64,000 nucleotides of DNA, taken from IMG/VR virus record IMGVR_UViG_2974502414_000001. One strand, given 5' to 3'. A program made the position numbers and the translations under genes. Source of the stretch: a virus. Lineage: Duplodnaviria; Heunggongvirae; Uroviricota; Caudoviricetes; Herelleviridae. The notes below the pieces were generated by a model. The model saw nothing but the letters and a program-made list of their open reading frames with translations. It was not told where the DNA came from and did not search any database. Positions 1 through 64,000 of the stretch are shown here, piece by piece (position 1 is the first letter of the stretch; the number at the start of each line of letters is the position of its first letter).

Positions 1-29
1 TAGAGGTAATTATGTTACAATAAGAGAAT

Positions 30-116
30 GGTAGGATAGGATAAACTTAGGATAGAAAATAATTTAGGATGAGTTACAATAGGATAGGATAGGATAGGGG
101 GTTAAGTTAGGATGGA
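30..116 (+). repeat. array of about 9 (T)AGGAT(A) motifs running into the ATG of ORF 112..351; a second cluster x3 at 338-364 precedes ORF 362
   Basis: read directly: taggataggata...aggataggataggatagggg...ttaggATGg and gtaggataggagggataggATGa; start codons are embedded in the motif. Confidence 0.6.
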
Positions 117-351
117 TACTTTAACATACACTATTATTCATAAAGAATCTGATAGGGTAATAGCTAGCGGTTTAAATGAGACAGAAACTATGAACTTAGT
201 TCAAAGGATGATAAATACTAATCTAGTTACTGATATATCATTAGATGATTATATACGCAGACCACATGGAAAGATAGATGTAGTCAATTTACTAGTAGAT
301 ATTAGAAGACAAGGCGTATTTGATTTCAATCACATTTGGCACGTAGGATAG
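112..351 (+). CDS. hypothetical early protein (79 aa)
   Basis: ORF track; AGGAT repeats serve as SD-like context; no recognisable domain. Confidence 0.5.
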   Translation: MDTLTYTIIHKESDRVIASGLNETETMNLVQRMINTNLVTDISLDDYIRRPHGKIDVVNLLVDIRRQGVFDFNHIWHVG

Positions 352-361
352 GAGGGATAGG

Positions 362-709
362 ATGATAGTTATATATACAGATGTTTCTAAGGATTATTTA
401 AAAGACGAGTTCTTACCTTGGCTTAATGAAAGGGATAGATACTTAGAATACTATAAAGATGAATTACCTGAGGATATAGATTCCTCTTATATTGTATCAG
501 TTGTATACTGTAAGGATATGGAAGGTCTATTAGAAAGAAAAGACATTGTTCTTGATAATAGTTATAATGAACCTGTAGCTTTATTAGGTGTTCCTGAGTT
601 TTTTGGTAATTATAGTAATTATTTCTATTATAGAGGAGAAAGTATTAGTAAACATGACCTAGGAGAAATTGTTAGGTTAAAAGCTTGGCAACGTATGGGT
701 GGGGATTGA
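362..709 (+). CDS. hypothetical early protein (115 aa)
   Basis: ORF track; ATG embedded in AGGAT repeat; no domain recognised. Confidence 0.5.
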   Translation: MIVIYTDVSKDYLKDEFLPWLNERDRYLEYYKDELPEDIDSSYIVSVVYCKDMEGLLERKDIVLDNSYNEPVALLGVPEFFGNYSNYFYYRGESISKHDLGEIVRLKAWQRMGGD

Positions 710-793
710 CTAAGTAGCTCTCCCTAATTTCACTAAGTAGCTCCCTAGGAATTGCCTAAGTAGCTCGGTATGATTTTACCCTAAGTAGCTCCC
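710..793. repeat. 4 direct repeats of CTAAGTAGCTC(C) spaced 22-25 bp (iteron-like)
   Basis: read directly at 710-720, 733-744, 756-766, 781-793. Confidence 0.7.
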
Positions 794-827
794 TCTGTTT
801 TCTACTAGTTTATTTTAACCGCTTCAG

Positions 828-896
828 GTGTCTATATATATAGACGGTTGGAATAATATCAGACCGCAAAAATAAATACACTAGGATATTATTCCC
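828..896. repeat. 16-bp perfect palindrome GTCTATATATATAGAC (828-843) followed by 11-bp inverted repeat GGAATAATATC / GATATTATTCC (846-856 / 886-896)
   Basis: read directly; intergenic, downstream of iteron array. Confidence 0.6.
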
Positions 897-914
897 AGTG
901 TATTATATAATTTT

Positions 915-1253
915 TTATAGAATATTTATAACATTGTATTCAAATTCATTTACTTCATGTTGTGATTTAATTAAATTTTTAATTAATCCGTTTTGTGTTT
1001 TATACTCTTTTATTAGTTTTTCATTTTCTATAATTAAATTATTAAATTCTTCTTTTGTTGTTTCCTCATCTACATAAAATTTACTTTCATATATTTCATA
1101 ATATTTTTTATCTGTTCCGCCATCTAAATCATCTGATATTTGATAATTTTTGAATATAATTTCTTTTGTTTCTAATTCATTTACTAATAATTGTGATTTT
1201 GCATATTGTAATACATCTTCATTGTCCCACATTGGAATATAGTTTATTTTCAT
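915..1253 (-). CDS. hypothetical protein (112 aa), reverse-oriented gene inside early region
   Basis: ORF track; RBS aaaaggatttgatttaaATG shared with other early genes; own promoter at 1339-1367. Confidence 0.55.
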   Translation of the reverse strand: MKINYIPMWDNEDVLQYAKSQLLVNELETKEIIFKNYQISDDLDGGTDKKYYEIYESKFYVDEETTKEEFNNLIIENEKLIKEYKTQNGLIKNLIKSQHEVNEFEYNVINIL

Positions 1254-1338
1254 TTAAATCAAATCCTTTTCTTATAATTTTTTTATATAATATTTGTAGA
1301 AGCGGTTGGGGTTTGTCCCTTGCCTTACTACACTTTAT

Positions 1339-1367
1339 ATATTACAGTATAGTTATTCAGAAGTCAA
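1339..1367 (-). promoter_or_regulatory. sigma-A-like promoter TTGACT-17-TAATAT for ORF 915..1253
   Basis: reverse complement of 1362-1367 = TTGACT, of 1339-1344 = TAATAT, 17-nt spacer. Confidence 0.5.
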
Positions 1368-1461
1368 TACTTTTGAGTAACTTTTTTTAAATTCTTTTTT
1401 CTTCTATATAATAGTAGTTTTTAGCCCTAAAAATGTTTTTAAAAGAATTTGCATTTTCTTA

Positions 1462-1490
1462 TTGACTTTATTATCATATGGTAGTAATAT
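1462..1490 (+). promoter_or_regulatory. sigma-A-like promoter TTGACT-17-TAATAT upstream of ORF 1564
   Basis: TTGACT 1462-1467, TAATAT 1485-1490. Confidence 0.5.
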
Positions 1491-1563
1491 AAAGGTACAG
1501 CAAGGGAACAGCAACAAGATATTAGAATTATATAAAAAAATTATTTAATTGGAGATGATTTAA

Positions 1564-1872
1564 ATGGATGTAAAAGAAATTGCAAATACTATAATGGAGT
1601 TGTGGCAAATGGACGGCTACAGATGTGCAGAACCTCCATTATATGAAAGCACACTAAACCACACACGCACACACACGGCGTTAATTGTTTCTATTAATGG
1701 AAACTATGACACAGTGCAGATGTTCCGCAAAACGCCTATAATGAGCATGAGAGGGCAAAGCCAACCGGCTAGCATGTTAGTTAATGTGATTGACGATGTA
1801 ATTATAATCGTATATGAAAATGTAGTGTACGGAGTTCAAAACAAAGAAATAAAATTTATTGAAGAAATTTAA
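1564..1872 (+). CDS. hypothetical early protein (102 aa)
   Basis: ORF track; RBS ggagatgatttaaATG; locally GC-richer codons. Confidence 0.5.
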   Translation: MDVKEIANTIMELWQMDGYRCAEPPLYESTLNHTRTHTALIVSINGNYDTVQMFRKTPIMSMRGQSQPASMLVNVIDDVIIIVYENVVYGVQNKEIKFIEEI

Positions 1873-1971
1873 AAATAGGGGTTGCAATCCTCAAGCATCT
1901 ATAGTAATATAATAGGTGTAGGGGATAGCAACACACCTTAAAAAACTTTTTAAAAAAGTTAAAGAAAAGTG

Positions 1972-2000
1972 TTGACACCTTACAAGATACATGTTATTAT
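1972..2000 (+). promoter_or_regulatory. sigma-A-like promoter TTGACA-17-TATTAT
   Basis: TTGACA 1972-1977, TATTAT 1995-2000. Confidence 0.6.
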
Positions 2001-2068
2001 TAGTATAGAAGTTAAGACAAGCCACATAGCAAATAACGAAATTAAATAAAAAAATTATAGAATAGGAT

Positions 2069-2365
2069 TTGATTATTATGACAAACAAAAATTACTTATA
2101 CGAAGAAACTCACACAGTACAAGGGCAAGACATTACGGCTTTCAGAATTCCAAATGACGCAAACGGCAACCCACGTTATGTAGTGAATTTCAGGGACTTA
2201 GGTATCGGATTATGGGACTATGACAACATCAATAAACTTTACGGATTTAATAAATATCGTGCCAAATGGTTTGGCGGTGGTGTAGTATTCCAAAGCTATA
2301 ATATAGAAGATACATTAAATTTTGCACTAGATAATGTTAAAGAAATAGAAGCGGTTAAGAATTAA
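2069..2365 (+). CDS. hypothetical early protein (98 aa), N-terminus MIIMTN paralogous to ORF 4833
   Basis: ORF track; shared initiation region aggatttgattattATGacaaa with ORF 4833. Confidence 0.55.
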   Translation: MIIMTNKNYLYEETHTVQGQDITAFRIPNDANGNPRYVVNFRDLGIGLWDYDNINKLYGFNKYRAKWFGGGVVFQSYNIEDTLNFALDNVKEIEAVKN

Positions 2366-2374
2366 AACCGCTTC
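2348..2374 (+). terminator. hairpin GAAGCGGTT-loop-AACCGCTTC overlapping stop codon of ORF 2069..2365
   Basis: 9-bp stem, 9-nt loop; weak T-run after, so could be an RNA structure or binding site rather than a terminator. Confidence 0.4.
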
Positions 2375-2414
2375 TGAATTAAATAAAAAATTTATATAAA
2401 AAGGATATGATAAT

Positions 2415-2606
2415 ATGAAATTTAAAATAGAAAAAAATAATAGTGATATAAAAACTTTATGGAATTTAGCAAAAAATGGATATATGAGCTATCAAACTGT
2501 ACACAATATATTTAAAAATGAATCAGATGAATTTATTATATTTAACAGTAAACAAACTTATAATAAATTTATGAAATTAAGATATAATAGAAGTGCAATA
2601 CAATAA
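2415..2606 (+). CDS. hypothetical small protein (63 aa)
   Basis: ORF track; RBS aaaaaggatatgataatATG. Confidence 0.4.
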   Translation: MKFKIEKNNSDIKTLWNLAKNGYMSYQTVHNIFKNESDEFIIFNSKQTYNKFMKLRYNRSAIQ

Positions 2607-2714
2607 TATAAAAAAAATTATACAATTCCCTAGGATTAGATTTCTAGGGATTTTTATTTATTTTAATTTATATAAAAAAATTATTTAATAAATAAGTTAG
2701 TGTAAAATTGACTA

Positions 2715-2744
2715 TTGACAAGGTTGTATTTTTTATGGTATAAT
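2715..2744 (+). promoter_or_regulatory. near-consensus sigma-A promoter TTGACA-18-TGgTATAAT (extended -10) with no ORF downstream
   Basis: TTGACA 2715-2720, TGG 2736-2738, TATAAT 2739-2744. Confidence 0.65.
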
Positions 2745-2899
2745 GAAGTGAAGACCTTTTTTAGTATAAAAAAATTATTATATAAAAAATTTATATTAAA
2801 TGATTTTAGAAACGCTCTTTCCCGGAACCTCTTCTCTTATATAGCGGACACGTAGGCTCCTTACCGCTTTCTTACTATACTTATAGTATACTATAGAAA

Positions 2900-2933
2900 A
2901 AAGAAAAGGTCAACCCTTTTCTTTAATCTTTTT
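2900..2933 (+). terminator. intrinsic terminator (10-bp stem AAAGAAAAGG/CCTTTTCTTT, loop TCAAC, T-run)
   Basis: stem 2900-2909 / 2915-2924, T-run 2926-2932; overlaps stop of reverse HNH ORF. Confidence 0.7.
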
Positions 2934-3411
2934 TATATTTTTTTATAATTCTTCTAACGGTTATTTCACTTATATTATATTCCTTTGCTAACATAGGTTG
3001 AGTGTACTTTCTAGGCTTGTATTTGCTTGCTATGGCTTTTCTTTCATCTTCTGTTAATGCATAACCCCTATTATACCTATTGAAAGTATTGTCTTTATGG
3101 TGCCTTTTATTGTGTTCTGACGGGCTAATACATTCTAGGTTATCAATACAATTATTTTGTTTGTTACCGTCTATATGGTGTACATGGTTTGATTTAATAA
3201 AATCATTGCCAAAATATTCATATACAAGTCTATGCACCATGTGTTTTTTATTATTGACCCTTACGGTTAAATATCCGTCACGGTCTTGATGTACTTTACT
3301 CAACCTATCATTTATTTTTACCCTACCTAAATTAGAAACATAAAAATTATATTTATTAAAGTATTCTTTTTTTATAGGTTTCCAAATTTCATTAATTTTA
3401 TTTTCAACCAT
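2923..3411 (-). CDS. HNH homing endonuclease (NUMOD4-like N-terminus YVSNLGRVKI, HNH core HHIDGNKQNNCIDNLE) inserted antisense among early genes
   Basis: ORF track 162 aa; motif reading; own consensus promoter 3444-3472. Confidence 0.85.
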   Translation of the reverse strand: MVENKINEIWKPIKKEYFNKYNFYVSNLGRVKINDRLSKVHQDRDGYLTVRVNNKKHMVHRLVYEYFGNDFIKSNHVHHIDGNKQNNCIDNLECISPSEHNKRHHKDNTFNRYNRGYALTEDERKAIASKYKPRKYTQPMLAKEYNISEITVRRIIKKYKKD

Positions 3412-3443
3412 TTTTTTACTCCTCCTTTTTTGGTATCACTTCC

Positions 3444-3472
3444 ATTATATAATAATTCGGTCTTAATGTCAA
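3444..3472 (-). promoter_or_regulatory. consensus sigma-A promoter TTGACA-17-TATAAT driving HNH ORF
   Basis: reverse complement of 3467-3472 = TTGACA, of 3444-3449 = TATAAT. Confidence 0.65.
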
Positions 3473-3517
3473 TAGATAAATGTAAAAAAGTTTTTTAAAT
3501 TAATTTCATTAAATCTA

Positions 3518-3546
3518 TTGACTTTAATATCATTATAGTTTAATAT
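3518..3546 (+). promoter_or_regulatory. sigma-A-like promoter TTGACT-17-TAATAT
   Basis: TTGACT 3518-3523, TAATAT 3541-3546. Confidence 0.5.
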
Positions 3547-3578
3547 AAAGGTATACCAAATGAAAGGGATTGAACAAA

Positions 3579-3737
3579 ATGATAAAATTCAAATGGAAAA
3601 ACAAAACAATTAAATCAACTCAAAAAACGGATAACATTCTATTACTTATTATAGGTGGTTTAGTTGCAACAATCACACCTAAACTTGTAAACTGGTTTTT
3701 ACTACTACAAGATAATATAAATATTTTTTTAAGATAA
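3579..3737 (+). CDS. small membrane protein (52 aa, below ORF-track cutoff)
   Basis: manual translation MIKFKWKNKTIKSTQKTDNILLLIIGGLVATITPKLVNWFLLLQDNINIFLR; one TM segment; promoter 3518 upstream. Confidence 0.35.
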   Translation: MIKFKWKNKTIKSTQKTDNILLLIIGGLVATITPKLVNWFLLLQDNINIFLR

Positions 3738-3740
3738 CTA

Positions 3741-3769
3741 TTGACAACCTAGAAACAACATGTTAATAT
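3741..3769 (+). promoter_or_regulatory. sigma-A-like promoter TTGACA-17-TAATAT
   Basis: TTGACA 3741-3746, TAATAT 3764-3769. Confidence 0.55.
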
Positions 3770-3797
3770 TAAGATAACAAATAAATCAATAAAGGAA

Positions 3798-3938
3798 ATG
3801 ATAAAAATGAAAAAAATCACAACAACTTTAAACTTAATCGGCATGAAAAATAATGAAAGGTTTACAGAAGAGTTAAAAAACTACCGTCAAGATGTTACTT
3901 TCTTGAAAGCAAATAAAATTGTAAAATATTCAAAATAA
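3798..3938 (+). CDS. small hypothetical protein (about 46 aa, below cutoff)
   Basis: manual translation MIKMKKITTTLNLIGMKNNERFTEELKNYRQDVTFLKANKIVKYSK; RBS aaaggaaATG; stop TAA 3936-3938. Confidence 0.4.
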   Translation: MIKMKKITTTLNLIGMKNNERFTEELKNYRQDVTFLKANKIVKYSK

Positions 3939-3941
3939 GGC

Positions 3942-3970
3942 TTGACAACTTAAACACTACATGTTATTAT
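3942..3970 (+). promoter_or_regulatory. sigma-A-like promoter TTGACA-17-TATTAT immediately followed by hairpin 3987-4006
   Basis: TTGACA 3942-3947, TATTAT 3965-3970. Confidence 0.55.
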
Positions 3971-3986
3971 TAAGGTACAAGGTAAG

Positions 3987-4006
3987 GGAAGCGGTCAACC
4001 GCTTCC
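3987..4006 (+). other. hairpin GGAAGCGG-tcaa-CCGCTTCC carrying the GAAGCGGT motif, no T-run
   Basis: read directly; 8-bp stem; between tandem promoters. Confidence 0.5.
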
Positions 4007-4035
4007 AACCTAAATAAAAAAGTTTAAAAAAACTA

Positions 4036-4064
4036 TTGACAGTCACTTGAAACCATGATATTAT
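4036..4064 (+). promoter_or_regulatory. sigma-A-like promoter TTGACA-17-TATTAT
   Basis: TTGACA 4036-4041, TATTAT 4059-4064. Confidence 0.6.
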
Positions 4065-4094
4065 TAAGATAACAAAAAACAAACAGAAAAGGAA

Positions 4095-4427
4095 TTGATT
4101 ATAATGAAATTTATCAAAACTATCGAAAACTTATTAACTAAAGCAGAAAACAAAGGGCAAGCAATTTTAAACGGTCGTTATTATGACGGATATAGAAACG
4201 GTGAGCTTGAGGAAAAATATGCAATCGAAATTGATGGCAACAAATTAATTATGCGTCATTGGGGTACACAAACAATTGAGATTGACTTAAGCATAAATGA
4301 AATTGTTTCATACTATGGTGAAAGCAATTCAGACCGTGACAGTTTAAACACACTTGTATATTGCTTAGGAATTGCGCCAAACTTTAGATACTTACCAAGC
4401 AAAGACTTGTTCATTTACGAAAATTAA
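4095..4427 (+). CDS. hypothetical early protein (110 aa)
   Basis: ORF track; RBS aaaaggaattgattataATG. Confidence 0.55.
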   Translation: MIIMKFIKTIENLLTKAENKGQAILNGRYYDGYRNGELEEKYAIEIDGNKLIMRHWGTQTIEIDLSINEIVSYYGESNSDRDSLNTLVYCLGIAPNFRYLPSKDLFIYEN

Positions 4428-4432
4428 TTAAA

Positions 4433-4469
4433 TAAAGGGCTTGACTTTCAAGCCCTACCATGTTATTAT
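4433..4469 (+). promoter_or_regulatory. hairpin AGGGCTTGA-ctt-TCAAGCCCT overlapping -35 of promoter TTGACT-17-TATTAT
   Basis: TTGACT 4441-4446, TATTAT 4464-4469; stem 4433-4441 / 4445-4453. Confidence 0.55.
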
Positions 4470-4517
4470 TAAATTGTAAGGTAATCAAGCACAACGACAA
4501 AATAAACTGAAAAGGAA

Positions 4518-4763
4518 TTGATACAAATGAAATTAATCAATAGAGATAATGAAATCGTAATTAGCATAGCAACACTTGAGAGTGTAAAACAAGCCCTAAT
4601 TTGGGAGTACATCGACCACTTAGATAATAACATCCTAGACAAAGAAATACATGACCAGGAAGCGGTTGTTATTACTTCAGACACTTTGCAATCACTCAAA
4701 TTTGCGGACACTATGGAAGAACTAGAAGAATATGTAAACGACATCGGTTGGAAATTAGTTTAG
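4518..4763 (+). CDS. hypothetical early protein (81 aa)
   Basis: ORF track; RBS aaaaggaattgatacaaATG; contains GAAGCGGTT (EAV). Confidence 0.55.
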   Translation: MIQMKLINRDNEIVISIATLESVKQALIWEYIDHLDNNILDKEIHDQEAVVITSDTLQSLKFADTMEELEEYVNDIGWKLV

Positions 4764-4772
4764 AAAAGGTAT

Positions 4773-4801
4773 TGACATCCTAACATATAGATGGTAATAT
4801 A
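4773..4801 (+). promoter_or_regulatory. sigma-A-like promoter TTGACA-17-TGgTAATAT
   Basis: TTGACA 4773-4778, TAATAT 4796-4801. Confidence 0.6.
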
Positions 4802-4832
4802 AGAGTATAGAAAAAATAAAAAAGAAAAGGAT

Positions 4833-5312
4833 TTGATTATTATGACAAATACAATACAAGCATTTTTACAAGGACAAGAAGCAAGCACAGTTAAGGACGT
4901 AGCAACTCATGGAGTACAAAGCGGAGCAATTGGCAAATTAATCTACACATCAGACGTAGTAAACTTCTTTGATAGTTACGAGCAGGACATTGAAGCGGTC
5001 ATCACTGAATACATTGAAGAGGTTACAGGACAACAATATTATGACTTATTGAACTATGAGCTTATGAGAGACCTCGAGAATTATGCAAATGTAGAATTTG
5101 AAGACGAAGACGAATATAATAACATTCAATTTGACCTAGCAGAAAACATTGCTTCTGATGAGGTTGAAGGATTTGAAGACATGGACGAAGCAGACCGGGC
5201 GGAAGCAATCTATGAGGCTATGGATGATGTTGAATTAGAACTACAAGAAACTGACAAGGTTCAATATGTTAATCTAGCGGTTGAGATTGTAGCTCAAAGA
5301 ATGGCACTATAG
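4833..5312 (+). CDS. acidic hypothetical early protein (159 aa)
   Basis: ORF track; RBS aaaaggatttgattattATG; contains GAAGCGGTC (EAV). Confidence 0.55.
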   Translation: MIIMTNTIQAFLQGQEASTVKDVATHGVQSGAIGKLIYTSDVVNFFDSYEQDIEAVITEYIEEVTGQQYYDLLNYELMRDLENYANVEFEDEDEYNNIQFDLAENIASDEVEGFEDMDEADRAEAIYEAMDDVELELQETDKVQYVNLAVEIVAQRMAL

Positions 5313-5321
5313 AAAGCACAC

Positions 5322-5343
5322 AGAGAAGCTTAACCGCTTCTCT
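5322..5343 (+). other. hairpin AGAGAAGC-ttaacc-GCTTCTCT after ORF 4833..5312
   Basis: read directly; no T-run. Confidence 0.4.
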
Positions 5344-5361
5344 AATACAATTAATCAGGAG

Positions 5362-5544
5362 ATGTTGAAGATGAATACAAGACGGGTAAACAGAGCGTTA
5401 AACGAAGCAGTTAGATTATTAGATGAACAAATAGCAGATACTCAAAAGACTATGCAGGAGTTGAATAAACAACTAGAGAAGCAAATAAAGGCTAAGCAAG
5501 AGCTAATGGTATTAGTTGATGTTATGAATGGTGATGATGAGTAA
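5362..5544 (+). CDS. hypothetical small protein (60 aa, coiled-coil-like)
   Basis: ORF track. Confidence 0.45.
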   Translation: MLKMNTRRVNRALNEAVRLLDEQIADTQKTMQELNKQLEKQIKAKQELMVLVDVMNGDDE

Positions 5545-5813
5545 TGAACATTAGAGAGGTTCACAATGTCGTTAAGAGTGCTAAGAGCAAACTCCTGCAG
5601 GAGCAGGCTCACCCAACGGATAACCTCATAGAGCAGTACATCACAGAGGAGCTACACAGACGCACACAGGGAAGTGGAACAATACAGATGAACAATAACA
5701 CCGCTTCATATAGTAATGGCTCATATGGTATCTTAGAAGAGCTTAGAGAAGCTTATGACCTATCTTCATTATCCACTGAAGAGATTAAAGAACTACTACA
5801 AACATTTGTTTAA
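5544..5813 (+). CDS. hypothetical protein (89 aa)
   Basis: ORF track; ATG overlaps previous stop (TGAATGA). Confidence 0.45.
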   Translation: MNIREVHNVVKSAKSKLLQEQAHPTDNLIEQYITEELHRRTQGSGTIQMNNNTASYSNGSYGILEELREAYDLSSLSTEEIKELLQTFV

Positions 5814-5831
5814 ATTATTTTATCAAAACGC

Positions 5832-5861
5832 TTTACAATCTTTTAGTTTGTATGGTATAAT
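5832..5861 (+). promoter_or_regulatory. promoter TTTACA-18-TGgTATAAT
   Basis: TTTACA 5832-5837, TATAAT 5856-5861. Confidence 0.55.
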
Positions 5862-5888
5862 GAACTTAACAAATTAAAAGAAAAGGAA

Positions 5889-6077
5889 ATGATGAACATG
5901 AGAAACTTATTAGAGCAGGAACAATTAGAAAAAGATGTAAAAGACATTATTTGGGTATTAGATAGAATGATTGCTAAAGGAGAACAATACACTGAAGCTT
6001 ACGATATTTTAGTTAACAAATTAGAAAGACAAGAAAAAAGAATCGTAGAAATAAAAAAACAAAATGGAATATTTTAA
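5889..6077 (+). CDS. hypothetical small protein (62 aa)
   Basis: ORF track; RBS aaaggaaatgatgaacATG. Confidence 0.5.
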   Translation: MMNMRNLLEQEQLEKDVKDIIWVLDRMIAKGEQYTEAYDILVNKLERQEKRIVEIKKQNGIF

Positions 6078-6087
6078 ATAACAAAAT

Positions 6088-6116
6088 AGAGGGAATAAAA
6101 TCCCTCTTTTATTTTT
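6088..6116 (+). terminator. intrinsic terminator AGAGGGA-ataaaa-TCCCTCT plus T-run; ends the plus-strand early block
   Basis: read directly. Confidence 0.75.
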
Positions 6117-6248
6117 ATCCTATTATATAATTTTTTTATATTATACGGGGGCAGGGGTAAAATGCCACTCAATGGGGGTGGGTCTATATACCCCTATGGT
6201 CTACCCAGGTACTTATTTTTTGGGGAAAATTATGAAAATAAATATTTA

Positions 6249-6376
6249 AAAGTCAACACCTAAAATATAGAAAGTAAGTCAACACCCTATATTAAAAGTC
6301 AACATTATAACCCCTCCCTGTAAGTCAATAATTTATAGTACAAATAGACAACCTCTAAATATAAAGTCAACATACC
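6249..6376. repeat. iteron array: AAGTCAACA x4 perfect (6251, 6277, 6297, 6365) plus variants AGTCAATA (6323) and AGACAACC (6345), spacing about 20-26 bp, preceded by G-rich tracts 6120-6230
   Basis: read directly; ORF-free; bounded by convergent terminators. Confidence 0.7.
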
Positions 6377-6380
6377 TAAA

Positions 6381-6408
6381 ATAAAAAAGAGGGAAATTAA
6401 ATCCCTCC
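6381..6408 (-). terminator. intrinsic terminator for minus-strand block (hairpin GAGGGAtttaatTTCCCTC plus T-run on minus strand)
   Basis: reverse complement reading. Confidence 0.7.
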
Positions 6409-6410
6409 TC

Positions 6411-6647
6411 TTAGGTATTATTAACAAACTCTAATTCATGTATAGTAATCATATCCATTCCATAGAAATCTCTTGGGTCTCCTTTAATGAACTCTTGCTC
6501 TCCTCTATGGTTTGTTTCCTCTTTATAACCTTCTTCTTTAATACGTTTAATTAAGTTCTCCTTATCTGTATATATCTTATCTTCTCTAAAATGGAAGTTA
6601 TCTTCATAAGGTTCACAATTATCATGTTCTACTTGGTATAGTTTCAT
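6411..6647 (-). CDS. hypothetical protein (78 aa)
   Basis: ORF track. Confidence 0.5.
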   Translation of the reverse strand: MKLYQVEHDNCEPYEDNFHFREDKIYTDKENLIKRIKEEGYKEETNHRGEQEFIKGDPRDFYGMDMITIHELEFVNNT

Positions 6648-6648
6648 A

Positions 6649-7134
6649 TTACTTATTCTCCTTGATTTTTTTTAGATAGTTTTCATAATAAGCTCTTGAT
6701 TCTTGTGTTAACTTTTCTCTTTCTTCTCTAGACCATTGTAATGCTCCCCAAAATTTCTCATAATTTTCTTTTGATAAGTCACCTAGTGGACTGCCCTTAG
6801 GTAAGTCTTTAGTAGCTTCTTTTTGTATTTTTTCTCTTTCTTTTTTAATTTCATCTAGTTTTTCTTGATTACCTTTAAATGTGACTCTTGGTTTGGATAG
6901 TAAGAATTCTAGTATTTCTTCATCTGTAAATACCTTTGCATAACTATCTTTCCATGTAGTATCTTCATAAGAGTGTTTACCTGTATCTTCTAATTCTTTT
7001 AACGCCAATTTTGAGTAACCTTTTGCATCTATAAGCCCTCTAGTATACATACTTGCAGGGTCTAAGAATTTTATTTGGTTCTCATAATTAATAATACTTG
7101 TTTCGAGTTTAAGTTTGGCTTGTTCTTTGTTCAT
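6649..7134 (-). CDS. hypothetical protein (161 aa)
   Basis: ORF track; tight packing with neighbours. Confidence 0.55.
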   Translation of the reverse strand: MNKEQAKLKLETSIINYENQIKFLDPASMYTRGLIDAKGYSKLALKELEDTGKHSYEDTTWKDSYAKVFTDEEILEFLLSKPRVTFKGNQEKLDEIKKEREKIQKEATKDLPKGSPLGDLSKENYEKFWGALQWSREEREKLTQESRAYYENYLKKIKENK

Positions 7135-7146
7135 ACTTAATCCTCC

Positions 7147-7554
7147 TTATACATTTACACTCATGATTAAGTAAAAGTCATAGAATTTACCTTCATATTG
7201 TTCTACATTGTATATATGAGACATTAATCTATAATAATATTCTGCATCATGTGTACCTTTAAACGTTTTTTCATTAAACTCATTTTTCATTAGATTAACT
7301 AACTTGTCTTTAGTTAGTACGAATACACCTTCACACCATTCTTCAAACTCATCATAATATGTCTCTGCATCTCTTAAAAGTAAGTCCATAAAATATCCTG
7401 GTTTTCTAAAGTCATCTTCAAAGTTAAATCCTTTATAATAATTCTTTTCTAATATATGTCTATACCTAGCGTTATTAATAAAGTGCTGTAAGCCTTTCTG
7501 TTCCACTTTTCTATTACTTAATGTCACACCGATTACTTCAAAGTCTAGTCCCAT
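7147..7554 (-). CDS. hypothetical protein (135 aa)
   Basis: ORF track. Confidence 0.55.
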   Translation of the reverse strand: MGLDFEVIGVTLSNRKVEQKGLQHFINNARYRHILEKNYYKGFNFEDDFRKPGYFMDLLLRDAETYYDEFEEWCEGVFVLTKDKLVNLMKNEFNEKTFKGTHDAEYYYRLMSHIYNVEQYEGKFYDFYLIMSVNV

Positions 7555-7985
7555 TATTTTTCCTCCTCTTCATAAGACCACGTACCATATTCTGCATTAT
7601 AGTGTGCTGTATCTGCACCTTCATCTTCATATTCTACACTATACCATGCATCCTCCTCTGTTTCTGCATCTATATATCTTACCTCTTCTGTAGTAATAGT
7701 ACGTTTTACTTTGTATCTTTTCAACTGTTTTTCCTCCTTTATGTTTTCCTCTAGTATTTGTTTTAATGTTTGGCAGTCTTTTTGGTCTAGAGTATCCCAA
7801 CTCTCTAGATTTTGTAATTGATAAAGTAACTCATTTACAATTTCATCGAAGGATTCTGCTTTTCTATATACTTCTTCTAGTTCTGTTTCTGCTAATTTTC
7901 TATTTCTTTTAATTTGTTCTGCTTTAGCTACTAAGATATGGGCTTTATTCATTTCCTCTATAATAAAGTTTTTATAGTTTTCCAT
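7554..7985 (-). CDS. hypothetical acidic protein (143 aa)
   Basis: ORF track. Confidence 0.55.
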   Translation of the reverse strand: MENYKNFIIEEMNKAHILVAKAEQIKRNRKLAETELEEVYRKAESFDEIVNELLYQLQNLESWDTLDQKDCQTLKQILEENIKEEKQLKRYKVKRTITTEEVRYIDAETEEDAWYSVEYEDEGADTAHYNAEYGTWSYEEEEK

Positions 7986-7987
7986 TA

Positions 7988-8179
7988 TTATTTATCCCTT
8001 CTATTTTCTATCCGTTGTTTTATCTCTTCCCTATTGCGGTGGTGCTCCTTACTCATTTCTTTACGTTCCTTATTTGTTAACCTTATTCTATAAACAAGGT
8101 AGTTAATGTATAAGATACCGGCTGACCATAGTAGCAAGAATGATATTAAATAAGTCCATGAGATACTAATTTCTATCAT
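7988..8179 (-). CDS. small membrane protein (63 aa)
   Basis: ORF track; one TM helix. Confidence 0.45.
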   Translation of the reverse strand: MIEISISWTYLISFLLLWSAGILYINYLVYRIRLTNKERKEMSKEHHRNREEIKQRIENRRDK

Positions 8180-8661
8180 TGTGAGTCCTCCTTATATTCT
8201 TTATAGCTCTTAATGGCTATTTTACAAATACCTCTATTTACAGCAACAAATACTATAAATGATAATAGTGTTATAACTGCTCTTACATCCCCTGTAAAAG
8301 GTAATGATTGAAAGAGCAAATAGTTTTCTAAAACACTAATAGCTGTAATAGTAGTTAGATATAATATAGATAATAAGTAATCCTTTAATTTTAGTTTAAC
8401 AAATGGTTTTTTGTGCTCACCTGTTCTTACAATACCATAAAGTATTATGAACCACATAACAGGTACTAACTGTATAATAAAATCATTGTCTACATTTAAT
8501 GCATGTAGAGCGTAAATAATAACTGCAGGAATACCTATAATGAATGCTAGAAATACATAAAATATAATTAACATTATAGGAAGGGCTACAAGAAAACCTA
8601 GACCTTGTTTTGAATACTCTAATGTGTTTTTACCTAGGAACTTAAAAAATGTTTTATTCAT
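8176..8661 (-). CDS. multi-pass membrane protein (161 aa)
   Basis: ORF track; 4 hydrophobic segments. Confidence 0.55.
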   Translation of the reverse strand: MNKTFFKFLGKNTLEYSKQGLGFLVALPIMLIIFYVFLAFIIGIPAVIIYALHALNVDNDFIIQLVPVMWFIILYGIVRTGEHKKPFVKLKLKDYLLSILYLTTITAISVLENYLLFQSLPFTGDVRAVITLLSFIVFVAVNRGICKIAIKSYKEYKEDSQ

Positions 8662-9085
8662 CTTCTTCCTCCTTGGAATTACTTTCTGTAATTGTAATTT
8701 CTAACATATTATTGTAATAATCATTCTTTTGATTGATATTATAGTTATCATTGTATTCATTAAAGTCTACATAAATATATTCATTTGCGTCATTTTCATA
8801 AATAATATCTATAGCTGTAATATCTGAATATGCTGTAATCATTTCATAAGCGTTCGTATTATCAGGATAAGCAAAACCAACTTGAGGTATTTCCATAGGC
8901 TTATCAATAAGAATACCGAAATAAGTACAGTGACGTGTTCGACTTATACTTGAAGTCCCTTTATATGTACCATAGTAATCTATACCTTCTGTAATACCTG
9001 ATATATGGAACCTGCTTACGTCTTTAGGCTCTAATCTTACAACATCGCAATTCTCTAATACTAAATCAATATATTTGATATTCAT
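8654..9085 (-). CDS. hypothetical protein (143 aa)
   Basis: ORF track. Confidence 0.55.
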   Translation of the reverse strand: MNIKYIDLVLENCDVVRLEPKDVSRFHISGITEGIDYYGTYKGTSSISRTRHCTYFGILIDKPMEIPQVGFAYPDNTNAYEMITAYSDITAIDIIYENDANEYIYVDFNEYNDNYNINQKNDYYNNMLEITITESNSKEEEDE

Positions 9086-9098
9086 TTTAACTCTCCTT

Positions 9099-9641
9099 TT
9101 ATATTAATAATTTTTTCCATTCTTTATCAACCTTTTTAAGTTCTTTTTTATTATAGTCCCCGTCTTTAGTTACTACAGTGTTCCATTGGAACTTTTGTAA
9201 TAAGCTAAAATTATTTATAATCCATATATTACTTTTACTATAATACATATTGTCTTCAAATCTTATATCTTTTTCTATAAAATATTTATATATTTTATAT
9301 CTTCTTTCATCTGCACCTGATATTTTAATAATTTCATTAGTATTTAATTGAGTGGATAACTGGAAGATAACATCTTTTACTTTCAATAGGTCTTTAACAT
9401 TACCTCTGCCTACATGGTCATTATAGCAATCATATTTAACTTTTTTCTTTTGTTTTCTATCATTAACTACAATGAATATATTATATACGATATAAGCTTT
9501 AAAATGGGTATAGGTAGTAGGTGCTTCTGAATCATCACATTCTTTTCTTAGGTCTGTACATTGTATTTTTAATGTAATATTATTTGATATGTTAACTACA
9601 GTAGAGCCCTCATGTTTTTTATTAAGATTTATCTTATCCAT
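9099..9641 (-). CDS. hypothetical protein (180 aa)
   Basis: ORF track. Confidence 0.55.
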   Translation of the reverse strand: MDKINLNKKHEGSTVVNISNNITLKIQCTDLRKECDDSEAPTTYTHFKAYIVYNIFIVVNDRKQKKKVKYDCYNDHVGRGNVKDLLKVKDVIFQLSTQLNTNEIIKISGADERRYKIYKYFIEKDIRFEDNMYYSKSNIWIINNFSLLQKFQWNTVVTKDGDYNKKELKKVDKEWKKLLI

Positions 9642-9652
9642 TTTATAATTAC

Positions 9653-10141
9653 CTACTTATTGTAGATACAATGTACTCGAACATCTTCCATTACTTTGCC
9701 TAATAGATTCTGACCTTTCCAGTTACTTTGCTCTAATATTTTAGGGTCATTTGCTTTAAGACCTACTCCCCATATTTTATCATAAGGTGAAGCTTCTACA
9801 AAATCTTTACGTACATCTGTGTCTAATATTCTTTGCTTTAGGTGTGTAGTCATAAATTTATCTTTAACTACTTCTACCATAATATTATATCTTACTTTAT
9901 TCCACTGTTCTTCATTAAAATTACGAACTTTACGACCTAAACTTTTAGCATGGTTTGGGTTCTTAGCATTTAGTATTTCACCTGCTATTTGAAAGTCATT
10001 AAAGTATCTTGCTTTGCGCCACATAAAGGCTTGCTCTGAGTTATTAAATGTTCTTCCTTGGTGTTTAAACTTTATAGGGTAGAAATTAGAATAAATATCC
10101 TCTTTACCCCAAAACATAATATATTCCCTTGTTTCTCTCAT
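9653..10141 (-). CDS. NADAR (YbiA/DUF1768) family ADP-ribose-processing hydrolase
   Basis: 162 aa; N-terminal IMFWGKEDIYSNFYP...FNNSEQAFMWRKA matches NADAR signature. Confidence 0.7.
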   Translation of the reverse strand: MRETREYIMFWGKEDIYSNFYPIKFKHQGRTFNNSEQAFMWRKARYFNDFQIAGEILNAKNPNHAKSLGRKVRNFNEEQWNKVRYNIMVEVVKDKFMTTHLKQRILDTDVRKDFVEASPYDKIWGVGLKANDPKILEQSNWKGQNLLGKVMEDVRVHCIYNK

Positions 10142-10153
10142 AATATTTCTCCT

Positions 10154-10552
10154 TTAATTCCATAGTGATGGTAATACAATTTTAAAATTATCTAATATTT
10201 TACTTTGTACCTGTTCAAGCTCATCATATTTATCCATATCAAAATCATCCATTTCTTTATGATAATATTTTATTAAGCTTAAAATATGTTTTATCATATC
10301 TATTTGTGTTCTTTCTTTGCCGTCTACATCTACAAAAGTATGGTATTCCATATCCACATGATTACTACTCTCTATAAATGCATTTAGGTCAGCGTATAGC
10401 TGAATAAAAAAGGACATGTCATAATTCCAATACTTAGGTTCATTTCTACCTAGTTTTTTCTTCATTTTCTTATATTTTTTATTCTTTTTTATCCCAAAAA
10501 CTTCTTTTTCAAAGTCATTCAATTTAAGACCTTTAAAATATTTTTTCTTCAT
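10154..10552 (-). CDS. hypothetical basic protein (132 aa)
   Basis: ORF track. Confidence 0.5.
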   Translation of the reverse strand: MKKKYFKGLKLNDFEKEVFGIKKNKKYKKMKKKLGRNEPKYWNYDMSFFIQLYADLNAFIESSNHVDMEYHTFVDVDGKERTQIDMIKHILSLIKYYHKEMDDFDMDKYDELEQVQSKILDNFKIVLPSLWN

Positions 10553-11256
10553 TTCTTAACCTCCAATTTAATAAATGGAAAATCAATGTTTCTAAATACT
10601 GCGCCAACATCACACATTAACATGTCTCCATTAATTTCTACTTCTCCACTGTCTGTAGGGGTGTGACCACATACATAGGTAAAACCATCTTTTCTAGGTT
10701 GAAAGTCTCTTGACCATATTAATTGGTCAATTGTTTGTTCTTCTACAGGTTTCCAACTAACCCCACCTGAATGAGAGAATATATACTTGTCTTCTTTATA
10801 GTACTTTCTACAATTAACCATAAGTATTTTAAATTTTCTATAGTCGTCTGATTCTTTAAGTTTCTTTAGTTCACTTTTAATAAAATCATAATTATTTCTT
10901 AGATTTTCCTCTACACTACTATATTTTAAAGTTACTGTACTCACACCGTAAGAGTTAAGTGTTTCTATACAATATCTTGAGAGCCATTCAATATCATAGA
11001 TACTTAATCGGTCTACGTTTTCCATAATATTATAAAACTCATCATCATGGTTCCCTAACAGAGTTACTACATTATCATCATTAGACATTAAATCAAATAT
11101 ATAGTTAACAACATCTTTTGACCTTTTACCTCTATCTACATAATCTCCTAAAAATACTATTGTTTCTTCAGGTTTTCTTTCATTATTTATTTTATCCATA
11201 ATTGTTAATAATTTTTGGTATTCTCCGTAAATATCGGGAACAACGTATATAGCCAT
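10549..11256 (-). CDS. Ser/Thr protein phosphatase (calcineurin-like metallophosphoesterase)
   Basis: 235 aa; motifs GDYVDRG and GNHD. Confidence 0.85.
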   Translation of the reverse strand: MAIYVVPDIYGEYQKLLTIMDKINNERKPEETIVFLGDYVDRGKRSKDVVNYIFDLMSNDDNVVTLLGNHDDEFYNIMENVDRLSIYDIEWLSRYCIETLNSYGVSTVTLKYSSVEENLRNNYDFIKSELKKLKESDDYRKFKILMVNCRKYYKEDKYIFSHSGGVSWKPVEEQTIDQLIWSRDFQPRKDGFTYVCGHTPTDSGEVEINGDMLMCDVGAVFRNIDFPFIKLEVKK

Positions 11257-11312
11257 CTAATCTCCTCCTTATTGTATATAACTATCTTACCATACTTAGT
11301 AAAAAAAGTCAA

Positions 11313-11345
11313 TAAAAAAACACCTATTAAATTAATAGGTGTTTA
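11313..11345 (-). terminator. intrinsic terminator hairpin ACACCTATT-aaatta-AATAGGTGT flanked by A/T runs
   Basis: read directly; near-identical hairpin reused at 12292. Confidence 0.6.
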
Positions 11346-11355
11346 TCATTTAATG

Positions 11356-11910
11356 TTATTTTAAAGTATCATTACCATGTGCTAATTTTTTATCATCTAT
11401 TGCATGGTCATTATAAATATATTTAACCTCTATATACTGGTCTTCACTTTTCAGTGCATCTACTATAGAAGCATTATTAGTTATTGAGCTTGTTCTAGGG
11501 TAAGTAAATTTTTGACCGTCAGATAAAATAATAGTAACATCAACTTCAAAGTTAACAGGTAGTCTGTATCCATAATCTTCCAAATAATTAATAAAGTTAT
11601 TAAGAGAAAATGGTTTATACTTGCCATCTAAGGTATAGTCAATATATTCATTTAATGCATTAGTAAGTTCTGATTCTGTTAACTCCATTGTATCATAATC
11701 TTTTTCGTTATAGAATACTACAACATTAGGTTGTTCTATACTAGAATCTCCGTCTTTATACTTAGATATAAAAAATCCAATATTTCCTTTATGCTCTAAA
11801 TAATCTGCTTTCATAATTTTAAGTACTTCTTCTGCTATAGGTTTTGCTAATAGTGTTACCCATTCACCTTTTTCTGCGTCATAAACACTAGGTAGTACGT
11901 TTACCATCAT
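11356..11910 (-). CDS. hypothetical protein (184 aa)
   Basis: ORF track. Confidence 0.55.
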   Translation of the reverse strand: MMVNVLPSVYDAEKGEWVTLLAKPIAEEVLKIMKADYLEHKGNIGFFISKYKDGDSSIEQPNVVVFYNEKDYDTMELTESELTNALNEYIDYTLDGKYKPFSLNNFINYLEDYGYRLPVNFEVDVTIILSDGQKFTYPRTSSITNNASIVDALKSEDQYIEVKYIYNDHAIDDKKLAHGNDTLK

Positions 11911-11925
11911 TTAAATCTCCTCTTC

Positions 11926-12243
11926 TTAATTTATTGGTTTAAACCACAATTTACTCTTATCACTTGGTTCTGTTTCACTAACTACGAAAGAGTTAGAATC
12001 AATGTTTAAAGTATTAAAAACAATTTCTTGTTTGTCTTCATTACTTTTTGTTGTAAATTCGGGAACATCTGTTAATATAGACTCTTTACCATTAATAGTC
12101 CATGATATTTTAAAAGACCCTTGGCTATACACTGTATTCGGTGTCAGTTTTTCAATTATAATTTTAGCGGATGCACCTGTAATTTTTTCTGAAGATTTTA
12201 ATAATTTACCTTTGGAATCATATAAGTTTAATGTTCTCTCCAC
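11926..12243 (-). CDS. hypothetical protein (105 aa)
   Basis: ORF track. Confidence 0.5.
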   Translation of the reverse strand: MERTLNLYDSKGKLLKSSEKITGASAKIIIEKLTPNTVYSQGSFKISWTINGKESILTDVPEFTTKSNEDKQEIVFNTLNIDSNSFVVSETEPSDKSKLWFKPIN

Positions 12244-12284
12244 AAATTTTATCTCCTTTACTATATTTTGTACAATTAATATAA

Positions 12285-12315
12285 CAAAAAAACACCTATT
12301 AGTTTAAATAGGTGT
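12285..12315 (-). terminator. intrinsic terminator ending the tRNA-Met operon transcript (hairpin ACACCTATT-agttta-AATAGGTGT plus T7 on minus strand)
   Basis: stem 12292-12300 / 12307-12315; plus-strand A-run 12285-12291. Confidence 0.7.
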
Positions 12316-12870
12316 CCGACAGAGCTCCCGTACTTAGATTACGGTTAATAATATTTTACGACAACTATATGAGACCCTCTGTCGTTGAAACTCTTGTCAC
12401 TGCGTTATTCCACAAGATATTTTAGAAGGTAGCTTGTGGAAGAAGATTGTTTTTAAAGGTACAATTAGCGTTTTTAAGCCTATTCGATACCCAGGACACT
12501 ATGTCCGTACTAACTATTACGTCAATAAAGGTTCTACGGTCTCAATTACCTACTCTTTATTGTTAAAACTAAAATTAAGCTTGAGTGCTCTAGAAGCCAA
12601 AATCAATTAATTAACTATAGATACGGAATGGAGGGGCACTACCATCCGGAGTCTACGGTCAGATACAAAGCCTCTGCCGGGCAACATACGGTATCTCTCG
12701 TACATCAGGTTGACTAGACCTTTAGAGTTTTTCACTCCTTCTCTTATAACCAGTAACTTAAGAGAAATAGGTTTTACTTAGTAGATATGAAACAATAAAT
12801 CCACATACAATATTAAATCATAGTCAAGTGATTGCACATATGTCTAACACCTATAAGTTTTTTGCTAGCC
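12316..12870 (-). ncRNA. candidate structured non-coding RNA segment (about 555 nt, locally about 45-50% GC) forming the 3' part of the tRNA-Met operon
   Basis: no ORF of 60 aa or more in any frame; several hairpins (e.g. CCGTA-atctaag-TACGG); lies between tRNA-Met and terminator on same strand. Confidence 0.3.
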
Positions 12871-12877
12871 TGGTATA

Positions 12878-12949
12878 TGGACTCTGCAGGATTCGAACCT
12901 ACAGTCAAACCGTTATGAGCGGTTGGCTTTACCTTTAAGCTAAGAGTCC
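12878..12949 (-). tRNA. trnM: tRNA-Met (anticodon CAT)
   Basis: manual cloverleaf: acceptor GGACTCT/AGAGTCC, D-stem GCTT/AAGC, anticodon stem AACCG/CGGTT with loop CTCATAA, T-arm GTAGG-TTCGAAT-CCTGC. Confidence 0.85.
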
Positions 12950-12956
12950 TAGAAAT

Positions 12957-13023
12957 ATCCTGAGAGAGGACTCGAACCTCAACGACTAGGTAGCTACATC
13001 TAGCCAATGCCATTACTCAGGAT
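12957..13023 (-). tRNA. tRNA-like element or degenerate tRNA (about 67 nt)
   Basis: canonical T-arm (TGAGG-TTCGAGT-CCTCT) and acceptor (TCCTGAG/CTCAGGA); a standard D-arm and 7-nt anticodon loop could not be folded; anticodon unresolved. Confidence 0.35.
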
Positions 13024-13203
13024 TGCTAGTAACGCTAAATAGAATTATAACGTTACCGTAGACCTTTTCTACGCTTGGTAGATAGGTAAAATATAATGAT
13101 TTCAAAGTACCCATATAGTTAGGCTCTTATTCTCATTATAAGGTTAAAAAGGCTAACTGTGTTTAGCATTATATAAGAGGCTTTAGTTAACTACTATACT
13201 AAT

Positions 13204-13232
13204 AATATACCATAAATTATACTTAATGTCAA
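13204..13232 (-). promoter_or_regulatory. promoter TTGACA-17-TATATT for tRNA-Met operon
   Basis: reverse complement of 13227-13232 = TTGACA, of 13204-13209 = TATATT; same GTCAAGTTAATTT box as the tRNA-Asp/Phe/Trp promoters. Confidence 0.5.
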
Positions 13233-13777
13233 GTTAATTTATCAATTGAATCTATAATTTTTGATGTGCTACGTATATCTGCTTCTTTACTATGTTTAAG
13301 GAGATATTTTAATTTCATTAAAAAAGAATTTTTTTCTTTTTCTATAATATCTTCTTTATCATCATATTCTGAAAACATAATGAATTCTATACCTATACTA
13401 TTTCTATTATGTGAAAACATATTTATAGAAAAAGGTGAATCAAAATTTTTATCATCTTTATTAATACTAAAGTCTTCAGTAACCTGTAAGTCATTTATTT
13501 CAGATATTTCAAAGTAACCATTAACTCTTTTAAGTTCAATATAACTATTGTATCTAAAGTAACGTTGTTCTTCTATTAACTTCTCTTTTGTTATATAAGG
13601 ATATTCATTTATGAATATAGGATTACTTGTTCCATAGTTATCTCTAATATATTCTGCATCCTCTAGGGAATCAGTATAACCTAAAATTTCATAACTTGTT
13701 GTATACACTGTATCTTCTTCCCACAAGTCATAGTCCATTTCCTCTATTTCTTCTTCTAATATATAAATTTTTTTCAT
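13229..13777 (-). CDS. hypothetical protein (182 aa)
   Basis: ORF track. Confidence 0.55.
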   Translation of the reverse strand: MKKIYILEEEIEEMDYDLWEEDTVYTTSYEILGYTDSLEDAEYIRDNYGTSNPIFINEYPYITKEKLIEEQRYFRYNSYIELKRVNGYFEISEINDLQVTEDFSINKDDKNFDSPFSINMFSHNRNSIGIEFIMFSEYDDKEDIIEKEKNSFLMKLKYLLKHSKEADIRSTSKIIDSIDKLT

Positions 13778-13780
13778 ATA

Positions 13781-13999
13781 TTACTCCCAAACCCCGATAA
13801 GATTTTTAAGCTTAGCTATAACCTCTTCTTCTGTTTGATAAGAAAATACCCCTGTAATATGTTCATAGTTACCTACAATTTCATAATCTTGTGTACCATG
13901 TTTATCTACTAAGTATGAGTTATTCATAACATTTAAACTATCTTCTGAGTAACTAAAATTTATGTTATAGTCTACTAAAAAATTAATAATATTTTTCAT
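13781..13999 (-). CDS. hypothetical protein (72 aa)
   Basis: ORF track. Confidence 0.5.
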   Translation of the reverse strand: MKNIINFLVDYNINFSYSEDSLNVMNNSYLVDKHGTQDYEIVGNYEHITGVFSYQTEEEVIAKLKNLIGVWE

Positions 14000-14194
14000 T
14001 TACATAACCTCTCCTATCGGATATTGTCCTAGCATTCTTGTTCCATTTTCATTATAAAAAGTATATTCTACTACAATAATATTCATCATATCTACATATA
14101 TAGCTTCTATATACGGTGTAATATTTTCCTCTTCTTGTATGTGTTTACCTATGATATCATATAATAATTCTGAGTGTATTCGTTTATCTCTCAT
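14000..14194 (-). CDS. hypothetical protein (64 aa)
   Basis: ORF track. Confidence 0.45.
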   Translation of the reverse strand: MRDKRIHSELLYDIIGKHIQEEENITPYIEAIYVDMMNIIVVEYTFYNENGTRMLGQYPIGEVM

Positions 14195-14921
14195 TATAGA
14201 CCTCCGTAAGGAATTCTACAGTTTTGTCTTTCAAAGATTTTTCTACTAATTCCATAGCATCTTTATAGTGTTTGATATTAGATTCATTAGACTTAAGTTT
14301 ATCTTTTACTTCTTGAATTAGGGGCTCTACTTTATTAACCAAATCTTTTTTCTTTTCAATACTTACATTGCTTCTCTTATTGTCTAATACTTCTTTTGGC
14401 ATATATTTAACTTTTGCAAAGTCTTTATAGCTAACATTTAAGTTATCTAAATCATCTAATAAATCATTATAGTATTCTAAATGATTATAGAATGTATAAA
14501 ACTTAACAAGGTCTTTACCAGTTAATTCTCCTTTTTTTAGTATATTATTAATATTACCGATAACAGAATATGCTATAGGCTTAAAATTAGCTCTAACATA
14601 AGTTAAAAATATAAAATCATCATAAAATAAATCTAAAACAGTTTTATTGAATCTAGTATTTTTAGCTTGCTCTAATTGAGCACATAAATTAAGAACATTA
14701 TCAAACCCACTTTTTAGCACTAAAGAGATAAATCTTTCTACTGCATAGTATCTTGATACTTCTGTATGCTTACTTGCTTTTTCATTATTCCTAAATATAG
14801 TATCTGATAAAGGTTGAACAACTAAACTCATGTAATCTTTATCTGAATACTCATCTGATGTTCCTTGATAAGTACTTCCAAATTCTATTGTTGATAATAA
14901 GAAACTTTTTTCTAAGTTCAT
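14184..14921 (-). CDS. predicted nucleotidyltransferase (pol-beta superfamily fold)
   Basis: 245 aa; N-terminal GSTYQGTSDEYSDKDYM fits the hG[GS]x9-13Dh[DE]h NTase motif. Confidence 0.55.
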   Translation of the reverse strand: MNLEKSFLLSTIEFGSTYQGTSDEYSDKDYMSLVVQPLSDTIFRNNEKASKHTEVSRYYAVERFISLVLKSGFDNVLNLCAQLEQAKNTRFNKTVLDLFYDDFIFLTYVRANFKPIAYSVIGNINNILKKGELTGKDLVKFYTFYNHLEYYNDLLDDLDNLNVSYKDFAKVKYMPKEVLDNKRSNVSIEKKKDLVNKVEPLIQEVKDKLKSNESNIKHYKDAMELVEKSLKDKTVEFLTEVYNER

Positions 14922-14949
14922 TATAACATCCTCCTTTTATTTGTTATTT

Positions 14950-14985
14950 AAATAATAACATATATTGATAATAATGTCAATACTT
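14950..14985 (-). promoter_or_regulatory. promoter TTGACA-17-TATTAT for NTase gene
   Basis: reverse-complement reading gtaTTGACAttattatcaatatatgtTATTATt. Confidence 0.5.
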
Positions 14986-15088
14986 ATATATCTTCTTCTG
15001 TATCAACTTCATCTTGTTTATACTTAAAGTGTTCATAGACTTTAAATAGTATAATCCCTAGTGTTATTAATCCTAAAATATATTTCAT
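14984..15088 (-). CDS. small membrane peptide (34 aa, below cutoff)
   Basis: manual translation MKYILGLITLGIILFKVYEHFKYKQDEVDTEEDI; strong RBS AAGGAGG. Confidence 0.35.
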   Translation of the reverse strand: MKYILGLITLGIILFKVYEHFKYKQDEVDTEEDI

Positions 15089-15099
15089 AGCAATCCTCC

Positions 15100-15348
15100 T
15101 TAATAACCATGTTTAGTTACCCACCCTGCTAAAGCATCCATAGCTATATCATATTCTTCTTCATTTTTAATTCTTATAATTTTCTCTATTTCTTCCTTTG
15201 CTTGCTTAGAACTAATAAAATCAATATCAGTATCCTCTAGGTTAGTTAATTCTAAGTTTTCTCTAATAAAATTCTTTTGACTTGGTGTTATAGAATTAAC
15301 TCTTACATTTTCGTGATTTAGAAATTGGTAGAAGTCCATATTACTCAT
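15100..15348 (-). CDS. hypothetical protein (82 aa)
   Basis: ORF track. Confidence 0.5.
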   Translation of the reverse strand: MSNMDFYQFLNHENVRVNSITPSQKNFIRENLELTNLEDTDIDFISSKQAKEEIEKIIRIKNEEEYDIAMDALAGWVTKHGY

Positions 15349-15730
15349 CCTTTTTAACGTATTCTGCCATATCTTTTAAAATACTTAGTACATACTCTAA
15401 ATCTCTATATTGGTCATCTAACGAACCTATAATAGCATATGGTGTCATATCCCAGGCATGTGCACAGTCAAACCCTAATACTCTCTTACCCTCATAGTCA
15501 TAATCATCGTAAGTGATACCTCTATGAGCACGTCTTTCTAAGGAGTCATATTCTTTTTCATTGATATCTGAAGGTAAAGTTATATATCCATTTAAATGAC
15601 CAGTTTCAGGGTGTCTCTTAACAGTTAGTTTAACTCCTTTATAATAAATATCAAGACTTAAATCTTCTCCTAGAATATTGTTTTCTTTTTCTACTTTTTC
15701 CATAATGTATTGAGGTGCTTTTTTAAACAT
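15341..15730 (-). CDS. hypothetical protein (129 aa)
   Basis: ORF track. Confidence 0.55.
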   Translation of the reverse strand: MFKKAPQYIMEKVEKENNILGEDLSLDIYYKGVKLTVKRHPETGHLNGYITLPSDINEKEYDSLERRAHRGITYDDYDYEGKRVLGFDCAHAWDMTPYAIIGSLDDQYRDLEYVLSILKDMAEYVKKDE

Positions 15731-15761
15731 AATTAGTCATCTCCTTTTTATTTATATCTTT

Positions 15762-15790
15762 ACTATACACTATTTTTTATATTTTGTCAA
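15762..15790 (-). promoter_or_regulatory. promoter TTGACA-17-TATAGT (plus-strand TTTGTCAACA box)
   Basis: reverse complement of 15785-15790 = TTGACA, of 15762-15767 = TATAGT. Confidence 0.55.
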
Positions 15791-15791
15791 C

Positions 15792-15818
15792 AAAAAAAGG
15801 CTACTAATTAAAGTAGCC
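15792..15818 (-). terminator. intrinsic terminator GGCTACT-aattaa-AGTAGCC plus T-run (minus strand)
   Basis: read directly. Confidence 0.65.
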
Positions 15819-15828
15819 TAAATATTAA

Positions 15829-16002
15829 TTATTTAGCGTTATAAGACCAACGCCAATAACCATTTTTCTGTGAGAACTCAAAGTGAAAACCATCATAGTC
15901 AAATTCAATATTATAGTCTCCATCTTGAAGTGGTTTTGAATTTAGTACAGGACTATTACTCTTTGCCAATTCTGCTAGAAACTCATGATTTACTTTTTCC
16001 AT
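15829..16002 (-). CDS. hypothetical small protein (57 aa, below cutoff)
   Basis: manual translation MEKVNHEFLAELAKSNSPVLNSKPLQDGDYNIEFDYDGFHFEFSQKNGYWRWSYNAK; strong RBS TTAGGAGG. Confidence 0.5.
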   Translation of the reverse strand: MEKVNHEFLAELAKSNSPVLNSKPLQDGDYNIEFDYDGFHFEFSQKNGYWRWSYNAK

Positions 16003-16042
16003 AGGGTTTATTCCTCCTAATTATTCTTACAGTACTAATATA

Positions 16043-16525
16043 TCATAGGTCTTTTTCTAAGTCATTTTTAAAAGTTTCCTCGTAAGAACTAGCGTAAGTA
16101 ACCTCATAACCCACTACGTTAGTATATCCTACATATAATGACTTATAATTAGATTTTATCTTAATATCTTCTGATTGTTCTAGCTTATTTAAGACTTCAC
16201 CTAAATCATCTGAAGAATAGTGTTCATTATCTATTGTTATTGTTTTACCTTGGGTATAGATATCAATTTCTTGTATCATCATTTCATCCTTTTGATTATT
16301 CATTATTTGATTATAAGTTTCTAAATCATCAATGTTATCTGTATCTGAACCTTTTACTAACCATTCTCCTCTCTTCTTAAGGAGGTCATCAAACTTCTCA
16401 TGCTCTTTAATTATCTTTTCTACCTCACTTGGTATTAACACAGCCCTAGCATAGTTTATATGCCACATAGACATATTATCAATAAGATAATTAACCATTC
16501 TTATAATCTCTTTTTCATTTGCCAT
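16043..16525 (-). CDS. hypothetical protein (160 aa)
   Basis: ORF track. Confidence 0.55.
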   Translation of the reverse strand: MANEKEIIRMVNYLIDNMSMWHINYARAVLIPSEVEKIIKEHEKFDDLLKKRGEWLVKGSDTDNIDDLETYNQIMNNQKDEMMIQEIDIYTQGKTITIDNEHYSSDDLGEVLNKLEQSEDIKIKSNYKSLYVGYTNVVGYEVTYASSYEETFKNDLEKDL

Positions 16526-16574
16526 ATACCAACCTCCTTATATCTATTACTAATATAAGAGAAAAGCAGACTTA

Positions 16575-17117
16575 TTAAAAGTCTGCTTCTGTACCTAATT
16601 CTAATCTTCTATTTTTCATATGAGGAATCATTTTTTTATCTCCTGTTAATAGAGATAATTCTCTAGCTTTTTCTTTAGATAATGTTAGTAGTCCATTATA
16701 ATTATCTACTTTACTATTATATTGTCTGACTAAGTACTCTAGTTCATCTTCTATACCTGCTAGTTCTCCTGATTTAACTCCAAGTAACTTTCTATACATG
16801 TCATAATCTTCAGAAAGACTTTCTACTTTGTTTTTAGATACAGAATCATAAACTGCTTGTAAATTACCTTCTTCAATAAGTTTAAAATTATATTCACCAA
16901 TGATTAATTCTTTTTCAGAAGAGTCAAGGGTAACTAAACCACTTGTATTACCTGTAAAGTCACCTTTATAATCTACAACAATTCCTTCAGTTATTTTATC
17001 TCCTAATTCAATAGTCCCATCTTCATTTTCTTTAAATTTATGAGCATCATAAACTTCTACTTTGTCACCTAATCTCAAATCTTGAGTTAAGTTATGTTTA
17101 CCGATAATTCTATCCAT
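16575..17117 (-). CDS. hypothetical protein (180 aa)
   Basis: ORF track. Confidence 0.55.
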   Translation of the reverse strand: MDRIIGKHNLTQDLRLGDKVEVYDAHKFKENEDGTIELGDKITEGIVVDYKGDFTGNTSGLVTLDSSEKELIIGEYNFKLIEEGNLQAVYDSVSKNKVESLSEDYDMYRKLLGVKSGELAGIEDELEYLVRQYNSKVDNYNGLLTLSKEKARELSLLTGDKKMIPHMKNRRLELGTEADF

Positions 17118-17650
17118 TACTTAACCTCTCCTTTATTAATAGGGTCTTGTGTTAAGAACATTTCTAAGTTCTCTTTTGTAATAGGTAACCAAAAATATTT
17201 ACTTTCCGGAATTGTAACTGTATAGAAGTCTTCATCATTATTAACTTTGATGTTAACATCTGTAAACTCATCTTGCATTAACCAATGGGTTACAGTTAAG
17301 TTATATGACCCATCACTAACATATCCTAAATCAATATCATGTCTAAAAGCCAAATCTTCTAAATGTTCTAATAAATCATTCTTTTCATTATGTTTTTCTT
17401 CTTCTGTATTATTTTTAATTGGGTTAATTAACTCTGTACAAACGATATCGTACAATTCACCATCTGTAACCTCATAGTTCTTTTCAATTAATACATCTTG
17501 TATTTTATTGATTGAATTTGTAACTACTTTCCCATATTCTTCTTCTGTAAATTTACATTTATCTAAATCAACATCTGTAATTAATTCTGCAATCCATTTA
17601 TTTAAAATTGATACTGCCATTGTTCTAGAAATAATACTATCGTATACCAT
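17117..17650 (-). CDS. hypothetical protein (177 aa)
   Basis: ORF track. Confidence 0.55.
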   Translation of the reverse strand: MVYDSIISRTMAVSILNKWIAELITDVDLDKCKFTEEEYGKVVTNSINKIQDVLIEKNYEVTDGELYDIVCTELINPIKNNTEEEKHNEKNDLLEHLEDLAFRHDIDLGYVSDGSYNLTVTHWLMQDEFTDVNIKVNNDEDFYTVTIPESKYFWLPITKENLEMFLTQDPINKGEVK

Positions 17651-17652
17651 AT

Positions 17653-17817
17653 TTATTTAATCTCCTTATTTAGGTGAATGTGGTCTTCTAATGAAAAATC
17701 AAAAGGCGCTACACCATTTCTTTTATTATTTGTTTCTTTTTTAAGTATAACATAAGTTAGTGAAAAAGTCAAGATAGTTACTACAGCTATTGATAAAAGT
17801 TTAATCGGGTTTTTCAT
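17653..17817 (-). CDS. small secreted or membrane protein (54 aa, below cutoff)
   Basis: manual translation MKNPIKLLSIAVVTILTFSLTYVILKKETNNKRNGVAPFDFSLEDHIHLNKEIK; stop abuts next start. Confidence 0.45.
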   Translation of the reverse strand: MKNPIKLLSIAVVTILTFSLTYVILKKETNNKRNGVAPFDFSLEDHIHLNKEIK

Positions 17818-17819
17818 AG

Positions 17820-18098
17820 TTACTCTAACTCCTTAAGTTTATTTTTTACTTTCTCTTTATCGTACTTATAATCTTTACTAGAGTTTTCATTTTTTTCTTT
17901 CTCTTCTTCATTAAGTTCTCTATACTGAGCTTCTTCTACCTCTTGTTCTTTATTATCGTTATCTTCTTCTGCTTTTTGAATTTCTACATTTTTACTATTA
18001 CCACCATTTACCTTTTTTCTAAAAAGAAACCAAAGTATTAATAAAATGATGAGTAAAATAATAATGCTTAATACAACAGCCCAAATATTATTAGCCAT
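17820..18098 (-). CDS. membrane-anchored acidic protein (92 aa)
   Basis: ORF track; N-terminal TM, Glu/Lys-rich tail. Confidence 0.5.
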   Translation of the reverse strand: MANNIWAVVLSIIILLIILLILWFLFRKKVNGGNSKNVEIQKAEEDNDNKEQEVEEAQYRELNEEEKEKNENSSKDYKYDKEKVKNKLKELE

Positions 18099-18943
18099 TA
18101 CAACCTACCTCCGAATAGTTTTTTTACAGCTCTTAAGTTTTCAGATGAATCGTTATTTATATCAATCCCTACGCTAGAATCAAAAATTACAGCATTATCA
18201 AGTATATGCTCTGTTAATTTATTACCATAACTACTTTTACTTACCACACTACCATAACCATGATTAGTTAGGTCAACCATATCAGGTTCAACTTCTAGTA
18301 CTCTAAAAGATATTCTACGTAAGAATGAAGGATTTACTAAGTAAAAGGAAGATTTAAAAACATTTAATCTTTGATAAGAATGTTTTATATTAACAACAAA
18401 CCCTGTTAACTTATCTTCATACCCTGAATTTGATAATTTACCTAAGTAAAGGTTTATACTATATCCTTTTGTTTCTAATGTTTGAATAGCACTTAACATT
18501 ATAGCACCTCTATAAGCAAGATTTTCAGGGTCTTCCATCCAACTAATACTAGAATTATAAAATACATCAATAACTTTCTTCTCTGCTTTAACTCTTTGCT
18601 GAGACATCATAGAATTAGGTAATCCTTTTATAGCATTAGGTACGTGAGGTTGATATCCTTCCGGAGCTACGACAGGTTTTCTTTTTACTGACTTATCCAT
18701 TCTAAATAATGCATCTGTCATTTTTTTAAGTTTAACTACCATATCATATGACTCTCTATCACCCTTAACCATTAAGTTATAGGCTTCTTGAAAACTATGA
18801 GTCCCTGTAAAATCATAGCTACCTGTATCTGATGAATTATCTCTACCTGAAACTCTATTCTTTTTTAAAGCAGAAAAGAAATCAGGTAGACCATCATATT
18901 TAATTACATTTAATTCTGAGTTATCTATTAATCGTCTACCCAT
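18098..18943 (-). CDS. hypothetical protein (281 aa), likely partner of adjacent AAA ATPase
   Basis: ORF track; start overlaps upstream gene; genomic pairing. Confidence 0.55.
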   Translation of the reverse strand: MGRRLIDNSELNVIKYDGLPDFFSALKKNRVSGRDNSSDTGSYDFTGTHSFQEAYNLMVKGDRESYDMVVKLKKMTDALFRMDKSVKRKPVVAPEGYQPHVPNAIKGLPNSMMSQQRVKAEKKVIDVFYNSSISWMEDPENLAYRGAIMLSAIQTLETKGYSINLYLGKLSNSGYEDKLTGFVVNIKHSYQRLNVFKSSFYLVNPSFLRRISFRVLEVEPDMVDLTNHGYGSVVSKSSYGNKLTEHILDNAVIFDSSVGIDINNDSSENLRAVKKLFGGRL

Positions 18944-18954
18944 TGATTTGCCTC

Positions 18955-20082
18955 CTATTCTAATCCTAATTTATCCATAATTGTATCAAAGTCCATTGAA
19001 TCTTTTGATGTACTATCAGATTTTCTAGGTTCCTGCTTAGGCTCTTGTTGCATACCTAAAAGCTTTCTTGTTGCTTCTGTGTATCTGTTACCTTCAGGTA
19101 AAGAGCTAATAAATTGATTAATCTCATCTTTCGGTACAGATTTAAAGATAATACTTTCTACAACAAACTCATCTTCCATTACTCCATCTAATTTACTACC
19201 ATTAATAATTGCACGCATTGAGAATACATAAGGTAATCCTTTTTCATCATTCTCATGTCTTAATTGTTGTACAAAGTTAACTAGGTCTTCATTGCTTGAT
19301 AGTTGATGTTCCACCTTAGTATCATAGTCAAATTCAACTTGAGCAAAGCGGTCTAATGTAGCTCCGTCTAATTGTTGTCTACCTACATAAATGTGGTCTG
19401 CTCCTGTTCCCATAGTATTACCTGCTGACACAACTCTGAAATCTTCATGAGCTGTTACACGTCCAATAGGGAAGTCAAAGTATTTATTTGCAATAGCTGA
19501 ATTAAGAATTAATAGTACTTCAGGAATAGATGCATCCATTTCATCTAAGAAGAATAACCCACCTTTTGTAAATGCTTTATAGAATTGAGTTTCATGAAAC
19601 TTACCATTTGCATCAATAAATCCTGTTAATTTAAATTCTTGCGTAATTGCATTACTAAAATAGAAATCTAAATCTAGGGCTTCTGCTACTTGTTCCAATA
19701 CATGGTTCTTACCTGAACCTGCTCCACCCTTTAAAAATACTGGAATATTTTGGTTAACTAACTTTAGTATATCTTGATATCTATAATGGAAAATTCCTGA
19801 TATATCTTTGATTGTTTTTCCTTCTTGTTGTAATTCAATTTTAACTGGTAAATTACTAAGTTGTTCTTCTACATATTCTTCAATTTGTTTTTTAACGTCA
19901 GTAATAATAATTTCTCTACTCTCAGTTCCTGCTTTCTCAACAATTGCATCTACAATTGCTTGTTCGTACGGATTAGAGTTTTTCTCTCCTAGTTTTTCTG
20001 CTAAATCTGCTGTTGTTTCCATTTGTTGCTCTACCAATCTCTCTAATCTTTCAATAGTATCTTGCTTTGCCATATTTATCAT
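18955..20082 (-). CDS. AAA+ ATPase, MoxR/CbbQ-like (AAA_5)
   Basis: 375 aa; Walker A GGAGSGKN, Walker B FFLDEMD, sensor region. Confidence 0.75.
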   Translation of the reverse strand: MINMAKQDTIERLERLVEQQMETTADLAEKLGEKNSNPYEQAIVDAIVEKAGTESREIIITDVKKQIEEYVEEQLSNLPVKIELQQEGKTIKDISGIFHYRYQDILKLVNQNIPVFLKGGAGSGKNHVLEQVAEALDLDFYFSNAITQEFKLTGFIDANGKFHETQFYKAFTKGGLFFLDEMDASIPEVLLILNSAIANKYFDFPIGRVTAHEDFRVVSAGNTMGTGADHIYVGRQQLDGATLDRFAQVEFDYDTKVEHQLSSNEDLVNFVQQLRHENDEKGLPYVFSMRAIINGSKLDGVMEDEFVVESIIFKSVPKDEINQFISSLPEGNRYTEATRKLLGMQQEPKQEPRKSDSTSKDSMDFDTIMDKLGLE

Positions 20083-20106
20083 TCTCCTTTGATTTGTTAT
20101 ACATTT

Positions 20107-20135
20107 ATTATATTACAAGTATTTGAATTTGTCAA
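20107..20135 (-). promoter_or_regulatory. promoter TTGACA-17-TATAAT for AAA ATPase gene
   Basis: reverse complement of 20130-20135 = TTGACA, of 20107-20112 = TATAAT. Confidence 0.55.
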
Positions 20136-20225
20136 CAACTTTCTAAAACTTTTTTTAGTTGCTAATAAAAAAAATACCTTACACCTATAACTTAACATAG
20201 GGTAAGGTAATTGTCAACACTTTTA

Positions 20226-20552
20226 TTAAAAATACATTAATTTAAAAAAATCATCAATATCTTTAGTTTCATGTGTATCCATATCATACATAAACATACA
20301 ATTATATGTATGATTATTCATTATTTCTAACATGTTATGCATAGAAGTTGCATTATTGAATTCCTCTAAATCAATAGTTACCGTAAGTTCTTGACCTTCA
20401 TAAAGTATGTTTGCTATATAATATTTCCTAACACCTTCCATTGTTCCATGGGAAGTTTCATTATGATTAAGTACTTCTACACCTAGTGAAGGTAAATATT
20501 CTGAAAAGTAATATTTACAGAAATATATAAAATTGTCTGTTCTTTTAGACAC
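20226..20552 (-). CDS. hypothetical protein (108 aa)
   Basis: ORF track. Confidence 0.5.
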   Translation of the reverse strand: MSKRTDNFIYFCKYYFSEYLPSLGVEVLNHNETSHGTMEGVRKYYIANILYEGQELTVTIDLEEFNNATSMHNMLEIMNNHTYNCMFMYDMDTHETKDIDDFFKLMYF

Positions 20553-20994
20553 GAGTACTATCTCCGTACTTTATATTTCTTTCTAATCGTACATAATATG
20601 TTTTAATTTTTTGTACTTCTTTATCTACTGCATCCTTTCTTCCTAACCTTGTAGTATATTTTACAATATTAAATATCATAGAATCAACAAAGCCATCATA
20701 AGAAAAATGTTCTTCTAGAAAAGAAATAACATCCTTGCTACCTTTATAGTGTTCAGGTAAATGTGCATCTACTTGTATATTATAATAATCTTCTAAAAGA
20801 CCTATACTCTCACCAAGACTAGATAAAGCGTAACCTAAATCATTTGAATCATTAGACCATTCTTTAGATACTGATAGTGCATCTTCTATAATTGTTACTT
20901 TTAATTTATCTAAATAATCTTCTACTTGAGCTTGTGTTTTCATAAATTCTTTTGCGTTCATGTAATACCCTCCTAAATTATATAAAAAAAACAC
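20545..20994 (-). CDS. hypothetical protein (149 aa)
   Basis: ORF track. Confidence 0.5.
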   Translation of the reverse strand: MFFLYNLGGYYMNAKEFMKTQAQVEDYLDKLKVTIIEDALSVSKEWSNDSNDLGYALSSLGESIGLLEDYYNIQVDAHLPEHYKGSKDVISFLEEHFSYDGFVDSMIFNIVKYTTRLGRKDAVDKEVQKIKTYYVRLERNIKYGDSTRV

Positions 20995-21093
20995 CCTGCT
21001 TGGCTACAAGCAAGGTGAAAAAGGAAAGATATTATGGAAGTGTACTATCTAAGTACACCTCATAATATAACAGTTTTCCTTGCTAGTTATTAC

Positions 21094-21396
21094 TTATTTT
21101 TTAAGGTCTTCTTCTTTGACAAACACTCCATTAATAAGCTTACCTTTTCTGTCTTTTATCTCATCATAAGCCATATCAATACACTCTTCAATATCTATAT
21201 CTAACTGTAAGCATAGTACTGTTAATACTACAAAAATATCCCCAACACTATCTCTTGTTACATGGTCATTACTTTTAGCAATACCTGAAGCTAATTCTCC
21301 TGCTTCTTCTAATAACTTTAGCATTTGACCCTCGGGTTTACCTGTTTGTAAATTTCTATCTTTTGCCCATTGTTTAATAAGTTCTACTTTTTCCAT
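21094..21396 (-). CDS. MazG-like nucleotide pyrophosphohydrolase
   Basis: 100 aa; EEAGELASGIAK plus acidic metal-binding helix. Confidence 0.7.
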   Translation of the reverse strand: MEKVELIKQWAKDRNLQTGKPEGQMLKLLEEAGELASGIAKSNDHVTRDSVGDIFVVLTVLCLQLDIDIEECIDMAYDEIKDRKGKLINGVFVKEEDLKK

Positions 21397-21584
21397 TATT
21401 CTATATCTCCTTTAATTTCTGTATCTTTGATAATTAGGTTATCAGAGTCACTTGTTACATTTAAATTATCTTCAACTAATTCATGTAGATTATTAGTAAT
21501 ATCTTCTTCATACCTATAACCTACACGAACATAAGCTTTAACTCTGATATCTATATTAACATAATCTTCTTGTAATTTTTCCAT
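21396..21584 (-). CDS. hypothetical protein (62 aa)
   Basis: ORF track. Confidence 0.45.
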   Translation of the reverse strand: MEKLQEDYVNIDIRVKAYVRVGYRYEEDITNNLHELVEDNLNVTSDSDNLIIKDTEIKGDIE

Positions 21585-21627
21585 TTCTAACTTCCTTTAT
21601 TATATCATATTATTATACTATTGTCAA

Positions 21628-21789
21628 TTAATCTGAGTAGTTTCCTTTAGCAAGTTGATACTTTTTGTGTAATTCTTCATATAATTCTCTCATACCTTCA
21701 TAGTTTCTCATATCATCTTCCAAGAAACTAAGGTAATCTAATAATACTTTTACATCCTCAGGTTCTAAAGTTATAACTGGTTTTACCAT
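21628..21789 (-). CDS. hypothetical small protein (53 aa, below cutoff), translationally coupled (TAATG) to upstream gene
   Basis: manual translation MVKPVITLEPEDVKVLLDYLSFLEDDMRNYEGMRELYEELHKKYQLAKGNYSD. Confidence 0.45.
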   Translation of the reverse strand: MVKPVITLEPEDVKVLLDYLSFLEDDMRNYEGMRELYEELHKKYQLAKGNYSD

Positions 21790-23837
21790 TAGGCAACCTC
21801 CTTAAATTCTTCTTTATTTATTTTCTTAATATCTTTTTCTAATGCTTCTTTTAATTCATTAGGTAATTTATAGGCATCAATTGATTGTTGTTGACCTAAT
21901 ACATAACCATTATCTGTAATACGTATTTCCACTGTAAACCATGAATTATCTAAATCTTCTTCTAATCTTGCTAATAATATTAAACAACTATTTTTTAGAA
22001 TTCTGTTAGCATACCCACCAACACAATGAGATAACATTTTACCTTCATCTTTAAGTTTACTTACAGTATCTGCAGGAAGGAATTTTACTTTTCTACCATC
22101 TTTTAATTTATAAGTTTTATCAATTATTTTTTCTAATTTATTATCATATTTAGCTTTAAGTTCTGCATCATCTAATTGTTGTTGTATAGATTGTTTCTCA
22201 TCTGTAACTATATCATGTTCTAGTTTTAGTGAAAATGGTGTTAAACTAACACTCTCTAATGTTCTATAACCTTCTCTTATTAATATTGATAAATCATGTA
22301 AATAGTCAAGATAATATCTATCTAGCGCATACCCTGTTATACGTTGTCTGTCTTGAGCATCTACATCTAAATAGTGCGTCATCTTTTTGTAATTAGCAAA
22401 AGATATAGATAATATTTGATTTACAATAGGTTTAACTTTTAAAGCATCTGTAACATCTCTTGAATCTCTAACCATTAAAAAGGTATCGTCAAACAATTGG
22501 TGTAAATTAACTTCATTGTGTAAATGATTATAGTGCTTATAGAGAATATTAGCAAATCTTAAGTAATTACCTTGCTCAAATTTATTTAAAGTTAGTAACT
22601 TTTTATAAGTCTGTTTTGTAAGATTGAAGGCTTCATGAACTTTCCATTTAGGTTTTTTAGGTATATGGAATAGTAATGCATTTCTTTCAAATAACCCAAA
22701 TTCTTCTAAGTTATTTATTTTATCAATATTTTTAACAATATCTGTTAAAGTTATTAAGTAATTAGAAGTTGAATTTTCTCCTATAAAAATCCTATATTTA
22801 TCTCCTCTATAATTTATATGACCATAAACATCTGTATTATCAGGACACCAACTAGAAAAATCAAAATTATGGTGCTCTAATGTTTGTTCTATTATCTTTA
22901 TTATAATTCCTCTAGTTAAGTTAGGTTGTGCATAGTTTTTTAAAATAACATTTAATAAAACAGATAAAGTTAATTCATTCTTATATTCACTTTTACTAAT
23001 ATCATCTTTATATAGGTTTAAAGTTATTTCTTTATTAACAAGACTATCTGTTAAGAAAACTTTAACTTCTCCTGTTTTAACGTCAAATGAGCTTTTATTT
23101 TCTAAAGTCCATTTATTACCCATATTATGTTTATCTCTAATATGTTTAACTTTAAGACCGAAAGATGAATAGTTTTCAGTACTTGGATGCATGTACCAAA
23201 CACGGCTATATAATTCATCTGTCATAGCACTATAGTACTCACTAGAACCTTTTTCTATATCTTCATTCATAACAATAATAGATGAATTTATAAGACCATA
23301 TTTACCTTGGTCTAGTACATCCATAATATCATTATTTAAACTATCTACTACTTTTTTATATTCTTCTAATTGTCTAGATTCATGCCTCCATAAATGGTCA
23401 TTACCTTCTAGTTCTTTAATTTTTTCTTCAACATAACCTTTCGATTGTATACGTCTTCTACTCTTATCACCATATACAGGAAAATCTTTTCTTTCTTCTC
23501 TATTAGATTCAATATACTCTTTGTAACTTCTTCCTTTATTATCATCAACTACACCTTCAACTAATTTTTCAACTGTTTCATAAGGGTTACCTTCAAAGTT
23601 TGTTACTTCTTTATTACCACATAGGGCTAAAAATAAATGTATTTCTGTGGCTGTATCAAAACTAAATATATTATGAATATCTCTAAATAATTCTTTAGAA
23701 CCTAAGTTAATTATATTATTTTTCTTTTTCTTAAGAAATACATCTTCTTCTCCTATATAGATACATCCTTTATTAACCTTAGGTAAATTAATAATTTCTT
23801 GTTCTGTTAATCCTTTTTGTTTATAAGTTATTGCCAT
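21789..23837 (-). CDS. large protein with C-terminal PcfJ-like domain (682 aa)
   Basis: C-terminus LSHCVGGYANRILKNSCLILLAR resembles PcfJ-like signature. Confidence 0.55.
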   Translation of the reverse strand: MAITYKQKGLTEQEIINLPKVNKGCIYIGEEDVFLKKKKNNIINLGSKELFRDIHNIFSFDTATEIHLFLALCGNKEVTNFEGNPYETVEKLVEGVVDDNKGRSYKEYIESNREERKDFPVYGDKSRRRIQSKGYVEEKIKELEGNDHLWRHESRQLEEYKKVVDSLNNDIMDVLDQGKYGLINSSIIVMNEDIEKGSSEYYSAMTDELYSRVWYMHPSTENYSSFGLKVKHIRDKHNMGNKWTLENKSSFDVKTGEVKVFLTDSLVNKEITLNLYKDDISKSEYKNELTLSVLLNVILKNYAQPNLTRGIIIKIIEQTLEHHNFDFSSWCPDNTDVYGHINYRGDKYRIFIGENSTSNYLITLTDIVKNIDKINNLEEFGLFERNALLFHIPKKPKWKVHEAFNLTKQTYKKLLTLNKFEQGNYLRFANILYKHYNHLHNEVNLHQLFDDTFLMVRDSRDVTDALKVKPIVNQILSISFANYKKMTHYLDVDAQDRQRITGYALDRYYLDYLHDLSILIREGYRTLESVSLTPFSLKLEHDIVTDEKQSIQQQLDDAELKAKYDNKLEKIIDKTYKLKDGRKVKFLPADTVSKLKDEGKMLSHCVGGYANRILKNSCLILLARLEEDLDNSWFTVEIRITDNGYVLGQQQSIDAYKLPNELKEALEKDIKKINKEEFKEVA

Positions 23838-23867
23838 TTAAAATCACTCCTTATTTGTTATGTACTA

Positions 23868-23896
23868 ATCATACCATAGTAAATAATATTTGTCAA
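23868..23896 (-). promoter_or_regulatory. promoter TTGACA-17-TATGAT
   Basis: reverse-complement reading. Confidence 0.45.
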
Positions 23897-23914
23897 CAAA
23901 AAAAGAAGAACTTT

Positions 23915-24178
23915 TTAAAGTCCTTCTAAATGAGTTTCGTATATAACTTTTTGAATTTTATTTAATGGTTCTAAATCTAAATTCATAATAAGTTTTTTAT
24001 ACTTTCTTGAATTTTTAAAATTGATAGTATTTGGCATAGCAAGAGCTTCATCAACATCTTTAGTATAGCTTACAACATCTGAATAGATATCTACTTCTTT
24101 TACATATAGACCTTGAGTTAGACTCCTAAATACTACCTCATTATGTGCTATAATTTCTTCTTTCTTTTCTATGCTCAT
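23915..24178 (-). CDS. hypothetical protein (87 aa)
   Basis: ORF track. Confidence 0.5.
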   Translation of the reverse strand: MSIEKKEEIIAHNEVVFRSLTQGLYVKEVDIYSDVVSYTKDVDEALAMPNTINFKNSRKYKKLIMNLDLEPLNKIQKVIYETHLEGL

Positions 24179-24194
24179 TTATAAACCTCCTGGT

Positions 24195-24368
24195 CTACTC
24201 TACACAAACAAGTACGTATTCTAAATTAGTTAAAGAAACTGATTTAATATTGTTTAATTCTTGTAATTTCTTAATTTCCACATCATAGTTCTTACTTATA
24301 GTCCATAATGTCTCTCCTGCTCTTACTTTGTGATAATATTTATTTCCCTCTTTGATAAGGTCATTCAA
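24195..24368 (-). CDS. stand-alone LysM-domain protein (57 aa, TTG start, missing from ORF track)
   Basis: manual translation LNDLIKEGNKYYHKVRAGETLWTISKNYDVEIKKLQELNNIKSVSLTNLEYVLVCVE; RBS AAGGAGG 9 nt upstream. Confidence 0.5.
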   Translation of the reverse strand: MNDLIKEGNKYYHKVRAGETLWTISKNYDVEIKKLQELNNIKSVSLTNLEYVLVCVE

Positions 24369-24374
24369 TATTAC

Positions 24375-24953
24375 CTACCTCCTTGAGTAATAATTAGCTT
24401 GTAGATAACATATAAGTATAAGAACAAAGTTTACAAATTCAGTAGCTATAATATGAACATAGGTATGTGTTAAAACCATACTTACAATTAATGAAGCTAA
24501 TCCTAATCCAATAATAAGAAATAGAAATCTATTTGTTCCTTCTGCACTTTTAGTTTTATAAAAGGTTGTTATCTGAGTTACATACGCAAGGATAATAGTA
24601 ATAGTTGCTACAGTTTGTGTTAAGGCTGTAAAGTCACTTAATAAAAATAGTAACAGTGAGAACACAATAATAAAAGGTATAGAGAAATAGTCCTTTTTTC
24701 TATATGAAGCTACTAATAAGCAAACAATACCTAAGGTTAAATTAAGACCTACAGATACTATTTGAAATACTGAAGCATCAGTTAATAATAAGTTGTAAAA
24801 ACTTATACCTACTGTAGCTACAATTAAATACCAAAAATAGTTACTAACTCCCTTGACACTTTCTGCTTTAACTAATGCTACTAAACCTGGTATATATCCT
24901 ACTGTAATTAATATAGCATATAATATACTTAAGTAATGTGATAAATTATCCAT
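24375..24953 (-). CDS. polytopic membrane protein (192 aa), possibly PnuC-like transporter
   Basis: 6-7 hydrophobic segments; transporter assignment is a weak inference. Confidence 0.5.
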   Translation of the reverse strand: MDNLSHYLSILYAILITVGYIPGLVALVKAESVKGVSNYFWYLIVATVGISFYNLLLTDASVFQIVSVGLNLTLGIVCLLVASYRKKDYFSIPFIIVFSLLLFLLSDFTALTQTVATITIILAYVTQITTFYKTKSAEGTNRFLFLIIGLGLASLIVSMVLTHTYVHIIATEFVNFVLILICYLQANYYSRR

Positions 24954-25572
24954 CTTGTTCCCCTAATTTCTCTAATCTATTAATAACTTCTTCCCATGAA
25001 ATAAATCCTTCTCCGTCTGTTAGTTCTAAAACCATACCATACACAAATTGGTTCGTACTAAATTCAGCTCTGTCAGGGTCATTGTATGGTTTACCATGTC
25101 CTTGTCTAATATCCGAGCAGTAGATTAATACGGGTTTATTTACAATGTTTTCAAGTTTATCTACTATTAATTCTTCTTCAGTATTTAATGACGTTTCAAA
25201 CTTATTTGTAAAATAATTAAAATACTCTTCTCCATTATCATATATATGGTTAATTGTTTCTTCTGCTTGATGTTTCATACCTAATAAAATACCGAGTTCT
25301 GCAATTGTTCCTAATCCTTCATTAAGGATATCAAATACAAAAATATCTGATTCTTGCATAGCCTTAAAGTCATTAGTTAAAATACGTTCTGCTAGCTTAG
25401 TTTGTTCTGCATTAGCTTTATCATTTATTGACTTATCTTTGTGAGGGCTATAAGGAGTTACTCCTACAATGCCATCTACTTCTTTATGTTGTTTATCTCT
25501 GTAATCTACCATAGCTTCATTTAGGATATGTCCACCCATATAAATTACTTTGTCTTTAATTTTATTACCCAT
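24946..25572 (-). CDS. nucleoside 2-deoxyribosyltransferase-like protein
   Basis: 208 aa; IYMGGHIL and DILNEGLGTIAELG resemble the NDT fold active site. Confidence 0.5.
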   Translation of the reverse strand: MGNKIKDKVIYMGGHILNEAMVDYRDKQHKEVDGIVGVTPYSPHKDKSINDKANAEQTKLAERILTNDFKAMQESDIFVFDILNEGLGTIAELGILLGMKHQAEETINHIYDNGEEYFNYFTNKFETSLNTEEELIVDKLENIVNKPVLIYCSDIRQGHGKPYNDPDRAEFSTNQFVYGMVLELTDGEGFISWEEVINRLEKLGEQDG

Positions 25573-26461
25573 CTATAGTATCTCCTTTTTCTTCTAAAAT
25601 TTCTCTTAAAATATGTGGCATTTTTTTCTTAATTTGTTTATCTACTATTTTCAGTATATTTTCTTTTTCTTCTTCCATAATATCATCAACAAAGTTTTGA
25701 CCTACTTGTTTCATAATTAGACCGAAGTTTTCTAATTCTAAATCATCTTCAGATAATCTATCTTCTTCTATAGCCCTAAAAATCATTTTTTCCATTCTTG
25801 CTCTTGTAATGGCATAATCTGCCACTGACTCGTTCTTTTTTACTTCTGTTTTCATTTTTTGACGACTAAATTCTTTAAACTCATTAGATACTAATTTAAA
25901 GTAGTCATCATATTCTGATTTACCATCTAAGTATTTAATTACTATACCTTCACCCTTATCAGGTTTAACTGTCATGTCAGATTTTCCTACTAATTCTTGA
26001 ATTTCTTCAGGTTTTAAATCATTTAAGTAGTGAGATGGTTTAGATACTAGCAAAGTTTTAACGGTTTTTAACCCTAAATGATGTGCAATTACATTCATGT
26101 CTTCTACTGATAAATAAACTTCATTTTCTTTATCATAAACATCAAATACATAAAAATTGTTGTAAAATTCTTCTTTGTACTGAATCTTATGTTTGACTAA
26201 CCATTCACCAAAAATAATGTATTTTTCTAAGGCTGATACGTACGTATTTCTTACATTTATATTTTCATGTACCCAATCATAAAAACCATTTAAAGTTTCA
26301 TTCTCATTTAATTTTTTTCTACGTGAAAAACATACTAATTCACCATTTTCTACTGTGAAGCTTGCATTACTTCCATCTAATTTTTCTTGTACAACTAGAC
26401 CTCTTTCTTTAAATTTATCTAGTACAATACCTTTATTTTTTACTTTAGTATACGATTTCAT
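25565..26461 (-). CDS. RNA ligase (Rnl2-like nucleotidyltransferase)
   Basis: 298 aa; motif I KLDGSN, motif IV EGIVIK. Confidence 0.7.
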   Translation of the reverse strand: MKSYTKVKNKGIVLDKFKERGLVVQEKLDGSNASFTVENGELVCFSRRKKLNENETLNGFYDWVHENINVRNTYVSALEKYIIFGEWLVKHKIQYKEEFYNNFYVFDVYDKENEVYLSVEDMNVIAHHLGLKTVKTLLVSKPSHYLNDLKPEEIQELVGKSDMTVKPDKGEGIVIKYLDGKSEYDDYFKLVSNEFKEFSRQKMKTEVKKNESVADYAITRARMEKMIFRAIEEDRLSEDDLELENFGLIMKQVGQNFVDDIMEEEKENILKIVDKQIKKKMPHILREILEEKGDTIDG

Positions 26462-26685
26462 TAATTATCCTCCTTTGAATTATGTACTATAGAAAACAAA
26501 ATAAGACTTACGCTTGCTAAAAATGCTAATACTACTAAACCAGGTAAATTTAAAACTGTTGATAAGAATAATGATATTGCACTTATAACATAAACTAGAC
26601 CGCTTAGAAATAAAGTTAATAATACAATTGTTATAAGTTTCACCAACCAATTGTTATTAATAAATACCTTAGCTAAATAATTCAT
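26461..26685 (-). CDS. small membrane protein (74 aa)
   Basis: ORF track; 2 TM. Confidence 0.5.
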   Translation of the reverse strand: MNYLAKVFINNNWLVKLITIVLLTLFLSGLVYVISAISLFLSTVLNLPGLVVLAFLASVSLILFSIVHNSKEDN

Positions 26686-26715
26686 AAAAAAATCCTCCTT
26701 AGTTATTATAGAATA

Positions 26716-26744
26716 ATTATACCATAACTAAGGGGATTTGTCAA
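26716..26744 (-). promoter_or_regulatory. promoter TTGACA-17-TATAAT
   Basis: reverse-complement reading. Confidence 0.55.
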
Positions 26745-26753
26745 CATATTATT

Positions 26754-27494
26754 TTACCATTTAAAATTATCTGCATATTGTGCAAGCTTAGAGCGGAAAT
26801 TAACTGTAAAATTATGAAATACTGCTCCTTCATAATTTTTAAAGTATTCCATATAATCTCCAAAACCTGATTTACTTTCGTTCTTTAAATCTATTTGTTT
26901 AAAATTACCTTCTACTATTACAGTAGAATTTTTTGTATGAACCCTTGTAAGAACTTTTTTAAGTTCACTACGTTTAAAGTTCTGTGCTTCATTTATAATT
27001 ATAGTAGCATCTCTTAGATTTCCACCTCTTAGGAATAGATGGGATATTTGAGATACCCAACAATCTCCTAGTTTATCTTCTTTAACATTATCTTCCATCA
27101 TTAACATTTCAGTTATTTGTTGTTCAGGATTCATATTAAGTTCAATAAGGGCATCATGTAATCCCATGAAATAAGCCATTTCTTTTTCTGTCTGATTACC
27201 TGGTCTGCTTCCTAAATCTTCTGATACTGGTGAAATTATAAATACTAGCTTTCTATTTTTATTAAGATAGTCTGCGTAAGCACAGGCTACTGAGCACATT
27301 GTTTTACCTGTACCGGCTTGACTCTCATTCCAAAGTATTTCAACATTATCATTAAAGAAATCCTCACAGAAATCTAACTGCTCGGTTGTAGCTTTTTCAA
27401 GGAATTCATTAAAGACTAGATGTTCTCCCATGTTGTATCTTACATTAGGATAATCTTTTAACTTAAAGTCTAACTCTTTTAGTTGTATTGCCAT
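26754..27494 (-). CDS. phoH: PhoH-like ATPase
   Basis: 246 aa; Walker A QAGTGKT. Confidence 0.8.
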   Translation of the reverse strand: MAIQLKELDFKLKDYPNVRYNMGEHLVFNEFLEKATTEQLDFCEDFFNDNVEILWNESQAGTGKTMCSVACAYADYLNKNRKLVFIISPVSEDLGSRPGNQTEKEMAYFMGLHDALIELNMNPEQQITEMLMMEDNVKEDKLGDCWVSQISHLFLRGGNLRDATIIINEAQNFKRSELKKVLTRVHTKNSTVIVEGNFKQIDLKNESKSGFGDYMEYFKNYEGAVFHNFTVNFRSKLAQYADNFKW

Positions 27495-27545
27495 ATTTTA
27501 AAGTTCCCCTATCTATAAATAGTTTTACTCTCTTTTAATATAGTA

Positions 27546-28160
27546 CTAATTTCCGATATATTCTCCTGTTGAAGAGCAATAATTACTACATTCACATTCA
27601 GGGTAGTTATCACAAACATCTTCATCTTCTACATCATCATAACCAATATCATAATTATTATAATTAAAATCTACAATACAATTTTCACTATTACCTTTAG
27701 ATAATCCTGTATAAATAATATCATCCACAGAATCCCAATCGTTATCTGCCAAGTAATTTACACTATCTAGTACTGATTCATTATCAGGTAAATAAATACT
27801 ACCGTCTGAAAATTTAATTAAAATATCACCTTGAGGTAAGGTATCATTAATTAAATCAATCTCTGTTTCTTCTTCAATAGTGAATACAGTTCCTTCTAAT
27901 CTTTCCGGTGTAGTATGTGTTAAATGTTTTACAGTATCCCCTGATTCTTCATAGAATCCTACTGCATTCATATCTTTATTATATTTTGCAATAAATTTAC
28001 CATTGTCACTTACCAAATATTGACTAGTTGCATTATAGTCGTTTGCGTCATCTACTGTCATGCAAGGGTTATAATCTTTAACATAATAACTAATTTTCCT
28101 AACATCTGCTGTTTGTACTTTCTTACCTTCACCTTTAATTACTGAATTAATTTTCTTCAT
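27546..28160 (-). CDS. hypothetical protein (204 aa), Cys-rich C-terminus
   Basis: ORF track. Confidence 0.5.
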   Translation of the reverse strand: MKKINSVIKGEGKKVQTADVRKISYYVKDYNPCMTVDDANDYNATSQYLVSDNGKFIAKYNKDMNAVGFYEESGDTVKHLTHTTPERLEGTVFTIEEETEIDLINDTLPQGDILIKFSDGSIYLPDNESVLDSVNYLADNDWDSVDDIIYTGLSKGNSENCIVDFNYNNYDIGYDDVEDEDVCDNYPECECSNYCSSTGEYIGN

Positions 28161-28175
28161 AATATTTTCTCCTTT

Positions 28176-28601
28176 TTATATATCAATTGATTTTTTTGCA
28201 AGATTATCGGCATAGTCATTCCATTTGTCATTTGAATGGCTCTTTACTTTTACAAAGTTTATATCTATTACTTTTTGGTATTCTCGTATCATATTAATAT
28301 ATGTTTTACTTAGAATATTTCTTGCAGACCAAGTACCTTCATACCAATGTATTAAACCAATATAATCTATATAAACTATTGCCTGATTGTATCCTAGTTT
28401 TATAGCCTCTTCAATACCATAACAACAAGCCAATATTTCACCTGCAACATTATTATACTTTATTAATCCTGGTTTGTCAACACTTTTACTAATTTCCGAT
28501 ATTATATTTCCTTCTTTACTTACCAAGACAGCACCTGAGCCTACTTTACCTTTATTATATGAGGAGCTACCGTCTGTGTATATATTTACACTATCCTGCA
28601 T
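28176..28601 (-). CDS. ribonuclease H (start moved to MQDSVNIYTDGSS)
   Basis: YTDGSS, E, D, H..D catalytic pattern; RBS GGAGG before internal ATG 28601; track ORF extends to 28730. Confidence 0.7.
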   Translation of the reverse strand: MQDSVNIYTDGSSSYNKGKVGSGAVLVSKEGNIISEISKSVDKPGLIKYNNVAGEILACCYGIEEAIKLGYNQAIVYIDYIGLIHWYEGTWSARNILSKTYINMIREYQKVIDINFVKVKSHSNDKWNDYADNLAKKSIDI

Positions 28602-28782
28602 ACTTATAATCCTCCATAAATTGAGGGAATTCACAATCTGAATAGACTTCTCTGCAAAAAGATACTGAGATATAGTTAAAATCAAAACATTTGAAACAGT
28701 GTTCTTGAACTTCTTTTTTATCTTTAGCAATCACATTAAATTTAAAACCATCAGCTATTACTGTAAATACTCCTTTTTTCAT
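28591..28782 (-). CDS. small Cys-rich protein (63 aa) overlapping RNase H start by 11 nt
   Basis: ORF track; CFKCFDFNYISVSFCREVYSDCEF. Confidence 0.45.
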   Translation of the reverse strand: MKKGVFTVIADGFKFNVIAKDKKEVQEHCFKCFDFNYISVSFCREVYSDCEFPQFMEDYKYAG

Positions 28783-28804
28783 AAAACAAATACCTCCACT
28801 AATT

Positions 28805-29446
28805 TTATTTTAAATTAATAACTAACTCAATAAATGATTTAATAGTTTTATTTTTACCTTCATCAATATCTGAAAAGAAATTAATTAAACTGTCATCCTC
28901 ATCAAATAAATCTTCAACATCATCAAATTTATTTAATATGTCTGTAACACTGTAACCCTCTTCTGATATATACTCATGTAAGTCTTCTCCATCTTCTGAC
29001 AGTGTTGCTTCTATTTTACCATTTTTACTTTCAATTAAATATAAAGTATTTAACACTTTAACAGAATCTACAACTACACTGTAGTTACTAATAGTAGGAT
29101 ACTCTGTATAAAGTATTTCTACATTAGTATTCATATAACTATCAATTACAGAGTTAACTGTATCTCTTTTTAGCTCAGATACATTATGTTTTCGTATAGT
29201 AGGAAATTCTTCATCATATTCTACTAATTCTTTTCTATCTGTATTCAATAACTTGTCTAAAGAGGACAACAATACTATTTTATATTGGTTATCAGGAAGA
29301 CTGTCTGTAATTTCCATTATTGTTAAAAACGTATCTTCACCTAGAACTTTGTTTATATCTTGTAATTCAAATGAATCTACCATTTCAATAGTATCATCTA
29401 TATCATCTGTAGTCATTAAAAAATTAACTAAATTATTATTCTCCAT
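28805..29446 (-). CDS. acidic hypothetical protein (213 aa)
   Basis: ORF track. Confidence 0.5.
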   Translation of the reverse strand: MENNNLVNFLMTTDDIDDTIEMVDSFELQDINKVLGEDTFLTIMEITDSLPDNQYKIVLLSSLDKLLNTDRKELVEYDEEFPTIRKHNVSELKRDTVNSVIDSYMNTNVEILYTEYPTISNYSVVVDSVKVLNTLYLIESKNGKIEATLSEDGEDLHEYISEEGYSVTDILNKFDDVEDLFDEDDSLINFFSDIDEGKNKTIKSFIELVINLK

Positions 29447-29666
29447 CGTCTTCCTCCAATTCTTTAAATAACTCTTTTCCTGGAGTATTTAACGCTTTCT
29501 CTAACCGCATTAAATTATCACTTCTTGGTTTCTTTTTTCCATACTCCCAATAAGATATAAGAGAGTAATGAACACCTATCTCAGAAGCTAGACTTCTTAA
29601 CGTATGTCCTTTTTCTACTCTAATTTTTTGAAGGTTTAGAGGTTTACTTTCCTTTTTTTCATCCAT
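29436..29666 (-). CDS. XRE-family helix-turn-helix transcriptional regulator
   Basis: 76 aa; LRSLASEIGVHYSLISYWEYGKKKP. Confidence 0.7.
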   Translation of the reverse strand: MDEKKESKPLNLQKIRVEKGHTLRSLASEIGVHYSLISYWEYGKKKPRSDNLMRLEKALNTPGKELFKELEEDDGE

Positions 29667-29668
29667 AA

Positions 29669-29896
29669 TTATTTCTCCTCTACTTTTAAAAATTTAAAAT
29701 CCTCAGATGCTTTTGCATTTTTTAGTATATACTCTTGTGATTTATTTCTTGCCTCTGCCTTACTTTTAGCATATAACTCTATATGAAATACATGAGGTTT
29801 TTTTAAAGACGGTGACTCGTATCTCCAATAAACTTTAAAAAGTAGTGTTTCTTTTTTTAAAACATTAATTCGAAACCATCTTTTAAATTTATTCAT
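29669..29896 (-). CDS. hypothetical protein (75 aa)
   Basis: ORF track; promoter TTGACT-17-TATAAT at about 29905-29935 on minus strand. Confidence 0.5.
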   Translation of the reverse strand: MNKFKRWFRINVLKKETLLFKVYWRYESPSLKKPHVFHIELYAKSKAEARNKSQEYILKNAKASEDFKFLKVEEK

Positions 29897-29965
29897 TCAT
29901 TATCCTCCTCTATTTATTTGTTAAACTAATTATAGCATAGTTAACTTATGAAGTCAACTATAATA

Positions 29966-29998
29966 TACAAAAAAAGACTAAGAAATTAATCTTAGTCT
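29966..29998 (-). terminator. intrinsic terminator AAGACTAAG-aaattaat-CTTAGTCTT plus T-run (minus)
   Basis: read directly. Confidence 0.65.
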
Positions 29999-30005
29999 TA
30001 ATATA

Positions 30006-30698
30006 TTAATAACTATTATGTGCGTTGTGGTATGCAAGAGCTCCTGATGTTGAACCGTAACGGTCAATCATATATTGTTTTGCACCTTTAGTTTGTTCTG
30101 CTATAGAACCACCACTCCATGATTTACCTAATCCTTGGAATAATCCTTGAGCTCCTGATGATGCATTAACAGCATTAGGGTTCATTGTAGATTCACGCAT
30201 AGCAATTTCAATCATTGCCTCGTCTCCACCTGCTTGTCTAATCTGTTCTGCTACAGAGCCTCCTGTAGAACTAGTTGATTGTGTAGGTTGTTTAGTTTCC
30301 TTTTGAACTGGTGCTGATGTTGTTTGTACTTCTTTTTTAGTATCTTGTTTATTTTGAGTATCAAATTGTGCTTGTTGTTGGTCTACTTTTTGTTCAGGTG
30401 TTTGTTCTTCTCCTGCTAATCTAGATACTGTATTATCTACTTGAGTTGAGCCTGAATGGTATTCATAACCAAAGTTACCATTATAATTATAGAAATGATA
30501 AGTAAATTCACCATCACTAAAAGAGAAATCATAATTACCTGCTTGAATTGGTTTTGTATTTACTTCTGCTGAATTTGATTTAGCTTGTTCTGCTAACTTA
30601 TTATAATCAATTTCGTCTGCACTAGCTTCATTTGTAGCAATACCTCCAAAAGTAATAGCTGTACCTAATGCTAATGTTGCAAAAATTGTTTTCTTCAT
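30006..30698 (-). CDS. secreted lytic-transglycosylase-like protein (IsaA/SceD-like C-terminal domain)
   Basis: 230 aa; signal peptide; EAMIEIAMRESTMNPNAVNASSGAQGLFQ. Confidence 0.65.
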   Translation of the reverse strand: MKKTIFATLALGTAITFGGIATNEASADEIDYNKLAEQAKSNSAEVNTKPIQAGNYDFSFSDGEFTYHFYNYNGNFGYEYHSGSTQVDNTVSRLAGEEQTPEQKVDQQQAQFDTQNKQDTKKEVQTTSAPVQKETKQPTQSTSSTGGSVAEQIRQAGGDEAMIEIAMRESTMNPNAVNASSGAQGLFQGLGKSWSGGSIAEQTKGAKQYMIDRYGSTSGALAYHNAHNSY

Positions 30699-30884
30699 AA
30701 ATTTAAAACTCCTTAAATAATTTTTTAGAATTGTTTATTTGTAAACCGACATAAGTAATCATAACATATATCTTTAAATAACGCAAGTATAATATAGCAC
30801 TAATTAGTGTAATATTATTAAGGTTTTATTACAAACATTACAGTTATCAGATAATTAAATACAAAAAAAGAGAGGTAATTATAT

Positions 30885-31520
30885 TTACCACTCTCCAGTT
30901 TCATTATATTTATTTATTACATTATCTCTTAATTCTATAGCCTCTTCTAAAGATTTTGCACTAAAATATTTAACTTTATTTTTTCTTACAATTTGTATAT
31001 TATATACATTATTTGATTTTTTGTATATATTATGTGTACTTTTCTTTCTTATATTAGTTGAGTTTTCAGACCTAGTAGACCACTTAACATTACCAGGTTC
31101 ATAATTACCATCATTATTTATTCTATCTATTTGATAATTTTCATTCGGAGGGTCTCCCATATAGTCGTAGAATTTTTTAAAATCATTCTTCCATTCTTCA
31201 CATATTTCTATACCCCTTCCTCCATAGTTTTTATAATTTATAGCGTTAACATCGTAACAACGCTGTTTCATACCTAACCATCTTTGGTACATTGGGTTAC
31301 TGGATAATCCATGGGTAGTATTCCTTTCTCTCATTAACTCACTATGAATTTTATTACTCTCACACCCACAAGATTTTATTTTACCTTGCCTTAAAGTGGA
31401 GCTTCTAACTATTATTACTTCTCCGCATTCACATAAACATTCATACATTTTACATCTTGATTTATCCCTCTTACTAGACTCTTTTATAACTTTTAGTTTA
31501 TTAATAGTTTCTCCAATCAT
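30885..31520 (-). CDS. free-standing HNH-family endonuclease-like protein
   Basis: 211 aa; Cys cluster CLCECGE...CGCE and C-terminal DRINNDGNYEPGNVKWSTRSEN. Confidence 0.65.
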   Translation of the reverse strand: MIGETINKLKVIKESSKRDKSRCKMYECLCECGEVIIVRSSTLRQGKIKSCGCESNKIHSELMRERNTTHGLSSNPMYQRWLGMKQRCYDVNAINYKNYGGRGIEICEEWKNDFKKFYDYMGDPPNENYQIDRINNDGNYEPGNVKWSTRSENSTNIRKKSTHNIYKKSNNVYNIQIVRKNKVKYFSAKSLEEAIELRDNVINKYNETGEW

Positions 31521-31586
31521 AATATCTCCTCCTATAATAAAACTATAGCATAAAAAACCACCTATGTCAATAGGTGGTTAAACATA

Positions 31587-32378
31587 TTATTTATTTAAGT
31601 TTGTAATAACACTATCTGAACCTATACTAATAGGTTGTTTTCCATTCCATTTTTCAATTAATTGTTGTTGTAAAACTTCCTCTGTTAAGGATTCACTTCT
31701 AATGTCATTGGCTTTCTTTTCACCTTTTGCTTCAATTTCTTTCTTTTTAGCGTTTTCTTCTGCTATTTGCTTATCAACTTTAGTGCGCTCTAGTTCTTGG
31801 TTTGCTTTTACTCTCTCATCAATTGCTTTTTGAGTATTTTTATCTGCAGTTGGGCTTGATAATGCAATATCATCAATAATAAAACCTTGCTTTTCTAAAT
31901 TATCATTAAGTTTATTTAAAGTATCTTGTTTAATTTCTCCTGTTTTTACACCAAAAGCATCAATTACAGAGTACTTAGAAATTGCTTGTCTAACATTATC
32001 TTGTACTCTAGAACGAAGATACCCTTTTTCAAGTTCTTCTATGTCAGCACTTCCGAATCTATTAAAAAGGTTTACTGCCTTAGTTGCATCTACTTTATAA
32101 GATACATCAATGTCTAATTTAATATTTTTACCATCTGAAGTTGCTACATTTAAATCTTTATATTTATGTGTTTGTGTTTTAGTTGGGTATTTATTTACCT
32201 TATCAAAAGGTGCTGTTAAATGCCAACCCGGTGATTTAGTATCTTCCTTAACACCATTTACTGAGTATACAACTCCAACATGACCTTGTGGAATCTTAGT
32301 AATACACATTAATAAAATAATAAACCCTATAATTGCTAAAAACCCTAATACTCCTGAAATAACTACTGACTTTCTCAT
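31587..32378 (-). CDS. SPFH/band-7 (prohibitin/HflK-like) domain membrane protein
   Basis: 263 aa; N-terminal TM then GHVGVVYSVNGV...LDIDVSYKV band-7 pattern. Confidence 0.7.
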   Translation of the reverse strand: MRKSVVISGVLGFLAIIGFIILLMCITKIPQGHVGVVYSVNGVKEDTKSPGWHLTAPFDKVNKYPTKTQTHKYKDLNVATSDGKNIKLDIDVSYKVDATKAVNLFNRFGSADIEELEKGYLRSRVQDNVRQAISKYSVIDAFGVKTGEIKQDTLNKLNDNLEKQGFIIDDIALSSPTADKNTQKAIDERVKANQELERTKVDKQIAEENAKKKEIEAKGEKKANDIRSESLTEEVLQQQLIEKWNGKQPISIGSDSVITNLNK

Positions 32379-32686
32379 TACATTTCTCCTTTTTCTATTT
32401 CTTTTATTAAGCTATTTAAAGCTTTTTCCTCTTGGTCTATTTCTTGTTTATCGGCTCTAGTTACAATTGATTGTCTACGGTCATTTAAGAATTGTTTTTT
32501 ATACTTTACATATTGTTCTAAACCGTATTCATCTAATGTACCTTGCCTAACTAATTCCCTGTATTGTTTTCTTATGTTACTCTTCTTCTCTTTCATTGAA
32601 AGAAAATCAAATAAATAACTTATACCAAAACCTACAAGGACTAGAAAAACAATAAAAATAGCAAAATATGTTAAAAGTAGTGCCAT
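32378..32686 (-). CDS. membrane and coiled-coil protein (102 aa), putative NfeD-like partner of SPFH gene
   Basis: ORF track; start overlaps downstream start (ATGA). Confidence 0.5.
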   Translation of the reverse strand: MALLLTYFAIFIVFLVLVGFGISYLFDFLSMKEKKSNIRKQYRELVRQGTLDEYGLEQYVKYKKQFLNDRRQSIVTRADKQEIDQEEKALNSLIKEIEKGEM

Positions 32687-32717
32687 GTAATTCCTCCTTT
32701 ATTTGATTACATATATA

Positions 32718-32746
32718 ACTATACACTATGTATTTAATTTTGTCAA
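32718..32746 (-). promoter_or_regulatory. promoter TTGACA-17-TATAGT
   Basis: reverse-complement reading. Confidence 0.5.
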
Positions 32747-32756
32747 CACTTTTTTG

Positions 32757-32787
32757 CAAAAAAAATAGACGGATTTTAAATCCGTCT
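32757..32787 (-). terminator. intrinsic terminator AGACGGA-ttttaaa-TCCGTCT plus T8 (ends lysis operon)
   Basis: read directly. Confidence 0.7.
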
Positions 32788-32798
32788 AAATTTATATT

Positions 32799-33488
32799 CT
32801 ATTTGAATACTCCCCAGGCAACGCCAGGTATTTGATTAGGTGGAACACCTTGACAAGTTCTAACAGGGCAATATACTCTGTTACCGTTGTAAGCATTATA
32901 ACCTATCCAAATGTGACCTGCTTGGATACAAACTTCGTCATATACAATTGTAGCCCCTGACGGTGCGTCTCTGAGTACTGGAGCATTTAAGAATGGAGAA
33001 CCTATTCTAGTTACTATAGGTTGGTTACCATTGACAAATGTTGCATTTTCCGGTTTATACCAAGTTCCGTACTGGTTCTTTTTCCAAGAACCTGTAACTG
33101 GTCTAGTTGCCGGTGTACTTGCGCTACTTGTTTTACCATCTTTAACTACTGTAGAACTTGAAGTTCCTTTATCCATGTAGTTTTTAATTTGTTTAATGAA
33201 ATAATCTTTTAATTTATTCATTATTGCTTGTGATGGTCTTCCTTGTGTTACTGGATTAAATCCTGTATGAAGAACCATAGAACGGTGAGGACAGGCAGTT
33301 GGTACAAATTCCATATGCAATCTTACAGTTTTACGGTTAGGAGTAAGACCCCATTCTTTAAATTTCTCTGCTGTAAATTGGAATACTGCTTGTTCATTTT
33401 TAAGGAATTGAGCATCACTAGCACTCATTGATTGACAGACTTCAATACCTGCAAATCTAAAGTTACCTGAGTTTGCTCCTGTTCCATC
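32799..33488 (-). CDS. lysK: endolysin LysK exon 2 (amidase C-terminal part plus SH3b), begins [27 protein letters not shown]
   Basis: in-frame extension upstream of track ORF 32799..33428 back to 3' splice site after G 33489; exon1 plus exon2 = 495 aa. Confidence 0.8.
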
Positions 33489-34364
33489 CGATTATTCAAT
33501 AAAAGACGTAACTCCTTTACCGGTTCTCTTATGAACTCCTTATAGTTTCCTATAAGACTAGACTATATCTTCACCCTAATTTTGTTAGGGGTTCTCCATT
33601 TCGATTTAAGGGATTCTCACCCACTCCATTAACTTGAGCCCTACTCCTATTGACGATTTATTTTTATTGGCACTCGTCCGAGGGATAGTCGTTGAACCTT
33701 AATATTGTTTCCAAATGTATCCGTAGGCTGTTTTTCTCTCTCCTTTGATACATCTTCCTATATTACCACTTCTTTTATTAGAAATACCTAAGAACTCTAA
33801 AGCCTCTTGAGCTGTGTAAAAGACATTCAATAAATTACCTTCTAAGTCATACTGAGCTATATTATAATTTATTTCATTTTTTAATCCTGTCTTTATTGCA
33901 TGTTCTCTGTTCTCGGAATTAGAAACCCATTCTAAATTTCCTACACTATTATCATTTTTACCATTTAAATGGTTAACTTGTTCTTTATTATCAGGATTAG
34001 GTATAAAAGCCATAGCAACTAAACGATGTATTTTAGGTGAATGGTATCGTAACCTTACAAACAAGTAACCCTTGTTATTTTTTTGAAGTTTTAACTTTTT
34101 AGGCTCTTTACCTTTATAAGATATTACTTCTCCTTTATCAGTAATAGTGTAATTTTCATATATTTCTAATCCAGGTATTTCATTTAATTTCTTTTCCATA
34201 ATAACATCTCCTTTACTTAAGTATATAGGAAAGTTATTATGTTGTCAAGTAGTTTTTTAAAACAATATTCTTGGATGCTGATTAGCATAGCTTGATAGCC
34301 TTAGCCTCCCAGTCAATTAAAAGAACTTTCATTATACATTACTGTATAACAGGGCAATTTATTT
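33489..34364 (-). mobile_element. group I intron (876 nt) interrupting lysK, carrying an HNH homing endonuclease
   Basis: exon 1 frame ends ...AWHTG then runs into a stop; last exon nt is U; intron ends in G; 3' region 33489-33698 is GC-elevated and ORF-free. Confidence 0.75.
33699..34199 (-). CDS. intron-encoded HNH homing endonuclease
   Basis: 166 aa; VNHLNGKNDNSVGNLEWVSNSEN. Confidence 0.85.
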   Translation of the reverse strand: MEKKLNEIPGLEIYENYTITDKGEVISYKGKEPKKLKLQKNNKGYLFVRLRYHSPKIHRLVAMAFIPNPDNKEQVNHLNGKNDNSVGNLEWVSNSENREHAIKTGLKNEINYNIAQYDLEGNLLNVFYTAQEALEFLGISNKRSGNIGRCIKGERKTAYGYIWKQY

Positions 34365-35162
34365 ACCCGTGTGCCAAGCAATTTGATTCTTAGCATCTAT
34401 TGCTTCCCATACATAACCTTCAGAGCCGTAGTAATGAGCAATACCATTAGCGTATCTAGCATAACCTGCATTAGCTAATGAATTCTCGTATTGTTGTCCT
34501 GAAGAACGACCTGCATCGTTGTGTATTACCATTCCTTCAGGTTTTTTACCACGTTTATCCATTGTATAGTTAATGTGATTCTTAGAAACTTTTAGTGTTG
34601 CTTTCTTTTTAGGTGCAGGCGTTTTACTTGCGCTTTTCTTAGCTGTTTCTTTTTTAACAGTAGTTCCTGCTTTTACAGGTATTTCAATGAAGTGAGTTAA
34701 TCCGTAATAATTATCTACACGTTTTGTAGGTTTTTTATTAGCATAACCATTCCAGTTTTGCTCTAAAATAGTAAATGTAGAAGTATTACCTCCATCATAT
34801 ACAATACCTATGTGACCCCACTGTTCATAACTACCGGATGTAAATACCGCAATCCAACCTTTTTTAGGTACAGTAGAAGGTTTATTTTCATGTATTTTAA
34901 ATCCAGTACCATAACTCTGTTTAATTTGGTCTTTAGCATTACCCCAAGTTCTAACTTTATTATCTGTTAACCATAAAACATAGTCTGTAATAAGGTCTTG
35001 ACACTGAGCGTGATAGTAACCATCTGCATCAATGGCTCCTGCTTCCATTACACCAAATGATGGGTCATAACTTGTAGCTTTTTTAACTCTGTAAGGGCTA
35101 TCTACTGTTCCTTTTGCATAAGCATCTAAACGTTTATTTATTTCTGCTTGAGTCTTAGCCAT
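34365..35162 (-). CDS. lysK: endolysin LysK exon 1 (CHAP plus N-terminal part of amidase_2)
   Basis: 266 codons [20 protein letters not shown]...AWHTG recognised as LysK. Confidence 0.85.
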
Positions 35163-35665
35163 TACTTAACTTCCTCCTCTGCAAATACTTTACCATGTTC
35201 CTCGGTATCTTCTTCATCTTGAGAAGGTGCTGAACCACCATCAATTTCATCTTCAATAGCAGGTACTTCATCACTATCATCTGTGTCAGGTTCTGCATTG
35301 TTTTCGTAGCTGTCTATCTCAAAAGTACTAGTGTTATTTGCATTTGCTTGCCATTGAACGAATTCATTAGGGTCTTTACTATCACGAGGTTTAAGATAGT
35401 CTGTTTGAACAATATCACTATCTTTAAGACCTTTAGTATTATTATCAACAATAATACCTAAACCTGCTAATAGTGTTAGTATAGAACCTACAATATTTAC
35501 ACCTTGCTCAATTTGAGCTGAGTAGTCTAAACCGAAAGCACCTATAATTTGGTTAGCAAATAATGCTACTGCTGATATAATTGCTACCCAAAATGTTTTG
35601 CTCTTAGTTCTTGTGCTAAGGTTTATTCCTCCAACAACTTTAGGTTGTTTAGTTTCATTAGCCAT
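35162..35665 (-). CDS. holin
   Basis: 167 aa; two TM helices then acidic tail; immediately upstream of lysK. Confidence 0.75.
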
Positions 35666-35749
35666 TAAAAAACCTACCTTTCTATTATATTTATTTCTAA
35701 CAATAATATAACAGTAGGTCGGTCATGTTTATCTATATTAATTTAACAC

Positions 35750-35935
35750 TTACTCATTAATTTGGTTTAGTTTTTTGATAACTTCAGACATTTGTTTGTT
35801 ATCTAAATCTTCTAATTTAGTTTCAGGAAGTAGCTCTAACTTATCCCAAACTTCTTCTTTATTAGATACTTTATTATTAATAATTGCCTTACCAACTAAA
35901 CTTTCCGTATAATATAATTGTTTTGCTGATGCCAT
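35750..35935 (-). CDS. hypothetical protein (61 aa)
   Basis: ORF track; RBS AAAGGAGAG. Confidence 0.5.
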   Translation of the reverse strand: MASAKQLYYTESLVGKAIINNKVSNKEEVWDKLELLPETKLEDLDNKQMSEVIKKLNQINE

Positions 35936-36096
35936 TTGTATCTCTCCTTTTAAATATGTAAAGTATATAGCTAGTATCGTATCCTAGGAACAAACACTTG
36001 CGCTATATACTCAATGAAATCCTACCCTCATTCGAGGACACAGCAAACCGGTTCGTCAACCGCACATATGAATTCTCAGATTTCATTTATGTAAAA

Positions 36097-36168
36097 CACA
36101 CCCTCTTTGATTTGCACAAAGACTAAGGGTTTTGGAGACCCTTGTACTACTAATTATACTAAGGGTGT
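36097..36168 (-). tRNA. trnW: tRNA-Trp (anticodon CCA) with non-canonical T-loop TGCAAAT
   Basis: manual fold: acceptor ACACCCT/AGGGTGT, D-stem GTAT/GTAC, anticodon stem AGGGT/ACCCT, loop CTCCAAA, T-stem CTTTG/CAAAG. Confidence 0.7.
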
Positions 36169-36174
36169 TTATTA

Positions 36175-36247
36175 TGGTTTCTATTGGATTTGAACCAATG
36201 ACACCTAGAGCTTCAATCTAGTGCTCTACCATCTGAGCTAAGAAACC
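36175..36247 (-). tRNA. trnF: tRNA-Phe (anticodon GAA)
   Basis: GGTTTCTTAGCTCAGATGGTAGAGCACTAGATTGAAGCTCTAGGTGTCATTGGTTCAAATCCAATAGAAACC. Confidence 0.9.
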
Positions 36248-36253
36248 TTAAAA

Positions 36254-36327
36254 CGACCCATACGAGACTCGAACTCGTACTCTCTGCCGTGACAGGGCAG
36301 TGTGTTAACCAGTTACACCAATGAGCC
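36254..36327 (-). tRNA. trnD: tRNA-Asp (anticodon GTC)
   Basis: acceptor GGCTCAT/ATGGGTC (two GU pairs), D-stem GTGT/ACAC, anticodon stem CTGCC/GGCAG with loop CTGTCAC, T-arm ACGAG-TTCGAGT-CTCGT. Confidence 0.85.
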
Positions 36328-36329
36328 AA

Positions 36330-37426
36330 AATTATAATGCTATACCCTAACCTTACCTTAATGTATAGCAGGTTTTTATATAAGCTCGAAGCAACGATTA
36401 TTACCACTCATAACAACTATATATTAAGTGAAAGGAGGTGAAATGAACAAAACGTGGTAATTGGTACTTATATAGGAAATATGTATAATCTACAAGGAGT
36501 AAGTTATTGGTTCATAAAGGAGTGTGAACAATAAATACATGAAAGAGTGAAAGTTTACTCCCTGTAGATTCTTTTTTTAATTATCAATCAAAGGAGGAAA
36601 CTGATAATTGTTAATAATAAACTATAAAGAGGAAAATATTTATAGTCACATTCTGATATAATGCAACTAAATATCCAAGCATAACCCGTCTCACGAGGAA
36701 CCTACCTATAAGACCTGTTATTAAGTGAATCACTACGATTGACTCTATTAAGGAGCTACCTTAAGTCCATCTCACGCAATTTAAAAGGGACTTACAAACC
36801 GTAAAACGGTAATAAGTTTATTAAATAATGTGATATTAACATATTAGTTAATAACTTTCACATGGTCGAAGAAAAGTAAATTTATTTGATTACCAAATTA
36901 TTTTTATCAAATATAGCTCTTTTGAACCTGTAGATTTATGCTACTTATACTGATAACCTCTATTATCTAACACATTTCTGTGCTCCAACTACAGTTAGTC
37001 GTTACAGCGTATCTTTCTAGGATTCCGCTAAGACCCTAAAAAGAAATTAAACCCTAGCCGTTATCATACTCTACAGACCTTATAAGTAAGTACCAAGTAT
37101 ACCAATCGTATTTAACAATACTAATGACGACCCATCCTACCGATATATCTCCGATAGGTTTTGATTCGTTTGATTATCTTGTACCTTATGACTACCAAAT
37201 CATTATTCAGTCACTATGCTCAGATATTTAGTTGTATTATTTATATATTAATTATAACATAATTTTTATTACTTGTCAAGTTAATTTCAAAAAAATTATA
37301 GAAGTAGGGACGTTTACCTACTTCTATTTAATTTACACAAGGATGATAACATTGTTATTGTTTTATACTGGAAAACAATGTAATAAAAACAGTGATGTGT
37401 AAGGTATTTGTTTTATTGTTAATTAT
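36330..37426 (-). ncRNA. about 1.1-kb ORF-free leader of the tRNA-Asp/Phe/Trp transcript, candidate structured RNA
   Basis: no ORF of 60 aa or more in 36408-37481; heterogeneous GC; 13-bp inverted repeat 36487-36499 / 36563-36575 plus T-run; two consensus promoters upstream. Confidence 0.3.
37251..37279 (-). promoter_or_regulatory. consensus promoter TTGACA-17-TATAAT (proximal tRNA-operon promoter)
   Basis: reverse complement of 37274-37279 = TTGACA, of 37251-37256 = TATAAT. Confidence 0.65.
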
Positions 37427-37455
37427 ATTATAGCATATACTGATACCTTTGTCAA
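37427..37455 (-). promoter_or_regulatory. consensus promoter TTGACA-17-TATAAT (distal tRNA-operon promoter)
   Basis: reverse complement of 37450-37455 = TTGACA, of 37427-37432 = TATAAT; shares box CTTGTCAAGTTAATTT with 37267 and 13228. Confidence 0.65.
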
Positions 37456-37481
37456 GTTAATTTAATACTTTTTTTAAAACA

Positions 37482-37700
37482 TTAGTTATCTTTTGTTAGT
37501 TCCTCCTGAATAGCATCCCATCTTCTTTCTGCTTCACTACGATTATCTTCTATATGTTTTGTAGTTTTACAACATTTGATACAATATATATCTTTGATAT
37601 GACCTTCTTCTCTTTTATTTGCTCTTTTTCTTGGTACTTTGAATACATTTCCACATTCTTTACATATTAAACTTGAGTAAAACATTTTTTGTCTTTTCAT
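37482..37700 (-). CDS. small C4 zinc-ribbon protein (72 aa)
   Basis: CKECGN...CIKCCK; RBS aaaaggaattgattaattATG identical to early-gene RBS family. Confidence 0.55.
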   Translation of the reverse strand: MKRQKMFYSSLICKECGNVFKVPRKRANKREEGHIKDIYCIKCCKTTKHIEDNRSEAERRWDAIQEELTKDN

Positions 37701-37824
37701 AATTAATCAATTCCTTTTCTCTTTTATTTGATAATTTAACTATATACTATATTGATAAATAAGTCAACAGTTTTCTAAAAATAATTTAAATTATTTTGAA
37801 GAATACTTTAATATCAAGGGTTAC

Positions 37825-38130
37825 AAGAGAAAAAGTACGTATTTAGAAAATAAGGAGTACTCCTATTATATATAATTATATTCTGATATAGAGTAATAAA
37901 TAATATTAAATATATAATTATAATTAATAAGGTTGGGAAAATTGATATAAACATAACTGATACTGCTTATAGATACTCAGTATAAAAGTAAAATCCCTTA
38001 GTATCAGTACTTACAGGCAAAAAAGTACGTATTTAGAAAATAAGGAGCTCTCCTATTATAGTTATATATATTTATTACTATTATTAATTACTATTTAAAT
38101 ATATAATTATAATTAACAATGTTAGAAAGT
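37825..38130. repeat. two about 110-bp direct-repeat units (37825-37940; 38015-38130), each with a 10-bp palindrome (GGAGTACTCC vs GGAGCTCTCC); inverted repeat CTGATACT/AGTATCAG (37956 / 38002) between them
   Basis: read directly: AAAAAGTACGTATTTAGAAAATAAGGAG(TA/CT)CTCCTATTATA occurs twice, 190 bp apart. Confidence 0.7.
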
Positions 38131-38177
38131 CAACAATAGTATAAATAAAAAAGTGACTACTTAAAGTCACTCAATAA

Positions 38178-38387
38178 TTAGAATACTATTTTAAAAGATT
38201 CTATTCTGTTTGGATTAATATATACTTGAGGTGAAGTTATAGCACTTTCAGTATATACTTTTATAGAGGTTTCATCCATTCCTCTTAACATATAATCTAT
38301 ATCTTGCCTATTGTAACTCTTTTCATCAGTAGATACTAAAAAGTATTTAGCTCCACTTGACATTGTTATTTCAATATGTTTTGACAT
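38178..38387 (-). CDS. hypothetical protein (69 aa)
   Basis: ORF track. Confidence 0.5.
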   Translation of the reverse strand: MSKHIEITMSSGAKYFLVSTDEKSYNRQDIDYMLRGMDETSIKVYTESAITSPQVYINPNRIESFKIVF

Positions 38388-38399
38388 CTACAATCTCTC

Positions 38400-38732
38400 C
38401 TATGCAAATTTGTTAAAGACAAAGGATAATATAGCTCCTAGAACAAGTAAAAGAACCTTCTCAGTTGTATCCTTTTTCTTAGTATCCTTAGTTTTTGTAC
38501 TTTCAGCAAGTTCTGAAATCTTTTCATCAAGTCTTTCTAATTGGACGTAAATTGCTGATTGTTTTTCACTATTGACAGCTACATCTTTATCTATACTAAC
38601 TATCATTTTTCTTAGTTCAGCTACCTCAACTTCTAAATCTTTGAAAGTTCCTCTATCTATATAATTACCTTCTTGTATCTTAGACTTAATAGTTTCTACT
38701 TGAGAAACAAGGTTGTTTATCTCCTTATCCAA
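38400..38732 (-). CDS. coiled-coil protein with C-terminal TM anchor (110 aa, TTG start)
   Basis: ORF track; RBS AGAGGTGA 6 nt before TTG. Confidence 0.5.
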   Translation of the reverse strand: MDKEINNLVSQVETIKSKIQEGNYIDRGTFKDLEVEVAELRKMIVSIDKDVAVNSEKQSAIYVQLERLDEKISELAESTKTKDTKKKDTTEKVLLLVLGAILSFVFNKFA

Positions 38733-38744
38733 CTAGAATCACCT

Positions 38745-39107
38745 CTAAGGTCTAACCGTTTCAGATTCAGAATGGATATCATAATTTTCTAAGAAATCAT
38801 TGATAATCTCCATATAATTATCCGTAACGACTTTTCCGTAAGATGTTTTTGTATCAATTTCAAACCTAAGCTTACCAAAACTTTGGAGGTCTAATTCTTT
38901 TATTACAATATTAGGGTCATCAGAAGGAAGGTAATAATAGTCGAAGTATATAATTGAGCCATTTATTAATACTCTGTCTATTCTATAGACGTGGAAATAG
39001 CGTCTGTCTCTTTTAAAATGGGCTAGTGCATCTTTAAACTCTAACTTAAGGATATCCTTATATTTAGTAAAAGTGGTAACCTCCTTACTATTAATTTTTA
39101 AATTTAC
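38745..39107 (-). pseudogene. 120-codon open frame with strong RBS (AAGGAGG, minus-strand 39086-39080) but no ATG/GTG/TTG start; overlaps upstream ORF out of frame
   Basis: manual translation ...TTFTKYKDILKLEFKDALAHFKRDRRYFHVYRIDRVLINGSIIYFDYYYLPSDDPNIVIKELDLQSFGKLRFEIDTKTSYGKVVTDNYMEIINDFLENYDIHSESETVRP; protein-like composition. Confidence 0.35.
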
Positions 39108-39370
39108 TTATTTTGTGGTATAATAGTTATGATAAAGGCAGTTATTATAATTATATTAAGAATAATGATAATAATTATTTTTTCTGAGAAAATAAGCCAA
39201 ATACTAAAAACAGATAAAGCATAGATAGCTGATAGATATACTATATTAAGAGTTACCTTACTTTTATCTTTTCTATAGATAGAATAACCTAAAGACGTTG
39301 TAACACCACTAAGTATAAAATAATAGAAACAAAAAAGAGGTATAGACAGAAAAAAAGATACGATAATCAT
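39104..39370 (-). CDS. small polytopic membrane protein (88 aa)
   Basis: ORF track. Confidence 0.5.
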   Translation of the reverse strand: MIIVSFFLSIPLFCFYYFILSGVTTSLGYSIYRKDKSKVTLNIVYLSAIYALSVFSIWLIFSEKIIIIIILNIIIITAFIITIIPQNK

Positions 39371-39510
39371 TGTTAAACACCTATTTCTTTTTGACCTATT
39401 ATTTCTAGAACTTTTAGATTACACCACTAATATAACATTAAAAGCCAGTCATAAAAGTCAATTGTTAGATTAATAATATAATAAAAAAAGACAATAGGAG
39501 GTTAAAGTGG

Positions 39511-39897
39511 ATGAATAATAACATAGCTATATTCATATTCAAAACACTGGTTATCATTATATTCTTACTACTAATTTTGTCTGTTATTAATTCCTTGTCC
39601 CTTATTTACTCAATAAGACCGAGTGTAGTTATGACATACTTTATCTTTGGTGGTATTGTTTCTAATGTCGCACTTACTGTAACAGATAAGTTCTTACTGA
39701 AGAAAGAAGACCCCCTACCTGAATATGTTCTTAAAAAAGTAGAGATAAATGATAAAGAAATAAGAATAATCAAGAAAATAATAGAAAGTAATTATGGTAT
39801 AACAGCAGAAGAGATAAAAGTTAGGGCTAAAGCACAAAGAAGAGTAGAGGAAGATAGTAAAAAGGAAGATTACAATGAAAACAAAGAAAGAAATTAA
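39511..39897 (+). CDS. membrane protein (128 aa), first gene of plus-strand late block
   Basis: ORF track; RBS AGGAGG. Confidence 0.55.
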   Translation: MNNNIAIFIFKTLVIIIFLLLILSVINSLSLIYSIRPSVVMTYFIFGGIVSNVALTVTDKFLLKKEDPLPEYVLKKVEINDKEIRIIKKIIESNYGITAEEIKVRAKAQRRVEEDSKKEDYNENKERN

Positions 39898-40153
39898 AGA
39901 ACAAAGGAAAGAACTTAAGGATGGTGCTACATCTGTTTCTTTAGTAAAAAAGGGAGATAAGAGAATAGCTAGCCCTAGTAGAATTTGTAGTCTATGTGGT
40001 CAGCAGTTATCAGGTATGAATTACACTAAAGGAAAAGCATTATCAAAAGTTAATCATTTTCATTTACAGTATTCTAAGTATATTTATTTTGATATTTGCG
40101 CAGATATCAACAATTGTTATAAAAATTTAAGAAAACGAGGTGAAATGGATTGA
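39875..40153 (+). CDS. hypothetical protein (92 aa) with Cys pairs
   Basis: ORF track. Confidence 0.45.
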   Translation: MKTKKEIKEQRKELKDGATSVSLVKKGDKRIASPSRICSLCGQQLSGMNYTKGKALSKVNHFHLQYSKYIYFDICADINNCYKNLRKRGEMD

Positions 40154-40560
40154 GTGCAGAAAATATTAGAGATATAATTAACAAGAAAAAGTTAGAAGAA
40201 GAGGATACAAGAAAATATATAGCTGATGGGTTTATGAATGGTATCGGTAAATTAATGTACGAATTTAATAAGAAAGTAGATAACAAAGAAATAGAAGTTA
40301 AAGACCCGAATGATTTATACAAATTATTTGTGATATTCTCTCAAATGCAAAATATGGTCAATGAAACTTCTGAAGGAGGAGCAATACCTCAACTATCTAG
40401 ACCTCAACAGGAATTATTTGATGAGATTACAACAGAAGATAGTAATGGAGAATCTACAGTTGATTTACAGAAGATATCAGAAATGTCAGCGGAAGATATT
40501 ACAGCAATGATTTCTGAAAAGGAAAAAGTAATGAATGAGGAAAATTCAGAAACATTCTAA
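40150..40560 (+). CDS. hypothetical protein (136 aa) directly upstream of terL; positional candidate for small terminase
   Basis: ORF track; position only. Confidence 0.5.
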   Translation: MSAENIRDIINKKKLEEEDTRKYIADGFMNGIGKLMYEFNKKVDNKEIEVKDPNDLYKLFVIFSQMQNMVNETSEGGAIPQLSRPQQELFDEITTEDSNGESTVDLQKISEMSAEDITAMISEKEKVMNEENSETF

Positions 40561-40574
40561 GGAGAAAGATATAA

Positions 40575-42392
40575 ATGGATGGAAAAGAACTAATTAAGAT
40601 AGCACAAGAAACATTTCAAACTGAAAAAATAACAAGAGAACAGATAGACCATATAATCAATATGCTAAATCCTTCTACCTATATGCTTAAGTATCATACA
40701 CTGAGAGGGCATCCTATAACTTTTAGTATTCCTAATAGAGATAGAAGTAAAGCACAGGCTCATAGACCTTGGCAAACTAGGATTGTAAATGATACTCATC
40801 CTAATAAGGCTGTAATAAAATCACGTCAGTTAGGTCTTAGTGAAATGGGTGTAATGGAAATGGTTCATTTTGCAGATATGCATAGTTATGCTAATGCAAA
40901 GTGTCTGTATACATTCCCTACAAACGAACAAATGAAAAAATTTGTTCAGTCACGTTTGAACCCTGTTTTAGAGAAAGAATATTTTAGAGACATTGTTGAT
41001 TGGGATAAAGACTCGTTAGGTTTTAAAAAGATAAGAAACTCTAGTTTATTCTTTAGAACAAGTTCTAAAGCAAGTACTGTAGAGGGTGTGGATATTGACT
41101 ATTTATCTTTAGATGAGTATGACAGGGTAAACTTATTAGCAGAATCGTCTGCATTAGAATCAATGTCTTCATCACCTTTTAAGATTGTGAGAAGATGGAG
41201 CACACCTTCTGTACCTGGGATGGGTATACACAAATTATACCAACAATCAGACCAGTGGTATTACGGTCATAGATGTCAACATTGTGATTACTTAAATGAA
41301 ATGAGTTATAATGATTACAACCCTGATAATCTTGAAGAAAGTGGAAATATGTTATGTGTTAATCCTGAAGGTGTAGATGAGCAAGCTAAAACAGTACAGA
41401 ATGGCAGTTACCAATTTGTTTGTCAAAAATGTGGTAAACCACTAGATAGATGGTATAATGGTGAGTGGCATTGTAAGTACCCTGAGCGTACAAAAGGTAA
41501 TAAAGGGGTACGAGGATACCTAATAACACAAATGAACGCTGTATGGATTTCTGCTGATGAATTAAAAGAGAAAGAAATGAATACAGAATCTAAGCAAGCA
41601 TTCTACAACTATATTTTAGGTTATCCTTTTGAAGATGTTAAACTTAGAGTTAATGAAGAAGATGTTTATGGTAACAAATCACCTATTGCAGAAACACAAT
41701 TAATGAAACGAGATAGATATTCTCATATAGCTATTGGTATAGATTGGGGAAATACTCACTGGATAACTGTTCATGGTATGTTACCTAATGGTAAGGTAGA
41801 CTTAATACGATTATTCTCTGTTAAAAAAATGACAAGACCTGATTTAGTTGAAGCAGATTTAGAAAAAATAATTTGGGAAATATCTAAGTACGACCCTGAT
41901 ATTATAATTGCAGATAACGGGGACTCAGGTAATAATGTTTTAAAACTCATTAATCATTTTGGAAAAGATAAAGTATTTGGATGTACTTATAAATCTTCTC
42001 CTAAATCTACCGGACAATTAAGACCTGAATTTAATGAGAACAATAATAGGGTTACAGTGGATAAATTAATGCAGAATAAAAGATATGTACAAGCACTTAA
42101 GACAAAGGATATAAGTGTTTATAGTACAGTAGATGATGATTTAAAAACTTTCTTAAAACATTGGCAGAATGTTGTTATTATGGATGAAGAAGATGAAAAA
42201 ACTGGAGAAATGTACCAAGTTATCAAACGTAAAGGTGACGACCACTATGCACAAGCAAGTGTCTACGCCTATATAGGATTAACAAGAATAAAAGAACTTC
42301 TTAAAGAAGGAAACGGTACAAGCTTTGGTTCTACATTTGTTTCTACTGATTACAATCAAGAAGGAAATAAACAATTCTACTTTGATGAATAG
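40575..42392 (+). CDS. terL: terminase large subunit
   Basis: 605 aa; recognised Kayvirus TerL-like sequence, uninterrupted. Confidence 0.85.
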   Translation: MDGKELIKIAQETFQTEKITREQIDHIINMLNPSTYMLKYHTLRGHPITFSIPNRDRSKAQAHRPWQTRIVNDTHPNKAVIKSRQLGLSEMGVMEMVHFADMHSYANAKCLYTFPTNEQMKKFVQSRLNPVLEKEYFRDIVDWDKDSLGFKKIRNSSLFFRTSSKASTVEGVDIDYLSLDEYDRVNLLAESSALESMSSSPFKIVRRWSTPSVPGMGIHKLYQQSDQWYYGHRCQHCDYLNEMSYNDYNPDNLEESGNMLCVNPEGVDEQAKTVQNGSYQFVCQKCGKPLDRWYNGEWHCKYPERTKGNKGVRGYLITQMNAVWISADELKEKEMNTESKQAFYNYILGYPFEDVKLRVNEEDVYGNKSPIAETQLMKRDRYSHIAIGIDWGNTHWITVHGMLPNGKVDLIRLFSVKKMTRPDLVEADLEKIIWEISKYDPDIIIADNGDSGNNVLKLINHFGKDKVFGCTYKSSPKSTGQLRPEFNENNNRVTVDKLMQNKRYVQALKTKDISVYSTVDDDLKTFLKHWQNVVIMDEEDEKTGEMYQVIKRKGDDHYAQASVYAYIGLTRIKELLKEGNGTSFGSTFVSTDYNQEGNKQFYFDE

Positions 42393-43206
42393 AGGTGAAA
42401 TAGACTTGACAGATAAATTATTTTATGGTACAATTAGTAATGAAGAAATTAATAAAAGTGTATTGAATTTGTTATTGGGTGAGGAATTATCCTTAGATTA
42501 TGTTTCTAAAAATAGTGATACTTTAGATGTTAAATATGAACATGTTTATAAATCTCTAGGATTCGATAATTTCTTTGATTGTTTTTTATATGCTAATAGA
42601 GAGCCTGAAATAGTCCATAAAGGTGGAGATAAAAATCTTGGTGGACTAAATAAGGTTAAACGTACTGTTATTCGTAATGGTAAAGAAATGGAAATGACAG
42701 TTTACGAAGATGGTAATAAAGAGAACGATAGTAAAGAAAAACAAGAAGGAAAAGAAGAAGTTAGTAGAAGTGCAGTAGGAGCAAGAGCTATTTCTAATGG
42801 TGAAGAAGGAAAGGTAAACCCTAAAAAGGTAGCAAATTCATTATCTAATTTAAGTAAAAAAGGTGTAGATGTATCCCATATTAATACAAACTCATCATTG
42901 TATAAAGAGTTTGTTGATGATAACGGTGATACAATAGGAATTACATCTTTTAAACGAACTGAAAATGATATAATATTAGAATCTTATGCAAGTTCACCTG
43001 ATTCAGATGGTGTAGGAGCAAGAGCTATTATGGAATTATTACGTTTAAGTATTAAGGAAAATAAAAATGCAGTTGTGTATGATATAGAATTACCTGAAGC
43101 AGTAGAGTATTTAAAAACTTTAGGATTTAAACCTAATAAAGATGGATACATCTTAAGAAAAAAAGATGTAAAACAATTCTTAGGTGATTATAGTGATTTT
43201 ATTTAG
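42385..43206 (+). CDS. hypothetical protein with GNAT-like C-terminal region (273 aa; start moved to MNRGEIDL overlapping terL stop ATGAATAG)
   Basis: duplicated AVGARAI/GVGARAI motif resembling acetyl-CoA binding motif A. Confidence 0.55.
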   Translation: MNRGEIDLTDKLFYGTISNEEINKSVLNLLLGEELSLDYVSKNSDTLDVKYEHVYKSLGFDNFFDCFLYANREPEIVHKGGDKNLGGLNKVKRTVIRNGKEMEMTVYEDGNKENDSKEKQEGKEEVSRSAVGARAISNGEEGKVNPKKVANSLSNLSKKGVDVSHINTNSSLYKEFVDDNGDTIGITSFKRTENDIILESYASSPDSDGVGARAIMELLRLSIKENKNAVVYDIELPEAVEYLKTLGFKPNKDGYILRKKDVKQFLGDYSDFI

Positions 43207-43366
43207 CACTATAGTCATCTATTCTATTGTATTTATTCTATATATTGTATTAAAAACAATTTATATAAAGTCTAATATGAGTAGAATAGATAACACAACT
43301 GAATTATTAAAAATATTACAGGAAGATATTGAAGGTAAGATAAAAAAGGAAGGAAGAAATAAATGA
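43184..43366 (+). CDS. small membrane protein (60 aa)
   Basis: ORF track. Confidence 0.4.
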   Translation: MIIVILFSTIVIYSIVFILYIVLKTIYIKSNMSRIDNTTELLKILQEDIEGKIKKEGRNK

Positions 43367-43842
43367 CTTTAGAAGAAAATAAATTAACATTAGAAGAATC
43401 AATAACTCCACTTAGCAAAGAGGAGAAAGAAGATAGTATTAAAGAATTTAGCAGTTTATTATGTGAAATGGTAAATAGACTATATAAGTCTTATAATGTA
43501 TTTAGACAAGACCCTATGGATGAAACTCAACGTCTAGATGGCTCTTTAATGGTCTTTCAAAGTAGATTAAATGACCCTTTAACAGGAGATTTACATGATA
43601 AGATGTATAAACTTGCTTTTTCAAAACGTATTGATATTTTCGAAGCTAATAAGCAATTTAGAAAAGATGTAGAAGCAGGTAAAGCAATTGAGTTAGGTGA
43701 TGTAGCTATTATAGATACAGCATTAAGTAACATCCTTTCAGGCAATGAGTTCCAAGGAAGTATTTCATTTATGCTTAGAAAAGACTTTGAAGAAAAAGAA
43801 CGAATTAGAAAAGAAGAAGAAGAGAAACTTAATAACTTATAA
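43363..43842 (+). CDS. hypothetical protein (159 aa)
   Basis: ORF track. Confidence 0.55.
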   Translation: MTLEENKLTLEESITPLSKEEKEDSIKEFSSLLCEMVNRLYKSYNVFRQDPMDETQRLDGSLMVFQSRLNDPLTGDLHDKMYKLAFSKRIDIFEANKQFRKDVEAGKAIELGDVAIIDTALSNILSGNEFQGSISFMLRKDFEEKERIRKEEEEKLNNL

Positions 43843-43883
43843 AAGGGAAGAATTATGAGACTATATAAAATGAGGTATCATAA

Positions 43884-45077
43884 ATGAAAAAGAAACCACA
43901 AGGCAATGAGGTAATCATAACCATAATAACGGTTATGATAGCAGTATTTGTAGTCATTATGACCATATTTTTTAATAAATATCAAGATGCTAAAGAAGAT
44001 AAAGATAGATATCAAAGATTAGTAGAGATTTATAAAAAAGCAGATGATAATGATGGTGAGACTAAAAAGAAATATGTTAAAAGATTAAATAAGGCTGAAG
44101 AAGAACTTAAAAAAGTAAAAAAAGAAACAAATTATAAAGATTATAATAAGAAGTCAAGTAAAGAAAGACAAAAAGAAGATAAAGAAACTAGAGAGAAAAT
44201 ATATGATGTAACTGGTGATGATGACTTAATATTAGTAAAAAATAATATTGAGTTTAGTGATAAAGTAGACAAGCCCGAAATACTTATTAGTGAAGATGGA
44301 ATTGGTACGATAACTGTTCCTGTAGATAGTGGGTATGAAAAACAAACAGTAGGTTCTATTATTACTAGTGTATTAGGTTCTCCTTTCCTATCACCTGGTT
44401 CAAATAGTATAGATGGTTTAAGTGTTATTAACGATAATGTTTATCCAAATACAGTAGATAGCATAGTAGAAGATACAAAACCTTCTATTAACTTACCAAC
44501 GGATAATCCTATTATAACAAATCCAGTTGAACCAACTATACCTTCAGATATTATACCTCCTATTGATAATCCTTCAGTTCCGATATCTCCTGAGAACCCA
44601 GGAGATAATAATCAAGGAAATACAGATAATCCAAATCCTCCCCCTCCAGGGTACACAGATGAAGATGGTGGAAGAGGCTCCGGTGATGGAGGAAATTCTG
44701 AACCACCATCAACGGAAGAACCTTCGGATAATGGTAACACCGGAGGAGGAGATTGGGAAGAAAAACCTGACCCAGGAGAAGAACCTTCAGATAATGGTAA
44801 TACAGGAGGAAATGGTGGAGAAGTTACGCCTGAACCTGAACCTGAACCTGAACCTGAACCTGAACCTGAACCTGAACCTGAACCATCTGAACCGTCTGAC
44901 AATCCTGATGAAAATGGAGGATGGGAAACTGAACCAACTGAACCTGAGTCACCTTCAGAGCCGGACGATAAAGTGGACGAAGAAGATAAAAATGAAGATA
45001 CTACAGATGATAAACAGCCCACTGAACAACCGGACGATAACAACATAGATAATGAAGATAAAACTGAAGAGGAGTAA
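43884..45077 (+). CDS. membrane-anchored Pro/Glu/Asp-rich protein with (PE)n repeat (397 aa)
   Basis: ORF track; N-terminal TM; low-complexity acidic C-terminal half. Confidence 0.6.
   Translation: MKKKPQGNEVIITIITVMIAVFVVIMTIFFNKYQDAKEDKDRYQRLVEIYKKADDNDGETKKKYVKRLNKAEEELKKVKKETNYKDYNKKSSKERQKEDKETREKIYDVTGDDDLILVKNNIEFSDKVDKPEILISEDGIGTITVPVDSGYEKQTVGSIITSVLGSPFLSPGSNSIDGLSVINDNVYPNTVDSIVEDTKPSINLPTDNPIITNPVEPTIPSDIIPPIDNPSVPISPENPGDNNQGNTDNPNPPPPGYTDEDGGRGSGDGGNSEPPSTEEPSDNGNTGGGDWEEKPDPGEEPSDNGNTGGNGGEVTPEPEPEPEPEPEPEPEPEPSEPSDNPDENGGWETEPTEPESPSEPDDKVDEEDKNEDTTDDKQPTEQPDDNNIDNEDKTEEE
44829..44882 (+). repeat. (CCTGAA)x9 perfect hexanucleotide microsatellite encoding (PE)9
   Basis: read directly. 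Confidence 0.9.
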
Positions 45078-45092
45078 TTACTCCTCTTTTTT
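45068..45092 (+). terminator. intrinsic terminator AGAGGAGT-aatt-ACTCCTCT plus T6
   Basis: read directly. Confidence 0.8.
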
Positions 45093-45128
45093 GTTTGCTA
45101 TATTAAATAAGAGCTAAATATAAAAAAA

Positions 45129-45503
45129 TTGAACATTACGGTGGTGAAAACTATGTTAGGAATGAATATTATAACGTCACTATCAGTAGTATTTACTTGT
45201 TTAAGTCTTTTAACTTTAATGATTTTTGTTCATAGTAAGTTCTCTAGTAAAAACGTTTTTGTTTTGTATGTAATTTATGCTATAATAGGAATAGGTACAT
45301 ACATAGTTTTAACTATGTTTCAAACAACATCTGTACTTATTAAGAATGATGTAATAGATTCCATAGAAAATACTGAACATTATATTGGATTCAATGACCC
45401 TATAATTATATTTACTATAAGTTTTATAGGTGCAATACTTGGAGGAATTTGGTACAAGATGATGAAAATTATTAAAAAGAGTAACTTTAAAGATAAAAAA
45501 TAA
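45129..45503 (+). CDS. membrane protein (124 aa)
   Basis: ORF track; 3-4 TM. Confidence 0.5.
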   Translation: MNITVVKTMLGMNIITSLSVVFTCLSLLTLMIFVHSKFSSKNVFVLYVIYAIIGIGTYIVLTMFQTTSVLIKNDVIDSIENTEHYIGFNDPIIIFTISFIGAILGGIWYKMMKIIKKSNFKDKK

Positions 45504-45511
45504 AAAAGACG

Positions 45512-45892
45512 GTGAATAGGTTGATATTCTCTAAAGATAAAAAATGGGATGAAGCAAAAGATTTCATCAAAGGTCAAGGTATGCAAGATAATTGGATAGA
45601 GATTGTAGATTATTATAGACAGATAGGTGGAAAACACGTAGCTGTTTTTATTGCTTTAAACAAAGTAAAATACATGATTCTAGAAGCAACAAAAGACAAT
45701 AAGGTAATATTAGTAGATAAAGATAATAATATACTATTAGAAGATTATGATATTGTTATGGAAAGTAAGAAGATGTTTTATTACATTGAAGAACCGTTCG
45801 AGGTTAAAATAAATATCCCTCAACATATTAGAGATGTAACTTATAATAATACTGTTGTATTAACTACAGTAAGAGGGAGTAGAGGTGACTAG
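45512..45892 (+). CDS. hypothetical protein (126 aa)
   Basis: ORF track. Confidence 0.5.
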   Translation: MNRLIFSKDKKWDEAKDFIKGQGMQDNWIEIVDYYRQIGGKHVAVFIALNKVKYMILEATKDNKVILVDKDNNILLEDYDIVMESKKMFYYIEEPFEVKINIPQHIRDVTYNNTVVLTTVRGSRGD

Positions 45893-45895
45893 TAA

Positions 45896-47587
45896 TTGGC
45901 AGATTTATTTAAGCAATTCAGATTAGGTAAAGACTATGGTAATAATAGTACCATTGCTCAAGTTCCTATTGATGAAGGATTACAAGCTAACATTAAAAAA
46001 ATAGAACAAGACAATAAAGAGTATCAAGATTTAACTAAGTCTTTATACGGACAGCAACAGGCTTATGCAGAGCCATTTATAGAAATGATGGATACGAATC
46101 CTGAATTTAGAGATAAGAGAAGTTACATGAAGAACGAACATAACTTACATGATGTTTTGAAAAAGTTTGGTAATAACCCTATCCTTAATGCTATCATACT
46201 TACACGTTCAAATCAAGTAGCTATGTATTGTCAACCTGCAAGATATTCAGAGAAAGGTTTAGGTTTTGAGGTAAGATTAAGAGACCTAGATGCGGAACCC
46301 GGTAGAAAAGAAAAAGAAGAAATGAAACGTATAGAAGATTTTATTGTTAATACAGGTAAAGATAAAGATGTAGATAGAGATTCATTTCAAACTTTCTGTA
46401 AGAAAATTGTTAGAGATACTTACATCTATGACCAAGTTAACTTTGAAAAAGTATTTAATAAGAATAATAAAACTAAATTAGAAAAATTCATAGCAGTAGA
46501 CCCTTCTACTATTTTTTATGCAACAGATAAAAAAGGTAAAATTATTAAGGGTGGTAAGAGATTTGTTCAAGTAGTAGATAAAAGAGTAGTAGCTAGTTTT
46601 ACTTCTAGAGAGTTAGCTATGGGTATAAGAAACCCTAGAACTGAATTATCTTCTTCAGGATATGGATTATCAGAAGTAGAGATAGCTATGAAAGAGTTTA
46701 TTGCCTACAATAACACTGAATCATTTAATGATAGATTCTTCTCCCACGGTGGTACTACTAGAGGTATTTTACAGATACGTTCAGACCAACAACAATCACA
46801 ACATGCATTAGAGAACTTTAAGCGTGAATGGAAATCTAGTTTATCAGGTATCAACGGTTCATGGCAAATACCAGTGGTAATGGCAGATGATATTAAATTT
46901 GTCAATATGACACCAACTGCTAATGATATGCAATTTGAGAAATGGTTAAATTACCTTATCAATATTATATCTGCTTTATATGGTATTGACCCTGCAGAAA
47001 TTGGTTTCCCTAATAGAGGAGGAGCTACAGGTTCTAAAGGTGGTTCTACTTTAAATGAGGCTGACCCGGGTAAAAAACAACAACAATCTCAAAATAAAGG
47101 TTTACAACCTTTACTTAGATTTATTGAAGACTTAGTTAATAGACATATTATATCAGAATATGGAGATAAGTATACATTCCAATTCGTAGGTGGAGATACT
47201 AAGAGTGCTACTGATAAACTTAATATTCTTAAACTAGAGACTCAAATATTTAAAACAGTTAATGAGGCTAGAGAAGAGCAAGGTAAGAAACCTATTGAAG
47301 GTGGAGACATTATTCTAGATGCTTCATTCTTACAAGGAACAGCCCAATTACAACAAGATAAACAATATAATGATGGTAAACAAAAAGAACGTTTACAAAT
47401 GATGATGAGTTTACTAGAAGGAGACAATGATGATTCTGAAGAAGGGCAATCAACAGATTCTAGTAATGATGATAAAGAGATAGGAACAGATGCACAAATA
47501 AAAGGTGACGATAATGTTTATCGTACTCAAACATCTAATAAAGGTCAAGGAAGAAAAGGAGAAAAATCTTCTGACTTTAAACATTAA
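45896..47587 (+). CDS. portal protein
   Basis: 563 aa; recognised Kayvirus portal; position after terL. Confidence 0.85.
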   Translation: MADLFKQFRLGKDYGNNSTIAQVPIDEGLQANIKKIEQDNKEYQDLTKSLYGQQQAYAEPFIEMMDTNPEFRDKRSYMKNEHNLHDVLKKFGNNPILNAIILTRSNQVAMYCQPARYSEKGLGFEVRLRDLDAEPGRKEKEEMKRIEDFIVNTGKDKDVDRDSFQTFCKKIVRDTYIYDQVNFEKVFNKNNKTKLEKFIAVDPSTIFYATDKKGKIIKGGKRFVQVVDKRVVASFTSRELAMGIRNPRTELSSSGYGLSEVEIAMKEFIAYNNTESFNDRFFSHGGTTRGILQIRSDQQQSQHALENFKREWKSSLSGINGSWQIPVVMADDIKFVNMTPTANDMQFEKWLNYLINIISALYGIDPAEIGFPNRGGATGSKGGSTLNEADPGKKQQQSQNKGLQPLLRFIEDLVNRHIISEYGDKYTFQFVGGDTKSATDKLNILKLETQIFKTVNEAREEQGKKPIEGGDIILDASFLQGTAQLQQDKQYNDGKQKERLQMMMSLLEGDNDDSEEGQSTDSSNDDKEIGTDAQIKGDDNVYRTQTSNKGQGRKGEKSSDFKH

Positions 47588-47592
47588 TTAAT

Positions 47593-47628
47593 AAGCCTAG
47601 AATAAATCTAGGCTTTGTTTATTTTTTT
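47593..47628 (+). terminator. intrinsic terminator AAGCCTAG-aataaat-CTAGGCTT plus T-run
   Basis: read directly. Confidence 0.8.
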
Positions 47629-47780
47629 CGTAATTTAATTTTGATAAATGTAATAACTATGATATACTATATGTAATTGATATTAATACATAAAAAATAT
47701 TAATATTTCACTTACAAGTTATTATTGTTATATTATTAACGTAAAAGTAAATAAAATAACAAGTGGAGGTGTAGACACCT

Positions 47781-48554
47781 TTGGAAGAAATAAAATTTAA
47801 TGCTTTTGTACCTATGGATTTGAAGAAATCTGTATCAACAGCTTCTGATACTAATGAGTATTCTATCGTTTCAGGATGGGCTAGTACTCCAAGTATGGAT
47901 TTACAGAATGATATAGTTAATCCTAAAGGAATAGATATAGAGTATTTTAAGTCACAAGGGTACATTAATTATGAGCATCAAAGTGATAAAGTTGTAGGTA
48001 TACCTACAGAGAATTGCTATGTGGATATAGAAAAAGGTTTATTTATTGAAGCAAAGCTATGGAAGAATGACGAAAATGTTGTTAAGATGCTTGATTTAGC
48101 TGAGAAATTAGAAAAATCAGGTAGTGGAAGACGTTTAGGTTTTTCTATTGAAGGTGCAGTTAAAAAACGTAATATAAATGACAATCGAGTTATTGATGAA
48201 GTTATGATAACCGGAGTTGCATTAGTTAAAAACCCTGCTAATCCTGAAGCAACATGGGAAAGCTTTATGAAATCATTTTTAACTGGTCATGGTACATCAC
48301 CTGACACTCAAGTTGATGCAGGAGCTTTAAGAAAAGAAGAAATAGCATCTAGCATTACAAATTTAGCTTACGTCACTAAGATTAAAGATTTAAAAGAGTT
48401 TAATGATGTATGGAATGGCGTTGTTGAAGATTTGAGTAAATCTAATAGTATGGGATATGAGGAATCAGTCCTTACGTTACAACTAGCTAAAGGTTTATCT
48501 CGTAAAGATGCAGAACTAGCAGTAATGGATATAAACAAACAAAAACTAGAATAG
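47781..48554 (+). CDS. prohead protease
   Basis: 257 aa; TTG start after GGAGGTG; position between portal and capsid. Confidence 0.75.
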   Translation: MEEIKFNAFVPMDLKKSVSTASDTNEYSIVSGWASTPSMDLQNDIVNPKGIDIEYFKSQGYINYEHQSDKVVGIPTENCYVDIEKGLFIEAKLWKNDENVVKMLDLAEKLEKSGSGRRLGFSIEGAVKKRNINDNRVIDEVMITGVALVKNPANPEATWESFMKSFLTGHGTSPDTQVDAGALRKEEIASSITNLAYVTKIKDLKEFNDVWNGVVEDLSKSNSMGYEESVLTLQLAKGLSRKDAELAVMDINKQKLE

Positions 48555-48572
48555 GTAAGGAGAATACATTCT

Positions 48573-49523
48573 ATGAGTAAAGAAATGCAAAATATTTTAG
48601 AAGAGTATGATAAGTTAAATGCTCAAGAGGCAGTTTCGAAATCTGTAGAAGATGATGAAAAGAATACAGTAGAATCTACCGAAGAGCAAGTAGCAGAAAC
48701 AACTGAAGAACCTGCTAAAGAACCTGAAAAAGTATCTGAGGAAGATGCTAAAGAAGCACAAGAGCAAGGTGAAAAAGTTGAATCTGAAGAGGTAGCAGAA
48801 GGCAATGAAGATGAGGAAGTTGAAAAATCAGCTAAAGAATCAAAAGACCCTGTAGACCAAAAAGATACTAAGACAGAAAATAAAGACAACGAGAAACGTA
48901 AAAATAAAAAAGATAAAAAAGAAGATTCTGACGATGAAGATAAAGATACTGACGATGATAAAGATAAGAAAGAAGATAAGAAGGAAAAAACTTCTAAATC
49001 AATTTCTGATGAAGATATCACAACAGTATTTAAATCTATCTTAACATCTTTTGAAAACTTAAATAAAGAGAAAGAAAACTTTGCTACTAAAGAAGATTTA
49101 AGTGAAGTTAGTAAATCTATTAATGAGTTATCAGCAAAAATTTCTGAAATCCAAGCTGAAGATGTTTCTAAATCAGTAGACACTGATGAAGAAGCTGTAG
49201 AAAAATCAGTAACATCTACAAACGGAGAGCAAGAAAAAGTAGAAGGTTACGTTTCTAAATCAGTAGACACTGAAGAACAAGCTGAAACTGGTGAAGCAAA
49301 ATCAGAAGAAGCTGAAGAAGTACAAGAAGATAACACATTTAAAGGATTAAGTCAAGAAGAACGAACTAAGTTCATGGATTCTTACAAAGCACAAGCTAAA
49401 GACCCTAGAGCTTCTAAACATGACTTACAATCAGCTTACCAATCTTACTTGAACATTAACACTGACCCTACTAATGCATCAGAGAAAGATATTAAAACTG
49501 TAAAAGACTTTGCACAAATTTAA
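48573..49523 (+). CDS. acidic Glu/Lys/Asp-rich protein (316 aa), candidate scaffolding protein; internal repeat VSKSVDT(D/E)EEA
   Basis: ORF track; composition and position before major capsid gene. Confidence 0.55.
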   Translation: MSKEMQNILEEYDKLNAQEAVSKSVEDDEKNTVESTEEQVAETTEEPAKEPEKVSEEDAKEAQEQGEKVESEEVAEGNEDEEVEKSAKESKDPVDQKDTKTENKDNEKRKNKKDKKEDSDDEDKDTDDDKDKKEDKKEKTSKSISDEDITTVFKSILTSFENLNKEKENFATKEDLSEVSKSINELSAKISEIQAEDVSKSVDTDEEAVEKSVTSTNGEQEKVEGYVSKSVDTEEQAETGEAKSEEAEEVQEDNTFKGLSQEERTKFMDSYKAQAKDPRASKHDLQSAYQSYLNINTDPTNASEKDIKTVKDFAQI

Positions 49524-49638
49524 TTAATGCACAAAGTTGTGTTATATTATACGGTGTAACTAAAGAATATAAATAGGGTACATTTTACTGTACCCTACAT
49601 AAAATAAAAAGAACACAAATGAAAGGTGATAAATTTAT

Positions 49639-51030
49639 ATGACTATCGAAAAGAACCTGTCAGACGTTCAACAAAAGTACGCTGACCAATTCCAAGAAGA
49701 CGTAGTAAAGTCATTCCAAACTGGTTATGGAATCACTCCTGATACACAAATTGACGCAGGAGCTTTACGTAGAGAAATTTTAGATGACCAAATCACAATG
49801 TTAACATGGACTAATGAAGACTTAATCTTCTATCGTGATATCTCACGCCGTCCTGCTCAATCTACAGTAGTAAAATACGACCAATATTTACGTCATGGTA
49901 ACGTAGGTCACTCTCGTTTCGTTAAAGAAATCGGAGTAGCACCAGTATCTGACCCAAATATCCGTCAAAAAACTGTATCAATGAAATACGTTTCTGATAC
50001 TAAAAATATGTCAATTGCATCAGGTTTAGTAAATAACATTGCTGACCCATCACAAATCCTTACAGAAGATGCTATCGCAGTTGTTGCAAAAACAATTGAG
50101 TGGGCTTCATTCTACGGTGACGCTTCATTAACTTCTGAAGTTGAAGGTGAAGGTCTAGAGTTTGATGGTTTAGCTAAATTAATTGACAAAAATAACGTAA
50201 TTAACGCTAAAGGTAATCAATTAACTGAGAAACACTTAAATGAGGCGGCGGTACGTATCGGTAAAGGTTTCGGTACAGCTACAGATGCTTACATGCCTAT
50301 CGGTGTACACGCAGACTTCGTTAACTCAATCTTAGGTCGTCAAATGCAATTAATGCAAGACAACAGCGGTAACGTTAACACTGGTTACAGCGTAAATGGT
50401 TTCTACTCATCTCGTGGATTCATTAAATTACATGGTTCTACAGTAATGGAAAATGAACTAATCTTAGATGAATCATTACAACCATTACCAAATGCTCCAC
50501 AACCTGCTAAAGTTACAGCTACTGTTGAAACTAAGCAAAAAGGTGCTTTTGAAAATGAAGAAGACCGTGCAGGATTATCATATAAAGTAGTAGTTAACTC
50601 AGATGACGCTCAATCAGCTCCTTCTGAAGAAGTAACAGCTACAGTATCTAACGTAGACGATGGTGTTAAACTTTCAATTAATGTTAACGCTATGTACCAA
50701 CAACAACCACAATTCGTTTCTATCTACCGTCAAGGTAAAGAAACAGGTATGTACTTCCTAATCAAACGTGTACCAGTTAAAGATGCACAAGAAGACGGAA
50801 CAATCGTATTCGTAGATAAGAACGAAACATTGCCTGAAACAGCAGACGTATTTGTTGGTGAAATGTCACCACAAGTAGTTCACTTATTCGAATTACTTCC
50901 AATGATGAAATTACCATTAGCTCAAATTAATGCTTCTATTACATTTGCAGTATTATGGTATGGTGCATTAGCATTACGTGCTCCTAAAAAATGGGCTCGT
51001 ATTAAAAACGTTCGTTATATCGCAGTTTAA
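49639..51030 (+). CDS. major capsid protein
   Basis: 463 aa; recognised Kayvirus major capsid protein. Confidence 0.9.
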   Translation: MTIEKNLSDVQQKYADQFQEDVVKSFQTGYGITPDTQIDAGALRREILDDQITMLTWTNEDLIFYRDISRRPAQSTVVKYDQYLRHGNVGHSRFVKEIGVAPVSDPNIRQKTVSMKYVSDTKNMSIASGLVNNIADPSQILTEDAIAVVAKTIEWASFYGDASLTSEVEGEGLEFDGLAKLIDKNNVINAKGNQLTEKHLNEAAVRIGKGFGTATDAYMPIGVHADFVNSILGRQMQLMQDNSGNVNTGYSVNGFYSSRGFIKLHGSTVMENELILDESLQPLPNAPQPAKVTATVETKQKGAFENEEDRAGLSYKVVVNSDDAQSAPSEEVTATVSNVDDGVKLSINVNAMYQQQPQFVSIYRQGKETGMYFLIKRVPVKDAQEDGTIVFVDKNETLPETADVFVGEMSPQVVHLFELLPMMKLPLAQINASITFAVLWYGALALRAPKKWARIKNVRYIAV

Positions 51031-51060
51031 TAGAATAAGAAAAACTGAATACAAGAGAAT

Positions 51061-51092
51061 AGGGATAAACTTAGGGTTTATCCCTTTTTTAT
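51061..51092 (+). terminator. strong intrinsic terminator AGGGATAAAC-ttagg-GTTTATCCCT plus T6
   Basis: read directly. Confidence 0.85.
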
Positions 51093-51121
51093 TAAAATAA
51101 ACTTGAAGGGATTTAATAAAT

Positions 51122-51418
51122 ATGTTATACTATAAGAAACTATTAGATAAAAAAATGGCTACTGTTTATGGTACAGTGGAGATTGACAAAGATGGAGTAG
51201 TCAAAGGATTAACTAAAGAACAAGAAAAAGAATTTGCCAATGTTCCAGGTTTTGAATTTGAAGAAGAAAAGAAAACTACTAGAAAACAATCAGCTTCTAC
51301 TAGTAAAGAAGAAGAGCCTAAGGAAGAGGAAAAGAAAGCCTCTACTAGAAAAACTACAAATACTACTAGAAAATCTACAGCACGTAAAACAACAGCCAAA
51401 AAAGATGAAAATAAGTAA
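51122..51418 (+). CDS. basic Lys/Thr-rich small protein (98 aa)
   Basis: ORF track. Confidence 0.5.
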   Translation: MLYYKKLLDKKMATVYGTVEIDKDGVVKGLTKEQEKEFANVPGFEFEEEKKTTRKQSASTSKEEEPKEEEKKASTRKTTNTTRKSTARKTTAKKDENK

Positions 51419-51430
51419 AGGGTGAATTAA

Positions 51431-52339
51431 ATGGTTAACTCAATGTTTGGAGGGGACTTAGACCCTTATGAAAAATCATTAAACTATGAATATCCTTATC
51501 ATCCTAGTGGTAATCCTAAACACATAGATGTAAGTGAGATAGATAATTTAACATTAGCTGATTATGGATGGTCACCGGATGCAGTTAAAGCATATATGTT
51601 CGGTATTGTAGTTCAAAATCCTGATACAGGACAGCCTATGGGTGACGAGTTCTATAACCATATATTGGAAAGAGCGGTAGGTAAAGCTGAAAGAGCATTA
51701 GATATATCTATACTACCTGACACTCAACATGAGATGAGAGATTATCATGAGACAGAGTTTAATAGTTACATGTTTGTACATGCTTACAGAAAACCTATAT
51801 TACAGGTAGAGAACTTACAGCTACAGTTTAATGGTAGACCTATATATAAATACCCTGCTAACTGGTGGAAAGTAGAGCATCTAGCAGGACATGTTCAATT
51901 ATTCCCTACAGCACTTATGCAAACAGGACAATCAATGTCATACGATGCAGTATTCAATGGATACCCTCAATTAGCAGGTGTATACCCACCATCAGGAGCA
52001 ACATTTGCACCTCAAATGATACGATTAGAATATGTATCAGGTATGCTTCCACGTAAAAAAGCAGGAAGAAATAAACCTTGGGAAATGCCTCCTGAGTTAG
52101 AACAGTTAGTTATAAAATATGCATTGAAAGAAATATACCAAGTATGGGGTAACTTAATTATTGGTGCCGGTATTGCTAATAAAACATTAGAAGTAGACGG
52201 TATTACAGAGACAATAGGTACTACTCAATCAGCTATGTATGGTGGAGCTAGTGCTCAGATACTTCAAATAAATGAAGATATAAAAGAACTATTAGATGGT
52301 TTAAGAGCTTACTTTGGATATAATATGATAGGATTATAA
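51431..52339 (+). CDS. virion morphogenesis protein (302 aa), head-tail connector region
   Basis: ORF track; synteny. Confidence 0.55.
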   Translation: MVNSMFGGDLDPYEKSLNYEYPYHPSGNPKHIDVSEIDNLTLADYGWSPDAVKAYMFGIVVQNPDTGQPMGDEFYNHILERAVGKAERALDISILPDTQHEMRDYHETEFNSYMFVHAYRKPILQVENLQLQFNGRPIYKYPANWWKVEHLAGHVQLFPTALMQTGQSMSYDAVFNGYPQLAGVYPPSGATFAPQMIRLEYVSGMLPRKKAGRNKPWEMPPELEQLVIKYALKEIYQVWGNLIIGAGIANKTLEVDGITETIGTTQSAMYGGASAQILQINEDIKELLDGLRAYFGYNMIGL

Positions 52340-52352
52340 GGAGGGTTAGAAA

Positions 52353-53231
52353 ATGGAAAAACCGTATATGATAGGAGCCAACTCTAACCCTAATGTTATT
52401 AATAAGTCAACAACATATACTACTACAACACAAGCAGATGAACAAGATAAACCTAAGTATACTACTAGACTAGAGTTTGATACGATTGACATGATTAGGT
52501 TTATTAATGACCGAGGTATAAAAGTATTATGGGAAGAAGCATATTTCTGTCCTTGTCTTAATCCTGATACAGGACATCCTAGAGTCGATTGTCCTAGATG
52601 TCATGGTAAAGGGATTGCATATCTACCTCCTAAAGAGACGATAATGGCAATACAGTCTCAAGAGAAAGGAACTAACCAGTTAGATATAGGTATATTAGAC
52701 ACAGGTACTGCAATAGGTACCACTCAATTAGAAAAGAGGATTTCCTATAGAGACAGGTTTACTGTTCCTGAGGTATTGATGCCTCAACAAATGATTTATT
52801 TTGTGAATAAAGATAGAATTAAAAAAGGTATACCTCTATACTACGATGTAAAAGAAATAACTTATATAGCCACTCAAGACGGTACAGTCTATGAAGAAGA
52901 TTATGAAATTAAGAATAATAGATTATATTTAAATGAAAAATATGAGAATCATACAGTAACTTTAAAGATACTTATGACTTTAAGATATGTAGTATCAGAT
53001 ATACTAAAAGAAAGTCGTTATCAATATACTAAGTTTAATCAACCTAAATCAAAATTTGAAAACTTACCTCAAAAATTACTTCTTAAAAGGGAAGATGTCA
53101 TTGTACTACAAGACCCTTATAAAGTTAATGATGGTATAGAAGAAGACCTAGAAATTCAAGTAGATGACCCTAAGGCTTCGGCATCTAATCCTAGTAATTT
53201 AGGTGGATTCTTCGGAGGTGCATTTAAATAA
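52353..53231 (+). CDS. structural protein (292 aa) with C4 zinc motif CPCLN...CPRCHGKG
   Basis: ORF track. Confidence 0.55.
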   Translation: MEKPYMIGANSNPNVINKSTTYTTTTQADEQDKPKYTTRLEFDTIDMIRFINDRGIKVLWEEAYFCPCLNPDTGHPRVDCPRCHGKGIAYLPPKETIMAIQSQEKGTNQLDIGILDTGTAIGTTQLEKRISYRDRFTVPEVLMPQQMIYFVNKDRIKKGIPLYYDVKEITYIATQDGTVYEEDYEIKNNRLYLNEKYENHTVTLKILMTLRYVVSDILKESRYQYTKFNQPKSKFENLPQKLLLKREDVIVLQDPYKVNDGIEEDLEIQVDDPKASASNPSNLGGFFGGAFK

Positions 53232-53851
53232 TGCCAGTTCATGGAAAGAGACCTAATTTATTTAAAAATAAAAACTATAAGCAGGTAGGTAAGAGAACAA
53301 TTGATGGTATGCGTTCAGAAGTTCTTGATAAATTACAAGCAACAGCACAGCAAGTAGAGAATACTAGTATTAAACGTATGCCTACTTATCTACAAATAAC
53401 AGAGAAAAAGCTTGAAAAAGAAGGAGTAGTAGACCTTAAAAAAGCTTTTGCTCACTCATCTAAAAAGAAAACTAGTAAAGATGGCGGATGGTATTTAACT
53501 GTACCAATCCGCATCAAAACTAGTAGAATGAATAACAGTACTTATCAAGATATGAGAACTTTAAAAGTAGATAAAGGAACAGGTTCAGTTTCGAAGATAA
53601 CTGATTACCTAGAAGGACGTAGGAAGAATGTAAGCCACCCTTCAATGAAGCCTGAACCTATGACTCATAATATGACTAAAGTTAAAAGAGGAAAGCAATC
53701 TTCTTACTTTATATTTAGAACTGTTTCTAGTAAGTCACCTGCTAGTTCTTGGATACTTAACAGAGATAAAGTTAATGAAGATAACTTCTCTAAAACAACT
53801 CTAAAAACTGTTAAGCAATTAATGAACTGGAAGATGAAAAATTTAAATTAA
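53231..53851 (+). CDS. structural protein (206 aa)
   Basis: ORF track; ATG overlaps previous stop. Confidence 0.55.
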   Translation: MPVHGKRPNLFKNKNYKQVGKRTIDGMRSEVLDKLQATAQQVENTSIKRMPTYLQITEKKLEKEGVVDLKKAFAHSSKKKTSKDGGWYLTVPIRIKTSRMNNSTYQDMRTLKVDKGTGSVSKITDYLEGRRKNVSHPSMKPEPMTHNMTKVKRGKQSSYFIFRTVSSKSPASSWILNRDKVNEDNFSKTTLKTVKQLMNWKMKNLN

Positions 53852-53869
53852 GAGGAGGGTTAGTATTAA

Positions 53870-54706
53870 ATGGCAATAACATCAGTTGATTCATATTTAT
53901 TATCAGAAATAAAGCCTAGACTTAACACTGTGCTAGAGAATTGTTATATTATAGATGAAGTTTTAAAAGACTTTGATTATCAAACTAGAGAGAGCTTTAA
54001 AGAAGCTTTCTGTGGTAAGAATGCACAACATGAAGTAACGGTAGGATTTAACTTCCCAAAATTTAAAAATAACTATGAAGCTCATTACTTGATACAATTA
54101 GGTCAAGGACAAGAGACAAAAAACTCTTTAGGGAGTATTCAGTCATCTTACTTTGAGGCAACAGGAGATACTTTAGTCGAATCTTCTACAGCAATAAGAG
54201 AAGATGATAAGTTAGTTTTTACTGTTTCTAAACCAATAGGAGAGTTAATAAAGGTAGAAGATATAGAGTTTGCTAAATACGATAATCTTCAGGTTGAAGG
54301 TAATAAGGTATCATTTAAGTATCAAACAAATGAAGATTATGAGAACTACAATGCTAACATTATATTTACCGAAAAGAAAAATGATTCTAAAGGTTTAGTA
54401 AAAGGATTCACAGTTGAAGAACAAGTAACAGTTGTAGGTCTTTCATTTAATGTAGACGTTGCAAGATGTTTGGATGCTGTACTGAAAATGATTTTAATAT
54501 CTATGAGAGATAGTATAGAAGAGCAACAAACATTCCAATTACAGAATTTGTCTTTTGGTGATATTGCACCAATAATAGAAGATGGTGACTCAATGATTTT
54601 TGGTAGACCAACAATTATTAAGTACACAAGTTCTCTAGATTTGGATTATACTATTACACAAGATATTAATAAACTAACTTTTAAAGAAAGAAAGGATTGG
54701 AAGTAG
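53870..54706 (+). CDS. structural protein (278 aa)
   Basis: ORF track. Confidence 0.55.
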   Translation: MAITSVDSYLLSEIKPRLNTVLENCYIIDEVLKDFDYQTRESFKEAFCGKNAQHEVTVGFNFPKFKNNYEAHYLIQLGQGQETKNSLGSIQSSYFEATGDTLVESSTAIREDDKLVFTVSKPIGELIKVEDIEFAKYDNLQVEGNKVSFKYQTNEDYENYNANIIFTEKKNDSKGLVKGFTVEEQVTVVGLSFNVDVARCLDAVLKMILISMRDSIEEQQTFQLQNLSFGDIAPIIEDGDSMIFGRPTIIKYTSSLDLDYTITQDINKLTFKERKDWK

Positions 54707-54707
54707 G

Positions 54708-54923
54708 ATGGATAGAAAAAAGACACCTGAAAATAACACTCCTAAATTTAATGGTTATGTTCATATAGATACATTCCTTGATACTGCAAAAACCCTTTTT
54801 AATATGAGGGATTCACAAGTAGCAGGATTTAAAGCTTATATGGAAGGTAGTCATTATTTGTTTAGTGAGCAAGAATTCTTACCATCATTAGAGAAGTATC
54901 TAGGTAGGAAATTAGATATATAA
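54708..54923 (+). CDS. hypothetical protein (71 aa)
   Basis: ORF track. Confidence 0.5.
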   Translation: MDRKKTPENNTPKFNGYVHIDTFLDTAKTLFNMRDSQVAGFKAYMEGSHYLFSEQEFLPSLEKYLGRKLDI

Positions 54924-54949
54924 TAACATTCAGATAAGGAGAATTAAAT

Positions 54950-56713
54950 ATGGCAGTAGAACCATTCCCAAGAAGACCTATTACCCGTCCTCATGCATCT
55001 ATTGAAGTAGATACTTCAGGTATCGGTGGCTCAGCAGGTTCAAGTGAAAAAGTATTTTGCTTAATCGGTCAGGCTGAAGGCGGAGAACCAAATACAGTTT
55101 ATGAATTACGTAACTATGCACAAGCTAAACGTTTATTCCGTTCAGGAGAATTACTTGATGCAATAGAATTAGCATGGGGTTCTAACCCTAACTATACAGC
55201 AGGACGTATTTTAGCTATGCGTATAGAAGATGCTAAACCTGCTTCAGCGGAAATTGGCGGATTAAAAATAACATCTAAAATCTACGGTAATGTTGCTAAC
55301 AACATTCAAGTAGGATTAGAAAAGAATACACTAAGTGATTCATTACGTTTAAGAGTAATATTCCAAGATGACCGTTTCAATGAGGTTTATGATAATATCG
55401 GTAATATCTTCACAATCAAGTACAAAGGAGAAGAAGCTAACGCAACTTTCTCTGTAGAACATGATGAAGAAACTCAAAAAGCAAGTCGTTTAGTATTAAA
55501 AGTTGGAGACCAAGAAGTTAAGTCATATGATTTAACTGGTGGAGCTTATGACTACACTAATGCTATTATTACAGACATTAATCAATTACCTGATTTCGAA
55601 GCTAAATTATCACCTTTCGGAGATAAGAACTTAGAATCTAGCAAATTAGATAAAATTGAAAATGCAAATATAAAAGATAAAGCTGTATATGTAAAAGCAG
55701 TTTTTGGTGACTTAGAAAAACAAACAGCTTACAATGGTATCGTATCTTTCGAGCAACTTAATGCAGAAGGAGAAGTACCAAGTAATGTAGAGGTTGAAGC
55801 AGGAGAAGAATCAGCTACAGTAACTGCTACTTCACCTATTAAAACTATTGAACCGTTTGAGTTAACTAAGTTAAAAGGCGGTACTAATGGTGAACCACCT
55901 GCTACATGGGCAGACAAGTTAGATAAATTTGCACATGAAGGCGGATACTACATTGTTCCATTATCATCTAAACAATCAGTTCATGCAGAGGTAGCTTCTT
56001 TTGTTAAAGAACGTTCTGATGCAGGAGAACCAATGAGAGCTATTGTTGGTGGAGGATTCAATGAATCTAAAGAACAATTGTTCGTTAGACAAGCATCATT
56101 ATCTAATCCACGAGTATCATTAGTAGCTAACTCAGGTACTTTTGTTATGGATGATGGACGTAAAAACCACGTACCTGCTTACATGGTAGCCGTAGCTCTA
56201 GGTGGTCTTGCAAGTGGTTTAGAAATCGGTGAATCAATCACATTCAAACCACTACGTGTAAGTTCATTAGACCAAATCTATGAGTCAATAGACTTAGATG
56301 AATTAAATGAAAATGGTATTATTAGTATAGAGTTTGTTCGTAACCGTACTAATACATTCTTCAGAATCGTTGACGATGTAACTACATTCAACGATAAATC
56401 AGACCCAGTTAAGGCTGAAATGGCTGTTGGGGAAGCTAATGACTTCTTAGTAAGTGAGCTTAAAGTTCAACTTGAAGACCGGTTTATTGGTACTCGTACT
56501 ATTAATACAAGTGCTTCAATCATTAAAGACTTTATCCAATCTTACTTGGGTCGTAAGAAACGTGATAATGAAATTCAAGACTTCCCTGCTGAAGACGTAC
56601 AAGTTATTGTTGAAGGTAACGAAGCAAGAATTTCAATGACAGTTTACCCAATCAGAATCTTCAAGAAAATCTCTGTTAGCTTGGTTTACAAGCAACAGAC
56701 ATTACAAGCCTAG
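54950..56713 (+). CDS. tail sheath protein
   Basis: 587 aa; recognised Kayvirus sheath sequence. Confidence 0.9.
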   Translation: MAVEPFPRRPITRPHASIEVDTSGIGGSAGSSEKVFCLIGQAEGGEPNTVYELRNYAQAKRLFRSGELLDAIELAWGSNPNYTAGRILAMRIEDAKPASAEIGGLKITSKIYGNVANNIQVGLEKNTLSDSLRLRVIFQDDRFNEVYDNIGNIFTIKYKGEEANATFSVEHDEETQKASRLVLKVGDQEVKSYDLTGGAYDYTNAIITDINQLPDFEAKLSPFGDKNLESSKLDKIENANIKDKAVYVKAVFGDLEKQTAYNGIVSFEQLNAEGEVPSNVEVEAGEESATVTATSPIKTIEPFELTKLKGGTNGEPPATWADKLDKFAHEGGYYIVPLSSKQSVHAEVASFVKERSDAGEPMRAIVGGGFNESKEQLFVRQASLSNPRVSLVANSGTFVMDDGRKNHVPAYMVAVALGGLASGLEIGESITFKPLRVSSLDQIYESIDLDELNENGIISIEFVRNRTNTFFRIVDDVTTFNDKSDPVKAEMAVGEANDFLVSELKVQLEDRFIGTRTINTSASIIKDFIQSYLGRKKRDNEIQDFPAEDVQVIVEGNEARISMTVYPIRIFKKISVSLVYKQQTLQA

Positions 56714-56785
56714 TCTAGGTGACGGAGTACCTGGATTAGGTACTCCTATTAATATAATTTGAATACTTTAGGAGAGTGAATACAG

Positions 56786-57142
56786 ATGGCATCAGAAGCT
56801 AAACAAACCGTCCATACTGGTAATACCGTCCTACTTATGATTAAAGGTAAACCGGTAGGAAGAGCACAATCAGCATCAGGTCAACGTGAATACGGTACAA
56901 CTGGTGTATACGAAATCGGTTCTATCATGCCTCAAGAACACGTATACTTACGTTATGAAGGTACAATTACAGTAGAACGTTTACGTATGAAAAAAGAAAA
57001 CTTTGCAGATTTAGGATATGCTTCACTTGGTGAAGAAATTCTTAAGAAAGACATCATTGATATTTTAGTAGTAGATAACTTAACAAAACAAGTTATTATT
57101 TCATATCATGGTTGTAGTGCTAATAACTACAACGAGACATAA
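56786..57142 (+). CDS. tail tube protein
   Basis: 118 aa; immediately after sheath; recognised sequence. Confidence 0.8.
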   Translation: MASEAKQTVHTGNTVLLMIKGKPVGRAQSASGQREYGTTGVYEIGSIMPQEHVYLRYEGTITVERLRMKKENFADLGYASLGEEILKKDIIDILVVDNLTKQVIISYHGCSANNYNET

Positions 57143-57186
57143 CTTTTTTCTGCTGTGTCTCTGTACAGTGATGTATAACAAAAAAA

Positions 57187-57609
57187 CCCTTCTAATTCAT
57201 GGGAACCCTTAACAGATAATGCTGAAGGCAATCATGAGCCAAGCCTAGTAAAGTACTAGGAAGGTGCAACGACTAGAGAAAAGATAGTTTACTGTTATAG
57301 GCAGTAAATGAAAACTGAGTATCGTACATCTAAGTAGATGGAAATGGAGGGATTCCTAAAGTAACGTTTAGGAATGTGATATAGTCTAGTCTATATGGAA
57401 ACATATAGAAGGTAAGAAGTAACGACTCTTATCGTAATAATAACAGGCAGACCAATGAAATCGTAACTGAAGAAATTGAGTAGAAGAATGCTCCTTTAAC
57501 TAGAAATAGTTATAGCAAATCCCTTTAATTCATGGGAACCCTTAACAGATAATGCTGAAGGCAATCATGAGCCAAGCCTAGTAAAGTACTAGGAAGGTGC
57601 AACGACTAG
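57187..57609 (+). repeat. tandem pair of about 334-bp ORF-free modules; 90-bp near-identical cores at 57187-57276 and 57521-57609 (1 difference), each with hairpin CCTAGTA-aag-TACTAGG
   Basis: read directly; tails diverged but alignable, with compensatory hairpin GGATTCCTAAA/TTTAGGAATG vs ACACCTT/AAGGTGA. Confidence 0.75.
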
Positions 57610-57784
57610 TCAGAATGACGTACATCTAAGCAGATGGAAATAGGGGACACCTTCAATATTAAGGTGAAGATATAGTCTGAACTATATAGAAATATATAGA
57701 AGGTTCAAGAGTAGCGTTTTGAATCGTAACAAATTTGTTTCTTATTTAACAGCTAGTGATAAAGCCCGTACCTAAAGGGTTTAA

Positions 57785-57814
57785 AGACCTAACAATAAAA
57801 GTTAGGTCTTTTTT
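57785..57814 (+). terminator. intrinsic terminator AGACCTAAC-aataaaa-GTTAGGTCT plus T6 closing the repeat region
   Basis: read directly. Confidence 0.8.
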
Positions 57815-57815
57815 A

Positions 57816-57844
57816 TTGACATATAACTAACGATATGGTAACAT
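57816..57844 (+). promoter_or_regulatory. promoter TTGACA-17-TGgTAACAT for endonuclease gene
   Basis: TTGACA 57816-57821, TAACAT 57839-57844. Confidence 0.45.
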
Positions 57845-57873
57845 TAAAATATAATATTAAAGAGGTGTTAAGA

Positions 57874-59277
57874 ATGGATAAAAAAATAATAGGATTAAAT
57901 ACAAAAACATTAGAAGAGAAGGTTTTTACTACTATAAAAGAAGCAGAAAAAGAAATTGAATTAAGAGGTACCGTTAAAAGATGTTTAAATAATGAAATTA
58001 AGTCTACTAAAGGATGGTTATTTAGGTATGAAAATGAAGATTTTCCTGAGAAGGCAAGAACAATAACAGACAAAAGAATTAAGGTTGTTGTTTTAAGTAA
58101 AGAACAGGAACAAATAAAGTTACCTCTTGAGATGGCTAAAAATTTATATGGAATACCTAAACCTATGATTATTGAAGCTATTCAATATAAAAGGAAAATT
58201 AATGGCTACTCTGTTAGAAGAGCTACAAAAGAAGAGCAAAAGATTACATTATCTAACATTAGTTATATAGACTATATAAAAACAGTTAATAACCCAAACA
58301 ATATTAAAATTATTAAAAATAAGGGTTCTTTTGGTGAACAGTTAGTTAAGACAATATTAGACTATAATAATATAGAATATAAAAGGGAATATTCTTTTAA
58401 GAATGAATTAGGGACAATACAAAGAATGGATTTTTTAGCAGTAGTAGATAATAAAAAATACTGTATTGAATATATGGGTGAGCAACATTATGTAGAGAAA
58501 GGTAATAAGTGGGGCTCGTTAGAAAAGAGACAATTTCTAGATTCTATAAAGAAAAAATACTGTTACGAAAATGGGATATACTATATTGATATCAGTTATA
58601 AAAACAGTGATTTAGAGAGTGTATTCAATGTTATTAATAAACACATACCAGGTATTAAAAAACCAAATAAATCTATTATTGATATTGGTGTGACAATAAA
58701 TATAGAAGAAATGTTAGAATACTATAAGGAGCATACTAAAAAAGAAACAGCTTATAAATATGGAGTAAAGGAACATAATATTGATAACTTATTAGTAAAT
58801 TTAAACTATGAAAGCAAAAGAAAACCTAAAGATATAATACAAGTATATAAGAGAGATGAAAAAATATTTGAGGGCACTTATAATGAAATTAAGGATGAAT
58901 TTAATTTTACTATGAGTAATGTTTTGAAATGTTTAAATGGAGAACTAGATAAAACATCACAACATTACTTTAAATATAAAGATTCAGAAAAAGATAGAGT
59001 TAGACAACTAAAGACTAAAGAAAGACATAATAAAAGAGGAACAGTAAGAGGAAGTAGTAACAAGGATGTCGTTCTCAAGGACATATATTCAGGAGAGGAA
59101 ACTGTATATTCTTCTATTAAGGAGTGTCACGAAATAACAGGTCTAAACAAAGACAAATTATACAAGTTATTTAATCCAAATAAAAGTAAACAAATTATAG
59201 ACAAATATATAGGTAAAAGCTATGGCGGTGAATACCCTATAACTGTAGAAGAGGCTCTAAATATAATTAACCCTTGA
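57874..59277 (+). CDS. free-standing homing-endonuclease-like protein: NUMOD-like DNA-binding repeats plus PD-(D/E)XK (Vsr/EDxHD-like) nuclease core (start moved to MDKKIIGL)
   Basis: 467 aa; repeats IKSTKGWLFRYENED and IKECHEITGLNKDKLYKLF; core MDFLAVVDNKKYCIEYMGEQHY. Confidence 0.55.
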   Translation: MDKKIIGLNTKTLEEKVFTTIKEAEKEIELRGTVKRCLNNEIKSTKGWLFRYENEDFPEKARTITDKRIKVVVLSKEQEQIKLPLEMAKNLYGIPKPMIIEAIQYKRKINGYSVRRATKEEQKITLSNISYIDYIKTVNNPNNIKIIKNKGSFGEQLVKTILDYNNIEYKREYSFKNELGTIQRMDFLAVVDNKKYCIEYMGEQHYVEKGNKWGSLEKRQFLDSIKKKYCYENGIYYIDISYKNSDLESVFNVINKHIPGIKKPNKSIIDIGVTINIEEMLEYYKEHTKKETAYKYGVKEHNIDNLLVNLNYESKRKPKDIIQVYKRDEKIFEGTYNEIKDEFNFTMSNVLKCLNGELDKTSQHYFKYKDSEKDRVRQLKTKERHNKRGTVRGSSNKDVVLKDIYSGEETVYSSIKECHEITGLNKDKLYKLFNPNKSKQIIDKYIGKSYGGEYPITVEEALNIINP

Positions 59278-59300
59278 CCAGTATCAAGGGTTATGTTATT
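59271..59300 (+). terminator. hairpin CCCTTGA-ccagta-TCAAGGG then T-rich tract
   Basis: read directly; stop codon lies in stem. Confidence 0.55.
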
Positions 59301-59447
59301 ATAATAAATAAGAAGGGATTATATTGACAAACAAAAGAAAAACAATAGGTAAAATAAGTAACTCAAGAGCAACATGGAATATTAATCCGGTAACTAAAGT
59401 TAAAAAAGATAAAACAAAATATTCTAGAAAAAATAAACATAAAGGTC

Positions 59448-59476
59448 TTGACAATTATAATTAACTAAGGTATATT
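59448..59476 (+). promoter_or_regulatory. promoter TTGACA-17-TATATT
   Basis: read directly. Confidence 0.5.
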
Positions 59477-59505
59477 ATTAGTATAACAAAAAAGGAGATG
59501 GGTAT

Positions 59506-59964
59506 ATGAGTACATTTTGGTCAGAAAGAAGAACAACTAATAAAGATAGGCAAGTTAAAAAACATTATACTCAAATGAGTATGTATGAAAGAAAGAAATG
59601 TGTAGAGTTATTACAAGAGACAATTACTGAAAATAGAATTATTAATTTTACACGACATAGTGCAAAAAAGGTTAAAGGTAAACCAACAACAAATATACCT
59701 AAATTAATAGGTTTTATTTTTAAAAATAAGTTTGCCTACGAAAATATCATAGAGTACAATAACACAGATTATAATGGTAATATTGAGAGGAGAATTGTTG
59801 TTAAACATCCTAAAGTTATAACTGTAGAAGGAAAACCTAGCTATCAGTTTTTGACAATTAGTCTTGAAGATGCTAGAGTTATTACGGTGTGGTATAACAG
59901 TGTAGATGATACACATAGAACACTAGATTTAAATTATTATAGTAAAGACTTGACAATTCAATAA
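59506..59964 (+). CDS. hypothetical protein (152 aa)
   Basis: ORF track; RBS AAGGAGATGGG. Confidence 0.5.
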   Translation: MSTFWSERRTTNKDRQVKKHYTQMSMYERKKCVELLQETITENRIINFTRHSAKKVKGKPTTNIPKLIGFIFKNKFAYENIIEYNNTDYNGNIERRIVVKHPKVITVEGKPSYQFLTISLEDARVITVWYNSVDDTHRTLDLNYYSKDLTIQ

Positions 59965-59976
59965 GGAGGTATTATA

Positions 59977-60171
59977 ATGGGTATAACAATAGTAAATAGT
60001 TATTTTATTCTGTCTAGCATTTTCCTCATCATATTAACCATATTAAATGGTAAGGGTACAGTTACAAGGGAATCATTAACTATGAGTAAAATATTAGTAG
60101 TAATAACATCAATTCAATTTTTAGCATGTTTAATTATTAATGGTATTTATTGGTCACTAAAATTTATGTAG
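59977..60171 (+). CDS. small membrane protein (64 aa)
   Basis: ORF track; 2 TM. Confidence 0.4.
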   Translation: MGITIVNSYFILSSIFLIILTILNGKGTVTRESLTMSKILVVITSIQFLACLIINGIYWSLKFM

Positions 60172-60252
60172 TAGAACTAGAATAAAAGTATTGACAAATT
60201 AAAACTAATAAATTATAATAAAGGTATAACAAATTAAAGGAGAAGATATAAA

Positions 60253-60564
60253 ATGTCACAAGATAAATTAAGAGCAATTTACACAGAAATGAAAGTAGAA
60301 TTACACAAATTTCCTAAAGAGGTAGATATAACAAGTAAATCAACTGCAATTGCAATCAATCAGATTTTAGATAAATTCAAAACATTAACAGAACAAGCAG
60401 GAAAGATTACTAGAAAATATTTAGAAGGTCAAGAAATATTAACTATTGATTATGAGTATTATGATTCATTACAAGAATACTATATTTACCTACTTAGAAA
60501 TAGTGAAAAGATTGAACAAAGTTTACAAGAAATTACTAAGCGCACAGGTGAATATGTAAAGTAA
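60253..60564 (+). CDS. hypothetical protein (103 aa)
   Basis: ORF track; RBS AAAGGAGAAG. Confidence 0.5.
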   Translation: MSQDKLRAIYTEMKVELHKFPKEVDITSKSTAIAINQILDKFKTLTEQAGKITRKYLEGQEILTIDYEYYDSLQEYYIYLLRNSEKIEQSLQEITKRTGEYVK

Positions 60565-60695
60565 TTTTGATTTAAAAACAAAATATGATATACTATGTTT
60601 AAAGTAGTAAGCCTACACTAGTCCGTGTTATATTAATATTGAATCGGATAAGCGTAGGCTTTATTAATATTTAAAAAAGGAAGGTATATCATATT

Positions 60696-61154
60696 ATGGC
60701 AGAAGAAATTAAAAAGGAACAAGATGTACAAGAAACAACTAAAGAAGAAAAAAAAGATGTTAGTAAAATGACACCGGAAGAAATAGATAAATTAAAATAT
60801 CAAGACAAACAAGAAAAAGAACAAGTTATTAACAAAGTTATTAAAGGCGTTAATGATACTTGGGAAAAAGAATATAACTTTGAAGAACTAGACTTAAGAT
60901 TTAAAGTTAAGATTAAATTACCTAATGCACGAGAACAAGGTAATATCTTTGCGTTACGTTCTGCTTACTTAGGTGGTATGGATATGTACCAAACAGACCA
61001 AGTGATTAGAGCATATCAAATGTTAGCTACCTTACAGGAAGTAGGTATTGAAGTTCCTAAGGAATTCCAAGACCCTGACGATATTTATAACTTATATCCT
61101 TTAACTGTTATGTATGAAGATTGGTTAGGATTCTTAAACTCCTTTCGTTACTAA
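60696..61154 (+). CDS. hypothetical protein (152 aa), positional candidate for tail assembly chaperone
   Basis: ORF track; position upstream of tape-measure gene. Confidence 0.5.
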   Translation: MAEEIKKEQDVQETTKEEKKDVSKMTPEEIDKLKYQDKQEKEQVINKVIKGVNDTWEKEYNFEELDLRFKVKIKLPNAREQGNIFALRSAYLGGMDMYQTDQVIRAYQMLATLQEVGIEVPKEFQDPDDIYNLYPLTVMYEDWLGFLNSFRY

Positions 61155-61188
61155 TAGTATAGAAACATTAGATAAAGATATAGAACGA

Positions 61189-61734
61189 TTGGGCGGTATG
61201 GAATCAATTGTTAAACAACCTTTATCTAGAAATCTATGGGCTATTATGAAAGAGTTTAATGTTTTACCTACCGAGCAAAGATTTAAGGACTTAGATGATT
61301 ATCAGATAGAGTTTATTATTGGGAATATGAACAGAGATGTTTATGAACATAACAAACAACTTAAACAAGCTCAAAAAGGTGGAAAATTCGATAGTCAATT
61401 CGAAGATGATGATAGTAGTTGGTGGAATGAATCTCATGAAGACTTTGACCCAGTACCTGATTTCTTAGATGCTGATGATTTAGCACAACAGGTGGAAGCT
61501 AAATTATCCGATAGAGATAAGGAAGAAAGAGCTAAGAGAAACGATGCGGAGTTAAATGATGAAACAGAAGGACTTACTACACAACATCTAGCTATGATGG
61601 AATACATCAGACAGAAACAACAAGAATTAGATGATGAAGTAGGAAATGGTAAGACTAGTGAAGAGGATGCTACTATATCACAAGATAGCGTTAATAAAGC
61701 ACTAGAAGACCTAGATGATGACTGGTATATGTAA
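61189..61734 (+). CDS. acidic hypothetical protein (181 aa), positional candidate for second tail chaperone
   Basis: ORF track. Confidence 0.5.
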   Translation: MGGMESIVKQPLSRNLWAIMKEFNVLPTEQRFKDLDDYQIEFIIGNMNRDVYEHNKQLKQAQKGGKFDSQFEDDDSSWWNESHEDFDPVPDFLDADDLAQQVEAKLSDRDKEERAKRNDAELNDETEGLTTQHLAMMEYIRQKQQELDDEVGNGKTSEEDATISQDSVNKALEDLDDDWYM

Positions 61735-61786
61735 AGGGTGGTAGGTGATACTACCATCCTTATTTTTTTAAAATGGATGGTGAATA

Positions 61787-64000
61787 ATGATGGCAATGAA
61801 TGATGATTATAGATTGGTCTTGTCCGGTGATAGTTCGGATTTAGAGAATAGTCTGAAGGCAATAGAACTTTATATGGATTCTTTAGAGTCTAAGAATATT
61901 GATGCTCCTTTAGATAATTTCTTAAAAAAATTAAAAGTAATTGCTAAAGAAGTTAAAAATGTACAGAACGCAATGGATAAACAAGATGGTAAATCTGTTA
62001 TATCTTCTAAAGACATGGATGAATCTATTAAATCCACTCAATCTGCTACAAAGAATATAAATGAATTAAAGAAAGCTTTAGATGACCTTCAAAAAGAGAA
62101 TATATCTAAAGGTATTGCACCTGACCCTGAAGTTGAAAAAGCATATGCTAAGATGGGTAAAGTTGTAGATGAAACTCAAGAAAAACTTGAGAAAATGTCT
62201 TCACAAAAAATAGGTTCTGATGCTAGTATTCAAAATAGAATTAAGGAAATGAAAACCTTAAATCAAGTAACTGAAGAATACAATAAAATAAGTAAAGATT
62301 CTAGCGCAACTAAAGATTATACAAAACGATTAAGAGCTAATCGTAATATGACTAGAGGTTACATGGAGCGTTCAGAAGGAACAGGACGATTAACATATGA
62401 CCAAGGTGCACGAGTTAGAAGTGAGCTAGGTAAAATAAGTTCTTATGAGAGCCAAAGAAAACAAAACCAACGTAATTTAGGACAAGCAAGAGAGCAATAT
62501 AGCAACTATAGAAATCAACAACAAGACTTGACTAAACGTAGAGCTAGCGGTCAAATTAATAAGGAACAATATGAACAAGAGTTAGCTTCTATTAAACAGG
62601 AAATGAAAGCTAGAGAAGAACTTATATCTAACTATGAGAAATTAGGAGCAGAACTTGATAAAACAGTTCAGTATTATAAGGGTTCAGTTCAAAAGGATTT
62701 CCAATCTAGAGATGTAGACCAACAACGAGGAACATTTGGTAGAATGGTTCAAGAACGTTTGCCATCTATTGGTTCTCATGCTATGATGGGTACTACAGCT
62801 ATGGCTACAGGTTTATACATGAAGGGTGCCTCACTAAGTGAAACTAATAGACCGATGGTTACATCATTAGGTCAAAATTCCGATAATATGGATATAGATT
62901 CTGTAAGAAATGCATATGGAGACTTGTCAATTGATAACAAATTAGGTTATAATAGTACTGACATGTTAAAAATGGCTACTTCATATGAAGCATCAGTAGG
63001 ACATAAAAGTGATGAGGACACAATGGCAGGAACTAAACAGCTTGCTATTGGAGGACGTTCTTTAGGTATTAGAGACCAAGAAGCTTATCAAGAGTCTATG
63101 GGTCAAATCATGCATACTGGTGGAGTAAATTCTGATAACATGAAGGAAATGCAAGATGCATTCCTAGGTGGTATTAAACAATCAGGCATGGTTGGTCGTC
63201 AAGATGAACAACTTAAAGCACTAGGTTCTATAGCGGAACAATCAGGAGAAGGAAGAACTCTAACTAAAGACCAAATGAGTAATCTTACTGCCATGCAATC
63301 TACTTTTGCAGAGTCAGGAAGTAAAGGATTACAAGGTGAACAAGGTGCCAATGCTATTAACAGTATAGACCAAGGACTTAAAAATGGTATGAATAGTTCT
63401 TATGCTCGTATAGCAATGGGATGGGGAACGCAATACCAAGGTCTTGAAGGTGGATATGATTTACAAAAACGTATGGATGAAGGTATATCTAATCCTGAAA
63501 ACTTGACAGATATGGCTGATATAGCTACTCAAATGGGTGGCAGTGAAAAAGAACAAAAATACCTATTTAATAGAAGTATGAAAGAAATAGGCGCTAATCT
63601 AACTATGGAGCAATCTGATGAAATATTTAAAGATGCTCAATCCGGAAAACTGTCTAAAGAAGAGTTAGCTAAGAAAGCTAAGAAAATGGAAAAAGAAGGT
63701 AAAAAAGAAGGAGAAGATAACGCCACTGATTATAAAGAATCTAAATCAGGAAAAAATGACCAAAATAAATCTAAGACTGATGATAAAGCAGAAGATACTT
63801 ATGATATGGCTCAACCACTAAGAGATGCTCATAGTGCTTTAGCAGGTCTTCCTGCCCCTATATATTTAGCTATTGGTGCTATAGGAGCATTTACAGCTTC
63901 ACTAATTGCATCTGCAAGTCAATTTGGAGCAGGTCACTTAATTGGTAAAGGAGCCAAAGGACTTAGAAATAAATTTGGTAGAAATAAAGGCGGTAGCTCC
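61787..64000 (+). CDS. tail tape-measure protein, 5' partial (runs past the window end)
   Basis: open frame from ATG 61787 to 64000 with no stop; coiled-coil and Gly-rich composition typical of tape-measure proteins; absent from ORF track because it has no stop. Confidence 0.8.
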   Translation, partial: MMAMNDDYRLVLSGDSSDLENSLKAIELYMDSLESKNIDAPLDNFLKKLKVIAKEVKNVQNAMDKQDGKSVISSKDMDESIKSTQSATKNINELKKALDDLQKENISKGIAPDPEVEKAYAKMGKVVDETQEKLEKMSSQKIGSDASIQNRIKEMKTLNQVTEEYNKISKDSSATKDYTKRLRANRNMTRGYMERSEGTGRLTYDQGARVRSELGKISSYESQRKQNQRNLGQAREQYSNYRNQQQDLTKRRASGQINKEQYEQELASIKQEMKAREELISNYEKLGAELDKTVQYYKGSVQKDFQSRDVDQQRGTFGRMVQERLPSIGSHAMMGTTAMATGLYMKGASLSETNRPMVTSLGQNSDNMDIDSVRNAYGDLSIDNKLGYNSTDMLKMATSYEASVGHKSDEDTMAGTKQLAIGGRSLGIRDQEAYQESMGQIMHTGGVNSDNMKEMQDAFLGGIKQSGMVGRQDEQLKALGSIAEQSGEGRTLTKDQMSNLTAMQSTFAESGSKGLQGEQGANAINSIDQGLKNGMNSSYARIAMGWGTQYQGLEGGYDLQKRMDEGISNPENLTDMADIATQMGGSEKEQKYLFNRSMKEIGANLTMEQSDEIFKDAQSGKLSKEELAKKAKKMEKEGKKEGEDNATDYKESKSGKNDQNKSKTDDKAEDTYDMAQPLRDAHSALAGLPAPIYLAIGAIGAFTASLIASASQFGAGHLIGKGAKGLRNKFGRNKGGSS

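What the first reader, a model, noticed from the sequence alone, without database searches (positions are those of the whole stretch)
6120..6410. Iteron array (AAGTCAACA x4-6) with G-rich tracts at the switch from plus-strand early genes to the minus-strand block
An about 290-bp ORF-free segment sits exactly between convergent terminators (6088-6116 plus strand, 6381-6408 minus strand).

It holds four perfect AAGTCAACA copies and two variants (AGTCAATA, AGACAACC) in one orientation, spaced 20-26 bp apart. Unusual G-runs precede them (GGGGGCAGGGG, GGGGGTGGG) in an otherwise AT-rich genome.

This architecture is typical of replication origins or initiator/partition binding sites. It could also mark the right boundary of the long terminal repeat.

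The same TTGTCAACA core recurs as the extended -35 of many minus-strand promoters (15785, 20126, 20209, 23895, 26741, 32741). A DNA-binding factor recognising that box could couple the two.
Basis: partly seen in the sequence, partly recalled or inferred. Interest (0 to 1): 0.6.

Follow-up and report, generated by a model that had tools for sequence, protein, structure and literature searches.

The report
Promoter-box repeats at phage terminal-repeat border
The repeated 9-base motif is real and conserved in four genera of Staphylococcus Twort-like phages, but it reads as a cluster of host-type promoter "-35" boxes sitting just outside the end of the long terminal repeat rather than as a replication origin.

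Summary
The window is Staphylococcus phage 676Z (Kayvirus). AAGTCAACA occurs four times exactly (6250, 6276, 6296, 6364) plus one credible variant (6322), between two convergent terminators. The whole 140-kb unit genome has only seven copies. The second "variant" (6345) is not conserved.

The annotated long terminal repeat (LTR) ends at 6205, inside the known 12-bp border repeat CCCAGGTACTTA. So the G-runs lie inside the LTR and the array lies outside it.

On the minus strand the motif is TGTTGACTT, a sigma-A -35 box (TTGACT). The same 9-mer is the -35 of a published RNA-seq-supported promoter. In Baoshanvirus most copies read TTGACA instead.

Only the LTR-nearest box has a -10 at 15-18 nt, and this holds in seven lineages from four genera. 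That box sits 43-45 nt from the LTR end in three of those genera, although the spacer sequence differs.

A minus-strand RNA (snc004) is already reported over this region in phage K.

GC skew, transcription geometry, absence of DnaA boxes and irregular spacing all argue against an origin. The literature's predicted origin lies at about 37.8-38.1 kb.

Best reading: a conserved leftward promoter with reiterated -35 boxes at the LTR border. What the extra boxes do, and whether the module is linked to LTR end formation, is unresolved.

The parts
6088..6107 (.). Bidirectional intrinsic terminator. It ends the + strand LTR gene treU and is the likely stop for leftward transcripts coming from the array.
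   Evidence: scores the stem-loop on both strands. It equals t19 of phage 515A1. In phage K it is listed as a used terminator at 8370 on both strands.
6137..6168 (.). Conserved G-rich core TATATTATACGGGGGCAGGGGTAAAATGCCAC, inside the LTR. Its ACGGGGG begins 61 nt before the LTR end.
   Evidence: The block from ATATTATAC through GCCAC is identical in Kayvirus and Silviavirus, although the flanks differ. 184DA has one substitution. In Sepunavirus and Baoshanvirus the first G-run is replaced by a C-run. Function unknown.
6174..6182 (+). Second G-run, GGGGGTGGG, inside the LTR.
   Evidence: Conserved in Kayvirus and Silviavirus but replaced in 184DA and DH2.
6204..6215 (.). 12-bp LTR border repeat CCCAGGTACTTA. 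The annotated L-LTR ends at 6205, after CTACC.
   Evidence: Unique exact match in the window. LTR annotation of JX080302.2. The mirror copy TAAGTACCTGGG sits at the R-LTR start. Published as a hallmark of Twort-like phages (PMC7596081).
6229..6234 (-). -10 hexamer CATAAT of the LTR-proximal leftward promoter. The predicted start is about 6222, some 17 nt outside the LTR end.
   Evidence: TTGACT-16-CATAAT matches 10 of 12 consensus positions. A -10-like hexamer at 15-18 nt from the proximal box recurs in 7 lineages despite different spacers.
6250..6258 (-). Box 1, LTR-proximal: AAGTCAACA, which reads TGTTGACTT on the minus strand. It is the -35 of the conserved leftward promoter and lies 44 nt from the LTR end.
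6276..6284 (-). Box 2, a -35-type box with no usable -10.
6296..6304 (-). Box 3, a -35-type box with no usable -10.
6322..6330 (-). Box 4, variant AAGTCAATA. It belongs to a 26-bp unit that is absent from K, 812, Staph1N and GH15. A TATAAT follows at a spacer of only 13 nt.
6364..6372 (-). Box 5, distal, 11 nt downstream (minus-strand sense) of the bofL terminator. Its -10 is weak (TCTATT); in GH15 it is TATATT.
   Evidence: Present in every Kayvirus-like genome examined.
6384..6412 (-). Intrinsic terminator of the minus-strand gene block (bofL).
   Evidence: Equals t20 of phage 515A1.

Best explanation
The "iterons" are reiterated host sigma-A -35 boxes (TGTTGACTT, i.e. TG + TTGACT + T) on the minus strand. 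They lie in the unique DNA just outside the right end of the LTR.

The LTR-nearest box, with a -10 hexamer 16 nt downstream, forms a conserved leftward promoter. Its predicted start is about 6222. RNA polymerase starting there would cross the LTR end (6205) and the conserved G-rich core, then stop at the bidirectional terminator 6107-6088. The product would be a C-rich non-coding RNA of about 130 nt, lying within the published snc004 interval of phage K.

The 2-4 boxes upstream of this promoter lack -10 elements. They most likely act as extra docking sites for polymerase/sigma, or for a factor that reads -35 boxes. Their number changes through unequal recombination between the repeats.

**Shown:** the sequence identity of the boxes, the conserved promoter architecture, the conserved spacing to the LTR end, and conservation across genera.

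**Inferred:** that RNA polymerase binds the boxes, the exact start site, and any role of the transcript or of the extra boxes.
For: 1. **Same 9-mer in promoter contexts.** The only two other intergenic copies in the 140-kb genome both sit in promoter contexts. Window 37761 is the -35 of promoter p79 (TU17) of phage 515A1, which was used for the RNA-seq-derived matrix. Window 38127 is TTGACT-16-TATAAT.
2. **Fits the phage's own promoter style.** TG directly upstream of TTGACW is the second most common context among promoter-like sites in this window, 11 of 41. The sister motif TGTTGACAA has a -10 in 6 of its 7 copies.
3. **The tolerated change keeps -35 identity.** Baoshanvirus has one TGTTGACTT and three TGTTGACAT, i.e. 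TTGACT against TTGACA.
4. **The proximal box has a -10; the others do not.** The LTR-proximal box has a -10 matching at least 5 of 6 positions at 15-18 nt in 5 of 7 lineages. The remaining two match 4 of 6. The hexamers are CATAAT, TATAAT, TATATT, TAAATT and TATACA, and the spacers are otherwise unrelated. Chance is about 0.09 per site. Only 1 of 17 internal boxes does as well.
5. **Sharp motif edges.** The 9-mer is invariant in 31 of 31 unique sites, including the first A, which was not part of the search pattern. Flanks carry little information.
6. **Conserved geometry.** The distance from the LTR end (CTACC) to the proximal box is 43-45 nt in Kayvirus, 184DA, Silviavirus and Sepunavirus. 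Spacer identity is only 0.40-0.53.
7. **Published transcription.** Minus-strand transcription of exactly this intergenic region is reported as snc004, phage K 8370-8665. The minus-strand terminator at 8370 is scored as used (PMC9241854).
Against: - Two promoter surveys list no promoter here: PMC7698491 Table S2 and PMC11598898. The proximal promoter lacks the TRTG extension typical of this phage's strong promoters, so it is weak at best.
- snc004 was defined by a predictor plus 5-fold coverage over the whole intergenic region. It could be read-through from bofL.
- Boxes without a -10 have no established role for sigma-A. Yet they are as strictly conserved as the proximal one, including the flanking TG and T, which ordinary promoters do not require.
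- The predicted RNA has no convincing conserved fold (consensus energy -6.65 kcal/mol with a positive covariation term) and no Rfam match.
- The geometry differs in Baoshanvirus: 80 nt rather than 44.
Confidence: 0.55

Rival explanations
1. The boxes are binding sites for phage proteins that recognise the LTR border, such as a terminase or nicking complex that cuts and duplicates the LTR in concatemers. Together with the G-rich core on the other side of the cut, they would form a two-part site comparable to lambda cosB or P1 pac. Their resemblance to -35 boxes would be incidental or secondary.
For: - The spacing is fixed across the cut. Core to LTR end is 58-61 nt and LTR end to proximal box is 43-45 nt, in Kayvirus, 184DA, Silviavirus and Sepunavirus. 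Core to box is 104 nt in DH2. The intervening sequence is largely unrelated, and the adjacent array shows frequent indels.
- The array is always on the unique side, next to the border.
- In Kayvirus-like phages a single inverted box, TGTTGACTAAT, with no -10, lies 30-108 nt outside the left LTR border. So the boxes point into the LTR from both sides, as the 12-bp border repeats do.
- The flanking TG and T are conserved beyond what promoters need.
Against: - The left-border box is absent in Silviavirus and Sepunavirus, and its distance to the border varies.
- Box number and spacing vary.
- The Baoshanvirus geometry differs.
- The conserved -10 next to the proximal box is not explained by this model.
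- No small terminase subunit or border-binding protein is known in these phages, and there are no binding data.
Confidence: 0.2
2. The array is an operator cluster for a phage-encoded transcription factor that recognises the TGTTGAC-type -35 boxes of early and middle promoters. Such a factor was proposed for shut-off of early operons. The array would be its highest-density binding locus, used for control of the border promoter or for titration.
For: - The TGTTGAC heptamer is shared with many minus-strand promoters.
- The strict conservation of TG upstream of the hexamer is not required by sigma-A.
- Finstrlova et al. speculate about a factor binding the conserved -35 region and name the DNA-binding proteins gp126 and gp201 (PMC9241854).
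Against: - No such factor or site has been demonstrated.
- The spacing is not in helical phase.
- The motif is not palindromic, whereas Cro/CI-type proteins usually bind palindromes.
Confidence: 0.1
3. The array is a set of replication-origin or partition iterons bound by an initiator.
For: - Direct repeats lie in an ORF-free, AT-rich segment.
- Two further copies of the 9-mer flank the literature's putative origin region at 37.7-38.2 kb.
Against: - The boxes are 9 bp long with spacing of 20, 26 and 42 bp, and copy number varies from 2 to 5.
- There are no DnaA boxes and no adjacent initiator gene.
- The site shows convergent transcription and a local maximum of cumulative GC skew, while the minimum is at 38-40 kb.
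- The two copies near the putative origin are ordinary promoter -35 boxes.
Confidence: 0.05
4. The repeats have no function of their own. They are short direct repeats kept alike by unequal recombination, and they matter only as deletion and duplication hotspots, as the GenBank note for phage 812 implies.
For: - AY842850 annotates the four 9-mers as "possible recombination site".
- Related phages differ by whole repeat units. The 26-bp unit in 676Z is absent from K, 812, Staph1N and GH15. SAP23 and O1-102 carry a different unit set. Stau2 has a 265-bp duplication.
Against: - The 9-mer is invariant in 31 unique sites across four genera, while the flanks are close to random.
- At least two boxes are always retained.
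- The position of the proximal box and its -10 are conserved.
Confidence: 0.07

Closest known systems
Sigma-A (sigma-70-type) early promoters of Kayvirus (TTGACW - 17 nt - TATANT; Kornienko et al. 2020, PMC7698491)
   Same: - The box contains TTGACT, the second most used -35 hexamer of this phage.
- The identical 9-mer is the -35 of promoter p79.
- The proximal box has a -10 at 16 nt.
- Like many real promoters of this phage, the distal box directly follows a terminator.
   Different: - Four of the five boxes have no -10.
- There is no TRTG extension.
- The flanking TG and T are invariant.
- Neither promoter survey listed a promoter here.
Phage T7 concatemer junction: a promoter (phiOR) aimed at the terminal repeat, with polymerase pausing at the junction needed for DNA maturation
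   Same: A promoter is placed at a fixed short distance outside a terminal-repeat border and is aimed across it. The terminal repeat must be duplicated from a single-copy junction.
   Different: - The promoter here is of host type, not phage-polymerase type.
- No pause site has been identified.
- There is no functional evidence of coupling.
- The LTR is 8.4 kb against 160 bp in T7.
Lambda cosB R-sites and P1 pac hexamer clusters (repeated terminase-binding boxes beside the cut site; textbook knowledge)
   Same: Short repeated boxes lie within about 45-170 bp of a sequence-specific genome-end cut, with conserved spacing to the cut and a second conserved element on the other side.
   Different: - No terminase binding is known.
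- The boxes equal the promoter -35 consensus.
- Box number and spacing are loose.
- The ends are LTR-type and apparently blunt, not cohesive or headful.
Iteron-type origins (lambda ori, P1 oriR, R6K and pSC101 plasmids)
   Same: Same-orientation direct repeats in an ORF-free, AT-rich region.
   Different: - The boxes are 9 bp rather than 17-22 bp.
- The spacing is out of phase.
- There are no DnaA boxes and no initiator gene nearby.
- The skew and transcription geometry are those of a terminus, not an origin.
snc004 of phage K (Finstrlova et al. 2022, PMC9241854) and the "possible recombination site" features of phage 812 record AY842850
   Same: Same locus. snc004 covers the whole intergenic region on the minus strand. 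The four annotated 9-bp features are these boxes.
   Different: Neither source identifies the boxes as -35 elements, maps a promoter, or notes the cross-genus conservation and the fixed distance to the LTR end.

Membership tests
Sigma-A (sigma-70-type) promoter | -35 hexamer close to TTGACA | tested here: met
   All boxes carry TTGACT (5 of 6) on the minus strand. Baoshanvirus copies carry TTGACA.
Sigma-A (sigma-70-type) promoter | -10 hexamer close to TATAAT, 16-18 nt downstream of the -35 | tested here: inconclusive
   Met by the LTR-proximal box only: CATAAT at 16 nt, 10 of 12 overall, and conserved in 7 lineages. Not met by boxes 2-5 in 676Z.
Sigma-A (sigma-70-type) promoter | A transcript starting about 7 nt downstream of the -10 | not testable with these tools
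   The only evidence is published minus-strand coverage, snc004 8370-8665 in phage K. No start site has been mapped, and no promoter is listed in two surveys.
Iteron-type replication origin | Three or more direct repeats of about 17-22 bp, spaced in helical phase | tested here: not met
   The information content is confined to 9 bp. Spacing is 20, 26 and 42 bp, or 19, 31-33 and 68 bp in other lineages.
Iteron-type replication origin | Adjacent DnaA boxes and/or an initiator gene | tested here: not met
   No TTATCCACA with at most 1 mismatch lies in 5900-6600. The neighbouring genes are treU and bofL. The putative Rep gene is about 80 kb away.
Iteron-type replication origin | Strand-composition switch of origin polarity (cumulative GC-skew minimum) and divergent transcription | tested here: not met
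   There is a local skew maximum at about 6 kb and a minimum at 38-40 kb. Transcription converges here. Gene orientation confounds the skew signal.
Iteron-type replication origin | Origin firing in vivo | not testable with these tools
   Needs marker-frequency analysis or 2D gels.
Twort-like LTR border | 12-bp inverted repeat TAAGTACCTGGG / CCCAGGTACTTA at the ends of the non-redundant genome | tested here: met
   CCCAGGTACTTA lies at 6204-6215, and the annotated L-LTR end is 6205. The mirror copy sits at the R-LTR start. The border lies 44 nt to the left of the array, not within it.
cos/pac-type terminase recognition site | Repeated boxes at a conserved distance from the cut site | tested here: inconclusive
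   The proximal box lies 43-45 nt from the LTR end in three genera and in 184DA, but 80 nt away in Baoshanvirus. The LTR ends outside Kayvirus are inferred from the shared GGAATT...CTACC termini.
cos/pac-type terminase recognition site | Binding by the small terminase subunit or another packaging protein | not testable with these tools
   No such protein is identified in these phages, and there are no binding data.
Structured non-coding RNA family | Conserved secondary structure with covariation, or a match to a curated family | tested here: not met
   No Rfam match with E-value below 0.2, and all hits far below gathering scores. The consensus fold is -6.65 kcal/mol with an unfavourable covariation term, and only the terminator stem covaries. 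Single-sequence z-scores are -2.2 (minus strand) and -0.8 (plus strand).

The most novel reading that the evidence does not exclude
The module is part of the still unknown machinery that defines and duplicates the long terminal repeat of Twort-like phages. The module runs: G-rich core, 61 nt, LTR end, 44 nt, promoter box.

Two versions are possible.
- RNA polymerase sitting at or transcribing from the border promoter marks or opens the right LTR end for nicking and strand-displacement copying. Its downstream footprint edge, about +20, coincides with the LTR end. This would be a host-polymerase analogue of the T7 concatemer-junction mechanism.
- The core and the boxes form a two-part pac-like site.
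Probability: 0.2. Interest if true: 0.75.

Novelty: new member of a known kind. Interest (0 to 1): 0.42.

Why it matters
Kayviruses are the main therapeutic phages against Staphylococcus aureus. How they, and SPO1-like phages in general, generate their 5-12-kb terminal repeats is unknown.

This work re-reads a repeat array that had been annotated only as "possible recombination sites". It is a conserved promoter-box module locked at a fixed distance from the LTR end in several genera. That gives a concrete, mutable target for testing two things:
- whether transcription or polymerase binding is coupled to genome-end formation;
- where the reported small RNA snc004 starts.

It also removes a false origin candidate. 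The composition data and the literature both point to about 38 kb instead.

If the module is only a weak sRNA promoter with spare boxes, the finding is ordinary.

Tried and rejected
- **Rfam scan of 5700-6800, permissive threshold.** Only chance-level hits.
- **RNA folding and alignment folding of the predicted minus-strand RNA.** No conserved structure beyond the terminator.
- **Small ORF across the border.** MPLNGGGS..., 6162-6263 on the + strand, has a Shine-Dalgarno-like AGGGG upstream. It has an in-frame stop at codon 10 in SAP23, and its length and sequence differ in 184DA and Silviavirus. It is not coding.
- **DnaA boxes.** None.
- **Late promoter on the + strand at 6134-6143.** TTTTATATTA matches TGTTATATTA at 9 of 10 positions. 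It lacks the TG present in all 12 published late promoters, and it is weaker in other genera. Not adopted.
- **Second minus-strand promoter-like site, GTGGCA-17-TATAAT (6168->6140).** It is conserved because it lies inside the core, but its transcript would be only an AT-rich leader plus the terminator. Not adopted.
- **G-quadruplex on the + strand.** Four G-tracts are present in Kayvirus and Silviavirus. They are not conserved in 184DA, DH2, Sepunavirus or Baoshanvirus.
- **Sigma-54-type reading of TGGCAT...CTGC.** Wrong spacing. From my own knowledge, S. aureus is not known to have sigma-54.
- **Mirror-symmetric "boxes on both LTR flanks" model.** The left-flank box is confined to Kayvirus-like phages.
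- **IMG/VR pattern scan for two 9-mers within 36 bp.** It returned mostly unrelated contigs and was uninformative. The scan for the G-core found only two Twort-like contigs.
- **Literature.** Full-text searches found no paper describing the 9-mer. The 2007 phage 812 rearrangement paper is not in the held library.

Full report
**Identity of the window.** The region 5600-6900 is 100% identical to Staphylococcus phage 676Z (JX080302.2, genus Kayvirus). Window position equals record position minus 2242. That record was annotated by the group that determined the ends of Twort-like phages. [quoted passage not shown]

Position 6205 lies inside CCCAGGTACTTA (6204-6215), which is unique in the window. 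The mirror sequence TAAGTACCTGGG sits at the start of the right LTR. This 12-bp inverted repeat is a published hallmark of Twort-like LTR borders (PMC7596081). The finding's segment therefore straddles the LTR end. The G-runs lie inside the LTR and the repeat array lies outside it.

**Check of the observation.**
- AAGTCAACA occurs exactly at 6250, 6276, 6296 and 6364. The window holds 7 copies against 0.86 expected, and no shuffle reached 7.
- I rebuilt the 140.2-kb unit genome from the window and three further fetches. It contains only these 7 copies, all in the same orientation.
- AAGTCAATA at 6322 is a genuine variant. The homologous unit reads AAGTCAACA in SAP23 and O1-102.
- TAGACAACC at 6345 is not conserved in any relative and is not a member.
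- The two convergent terminators are real and correspond to terminators t19 and t20 of phage 515A1.
- The G-runs give a local GC of 0.52 in a genome of about 0.29.

**What the motif is.** On the minus strand the repeat reads TGTTGACTT. That is the -35 hexamer TTGACT with TG upstream and T downstream. Four lines of evidence tie it to sigma-A promoters.
- The other two intergenic copies in the genome are promoter -35 boxes. Window 37761 is the -35 of p79, the RNA-seq-supported promoter of transcription unit 17 in phage 515A1. Window 38127 is TTGACT-16-TATAAT.
- TG upstream of TTGACW is a frequent context among promoter-like sites of this window, 11 of 41.
- In Baoshanvirus BS1 the homologous array has one TGTTGACTT and three TGTTGACAT. 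The one change tolerated is the one that interconverts the two functional -35 hexamers.
- Only the LTR-proximal box has a -10 at promoter distance, and it has one in every lineage examined. Kayvirus has CATAAT at 16-17 nt, 184DA and Silviavirus have TATAAT at 15 nt, Sepunavirus has TATATT at 16 nt, Baoshanvirus has TAAATT at 17 nt, and DH2 has TATACA or TATATA at 16-18 nt. The spacers are otherwise unrelated. The chance of a 5-of-6 match is about 0.09 per site, and only 1 of 17 internal boxes reaches it.

**Conservation.** The array is present, in the same orientation and in the same convergent intergenic region, in several groups:
- Kayvirus: K, 812, Staph1N, GH15, SAP23 and O1-102.
- Unclassified Twortvirinae: 184DA, DH2 and Stab23.
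- Silviavirus: Stau2 and SSP49.
- Sepunavirus: Terranova.
- Baoshanvirus: BS1.

Across 31 unique sites the 9-mer is invariant, including the first A, which was not part of the search pattern. Flanking positions carry almost no information.

Copy number ranges from 2 to 5 and changes by whole units. Examples are a 26-bp unit in 676Z that K, 812, Staph1N and GH15 lack, and a 265-bp duplication in Stau2. This fits the GenBank note "possible recombination site" on the same four 9-mers in phage 812.

**Geometry.**
- From the LTR end (CTACC) to the proximal box is 44 nt in Kayvirus, Silviavirus and Sepunavirus, with 43 in 184DA and 45 in SAP23. The spacers are only 0.40-0.53 identical.
- From the G-rich core (ACGGGGG) to the LTR end is 58-61 nt.
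- In DH2 the core-to-box distance is 104 nt.
- Outside Kayvirus the LTR ends are inferred from the shared termini GGAATT...CTACC.
- Baoshanvirus differs, at 47 + 80 nt.

With this spacing the predicted start (about 6222) lies about 17 nt outside the LTR. From general knowledge of open complexes, a polymerase there would cover DNA up to about the LTR end.

**Published transcription data.**
- Finstrlova et al. report snc004 on the minus strand of phage K at 8370-8665, which is exactly this intergenic region. They score the 8370 terminator as used on the minus strand.
- Kornienko et al. and the 2024 phage K study list no promoter here. Any promoter is therefore weak, or the signal is read-through.

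**Against an origin.**
- Cumulative GC skew has a local maximum here and its minimum at 38-40 kb.
- The literature's candidate origin repeats map to window 37830-38047.
- There are no DnaA boxes.
- The boxes are 9 bp long and out of helical phase.

**Other readings tested.**
- There is no Rfam family and no conserved RNA fold.
- The small ORF across the border is broken in SAP23.
- A single inverted box lies outside the left LTR border in 676Z, K, SAP23 and Stab23, which suggested a mirror-symmetric border system. It is missing in Silviavirus and Sepunavirus.

**Verdict.** The origin interpretation is not supported.

The best-supported description is a conserved leftward sigma-A promoter with reiterated -35 boxes, locked at a fixed distance from the right LTR end. 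It probably gives rise to the reported small RNA.

Two points remain open. One is why boxes without a -10 are conserved so strictly. The other is whether the fixed geometry reflects a role in LTR end formation. Those are the interesting residue of the finding.

Noticed in passing
window 37701-38177: The literature's putative phage K origin region consists of two tandem units of about 190 bp. Each carries the 28-bp repeat AAAAAGTACGTATTTAGAAAATAAGGAG followed by a GGAG..CTCC hairpin. The region is bounded by the genome's only other intergenic TGTTGACTT boxes: 37761 (the -35 of p79) and 38127 (TTGACT-16-TATAAT, directly after terminator 38148-38170). The cumulative GC-skew minimum of the window lies here.
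   Followed up: partly
L003 1461-1468 (676Z record 140060-140067); also L141 517, L142 438, L143 522: A single inverted box, TGTTGACTAAT, with no -10, lies 30-108 nt outside the left LTR border. It is present in 676Z, K, SAP23 and Stab23 although the surrounding sequence differs. It is absent in Stau2 and Terranova.
   Followed up: yes
L141 553-632 (phage K record about 139752-139831): 35-bp tandem repeats abut the left border of the R-LTR in phage K. Each carries a partial copy (TAAGTACCT) of the 12-bp border repeat. This is known from Botka et al. 2019, who suggest a role in replication and packaging.
   Followed up: partly
L144 7001-7062 (Stau2 record about 105000-105061): In Silviavirus Stau2 a 7-bp tandem repeat, (GCAAGTA)x7, directly precedes the inferred left LTR border CAGGTACATG|GGAATTT. 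The Kayvirus 12-bp border repeat itself is not conserved at either Stau2 border. Only the terminal GGAATT...CTACC is shared.
   Followed up: partly
L005 714-1018 (Stau2) versus L008 714-753 (SSP49): Stau2 carries a 265-bp insertion that duplicates the 40-bp proximal promoter unit (GTGAGTAATATTATATAACTTATTATTAAAAGTCAACATTA). It also adds a TTGACA-type box.
   Followed up: no
L145 11365-11590 (Terranova): In Sepunavirus the first G-run of the core is replaced by a C-run (ACGCCCCGTTATAAATTGCCA). An inverted G-core-like copy (CCCCCTCCCCGTTATAC) lies on the far side of the array. The two share the direct repeat CCCCGTTATA.
   Followed up: no
window 6162-6263 (+): A 33-codon ORF (MPLNGGGSIYPYGLPRYLFF...) with a Shine-Dalgarno-like AGGGG upstream spans the LTR end. 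It is interrupted by a stop at codon 10 in SAP23, so it is unlikely to be a gene. The 184DA record annotates a probably spurious CDS (184DA_234) over the same region.
   Followed up: yes
window-wide; PMC7698491 Tables S2 and S3: Many terminators of this phage are followed at once by the -35 of the next promoter, for example ...TTTTTTTGTTGACA and ...TTTTTTTATTGACA. The distal box at 6364-6372 follows the bofL terminator in the same way.
   Followed up: no

What the first reader, a model, noticed from the sequence alone, without database searches (positions are those of the whole stretch)
12285..13232. tRNA-Met operon carries a tRNA-like element and a ~560-nt GC-elevated structured 3' region ending at a reused terminator
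A minus-strand promoter (13204-13232, same GTCAAGTTAATTT box as the other tRNA operon) drives four elements in order:
- a 67-nt tRNA-like element with perfect acceptor and T-arm but no foldable D-arm or 7-nt anticodon loop (12957-13023);
- a canonical tRNA-Met-CAT (12878-12949);
- about 555 nt with no ORF in any frame, about 45-50% GC in places, versus about 30% background (12316-12870);
- the intrinsic terminator at 12285-12315.

That terminator's stem ACACCTATT/AATAGGTGT is reused almost verbatim at 11320-11342.

The 3' region does not match tmRNA, RNase P or group I intron signatures that I can recognise. It may be a novel phage ncRNA or a tRNA-linked processing substrate. The degenerate tRNA could be a decoy or processing signal.
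Basis: seen in the sequence. Interest (0 to 1): 0.6.

Follow-up and report, generated by a model that had tools for sequence, protein, structure and literature searches.

The report
Phage K lncRNA1: modular RNA operon
The region is the already published, very abundant "lncRNA1" of Staphylococcus phage K; it is a chain of separate structured RNA cassettes, two of which belong to RNA families described in other phages, which gives testable leads to its unknown function.

Summary
On the minus strand a strong promoter (13232-13204) is followed by a leader, a 67-nt tRNA-like element (13023-12957), tRNA-Met (12949-12878), about 590 nt of GC-enriched non-coding sequence, and an intrinsic terminator (12317-12290). 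The terminator stem recurs at 11320-11342.

The window is 100% identical to phage K. The 3' region is the published lncRNA1/lnc001, seen in three RNA-seq studies, function unknown. So the transcript is not new.

What I add:
- **Modular, not one large RNA.** Relatives gain, lose and reshuffle the pieces independently.
- **3' module (12417-12281).** It is a DUF3800-I-type RNA: 43.4 bits against a gathering score of 44.2, and homologues in two relatives pass. Its P2 helix covaries. No DUF3800 gene was found nearby, in the window, or in any Staphylococcus phage record.
- **Central module (12705-12619).** It is homologous to the core of the Listeria prophage sRNAs rli62/rliG. A model built without any Staphylococcus-phage sequence finds it at 53.3 bits, E=3.7e-11. 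It has two covarying helices and a covarying pseudoknot.
- **tRNA-like element.** It is conserved in phage Twort with a compensatory change. The tRNAs themselves are optional at this locus.

Function remains inferred.

The parts
13204..13232 (-). Sigma-70-type early promoter: TTGACA, 17 nt, TATATT, with a TG extension
   Evidence: Consensus scan gives 11 of 12 matches plus TG. The upstream box AAATTAACTTGAC is shared with the promoters at 37275 and 37451. Published RNA-seq assigns lncRNA1 to the promoter upstream of tRNA-Met (PMC7698491, PMC9241854).
13024..13203 (-). 5' leader. It contains a TEG147-like hairpin at 13145-13086.
   Evidence: Rfam RF03535 gives 41.0 bits (gathering score 56.1), E=1.8e-6. 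The fold z-score is -3.67. The same hairpin is present in Twort and, in L007, in a different slot of the operon.
12957..13023 (-). tRNA-like element: 8-bp acceptor stem plus a 4-bp T stem with a UUCGAGU loop (a 12-bp minihelix) and one central hairpin. It has no D arm and no anticodon loop.
   Evidence: Minimum-free-energy fold. Not called by ARAGORN or Rfam. Conserved in Twort with a compensatory G-C to A-U change in the acceptor stem; only the 3' half survives in DH2.
12878..12949 (-). tRNA-Met (CAT), with no encoded CCA
   Evidence: ARAGORN. Rfam tRNA 67.2 bits. The sequence after the discriminator A is UAUACC.
12711..12877 (-). 5' domain of lncRNA1. It includes the covarying hairpin H0, at about 12767-12738.
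   Evidence: In the RNAalifold consensus on 8 Twortvirinae sequences, H0 (columns 117-146) has compensatory changes. The block is conserved at 85-99% in Kayvirus relatives and partly in Twort.
12619..12705 (-). rli62/rliG-type core motif.
- Hairpin H1: 12705-12699 pairs with 12690-12684.
- Invariant centre: UUGCCCGGCAGAGGCUUUGUAU (12684-12663), containing hairpin H2'.
- Variable hairpin H3.
- Pseudoknot: H1 loop AGAUAC (12696-12691) pairs with GUAUCU (12624-12619).
   Evidence: Model R1, built only from Listeria-prophage-like and large-phage copies, gives 53.3 bits, E=3.7e-11, and is the only significant hit in 64 kb. H1 and H2' are 98.5% paired, with 48 double-change cells against 19.5+-2.6 in shuffles. 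The pseudoknot takes at least 7 different complementary forms across clades. Listeria copies are called rliG (279.6 bits) and rli62 (128 bits) by Rfam.
12455..12618 (-). Clade-specific filler segment. It is present only in K/G1-type kayviruses. Other relatives carry a different insert here, or in some cases nothing.
   Evidence: BLAST finds it in 121 records, nearly all more than 99% identical. In relatives the slot holds decayed tRNAs (L004 1744-1815 at 33.1 bits) or a TEG147-like hairpin (L007). In L003 and L008 there is nothing: the core abuts the DUF3800-I module.
12406..12454 (-). Module C: hairpin UUCCACAAG...CUUGUGGAA
   Evidence: Conserved as a separate BLAST block in L002, L004, L006, L007, L009, L010 and L011. 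It is present as a stem in the whole-RNA fold.
12281..12417 (-). DUF3800-I-type RNA: P2 helix CGACAGAG/CUCUGUCG, P3 hairpin UUAA-CCGUA-AUCUAAG-UACGG, then the terminator
   Evidence: Rfam RF02969 gives 43.4 bits (gathering score 44.2), E=5.6e-5. Homologues score 45.5 (L012), 45.4 (L006) and 42.8 (L004). P2 exists in four complementary versions in Twortvirinae. The fold z-score is -3.85.
12283..12317 (-). Intrinsic terminator (11-bp stem, 6-nt loop, U tract). It forms the 3' part of the DUF3800-I match.
   Evidence: Terminator scan. Annotated in phage K at 13644-13665, which is window 12293-12314. The stem is repeated at 11320-11342.

Best explanation
This is the tRNA-Met/lncRNA1 transcription unit of Staphylococcus phage K.

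**How the RNA is made**
- A strong early promoter makes a primary transcript of about 915 nt.
- Inferred: RNase P and RNase Z cut at the tRNA-like minihelix and at the CCA-less tRNA-Met. This releases the leader, the tRNA, and a 3' RNA of about 590 nt.
- Shown by published RNA-seq: that 3' RNA (lncRNA1) accumulates to 2% or more of phage-infected-cell reads.
- Inferred: it is stable because it is densely structured and ends in a terminator hairpin.

**What it consists of**

lncRNA1 is not one integrated large RNA. It is a string of autonomous structured cassettes that related phages gain, lose and rearrange independently. Two cassettes are members or homologues of RNA families found in unrelated phages of Firmicutes.
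- **rli62/rliG-type motif, 87 nt.** It has two hairpins and a pseudoknot. In Listeria prophages, and in some Twortvirinae, it lies within about 10 nt of a promoter.
- **DUF3800-I RNA with its terminator.** In Enterococcus and Lactobacillales prophages it is the 3' tail of a gene for a 230-aa RNase-H-like DUF3800 protein. Phage K has the RNA but no such gene.

**How it probably works (inferred)**

The cassettes most likely act in trans as protein-binding RNAs. My preferred reading of the orphan DUF3800-I module, at roughly 0.2-0.25, is that it binds and titrates a DUF3800-type effector that the phage does not encode.
For: **Identity**
- Window 11949-13549 is 100% identical to phage K NC_005880.2 13300-14900.
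- Published lnc001 (K 13595-14229) corresponds to window 12244-12878.
- Abundance and promoter assignment come from PMC7698491, PMC9241854 and PMC11598898.

**Modularity**
- BLAST block maps of 15 relatives show independent presence or absence.
- L009 and L010 lack the DUF3800-I module, and L015 also lacks it.
- L014 lacks the rli62-type core.
- L006, L007 and L010 lack both tRNA elements.
- L007, L011 and L014 have about 300 extra nt before the terminator.

**DUF3800-I**
- Rfam scores are 43.4, 45.5, 45.4 and 42.8 bits.
- P2 covaries: CGACAGAG/CUCUGUCG, CAACAGGG/CUCUGUUG, CAUCAAGG/CCUUGAUG and CAACAGAG/CUCUGUUG.
- P2 sits in the same position relative to P3 as in canonical copies.
- Canonical copies lie next to a Pfam PF12686 protein in 26 of the 36 non-Kayvirus viral contigs that carry the motif pattern.

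**Orphan status**
- Pfam finds no DUF3800 domain in the 7 nearest ORFs.
- A subfamily HMM finds nothing in any window ORF; the best E-value is 0.8.
- tblastn finds no hit in any Staphylococcus phage record.

**rli62/rliG core**
- The independent covariance model gives 53.3 bits, E=3.7e-11.
- Covariation statistics for the two helices.
- Pseudoknot table.
- RNAalifold on Twortvirinae finds 9 pairs with compensatory change.

**tRNA-like element**
- Fold.
- Conservation with a compensatory change in Twort.
Against: - No end-mapping data were available to me, so processing by RNase P and RNase Z and the size of the stable species are inferred.
- The window's own DUF3800-I score is 0.8 bit below Rfam's gathering score. 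The P1 stem is degenerate in the window copy.
- Modularity in evolution does not prove that the cassettes act independently within one molecule.
- The trans-acting or decoy idea has no host-side support. The motif pattern hit no Staphylococcus among 28 species-representative genome matches. The cognate DUF3800 subfamily hit no Staphylococcus plasmid.
- Only 64 kb of the roughly 148-kb genome was searched with an HMM. The rest was covered only by tblastn with one query.
Confidence: 0.65

Rival explanations
1. Counter-defence decoy. The orphan DUF3800-I module is over-expressed by a strictly lytic phage. It mimics the RNA partner of DUF3800 RNase-H-like proteins encoded by hosts or resident prophages and neutralises them, as pseudo-ToxI RNA does for ToxN.
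For: - In prophage-like contigs the RNA is tightly coupled to a DUF3800 gene.
- DUF3800 is repeatedly found in defence contexts: retron type VII (PMC7736814), Cas12a2/a3 accessory genes (PMC10910872, PMC13594972) and a Cas13-associated operon (bioRxiv 10.64898/2026.08.25.746378).
- The phage K copy keeps P2 and P3 under compensatory evolution without any DUF3800 gene.
- Expression is very high from 2 min after infection (PMC11598898).
Against: - No staphylococcal DUF3800 or DUF3800-I was found in what I could search. That search was shallow: one genome per species and one BLAST query.
- The function of the DUF3800-RNA pair is itself unknown, so toxin/antitoxin logic is assumed.
- Some relatives that infect the same hosts lack the module (L009, L010, L015).
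Confidence: 0.2
2. Cis-acting leader function. The rli62/rliG-type pseudoknot works co-transcriptionally at the 5' end of long or untranslated transcripts. It would act either as an RNA-polymerase-modifying antiterminator (like the HK022 put RNA) or as a 5' stabiliser against RNase J1. lncRNA1 abundance would then be a by-product.
For: - In Listeria prophage-like contigs the motif starts about 10 nt after a TATAAT box. It lies between a small DUF722-family gene (in L060 and L062) and the HNH and terminase genes, which is the start of the late operon.
- In L004 and L015 it starts about 8 nt after the -10 element of the operon promoter.
- In larger phages it sits in or beside tRNA arrays and upstream of the large terminase subunit.
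- The 22-nt centre is invariant across phages of different hosts. That suggests a conserved host target such as RNA polymerase or an RNase.
Against: - In phage K the motif is about 170 nt from the presumed RNase Z-generated 5' end and about 500 nt from the promoter.
- It is followed by a strong terminator that evidently works, because lncRNA1 is far more abundant than the downstream genes.
- No experimental data exist for rli62 or rliG function (PMC3556495).
Confidence: 0.2
3. One integrated large structured RNA of the ROOL/GOLLD type, in which the whole 560-590 nt folds into a single architecture, possibly multimeric.
For: - Its position next to tRNA genes and its very high abundance resemble ROOL and GOLLD. 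The phage K authors drew the same analogy (PMC9241854).
- The whole-RNA fold is somewhat more stable than shuffled sequences, with z=-2.17.
Against: - No Rfam hit to ROOL, GOLLD, OLE or any other large-RNA family, even at E<=10.
- Relatives delete, replace and reorder internal blocks of 50-300 nt. A single tertiary architecture would not tolerate this.
- The predicted long-range 5'-3' pairings of the minimum-free-energy fold involve segments that are absent from relatives.
Confidence: 0.07
4. An evolutionary remnant: a decayed tRNA array plus acquired 3'UTR fragments, transcribed strongly only because it follows a strong promoter, with no function of its own.
For: - The locus contains decayed tRNAs in relatives: L004 1744-1815 and L015 2245-2316 score 33 bits.
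- There is a half-degraded tRNA-like element in DH2.
- The filler segment 12455-12618 is clade-specific.
Against: - The two main cassettes and the tRNA-like acceptor stem keep their helices through compensatory substitutions.
- The core motif is 80-94% identical between genera whereas the neighbouring sequence is not alignable.
- The locus is retained in all 244 records that match.
Confidence: 0.05
5. The region encodes small proteins. Several GenBank records annotate 3-6 'hypothetical proteins' here.
For: - Mechanical ORFs of 25-58 aa exist.
- The 42-aa sense-strand ORF reads MLPGRGFVS through the invariant 22-mer. An AUG with a GGAG about 6 nt upstream exists in some Listeria copies.
Against: - The AUG is replaced by AUA in many copies (L060, L062, L063, L064, L069, Twort).
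- Synonymous third positions within the 22-mer are invariant across genera, while the changes that do occur are compensatory for RNA pairing.
- Indels between relatives are not multiples of three; one is a 29-nt insertion.
- The GTG start in phage K lies directly against its GGAG with no spacer.
Confidence: 0.03

Closest known systems
Kayvirus lncRNA1 / phage K lnc001 (Kornienko 2020, PMC7698491; Finstrlova 2022, PMC9241854; PMC11598898)
   Same: It is the same locus: 100% identical sequence with matching coordinates after an offset of +1351. [quoted passage not shown]
   Different: As far as I read them, those papers treat it as one 528-635-nt lncRNA likened to ROOL/GOLLD. They do not report the modular make-up, the DUF3800-I and rli62/rliG relationships, or the tRNA-like element.
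DUF3800-I RNA motif (Rfam RF02969; Weinberg et al. 2017, PMC5737381)
   Same: - P2 helix enclosing an internal loop.
- A UUAA-P3 hairpin with the loop AUNUAAG.
- The P2 3' strand starts 3 nt after P3.
- An intrinsic terminator follows immediately.
- Bit scores lie at the family threshold.
   Different: - No DUF3800 gene nearby or detectable anywhere in the phage.
- About 13 extra nt in the internal loop.
- The closing pair of P3 is flipped (C-G instead of G-C).
- P1 is weak.
- It is embedded as the 3' end of a longer ncRNA in a strictly lytic myovirus, not in the 3'UTR of a prophage gene.
Listeria prophage A118 sRNAs rli62 (RF01486) and rliG (RF02415)
   Same: - A shared core of about 90 nt with an identical 22-nt centre.
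- The same H1 hairpin, H2' hairpin and variable H3 hairpin.
- The same pseudoknot between the H1 loop and the 3' tail.
   Different: - The phage K copy does not reach either Rfam threshold and gives no hit at E<=10. L012 scores 37.9 bits against a gathering score of 83.
- The Listeria RNAs are promoter-proximal leaders or sRNAs at the start of the late operon of temperate siphoviruses. In phage K the core is internal to a ncRNA.
- The function of all of them is unknown.
Phage T4 tRNA-region stable RNAs (species 1 and 2, RNA C and D); also ROOL and GOLLD RNAs next to phage tRNA genes (my own knowledge; ROOL/GOLLD also via PMC5737381 and PMC9241854)
   Same: Abundant, stable, non-coding RNAs co-transcribed with or adjacent to phage tRNA genes. 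They are presumably released by the tRNA-processing enzymes, and their function is unknown.
   Different: There is no sequence or structure match. ROOL and GOLLD are single large architectures, whereas this RNA is a chain of exchangeable cassettes.
tRNA-like processing signals such as mascRNA in MALAT1 and mitochondrial tRNA punctuation (my own knowledge)
   Same: An acceptor/T-arm minihelix of 12 stacked base pairs with a canonical T loop. That is the part of a tRNA recognised by RNase P, RNase Z and the CCA-adding enzyme. Here it sits between two RNA segments that need to be separated.
   Different: Cleavage has not been shown here. The element is absent from several relatives that still make the ncRNA.

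Membership tests
DUF3800-I RNA (RF02969) | Score at or above Rfam's gathering threshold (44.2 bits) | tested here: inconclusive
   The window scores 43.4 bits (E=5.6e-5 in a 1.3-kb search), which is 0.8 bit short. Orthologous copies score 45.5 (L012) and 45.4 (L006), which pass, and 42.8 (L004).
DUF3800-I RNA (RF02969) | P3 hairpin preceded by UUAA, with the conserved loop U-N-UAAG | tested here: met
   UUAA-CCGUA-AUCUAAG-UACGG at about 12352-12332. The 21-nt pattern TTAASCGTANTNTAAGTNCGS retrieves canonical DUF3800-associated copies together with kayviruses.
DUF3800-I RNA (RF02969) | P2 helix enclosing P3, maintained by covariation | tested here: met
   An 8-bp P2 occurs in four complementary versions among Twortvirinae. 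Its 3' strand starts 3 nt after P3, as in canonical copies (3-4 nt). Its 5' strand lies 36 nt before UUAA, against 21-24 nt in canonical copies, so there is an insertion.
DUF3800-I RNA (RF02969) | Rho-independent terminator immediately 3' of the motif | tested here: met
   The terminator at 12317-12290 begins 1 nt after P2. In L007, L011 and L014 the terminator is displaced by about 300 nt.
DUF3800-I RNA (RF02969) | A DUF3800 (PF12686) gene encoded nearby. This is the association that named the motif. It is not part of the RNA model. | tested here: not met
   - None among the 7 flanking ORFs (Pfam).
- None in the 64-kb window or in L001-L015 with a cognate-subfamily HMM.
- None in Staphylococcus phage records by tblastn.
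- A distant DUF3800 homologue in the unsearched 84 kb cannot be excluded.
rli62 / rliG (RF01486 / RF02415) | Score at or above Rfam's gathering thresholds (83 and 55 bits) | tested here: not met
   There is no hit in the window at E<=10. L012 scores 37.9 bits and L092 scores 31.3 bits for rli62. I therefore treat the window copy as a homologue of the shared core, not as a member of either Rfam family.
rli62 / rliG (RF01486 / RF02415) | Shared core: H1, the invariant UUGCCYGGCAGAGGCUUUGUAUCUG centre with H2', H3, and the pseudoknot between the H1 loop and the 3' tail | tested here: met
   - Model R1, built without Twortvirinae sequences, gives 53.3 bits and E=3.7e-11 at 12614-12709.
- H1 and H2' are 98.5% paired, against 18-42% when the partners are slid.
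- The pseudoknot is 5-7 bp in 16 of 19 distinct loop/tail combinations.
tRNA (RF00005) | Cloverleaf with D arm, 7-nt anticodon loop and T arm, detectable by ARAGORN or Infernal (applied to the 67-nt element) | tested here: not met
   Neither ARAGORN nor Rfam calls it, the latter even at E<=10. The fold has only acceptor, T arm and one central hairpin with a 4-nt loop.
ROOL / GOLLD / other large bacterial ncRNAs | Match to the family covariance model | tested here: not met
   No hit at the gathering score over 64 kb or at E<=10 over 12100-13400.

The most novel reading that the evidence does not exclude
Phage K's most abundant early transcripts would be an RNA-based counter-defence and host-takeover array.
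- The orphan DUF3800-I cassette would be a decoy or antidote for DUF3800 RNase-H-like immune effectors. These are the domain found in retron type VII and in accessory genes of Cas12a2/a3 and Cas13 loci.
- The rli62/rliG-type pseudoknot would be a previously unrecognised, widely distributed phage RNA element that acts on a conserved host machine, such as RNA polymerase or an RNase.

This would give the first function to the DUF3800-I and rliG/rli62 RNA classes and to the kayvirus lncRNAs.
Probability: 0.15. Interest if true: 0.8.

Novelty: new member of a known kind. Interest (0 to 1): 0.45.

Why it matters
Kayviruses are leading therapeutic phages against Staphylococcus aureus. In one study their two lncRNAs together make up 27% of reads mapped to the phage genome (PMC11598898). 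Nobody knows what they do.

Showing that lncRNA1 is assembled from cassettes shared with prophages of Listeria, Enterococcus and lactobacilli turns a vague "lncRNA" into defined parts of 90-140 nt. Each has a predicted fold, a testable protein partner (a DUF3800-type RNase H) or a testable target (the transcription or decay machinery), and natural knock-outs among sequenced relatives.

It also informs work on the DUF3800-I motif itself, because the RNA can be maintained by selection without a DUF3800 gene in cis.

Tried and rejected
- **Known large or catalytic RNAs.** I searched Rfam at the gathering score over 64 kb and at E<=10 over the locus. Nothing matched apart from tRNA, DUF3800-I and TEG147.
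- **The 67-nt element as a fifth tRNA.** Rejected.
- **My own covariance model for DUF3800-I from canonical copies.** Abandoned. The MAFFT alignment was out of register and RNAalifold recovered only P3. I replaced it with a per-sequence P2 search.
- **A DUF3800 gene in the phage.** I tried Pfam on the neighbouring ORFs, a subfamily HMM on all window ORFs, and tblastn against 50,697 phage records. All were negative. A broader profile could not be built offline.
- **Host-side DUF3800 or DUF3800-I in Staphylococcus.** The genome pattern scan and the plasmid tblastn found none. This weakens the decoy idea but does not kill it.
- **A second copy of the rli62-type core in the window, for example in lncRNA2.** None was found.
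- **A conserved micro-ORF (MLPGRGFVS) as the reason for the invariant 22-mer.** Rejected, because the start codon is not conserved and synonymous sites are invariant.
- **Literature on rli62/rliG and Teg147.** No function has been reported.
Full report
**What the window is.** The region 12200-13300 is 100% identical to many Staphylococcus Kayvirus genomes. Window 11949-13549 aligns without a mismatch to phage K NC_005880.2 13300-14900. Phage K coordinate therefore equals window coordinate plus 1351. All features below are on the minus strand.

**Check of the observation.**
- The promoter is TTGACA, 17 nt, TATATT with a TG extension, at 13232-13204.
- Its upstream box AAATTAACTTGAC recurs at 37275-37287 and 37451-37463.
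- ARAGORN and Rfam confirm tRNA-Met(CAT) at 12878-12949 and nothing else tRNA-like here.
- The 67-nt element 13023-12957 folds into an 8-bp acceptor stem, a 4-bp T stem with the loop UUCGAGU, and one central hairpin.
- GC in 100-nt windows is 34-46% between 12300 and 12750, against 19-31% in most flanking windows with a few coding windows at 32-34%.
- Mechanical ORFs of up to 58 aa exist, so 'no ORF' is not literal. None looks real.
- The terminator is at 12317-12290. Its stem occurs exactly twice in the window; the second copy is at 11320-11342.

**The transcript is already known.**
- Kornienko et al. (PMC7698491) describe a 570-bp 'lncRNA1' immediately after tRNA-Met. It is transcribed from the promoter of that unit and takes 2.2% of normalised counts.
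- Finstrlova et al. (PMC9241854) list phage K 'lnc001' at 13595-14229 on the minus strand. That is window 12244-12878.
- A 2024 study (PMC11598898) finds that the two lncRNAs together take 27% of reads from 2 min onwards. It calls their function unknown.
- None of these papers, as far as I read them, dissects the RNA.

**It is modular.** I ran BLAST of the window locus against 15 relatives fetched from GenBank. The locus breaks into blocks that occur independently:
- promoter
- leader with a TEG147-like hairpin
- tRNA-like element
- tRNA-Met
- a domain of about 260 nt whose last 90 nt are the most conserved part, retained in Twort and DH2
- a 163-nt filler found only in K/G1-type phages
- a 49-nt hairpin
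- a 92-nt block
- the terminator

The pattern of gain and loss among relatives is as follows.
- L006, L007 and L010 have neither tRNA element. L008 has the tRNA-like element but no tRNA-Met.
- L009, L010 and L015 lack the 92-nt block. L014 lacks the 90-nt core.
- L007, L011 and L014 carry about 300 extra nt before the terminator.
- In L004 and L015 the variable slot holds a decayed tRNA scoring 33 bits.
- The ncRNA, not the tRNA, is therefore the constant feature of the locus. The pattern argues against a single integrated fold.

**The 3' cassette is a DUF3800-I-type RNA.**
- A permissive Rfam search hits RF02969 at 12281-12417 with 43.4 bits (gathering score 44.2; E=5.6e-5). Orthologous copies score 45.5, 45.4 and 42.8 bits.
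- The P2 helix exists in four mutually complementary versions among Twortvirinae.
- P3 with its UUAA leader and AUCUAAG loop is nearly identical to canonical copies.
- A 21-nt pattern from P3 retrieved 38 IMG/VR contigs. In 26 of the 36 non-Kayvirus contigs, a 230-aa ORF lies next to the RNA, usually about 100 nt upstream on the same strand. Four of these ORFs were checked with Pfam and are DUF3800, with E-values of 1e-12 to 1e-15. Several sit next to lysis genes.
- This reproduces the association reported by Weinberg et al. (PMC5737381).
- In phage K there is no such gene. Pfam on the seven neighbouring ORFs, an HMM of the cognate proteins against every ORF of the window and of L001-L015, and tblastn against 50,697 phage records (only three Streptococcus phages) are all negative.
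- The phage copy also has about 13 extra nt in its internal loop, and its P1 is weak.
- I therefore call it a divergent, orphan member of the family.

**The central cassette is homologous to the rli62/rliG core.**
- The 22-mer TTGCCCGGCAGAGGCTTTGTAT (12684-12663), allowed slight degeneracy, retrieved 50 IMG/VR contigs. Most are contigs of about 40 kb that resemble Listeria prophages.
- In these, Rfam calls the site rliG (279.6 bits) or rli62 (128 bits). Both are sRNAs of prophage A118 with no known function (PMC3556495).
- Other hits lie in 73-79-kb and 141-kb phage contigs, inside or beside tRNA arrays.
- An alignment of 33 distinct copies (A1) supports hairpins H1 and H2'. They are 98.5% paired, with 48 double-change cells against 19.5+-2.6 in shuffles, and only 18-42% paired when the partners are slid.
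- A pseudoknot between the H1 loop and the 3' tail appears in at least seven complementary forms: AGAUAC/GUAUCU, AUAUAC/GUAUAU, AGGUGU/ACACCU, GAGAUU/AAUCUC, GAGGUU/AACCUC, GGGGUU/GACCCC and AGGGUC/GACCCU.
- A covariance model built only from the non-Staphylococcus copies finds window 12614-12709 at 53.3 bits, E=3.7e-11. It is the only significant hit in 64 kb.
- RNAalifold on Twortvirinae alone recovers the same hairpins plus a further covarying hairpin at about 12767-12738.
- The window copy does not reach either Rfam threshold. I treat it as a homologue of the shared core rather than a family member.

**Context of that motif elsewhere.**
- In the Listeria-type contigs the motif starts about 10 nt after a TATAAT box. 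In L060 and L062 it lies just after a small DUF722-family gene. In L056 the equivalent upstream ORF had no Pfam match.
- It lies before the HNH, small-terminase and large-terminase genes, which is the head of the late operon. A118 uses an ArpU-type late activator (PMC3753634).
- In L004 and L015 the motif begins about 8 nt after the -10 element of the operon promoter.
- This promoter-proximal habit, together with an invariant centre across hosts, suggests a co-transcriptional or 5'-end function. In phage K, however, the motif is internal.

**The tRNA-like element.** It is conserved in Twort more strongly than its surroundings and carries a compensatory G-C to A-U change in the acceptor stem. 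DH2 keeps only the 3' half. Eight plus four stacked base pairs with a canonical T loop equal the 12-bp minihelix recognised by RNase P, RNase Z and the CCA-adding enzyme (established knowledge). tRNA-Met lacks an encoded CCA, so RNase Z processing is expected. That processing would create the 5' end of lncRNA1 at about 12877. These processing steps are inferred.

**Mechanism and rival explanations.**
- I commit to the following with confidence of about 0.65: a processed, stable, modular RNA whose cassettes act as autonomous protein-binding RNAs.
- For function, the orphan DUF3800-I cassette is best read as a ligand or decoy for a DUF3800-type RNase-H-like effector, at about 0.2. DUF3800 recurs in defence loci. 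However, I found no staphylococcal DUF3800.
- The rli62-type core may be a cis-acting antitermination or stabiliser element, at about 0.2.
- A single ROOL/GOLLD-like architecture (0.07), a functionless remnant (0.05) and small proteins (0.03) are disfavoured by the modularity, the compensatory changes and the codon-position pattern.

**Verdict.** The finding is real, and its core is already published. The new content is the dissection into cassettes and their family relationships. This makes the function of an unusually abundant therapeutic-phage RNA experimentally approachable.

Noticed in passing
window 36657-37217 (-), with promoter boxes at 37275-37287 and 37451-37463: The second kayvirus lncRNA (lncRNA2) is conserved as one contiguous block of about 530 nt at about 70% identity, based on the accessions' genus assignments from my own knowledge (Silviavirus-type, Sepunavirus-type) and a Mammaliicoccus phage. 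lncRNA1, by contrast, is modular. Rfam finds nothing in it at E<=10. It looks like a better candidate for a single large structured RNA.
   Followed up: partly
window 57131-57408 and 57472-57699 (+): Two adjacent group I introns, at 78.4 and 92.1 bits against RF00028.
   Followed up: no
window 13086-13145 (-); L007 1794-1836; L005 1638-1692: A 60-nt hairpin resembles the S. aureus chromosomal sRNA Teg147 (RF03535): 41 bits against a gathering score of 56.1, E=1.8e-6, fold z=-3.67. In L007 the same module sits after the rli62-type core rather than in the leader. Teg147 has no known function (PMC5826253).
   Followed up: partly
L005 (Twort) 2001-2071 and 2099-2143; L013 (DH2) 2001-2125 and 2153-2197: Twort-type phages carry two tandem copies of the rli62-type core. 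The second copy has a G-C/C-G swap in the small GCC/GGC stem and its own matching pseudoknot pair, AGGUGU/ACACCU.
   Followed up: partly
L020 11271-12160 and similar loci (L017, L025, L031, L049 ...): In Enterococcus faecium-type prophage or plasmid contigs there is a compact cassette: DUF3800 gene (230 aa), about 100 nt, DUF3800-I RNA, terminator. It sits just after an ORF that looks like a lysis gene, a typical moron or defence position.
   Followed up: partly
L063 (141-kb IMG/VR contig) about 830-4065; L064, L072 and L092: The rli62-type motif lies inside an array of about 19 tRNA genes in L063. In the 73-79-kb phages it lies between tRNAs and the large terminase gene.
   Followed up: no
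A1 alignment: Listeria copies such as L058, H1 loop AGGAGGUU and tail AACCUCAC: In the Listeria copies the H1 loop is a perfect Shine-Dalgarno-like sequence. Its pseudoknot partner resembles the anti-Shine-Dalgarno sequence of 16S rRNA. An AUG follows 6 nt later in some copies but is not conserved.
   Followed up: partly
L012 (phage S2G3) 3521-3643: A long, nearly perfect palindromic hairpin gives spurious hits to several miRNA precursor families on both strands.
   Followed up: no
L004 1744-1815; L015 2245-2316: Decayed tRNA genes lie within the homologous ncRNA operon of other Twortvirinae. They have a good D arm and T arm but a broken anticodon arm and score 33 bits. One is annotated in GenBank as 'tRNA-OTHER, possible pseudogene'.
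   Followed up: partly

What the first reader, a model, noticed from the sequence alone, without database searches (positions are those of the whole stretch)
35940..37460. tRNA-Asp/Phe/Trp operon with two tandem consensus promoters and a ~1.1-kb ORF-free leader, just upstream of the lysis cassette
Two perfect minus-strand TTGACA-17-TATAAT promoters (37427-37455 and 37251-37279) share the box CTTGTCAAGTTAATTT. Both point into about 1.1 kb with no ORF of 60 aa or more (36408-37481).

Three tightly packed tRNAs follow: Asp-GTC, Phe-GAA, and Trp-CCA. tRNA-Trp was found only by manual folding because its T-loop is TGCAAAT. Downstream come a 61-aa gene, the holin and lysK.

The leader has locally elevated GC. 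It carries a 13-bp inverted repeat (CTACAAGGAGTAA...TTACTCCCTGTAG, 36487-36575) followed by a T-run. It also has many short hairpins.

A leader this long and this strongly promoted in a compact phage suggests an undescribed structured RNA or a regulatory region. It may link tRNA supply to lysis timing.
Basis: seen in the sequence. Interest (0 to 1): 0.6.

Follow-up and report, generated by a model that had tools for sequence, protein, structure and literature searches.

The report
Divergent ROOL RNA gene in Kayvirus
The "empty leader" upstream of the phage tRNAs is a separate gene for a very abundant, intricately folded ~580-nt RNA, already seen in phage K transcriptomes as lncRNA2, which I show is a divergent member of the ROOL class of phage RNAs that self-assemble into hollow RNA cages.

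Summary
In detail: two 12/12 promoters, no ORF of 60 aa or more, three tRNAs, then a 61-aa gene, holin and lysK. The window is a Staphylococcus Kayvirus, 100% identical to phage 812/A5W/Team1.

The "leader" is not a leader. Promoter P2 (37279-37251) drives a discrete ~582-nt RNA (window 37239-36658, minus strand). Three RNA-seq studies already report it as lncRNA2/lnc002, among the most abundant phage transcripts.

Seventeen homologues from eight Twortvirinae lineages give 131 base pairs. Of the cells, 98% are canonical (37-41% in slid controls), and 87 pairs show compensatory changes.

A covariance model built only from its central domain finds a Listeria phage homologue (87 bits), which coincides with CKA15's most-transcribed non-coding region. 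It also finds about 25 metagenomic loci; Rfam calls the 16 of them that I scanned ROOL (RF03087).

Given only the RNA, Rfam's ROOL model aligns end to end: 36.5 bits for Kayvirus and 91.5 bits for Listeria, against a gathering score of 99.1.

So this is a divergent ROOL subfamily that standard scans miss. The proposed link to lysis timing is not supported, because the holin has its own late promoter. ROOL function remains unknown.

The parts
36658..37239 (-). ROOL-class RNA gene (the published lncRNA2/lnc002), about 582 nt measured between the outer ends of the closing helix
   Evidence: Covariation on alignment A1: 131 pairs, 98% canonical, 87 compensatory. Rfam ROOL aligns to 36668-37233, model positions 1-574, at 36.5 bits, E 8.6e-6. 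The RNA-seq block of phage K, 38,024-38,566, corresponds to window 36673-37215 (offset taken).
37214..37239 (-). 5' strand of the closing helix (ROOL outermost helix); pairs with 36658-36683
   Evidence: Reverse-complement blast matches. Helix 1 of A1 has 24 pairs, 14 of them with compensatory changes.
36658..36683 (-). 3' strand of the closing helix
36927..37072 (-). Conserved central domain: UGUAG-UUGGAGC, a GAAA-capped hairpin, GAUAAU, GUAnAAGUAGCAnAAA, CUACA. It includes a pseudoknot (UGUAG/CUACA).
   Evidence: Model R1 scores 165.5 bits here. The same model hits Listeria phage List-36 (87 bits) and loci that Rfam calls ROOL. The pseudoknot is kept at 5-6 of 6 pairs in 25 of 26 sequences.
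36868..36926 (-). Variable A/U-rich linker, equivalent to the disordered ROOL linker. It is closed by the helix GCAU/AUGU.
   Evidence: Poorly alignable columns 379-449 of A1. The closing pair covaries perfectly: C-G in 9 sequences, U-A in 8. The ROOL linker is described in PMC12286853.
37251..37279 (-). Promoter P2, the promoter of the ROOL/lncRNA2 unit
   Evidence: 12/12 consensus. Listed as the lncRNA promoter at phage K 38602-38630 in Table S1 of PMC11598898.
37427..37455 (-). Promoter P1, driving a separate short unit
   Evidence: 12/12 consensus. A P1-like promoter is conserved upstream in most other genera examined.
37288..37421 (-). P1 unit: a predicted ~130-nt small RNA. It has a hairpin with the conserved loop GUUUUCCAGUAUAAAACAAUAAC, then an intrinsic terminator (hairpin 37298-37327 plus a U-run).
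   Evidence: Fold z-score -4.1. The motif is unique in the window. Its stem covaries between genera, and in Baoshanvirus the element lies downstream of ROOL. The terminator is shown.
36329..36657 (-). Spacer between ROOL and tRNA-Asp, conserved only in Kayvirus-like phages. It holds a weak A/U hairpin with a U-tail (36613-36646), the 13-bp inverted repeat (36487-36575) and four CCUCC motifs.
   Evidence: Blast conservation. Spacer comparison across phages. Fold z-score -4.1.
36253..36328 (-). tRNA-Asp (GTC)
36175..36247 (-). tRNA-Phe (GAA)
36097..36168 (-). tRNA-Trp (CCA)
37482..37700 (-). Upstream syntenic gene gp191/Iro: a 72-aa zinc-ribbon protein (PHROG 1257, annotated 'ribosome associated inhibitor A')
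   Evidence: Homologues sit next to the RNA in all Twortvirinae loci fetched, and about 400 nt downstream of it in Listeria phage List-36.

Best explanation
The ORF-free interval contains a gene for a divergent ROOL-class RNA.

How it is made:
- Promoter P2 starts transcription about 5 nt upstream of a 24-bp helix that pairs the 5' and 3' ends of a ~582-nt RNA.
- That RNA folds into the multi-junction, pseudoknotted ROOL architecture.
- It accumulates to several per cent of all infected-cell reads.
- Transcription that continues past its 3' end crosses a 330-nt spacer and supplies tRNA-Asp, tRNA-Phe and tRNA-Trp.

Inferred steps:
- The 3' end is made either by weak termination at the A/U hairpin at 36613-36646 or by trimming back to the closing helix. 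In Silviavirus, RNase P cleavage of the abutting tRNA-Ser would do the same job.
- By homology with the ROOL env-120 RNA solved by cryo-EM, the RNA most likely assembles without protein into a homo-octameric hollow cage, with the variable linker inside.

The biological role of such cages is unknown. I favour a stoichiometric, trans-acting role during infection, such as sequestering or shielding a translation-related component (tRNA or ribosome), over any cis-regulatory role.

P1 is a separate unit that makes a small conserved hairpin RNA ending at its own terminator.
For: Shown here:
- Conservation: the interval matches 330 phage records, and the core is about 70% identical between genera.
- Structure: 131 pairs in 17 helices, 98.0% canonical cells against 37-41% with slid partners. 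There are 87 compensatory pairs against 13-23 slid and 56 +/- 3.6 shuffled; 0 of 500 shuffles reach the observed value.
- No ORF is conserved in position or strand across the homologues.
- Listeria homologue: model R1, built only from Twortvirinae, hits Listeria phage List-36 at 87.4 bits, E 1e-19. That locus was fetched through Iro protein homology, so the hit is independent of any RNA pattern.
- Canonical ROOL: R1 hits about 25 IMG/VR loci. Rfam calls the 16 of them that I scanned ROOL, at 110-345 bits, and in the six loci compared position by position R1 lies at about positions 207-364 of the ROOL element.
- Reverse direction: Rfam ROOL aligns over its full length to the Kayvirus RNA (36.5 bits, E 8.6e-6, the only family hit) and to the Listeria RNA (91.5 bits, E 3e-19).
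- Features outside the model: the pseudoknot UGUAG/CUACA was in neither the model nor the search pattern, yet it covaries across all three groups. The helix that closes the linker also covaries.

From the literature:
- lncRNA2 takes 8.4% of CPM in phage 515A1 (PMC7698491).
- It has the highest read count in phage K (PMC9241854).
- The two lncRNAs together take 27% of reads, and P2 is the assigned promoter (PMC11598898).
- The Listeria homologue (CKA15 26188-26758) coincides with the region 26,236-26,727, one of those with the highest read counts (PMC12282133).
- ROOL forms a D4 octameric cage about 280 A across, with a disordered internal linker (PMC12286853).
Against: - The Kayvirus RNA scores only 36.5 bits with RF03087 (gathering score 99.1). 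It was invisible in the 64-kb and 1.7-kb Rfam scans and in five other genera.
- One ROOL hairpin (model positions ~109-135) is absent, and the region corresponding to model positions ~207-290 is replaced by a single long hairpin.
- The IMG/VR ROOL loci were pre-selected with a motif taken from this RNA, which inflates the R1 scores of those loci.
- Cage assembly, the exact RNA ends and any function are untested here.
- tRNA adjacency, typical of ROOL, is missing in Sepunavirus, Twortvirus and Sciuriunavirus.
Confidence: 0.85

Rival explanations
1. One reading: the 1.1 kb is a long cis-acting leader of the tRNA operon that tunes tRNA supply and couples it to lysis timing.
For: P2, the RNA, the spacer and the tRNAs lie on one strand with no strong terminator between them. 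One study draws the transcription unit from P2 to a terminator beyond lysK.
Against: - The RNA is closed on itself by a 5'/3' helix and is conserved where no tRNA follows.
- It accumulates far above the downstream tRNAs.
- No riboswitch, T-box or attenuator family matches.
- Holin/lysK expression depends on its own late promoter.
- It is homologous to ROOL, a free-standing RNA.
Confidence: 0.05
2. The RNA is an independent, Herelleviridae-specific class of structured RNA that only resembles ROOL by convergence or through a shared sub-motif.
For: The ROOL score is low (36.5 bits) with large replaced regions. The link to IMG/VR ROOLs came from a motif-based preselection.
Against: - Every major ROOL helix has a counterpart in the same order.
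- The signature strings match: UGAAnAA, GGUnC, UUGA-(GAAA hairpin)-AUAA, GUAnAAGUAGC, GUGAAAGUU, GGUnGCUCC.
- The Listeria RNA bridges the two groups: 91.5 bits to ROOL and 87.4 bits to the Twortvirinae core.
- The pseudoknot is shared.
Confidence: 0.07
3. The interval encodes small proteins, as several GenBank records annotate it (4-7 'hypothetical proteins').
For: Some records annotate short CDSs here.
Against: - ORFs of 30 aa or more differ in strand and position between lineages, and one homologue has none.
- Substitutions follow base-pairing, not codon structure.
- The CKA15 authors also withdrew their CDS calls for the Listeria homologue.
Confidence: 0.02

Closest known systems
ROOL RNA (Rfam RF03087; Weinberg et al. 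2017, PMC5737381; cryo-EM in Kretsch et al. 2025, PMC12286853)
   Same: - Length about 580 nt, with a closing helix between the 5' and 3' ends.
- Same order of helices and the same signature sequences.
- A pseudoknot and a variable internal linker closed by a helix.
- Phage-encoded, often next to tRNAs, and extremely abundant.
   Different: - Below the Rfam gathering score: 36.5 bits for Kayvirus, 91.5 for Listeria phage.
- One ROOL hairpin is lost, and one multi-stem region is replaced by a single long hairpin.
- Carried by strictly lytic Herelleviridae of Staphylococcus and Listeria.
- Not always next to a tRNA.
- The L18-like loop is extended to the palindromes AGCU, UAGCUA or UUGCAA.
Kayvirus lncRNA2 / lnc002 (PMC7698491, PMC9241854, PMC11598898)
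   Same: The same locus and transcript. The phage K coordinates 38,024-38,566 and 37,679-38,832 map onto this interval.
   Different: Those papers report abundance, a promoter and a positional resemblance to GOLLD/ROOL. They give no structure, no covariation and no demonstration of homology.
GOLLD RNA (RF01998)
   Same: A large phage RNA near tRNAs that forms an RNA-only cage.
   Different: No sequence or structure match at E up to 10. GOLLD is longer (over 800 nt) and has a different fold.
Highly transcribed non-coding region of Listeria phage CKA15 (PMC12282133)
   Same: A true homologue: 87 bits to the Twortvirinae core. It has its own consensus promoter and a closing helix.
   Different: Its authors suggested siRNA or Y RNA. 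It lies between a tRNA and gp170/tRNA-Met/Iro rather than upstream of the lysis genes.

Membership tests
ROOL RNA (RF03087) | Reaches the Rfam gathering score (99.1 bits) | tested here: not met
   36.5 bits, E 8.6e-6, and only when the 606-nt stretch is searched alone. No hit in the 64-kb or 1.7-kb scans. The Listeria homologue scores 91.5 bits.
ROOL RNA (RF03087) | Full-length match to the ROOL consensus helices and signature sequences, in order | tested here: met
   The cmscan alignment covers model positions 1-574. My independently derived helices 1, 3, 4, 5/6, 7, 8/9, 10, 13, 16 and 17 coincide with ROOL helices. One hairpin is missing and one region is replaced.
ROOL RNA (RF03087) | Structure supported by covariation | tested here: met
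   98% canonical cells and 87 of 131 pairs compensatory, against 13-23 in slid controls. For the core across Twortvirinae, Listeria phage and canonical ROOL: 89.5% paired and 28 of 30 pairs compensatory (that alignment is fitted to the model).
ROOL RNA (RF03087) | Pseudoknots | tested here: met
   UGUAG/CUACA crosses helix 10 and covaries. The other ROOL pseudoknots were not mapped individually.
ROOL RNA (RF03087) | Variable internal linker enclosed by a conserved helix | tested here: met
   Columns 379-449 of A1 are not alignable. The closing pair 369-454 is C-G in 9 sequences and U-A in 8.
ROOL RNA (RF03087) | Reciprocal detection: a model of this RNA finds accepted ROOL members | tested here: met
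   R1 hits loci that Rfam scores at 110-345 bits as ROOL; in the six loci compared position by position R1 lies at about positions 207-364 of the ROOL element. Caveat: those loci were pre-selected with a motif from this RNA.
ROOL RNA (RF03087) | Phage or prophage location, commonly beside tRNAs | tested here: met
   Kayvirus has Asp/Phe/Trp downstream, Silviavirus has tRNA-Ser 7 nt downstream, and Listeria phage has a tRNA upstream. No adjacent tRNA in Sepunavirus, Twortvirus or Sciuriunavirus.
ROOL RNA (RF03087) | Protein-free homo-octameric cage | not testable with these tools
   Indirect evidence only. The L18-like loop stays palindromic while changing: UAGCU, UAGCUA, UUGCAA, UCGCU. That is the signature used for symmetric kissing loops in PMC12286853.
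GOLLD RNA (RF01998) | Match to the GOLLD covariance model | tested here: not met
   No hit at E up to 10 in the window or in six homologous loci.
cis-regulatory leader (T-box, riboswitch, attenuator) | Match to a known leader family, or dependence on a downstream gene | tested here: not met
   No such Rfam match. The RNA is conserved with different or no downstream tRNAs.

The most novel reading that the evidence does not exclude
Herelleviridae carry a distinct ROOL subfamily that forms RNA cages during strictly lytic infection.

- The cages would act on the translation apparatus, for example by enclosing or shielding the co-transcribed phage tRNAs or ribosomes from host defences.
- The palindrome-swapping L18 loop would be the first covariation evidence for the inter-half-shell bridge B6.
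- Because phage K has time-resolved transcriptomes and CRISPR-Cas9 engineering, this locus would make the unknown function of ROOL directly testable.
- The neighbouring P1 hairpin RNA and the modular 'lncRNA1' would be further undescribed small phage RNAs belonging to the same non-coding RNA island.
Probability: 0.3. Interest if true: 0.75.

Novelty: new member of a known kind. Interest (0 to 1): 0.5.

Why it matters
ROOL and GOLLD are among the largest bacterial and phage RNAs with no known function. Their cage structures were solved only in 2025, on environmental sequences with no genetic system.

This work places a bona fide but divergent ROOL in phage K-like therapeutic phages and in Listeria P100/A511-like biocontrol phages. 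Three things follow:
- It explains the most abundant unexplained transcript of these phages.
- It shows that the standard Rfam threshold misses a whole subfamily, present in about 380 sequenced phage genomes.
- It gives an experimentally tractable lytic system in which to delete or mutate the RNA.

It also corrects spurious "hypothetical protein" annotations in many GenBank records.

Tried and rejected
- Rfam at gathering threshold on the window, at E up to 10 on 35900-37600, and at E up to 10 on six homologous loci gave nothing for this RNA. Only the tight 606-nt search revealed ROOL.
- blastn of lncRNA1 against lncRNA2 found no similarity. A tight Rfam scan of lncRNA1 found no ROOL or GOLLD, only a weak DUF3800-I hit.
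- The first IMG/VR pattern scan, plus one metagenome scan and one genome scan, returned only known Twortvirinae lineages and chance matches.
- gp191/Iro and the 61-aa ORF have no informative domains. Iro homology was useful only as a way to reach the Listeria and Bacillus loci. Bacillus phage BM15 has no long non-coding gap next to Iro and no R1 hit.
- Small-ORF hypothesis rejected.
- The HNH endonuclease insertion in phiSA12 lies after the tRNAs, not in the RNA.
- The inverted repeat as a terminator of this operon is rejected, because its T-run is on the opposite strand.
- Literature searches found no paper that demonstrates ROOL homology or a structure for the Kayvirus RNA. A 2023 review asserts sequence similarity without giving data.

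Full report
**Identity of the window.** The interval 35940-37480 is 100% identical to many Staphylococcus Kayvirus genomes (phage 812, A5W, Team1, Sb-1 and others). Phage K coordinates equal window coordinates plus 1351.

**Check of the observation.**
- Two 12/12 sigma-70-type promoters lie on the minus strand at 37455-37427 (P1) and 37279-37251 (P2).
- No ORF of 60 aa or more lies in 36408-37481.
- ARAGORN and Rfam both find tRNA-Asp, tRNA-Phe and tRNA-Trp at 36253-36328, 36175-36247 and 36097-36168.
- A 61-aa ORF, the holin and the first lysK exon follow.
- GC is modestly raised.
- The 13-bp inverted repeat exists.

Four points need correction.
1. A strong terminator hairpin with a T-run (37327-37298) separates P1 from P2.
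2. The shared box is AAATTAACTTGACAA. It recurs, with one mismatch, at the promoter of the tRNA-Met/lncRNA1 unit (13226-13240).
3. tRNA-Trp is detected without difficulty.
4. The T-run next to the inverted repeat is on the non-transcribed strand.

**Prior knowledge.** Three RNA-seq studies had already found that this interval gives one of the most abundant phage transcripts.
- "lncRNA2" takes 8.4% of CPM in phage 515A1 (PMC7698491).
- "lnc002", at phage K 37679-38832, has the highest read count (PMC9241854).
- A 543-nt block at phage K 38,024-38,566 (window 36673-37215) accounts, together with lncRNA1, for 27% of reads. P2 is its assigned promoter, and the hairpin at 38644-38675 is the terminator of the upstream gp191 unit (PMC11598898).
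- These papers noted only a resemblance to GOLLD/ROOL in position and abundance. A review claimed sequence similarity without data.
- The holin/lysK unit depends on its own late promoter.

**The RNA and its structure.**
- blastn shows the interval in 330 phage records. A ~530-nt core is about 70% identical between genera, whereas the last 330 nt before tRNA-Asp are confined to Kayvirus-like phages.
- The 5' end of the core (37239-37214) is complementary to its 3' end (36683-36658).
- I aligned 17 homologues from Kayvirus, Silviavirus, Sciuriunavirus, Twortvirus, Baoshanvirus, Sepunavirus and unclassified lineages, 54-100% identical.
- RNAalifold plus one manually added pseudoknot gives 131 pairs in 17 helices.
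- 98.0% of cells are canonical, against 37-41% when partners are slid.
- 87 pairs carry compensatory changes, against 13-23 slid and 56 +/- 3.6 in shuffles; 0 of 500 shuffles reach the observed value.
- ORFs of 30 aa or more are not conserved in strand or position.

This is therefore a genuine, elaborately folded RNA of about 582 nt. Transcription starts a few nucleotides upstream of its closing helix.

**Link to ROOL.** Initial Rfam scans gave nothing. I then built model R1 (146 positions, 30 pairs) from the central domain of the Twortvirinae sequences only.
- R1 hit Listeria phage List-36 at 87.4 bits, E 1e-19. That locus was fetched through homology of the neighbouring Iro protein. The hit lies inside a 1.07-kb unannotated gap.
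- The Listeria RNA (about 3074-3627 of L043) has its own TTGACA-17-TATAGT promoter and a closing helix.
- It is present in 53 Listeria phage records. [quoted passage not shown]
- A motif shared by the Staphylococcus and Listeria RNAs was scanned over IMG/VR. R1 hit about 25 of the 113 new loci, about half of them on contigs of 120-206 kb.
- Rfam at gathering threshold calls the 16 of those loci that I scanned ROOL, at 110-345 bits. In the six loci I compared position by position, R1 lies at about positions 207-364 of the ROOL element.
- Given only the 606-nt stretch, Rfam's ROOL model aligns end to end with the Kayvirus RNA (36668-37233, 36.5 bits, E 8.6e-6, the only family reported).
- It aligns with the Listeria RNA at 91.5 bits, E 3e-19. 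The gathering score is 99.1.

The alignment matches these features in order:
- the closing helix;
- the UGAAnAA internal loop with its hairpin;
- GGUnC;
- the long helices 8-10;
- UUGA, the GAAA-capped hairpin and AUAA;
- GUAnAAGUAGC;
- the linker;
- GUGAAAGUU;
- the GGUnGCUCC hairpin;
- a GNRA-type hairpin near the 3' end.

Two features that were in neither R1 nor the search pattern behave as homology predicts. The pseudoknot UGUAG/CUACA is kept at 5-6 of 6 pairs in 25 of 26 sequences, with variants such as UGUCG/CGACA, CGUUG/CAACG and GUGCAG/CUGCAC. The helix that closes the variable linker covaries perfectly.

Differences from canonical ROOL: one hairpin is absent, and a multi-stem region is replaced by a single long hairpin.

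**Mechanism.**
- Shown: a self-contained ROOL-class RNA, its promoter, and its conservation with or without downstream tRNAs.
- From the literature: extreme abundance, and assembly of ROOL env-120 into a D4 homo-octameric cage about 280 A across with a disordered internal linker (PMC12286853).
- Inferred: the Kayvirus RNA assembles in the same way.
- One small piece of support: the loop equivalent to ROOL L18 (symmetric bridge B6) stays palindromic while it changes. It is UAGCU in Kayvirus and Listeria phage, UAGCUA in Silviavirus and Sepunavirus, UUGCAA in Sciuriunavirus, and UCGCU in Twort (as in the Rfam consensus).
- The biological function is unknown. A trans-acting, stoichiometric role fits the abundance better than a cis-regulatory one.

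**The rest of the interval.**
- P1 drives a predicted ~130-nt RNA (37421-37288). It consists of a hairpin with the conserved loop GUUUUCCAGUAUAAAACAAUAAC and a terminator (z-score -4.1).
- The stem of that hairpin covaries between genera. In Baoshanvirus the element lies downstream of ROOL.
- In Sepunavirus I found no P2-like promoter, so P1 may drive ROOL there (inference).
- The spacer 36657-36329 is predicted to fold stably. It carries the inverted repeat, with a compensatory change in EW9, and four CCUCC motifs. Its role is unexplained.

**Verdict.** It is not undescribed, it is not a leader, and it is not tied to lysis timing. It is a new, divergent member of a known class.

Noticed in passing
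window 12290-12877 (- strand), directly 3' of tRNA-Met at 12878-12949: The second abundant Kayvirus transcript, 'lncRNA1', looks modular rather than being one large RNA. Separate ~90-120-nt blocks recur independently in Twort, S2G3, PG-2021_47, EW1 and PG-2021_2. One block sits downstream of the ROOL homologue in Baoshanvirus BS2 (L005 2360-2464). The 3' block gives a weak DUF3800-I hit (30 bits against a gathering score of 44.2). There is no ROOL or GOLLD match.
   Followed up: partly
window 37288-37421 (- strand): A P1-driven small hairpin RNA with the conserved 23-nt loop GUUUUCCAGUAUAAAACAAUAAC and its own terminator. The stem covaries between genera, and the element's position relative to ROOL differs in Baoshanvirus.
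   Followed up: partly
window 36329-36657 (- strand): Four CCUCC motifs lie on the transcribed strand. One of them, CACCUCCUUUC, matches the 3' end of Bacillales 16S rRNA as I recall it (not checked with a tool). On the opposite strand they read as strong Shine-Dalgarno sites followed by 2-17-codon mini-ORFs. Similar motifs occur in the Baoshanvirus spacer.
   Followed up: partly
window 13216-13245 and 12950-13060 (- strand): The tRNA-Met/lncRNA1 promoter shares the AAATTAACTTGACA box with P1 and P2. A degenerate tRNA-like sequence with an intact T-arm (GAGGTTCGAGTCCTCTC) lies just upstream of tRNA-Met and is not called by ARAGORN.
   Followed up: no
window 57131-57408 and 57472-57699 (+ strand): Two adjacent group I intron matches, at 78 and 92 bits.
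   Followed up: no
L002 (Silviavirus remus) 4357-4446: A RAGATH-18 RNA (63.8 bits) lies next to an annotated transposase, between the ROOL/tRNA-Ser unit and the holin.
   Followed up: no
L043 (Listeria phage List-36) 2640-3017 and 674-1296: There are further promoter-led non-coding stretches and a tRNA at 2943-3017 that the record does not annotate. A Ro60-like 'RNA-binding protein' and an RtcB ligase lie nearby. CKA15 has three highly transcribed non-coding regions in this area.
   Followed up: no
L112 3980-4091, L149 306-402, L094 3038-3134: drum RNAs (RF02958) lie in the same tRNA/ROOL islands of large uncultivated phages.
   Followed up: no
L011 (phage Stab23), A1 columns 115-160: A 45-nt insertion forms an extra hairpin inside the loop of ROOL helix 6.
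   Followed up: no
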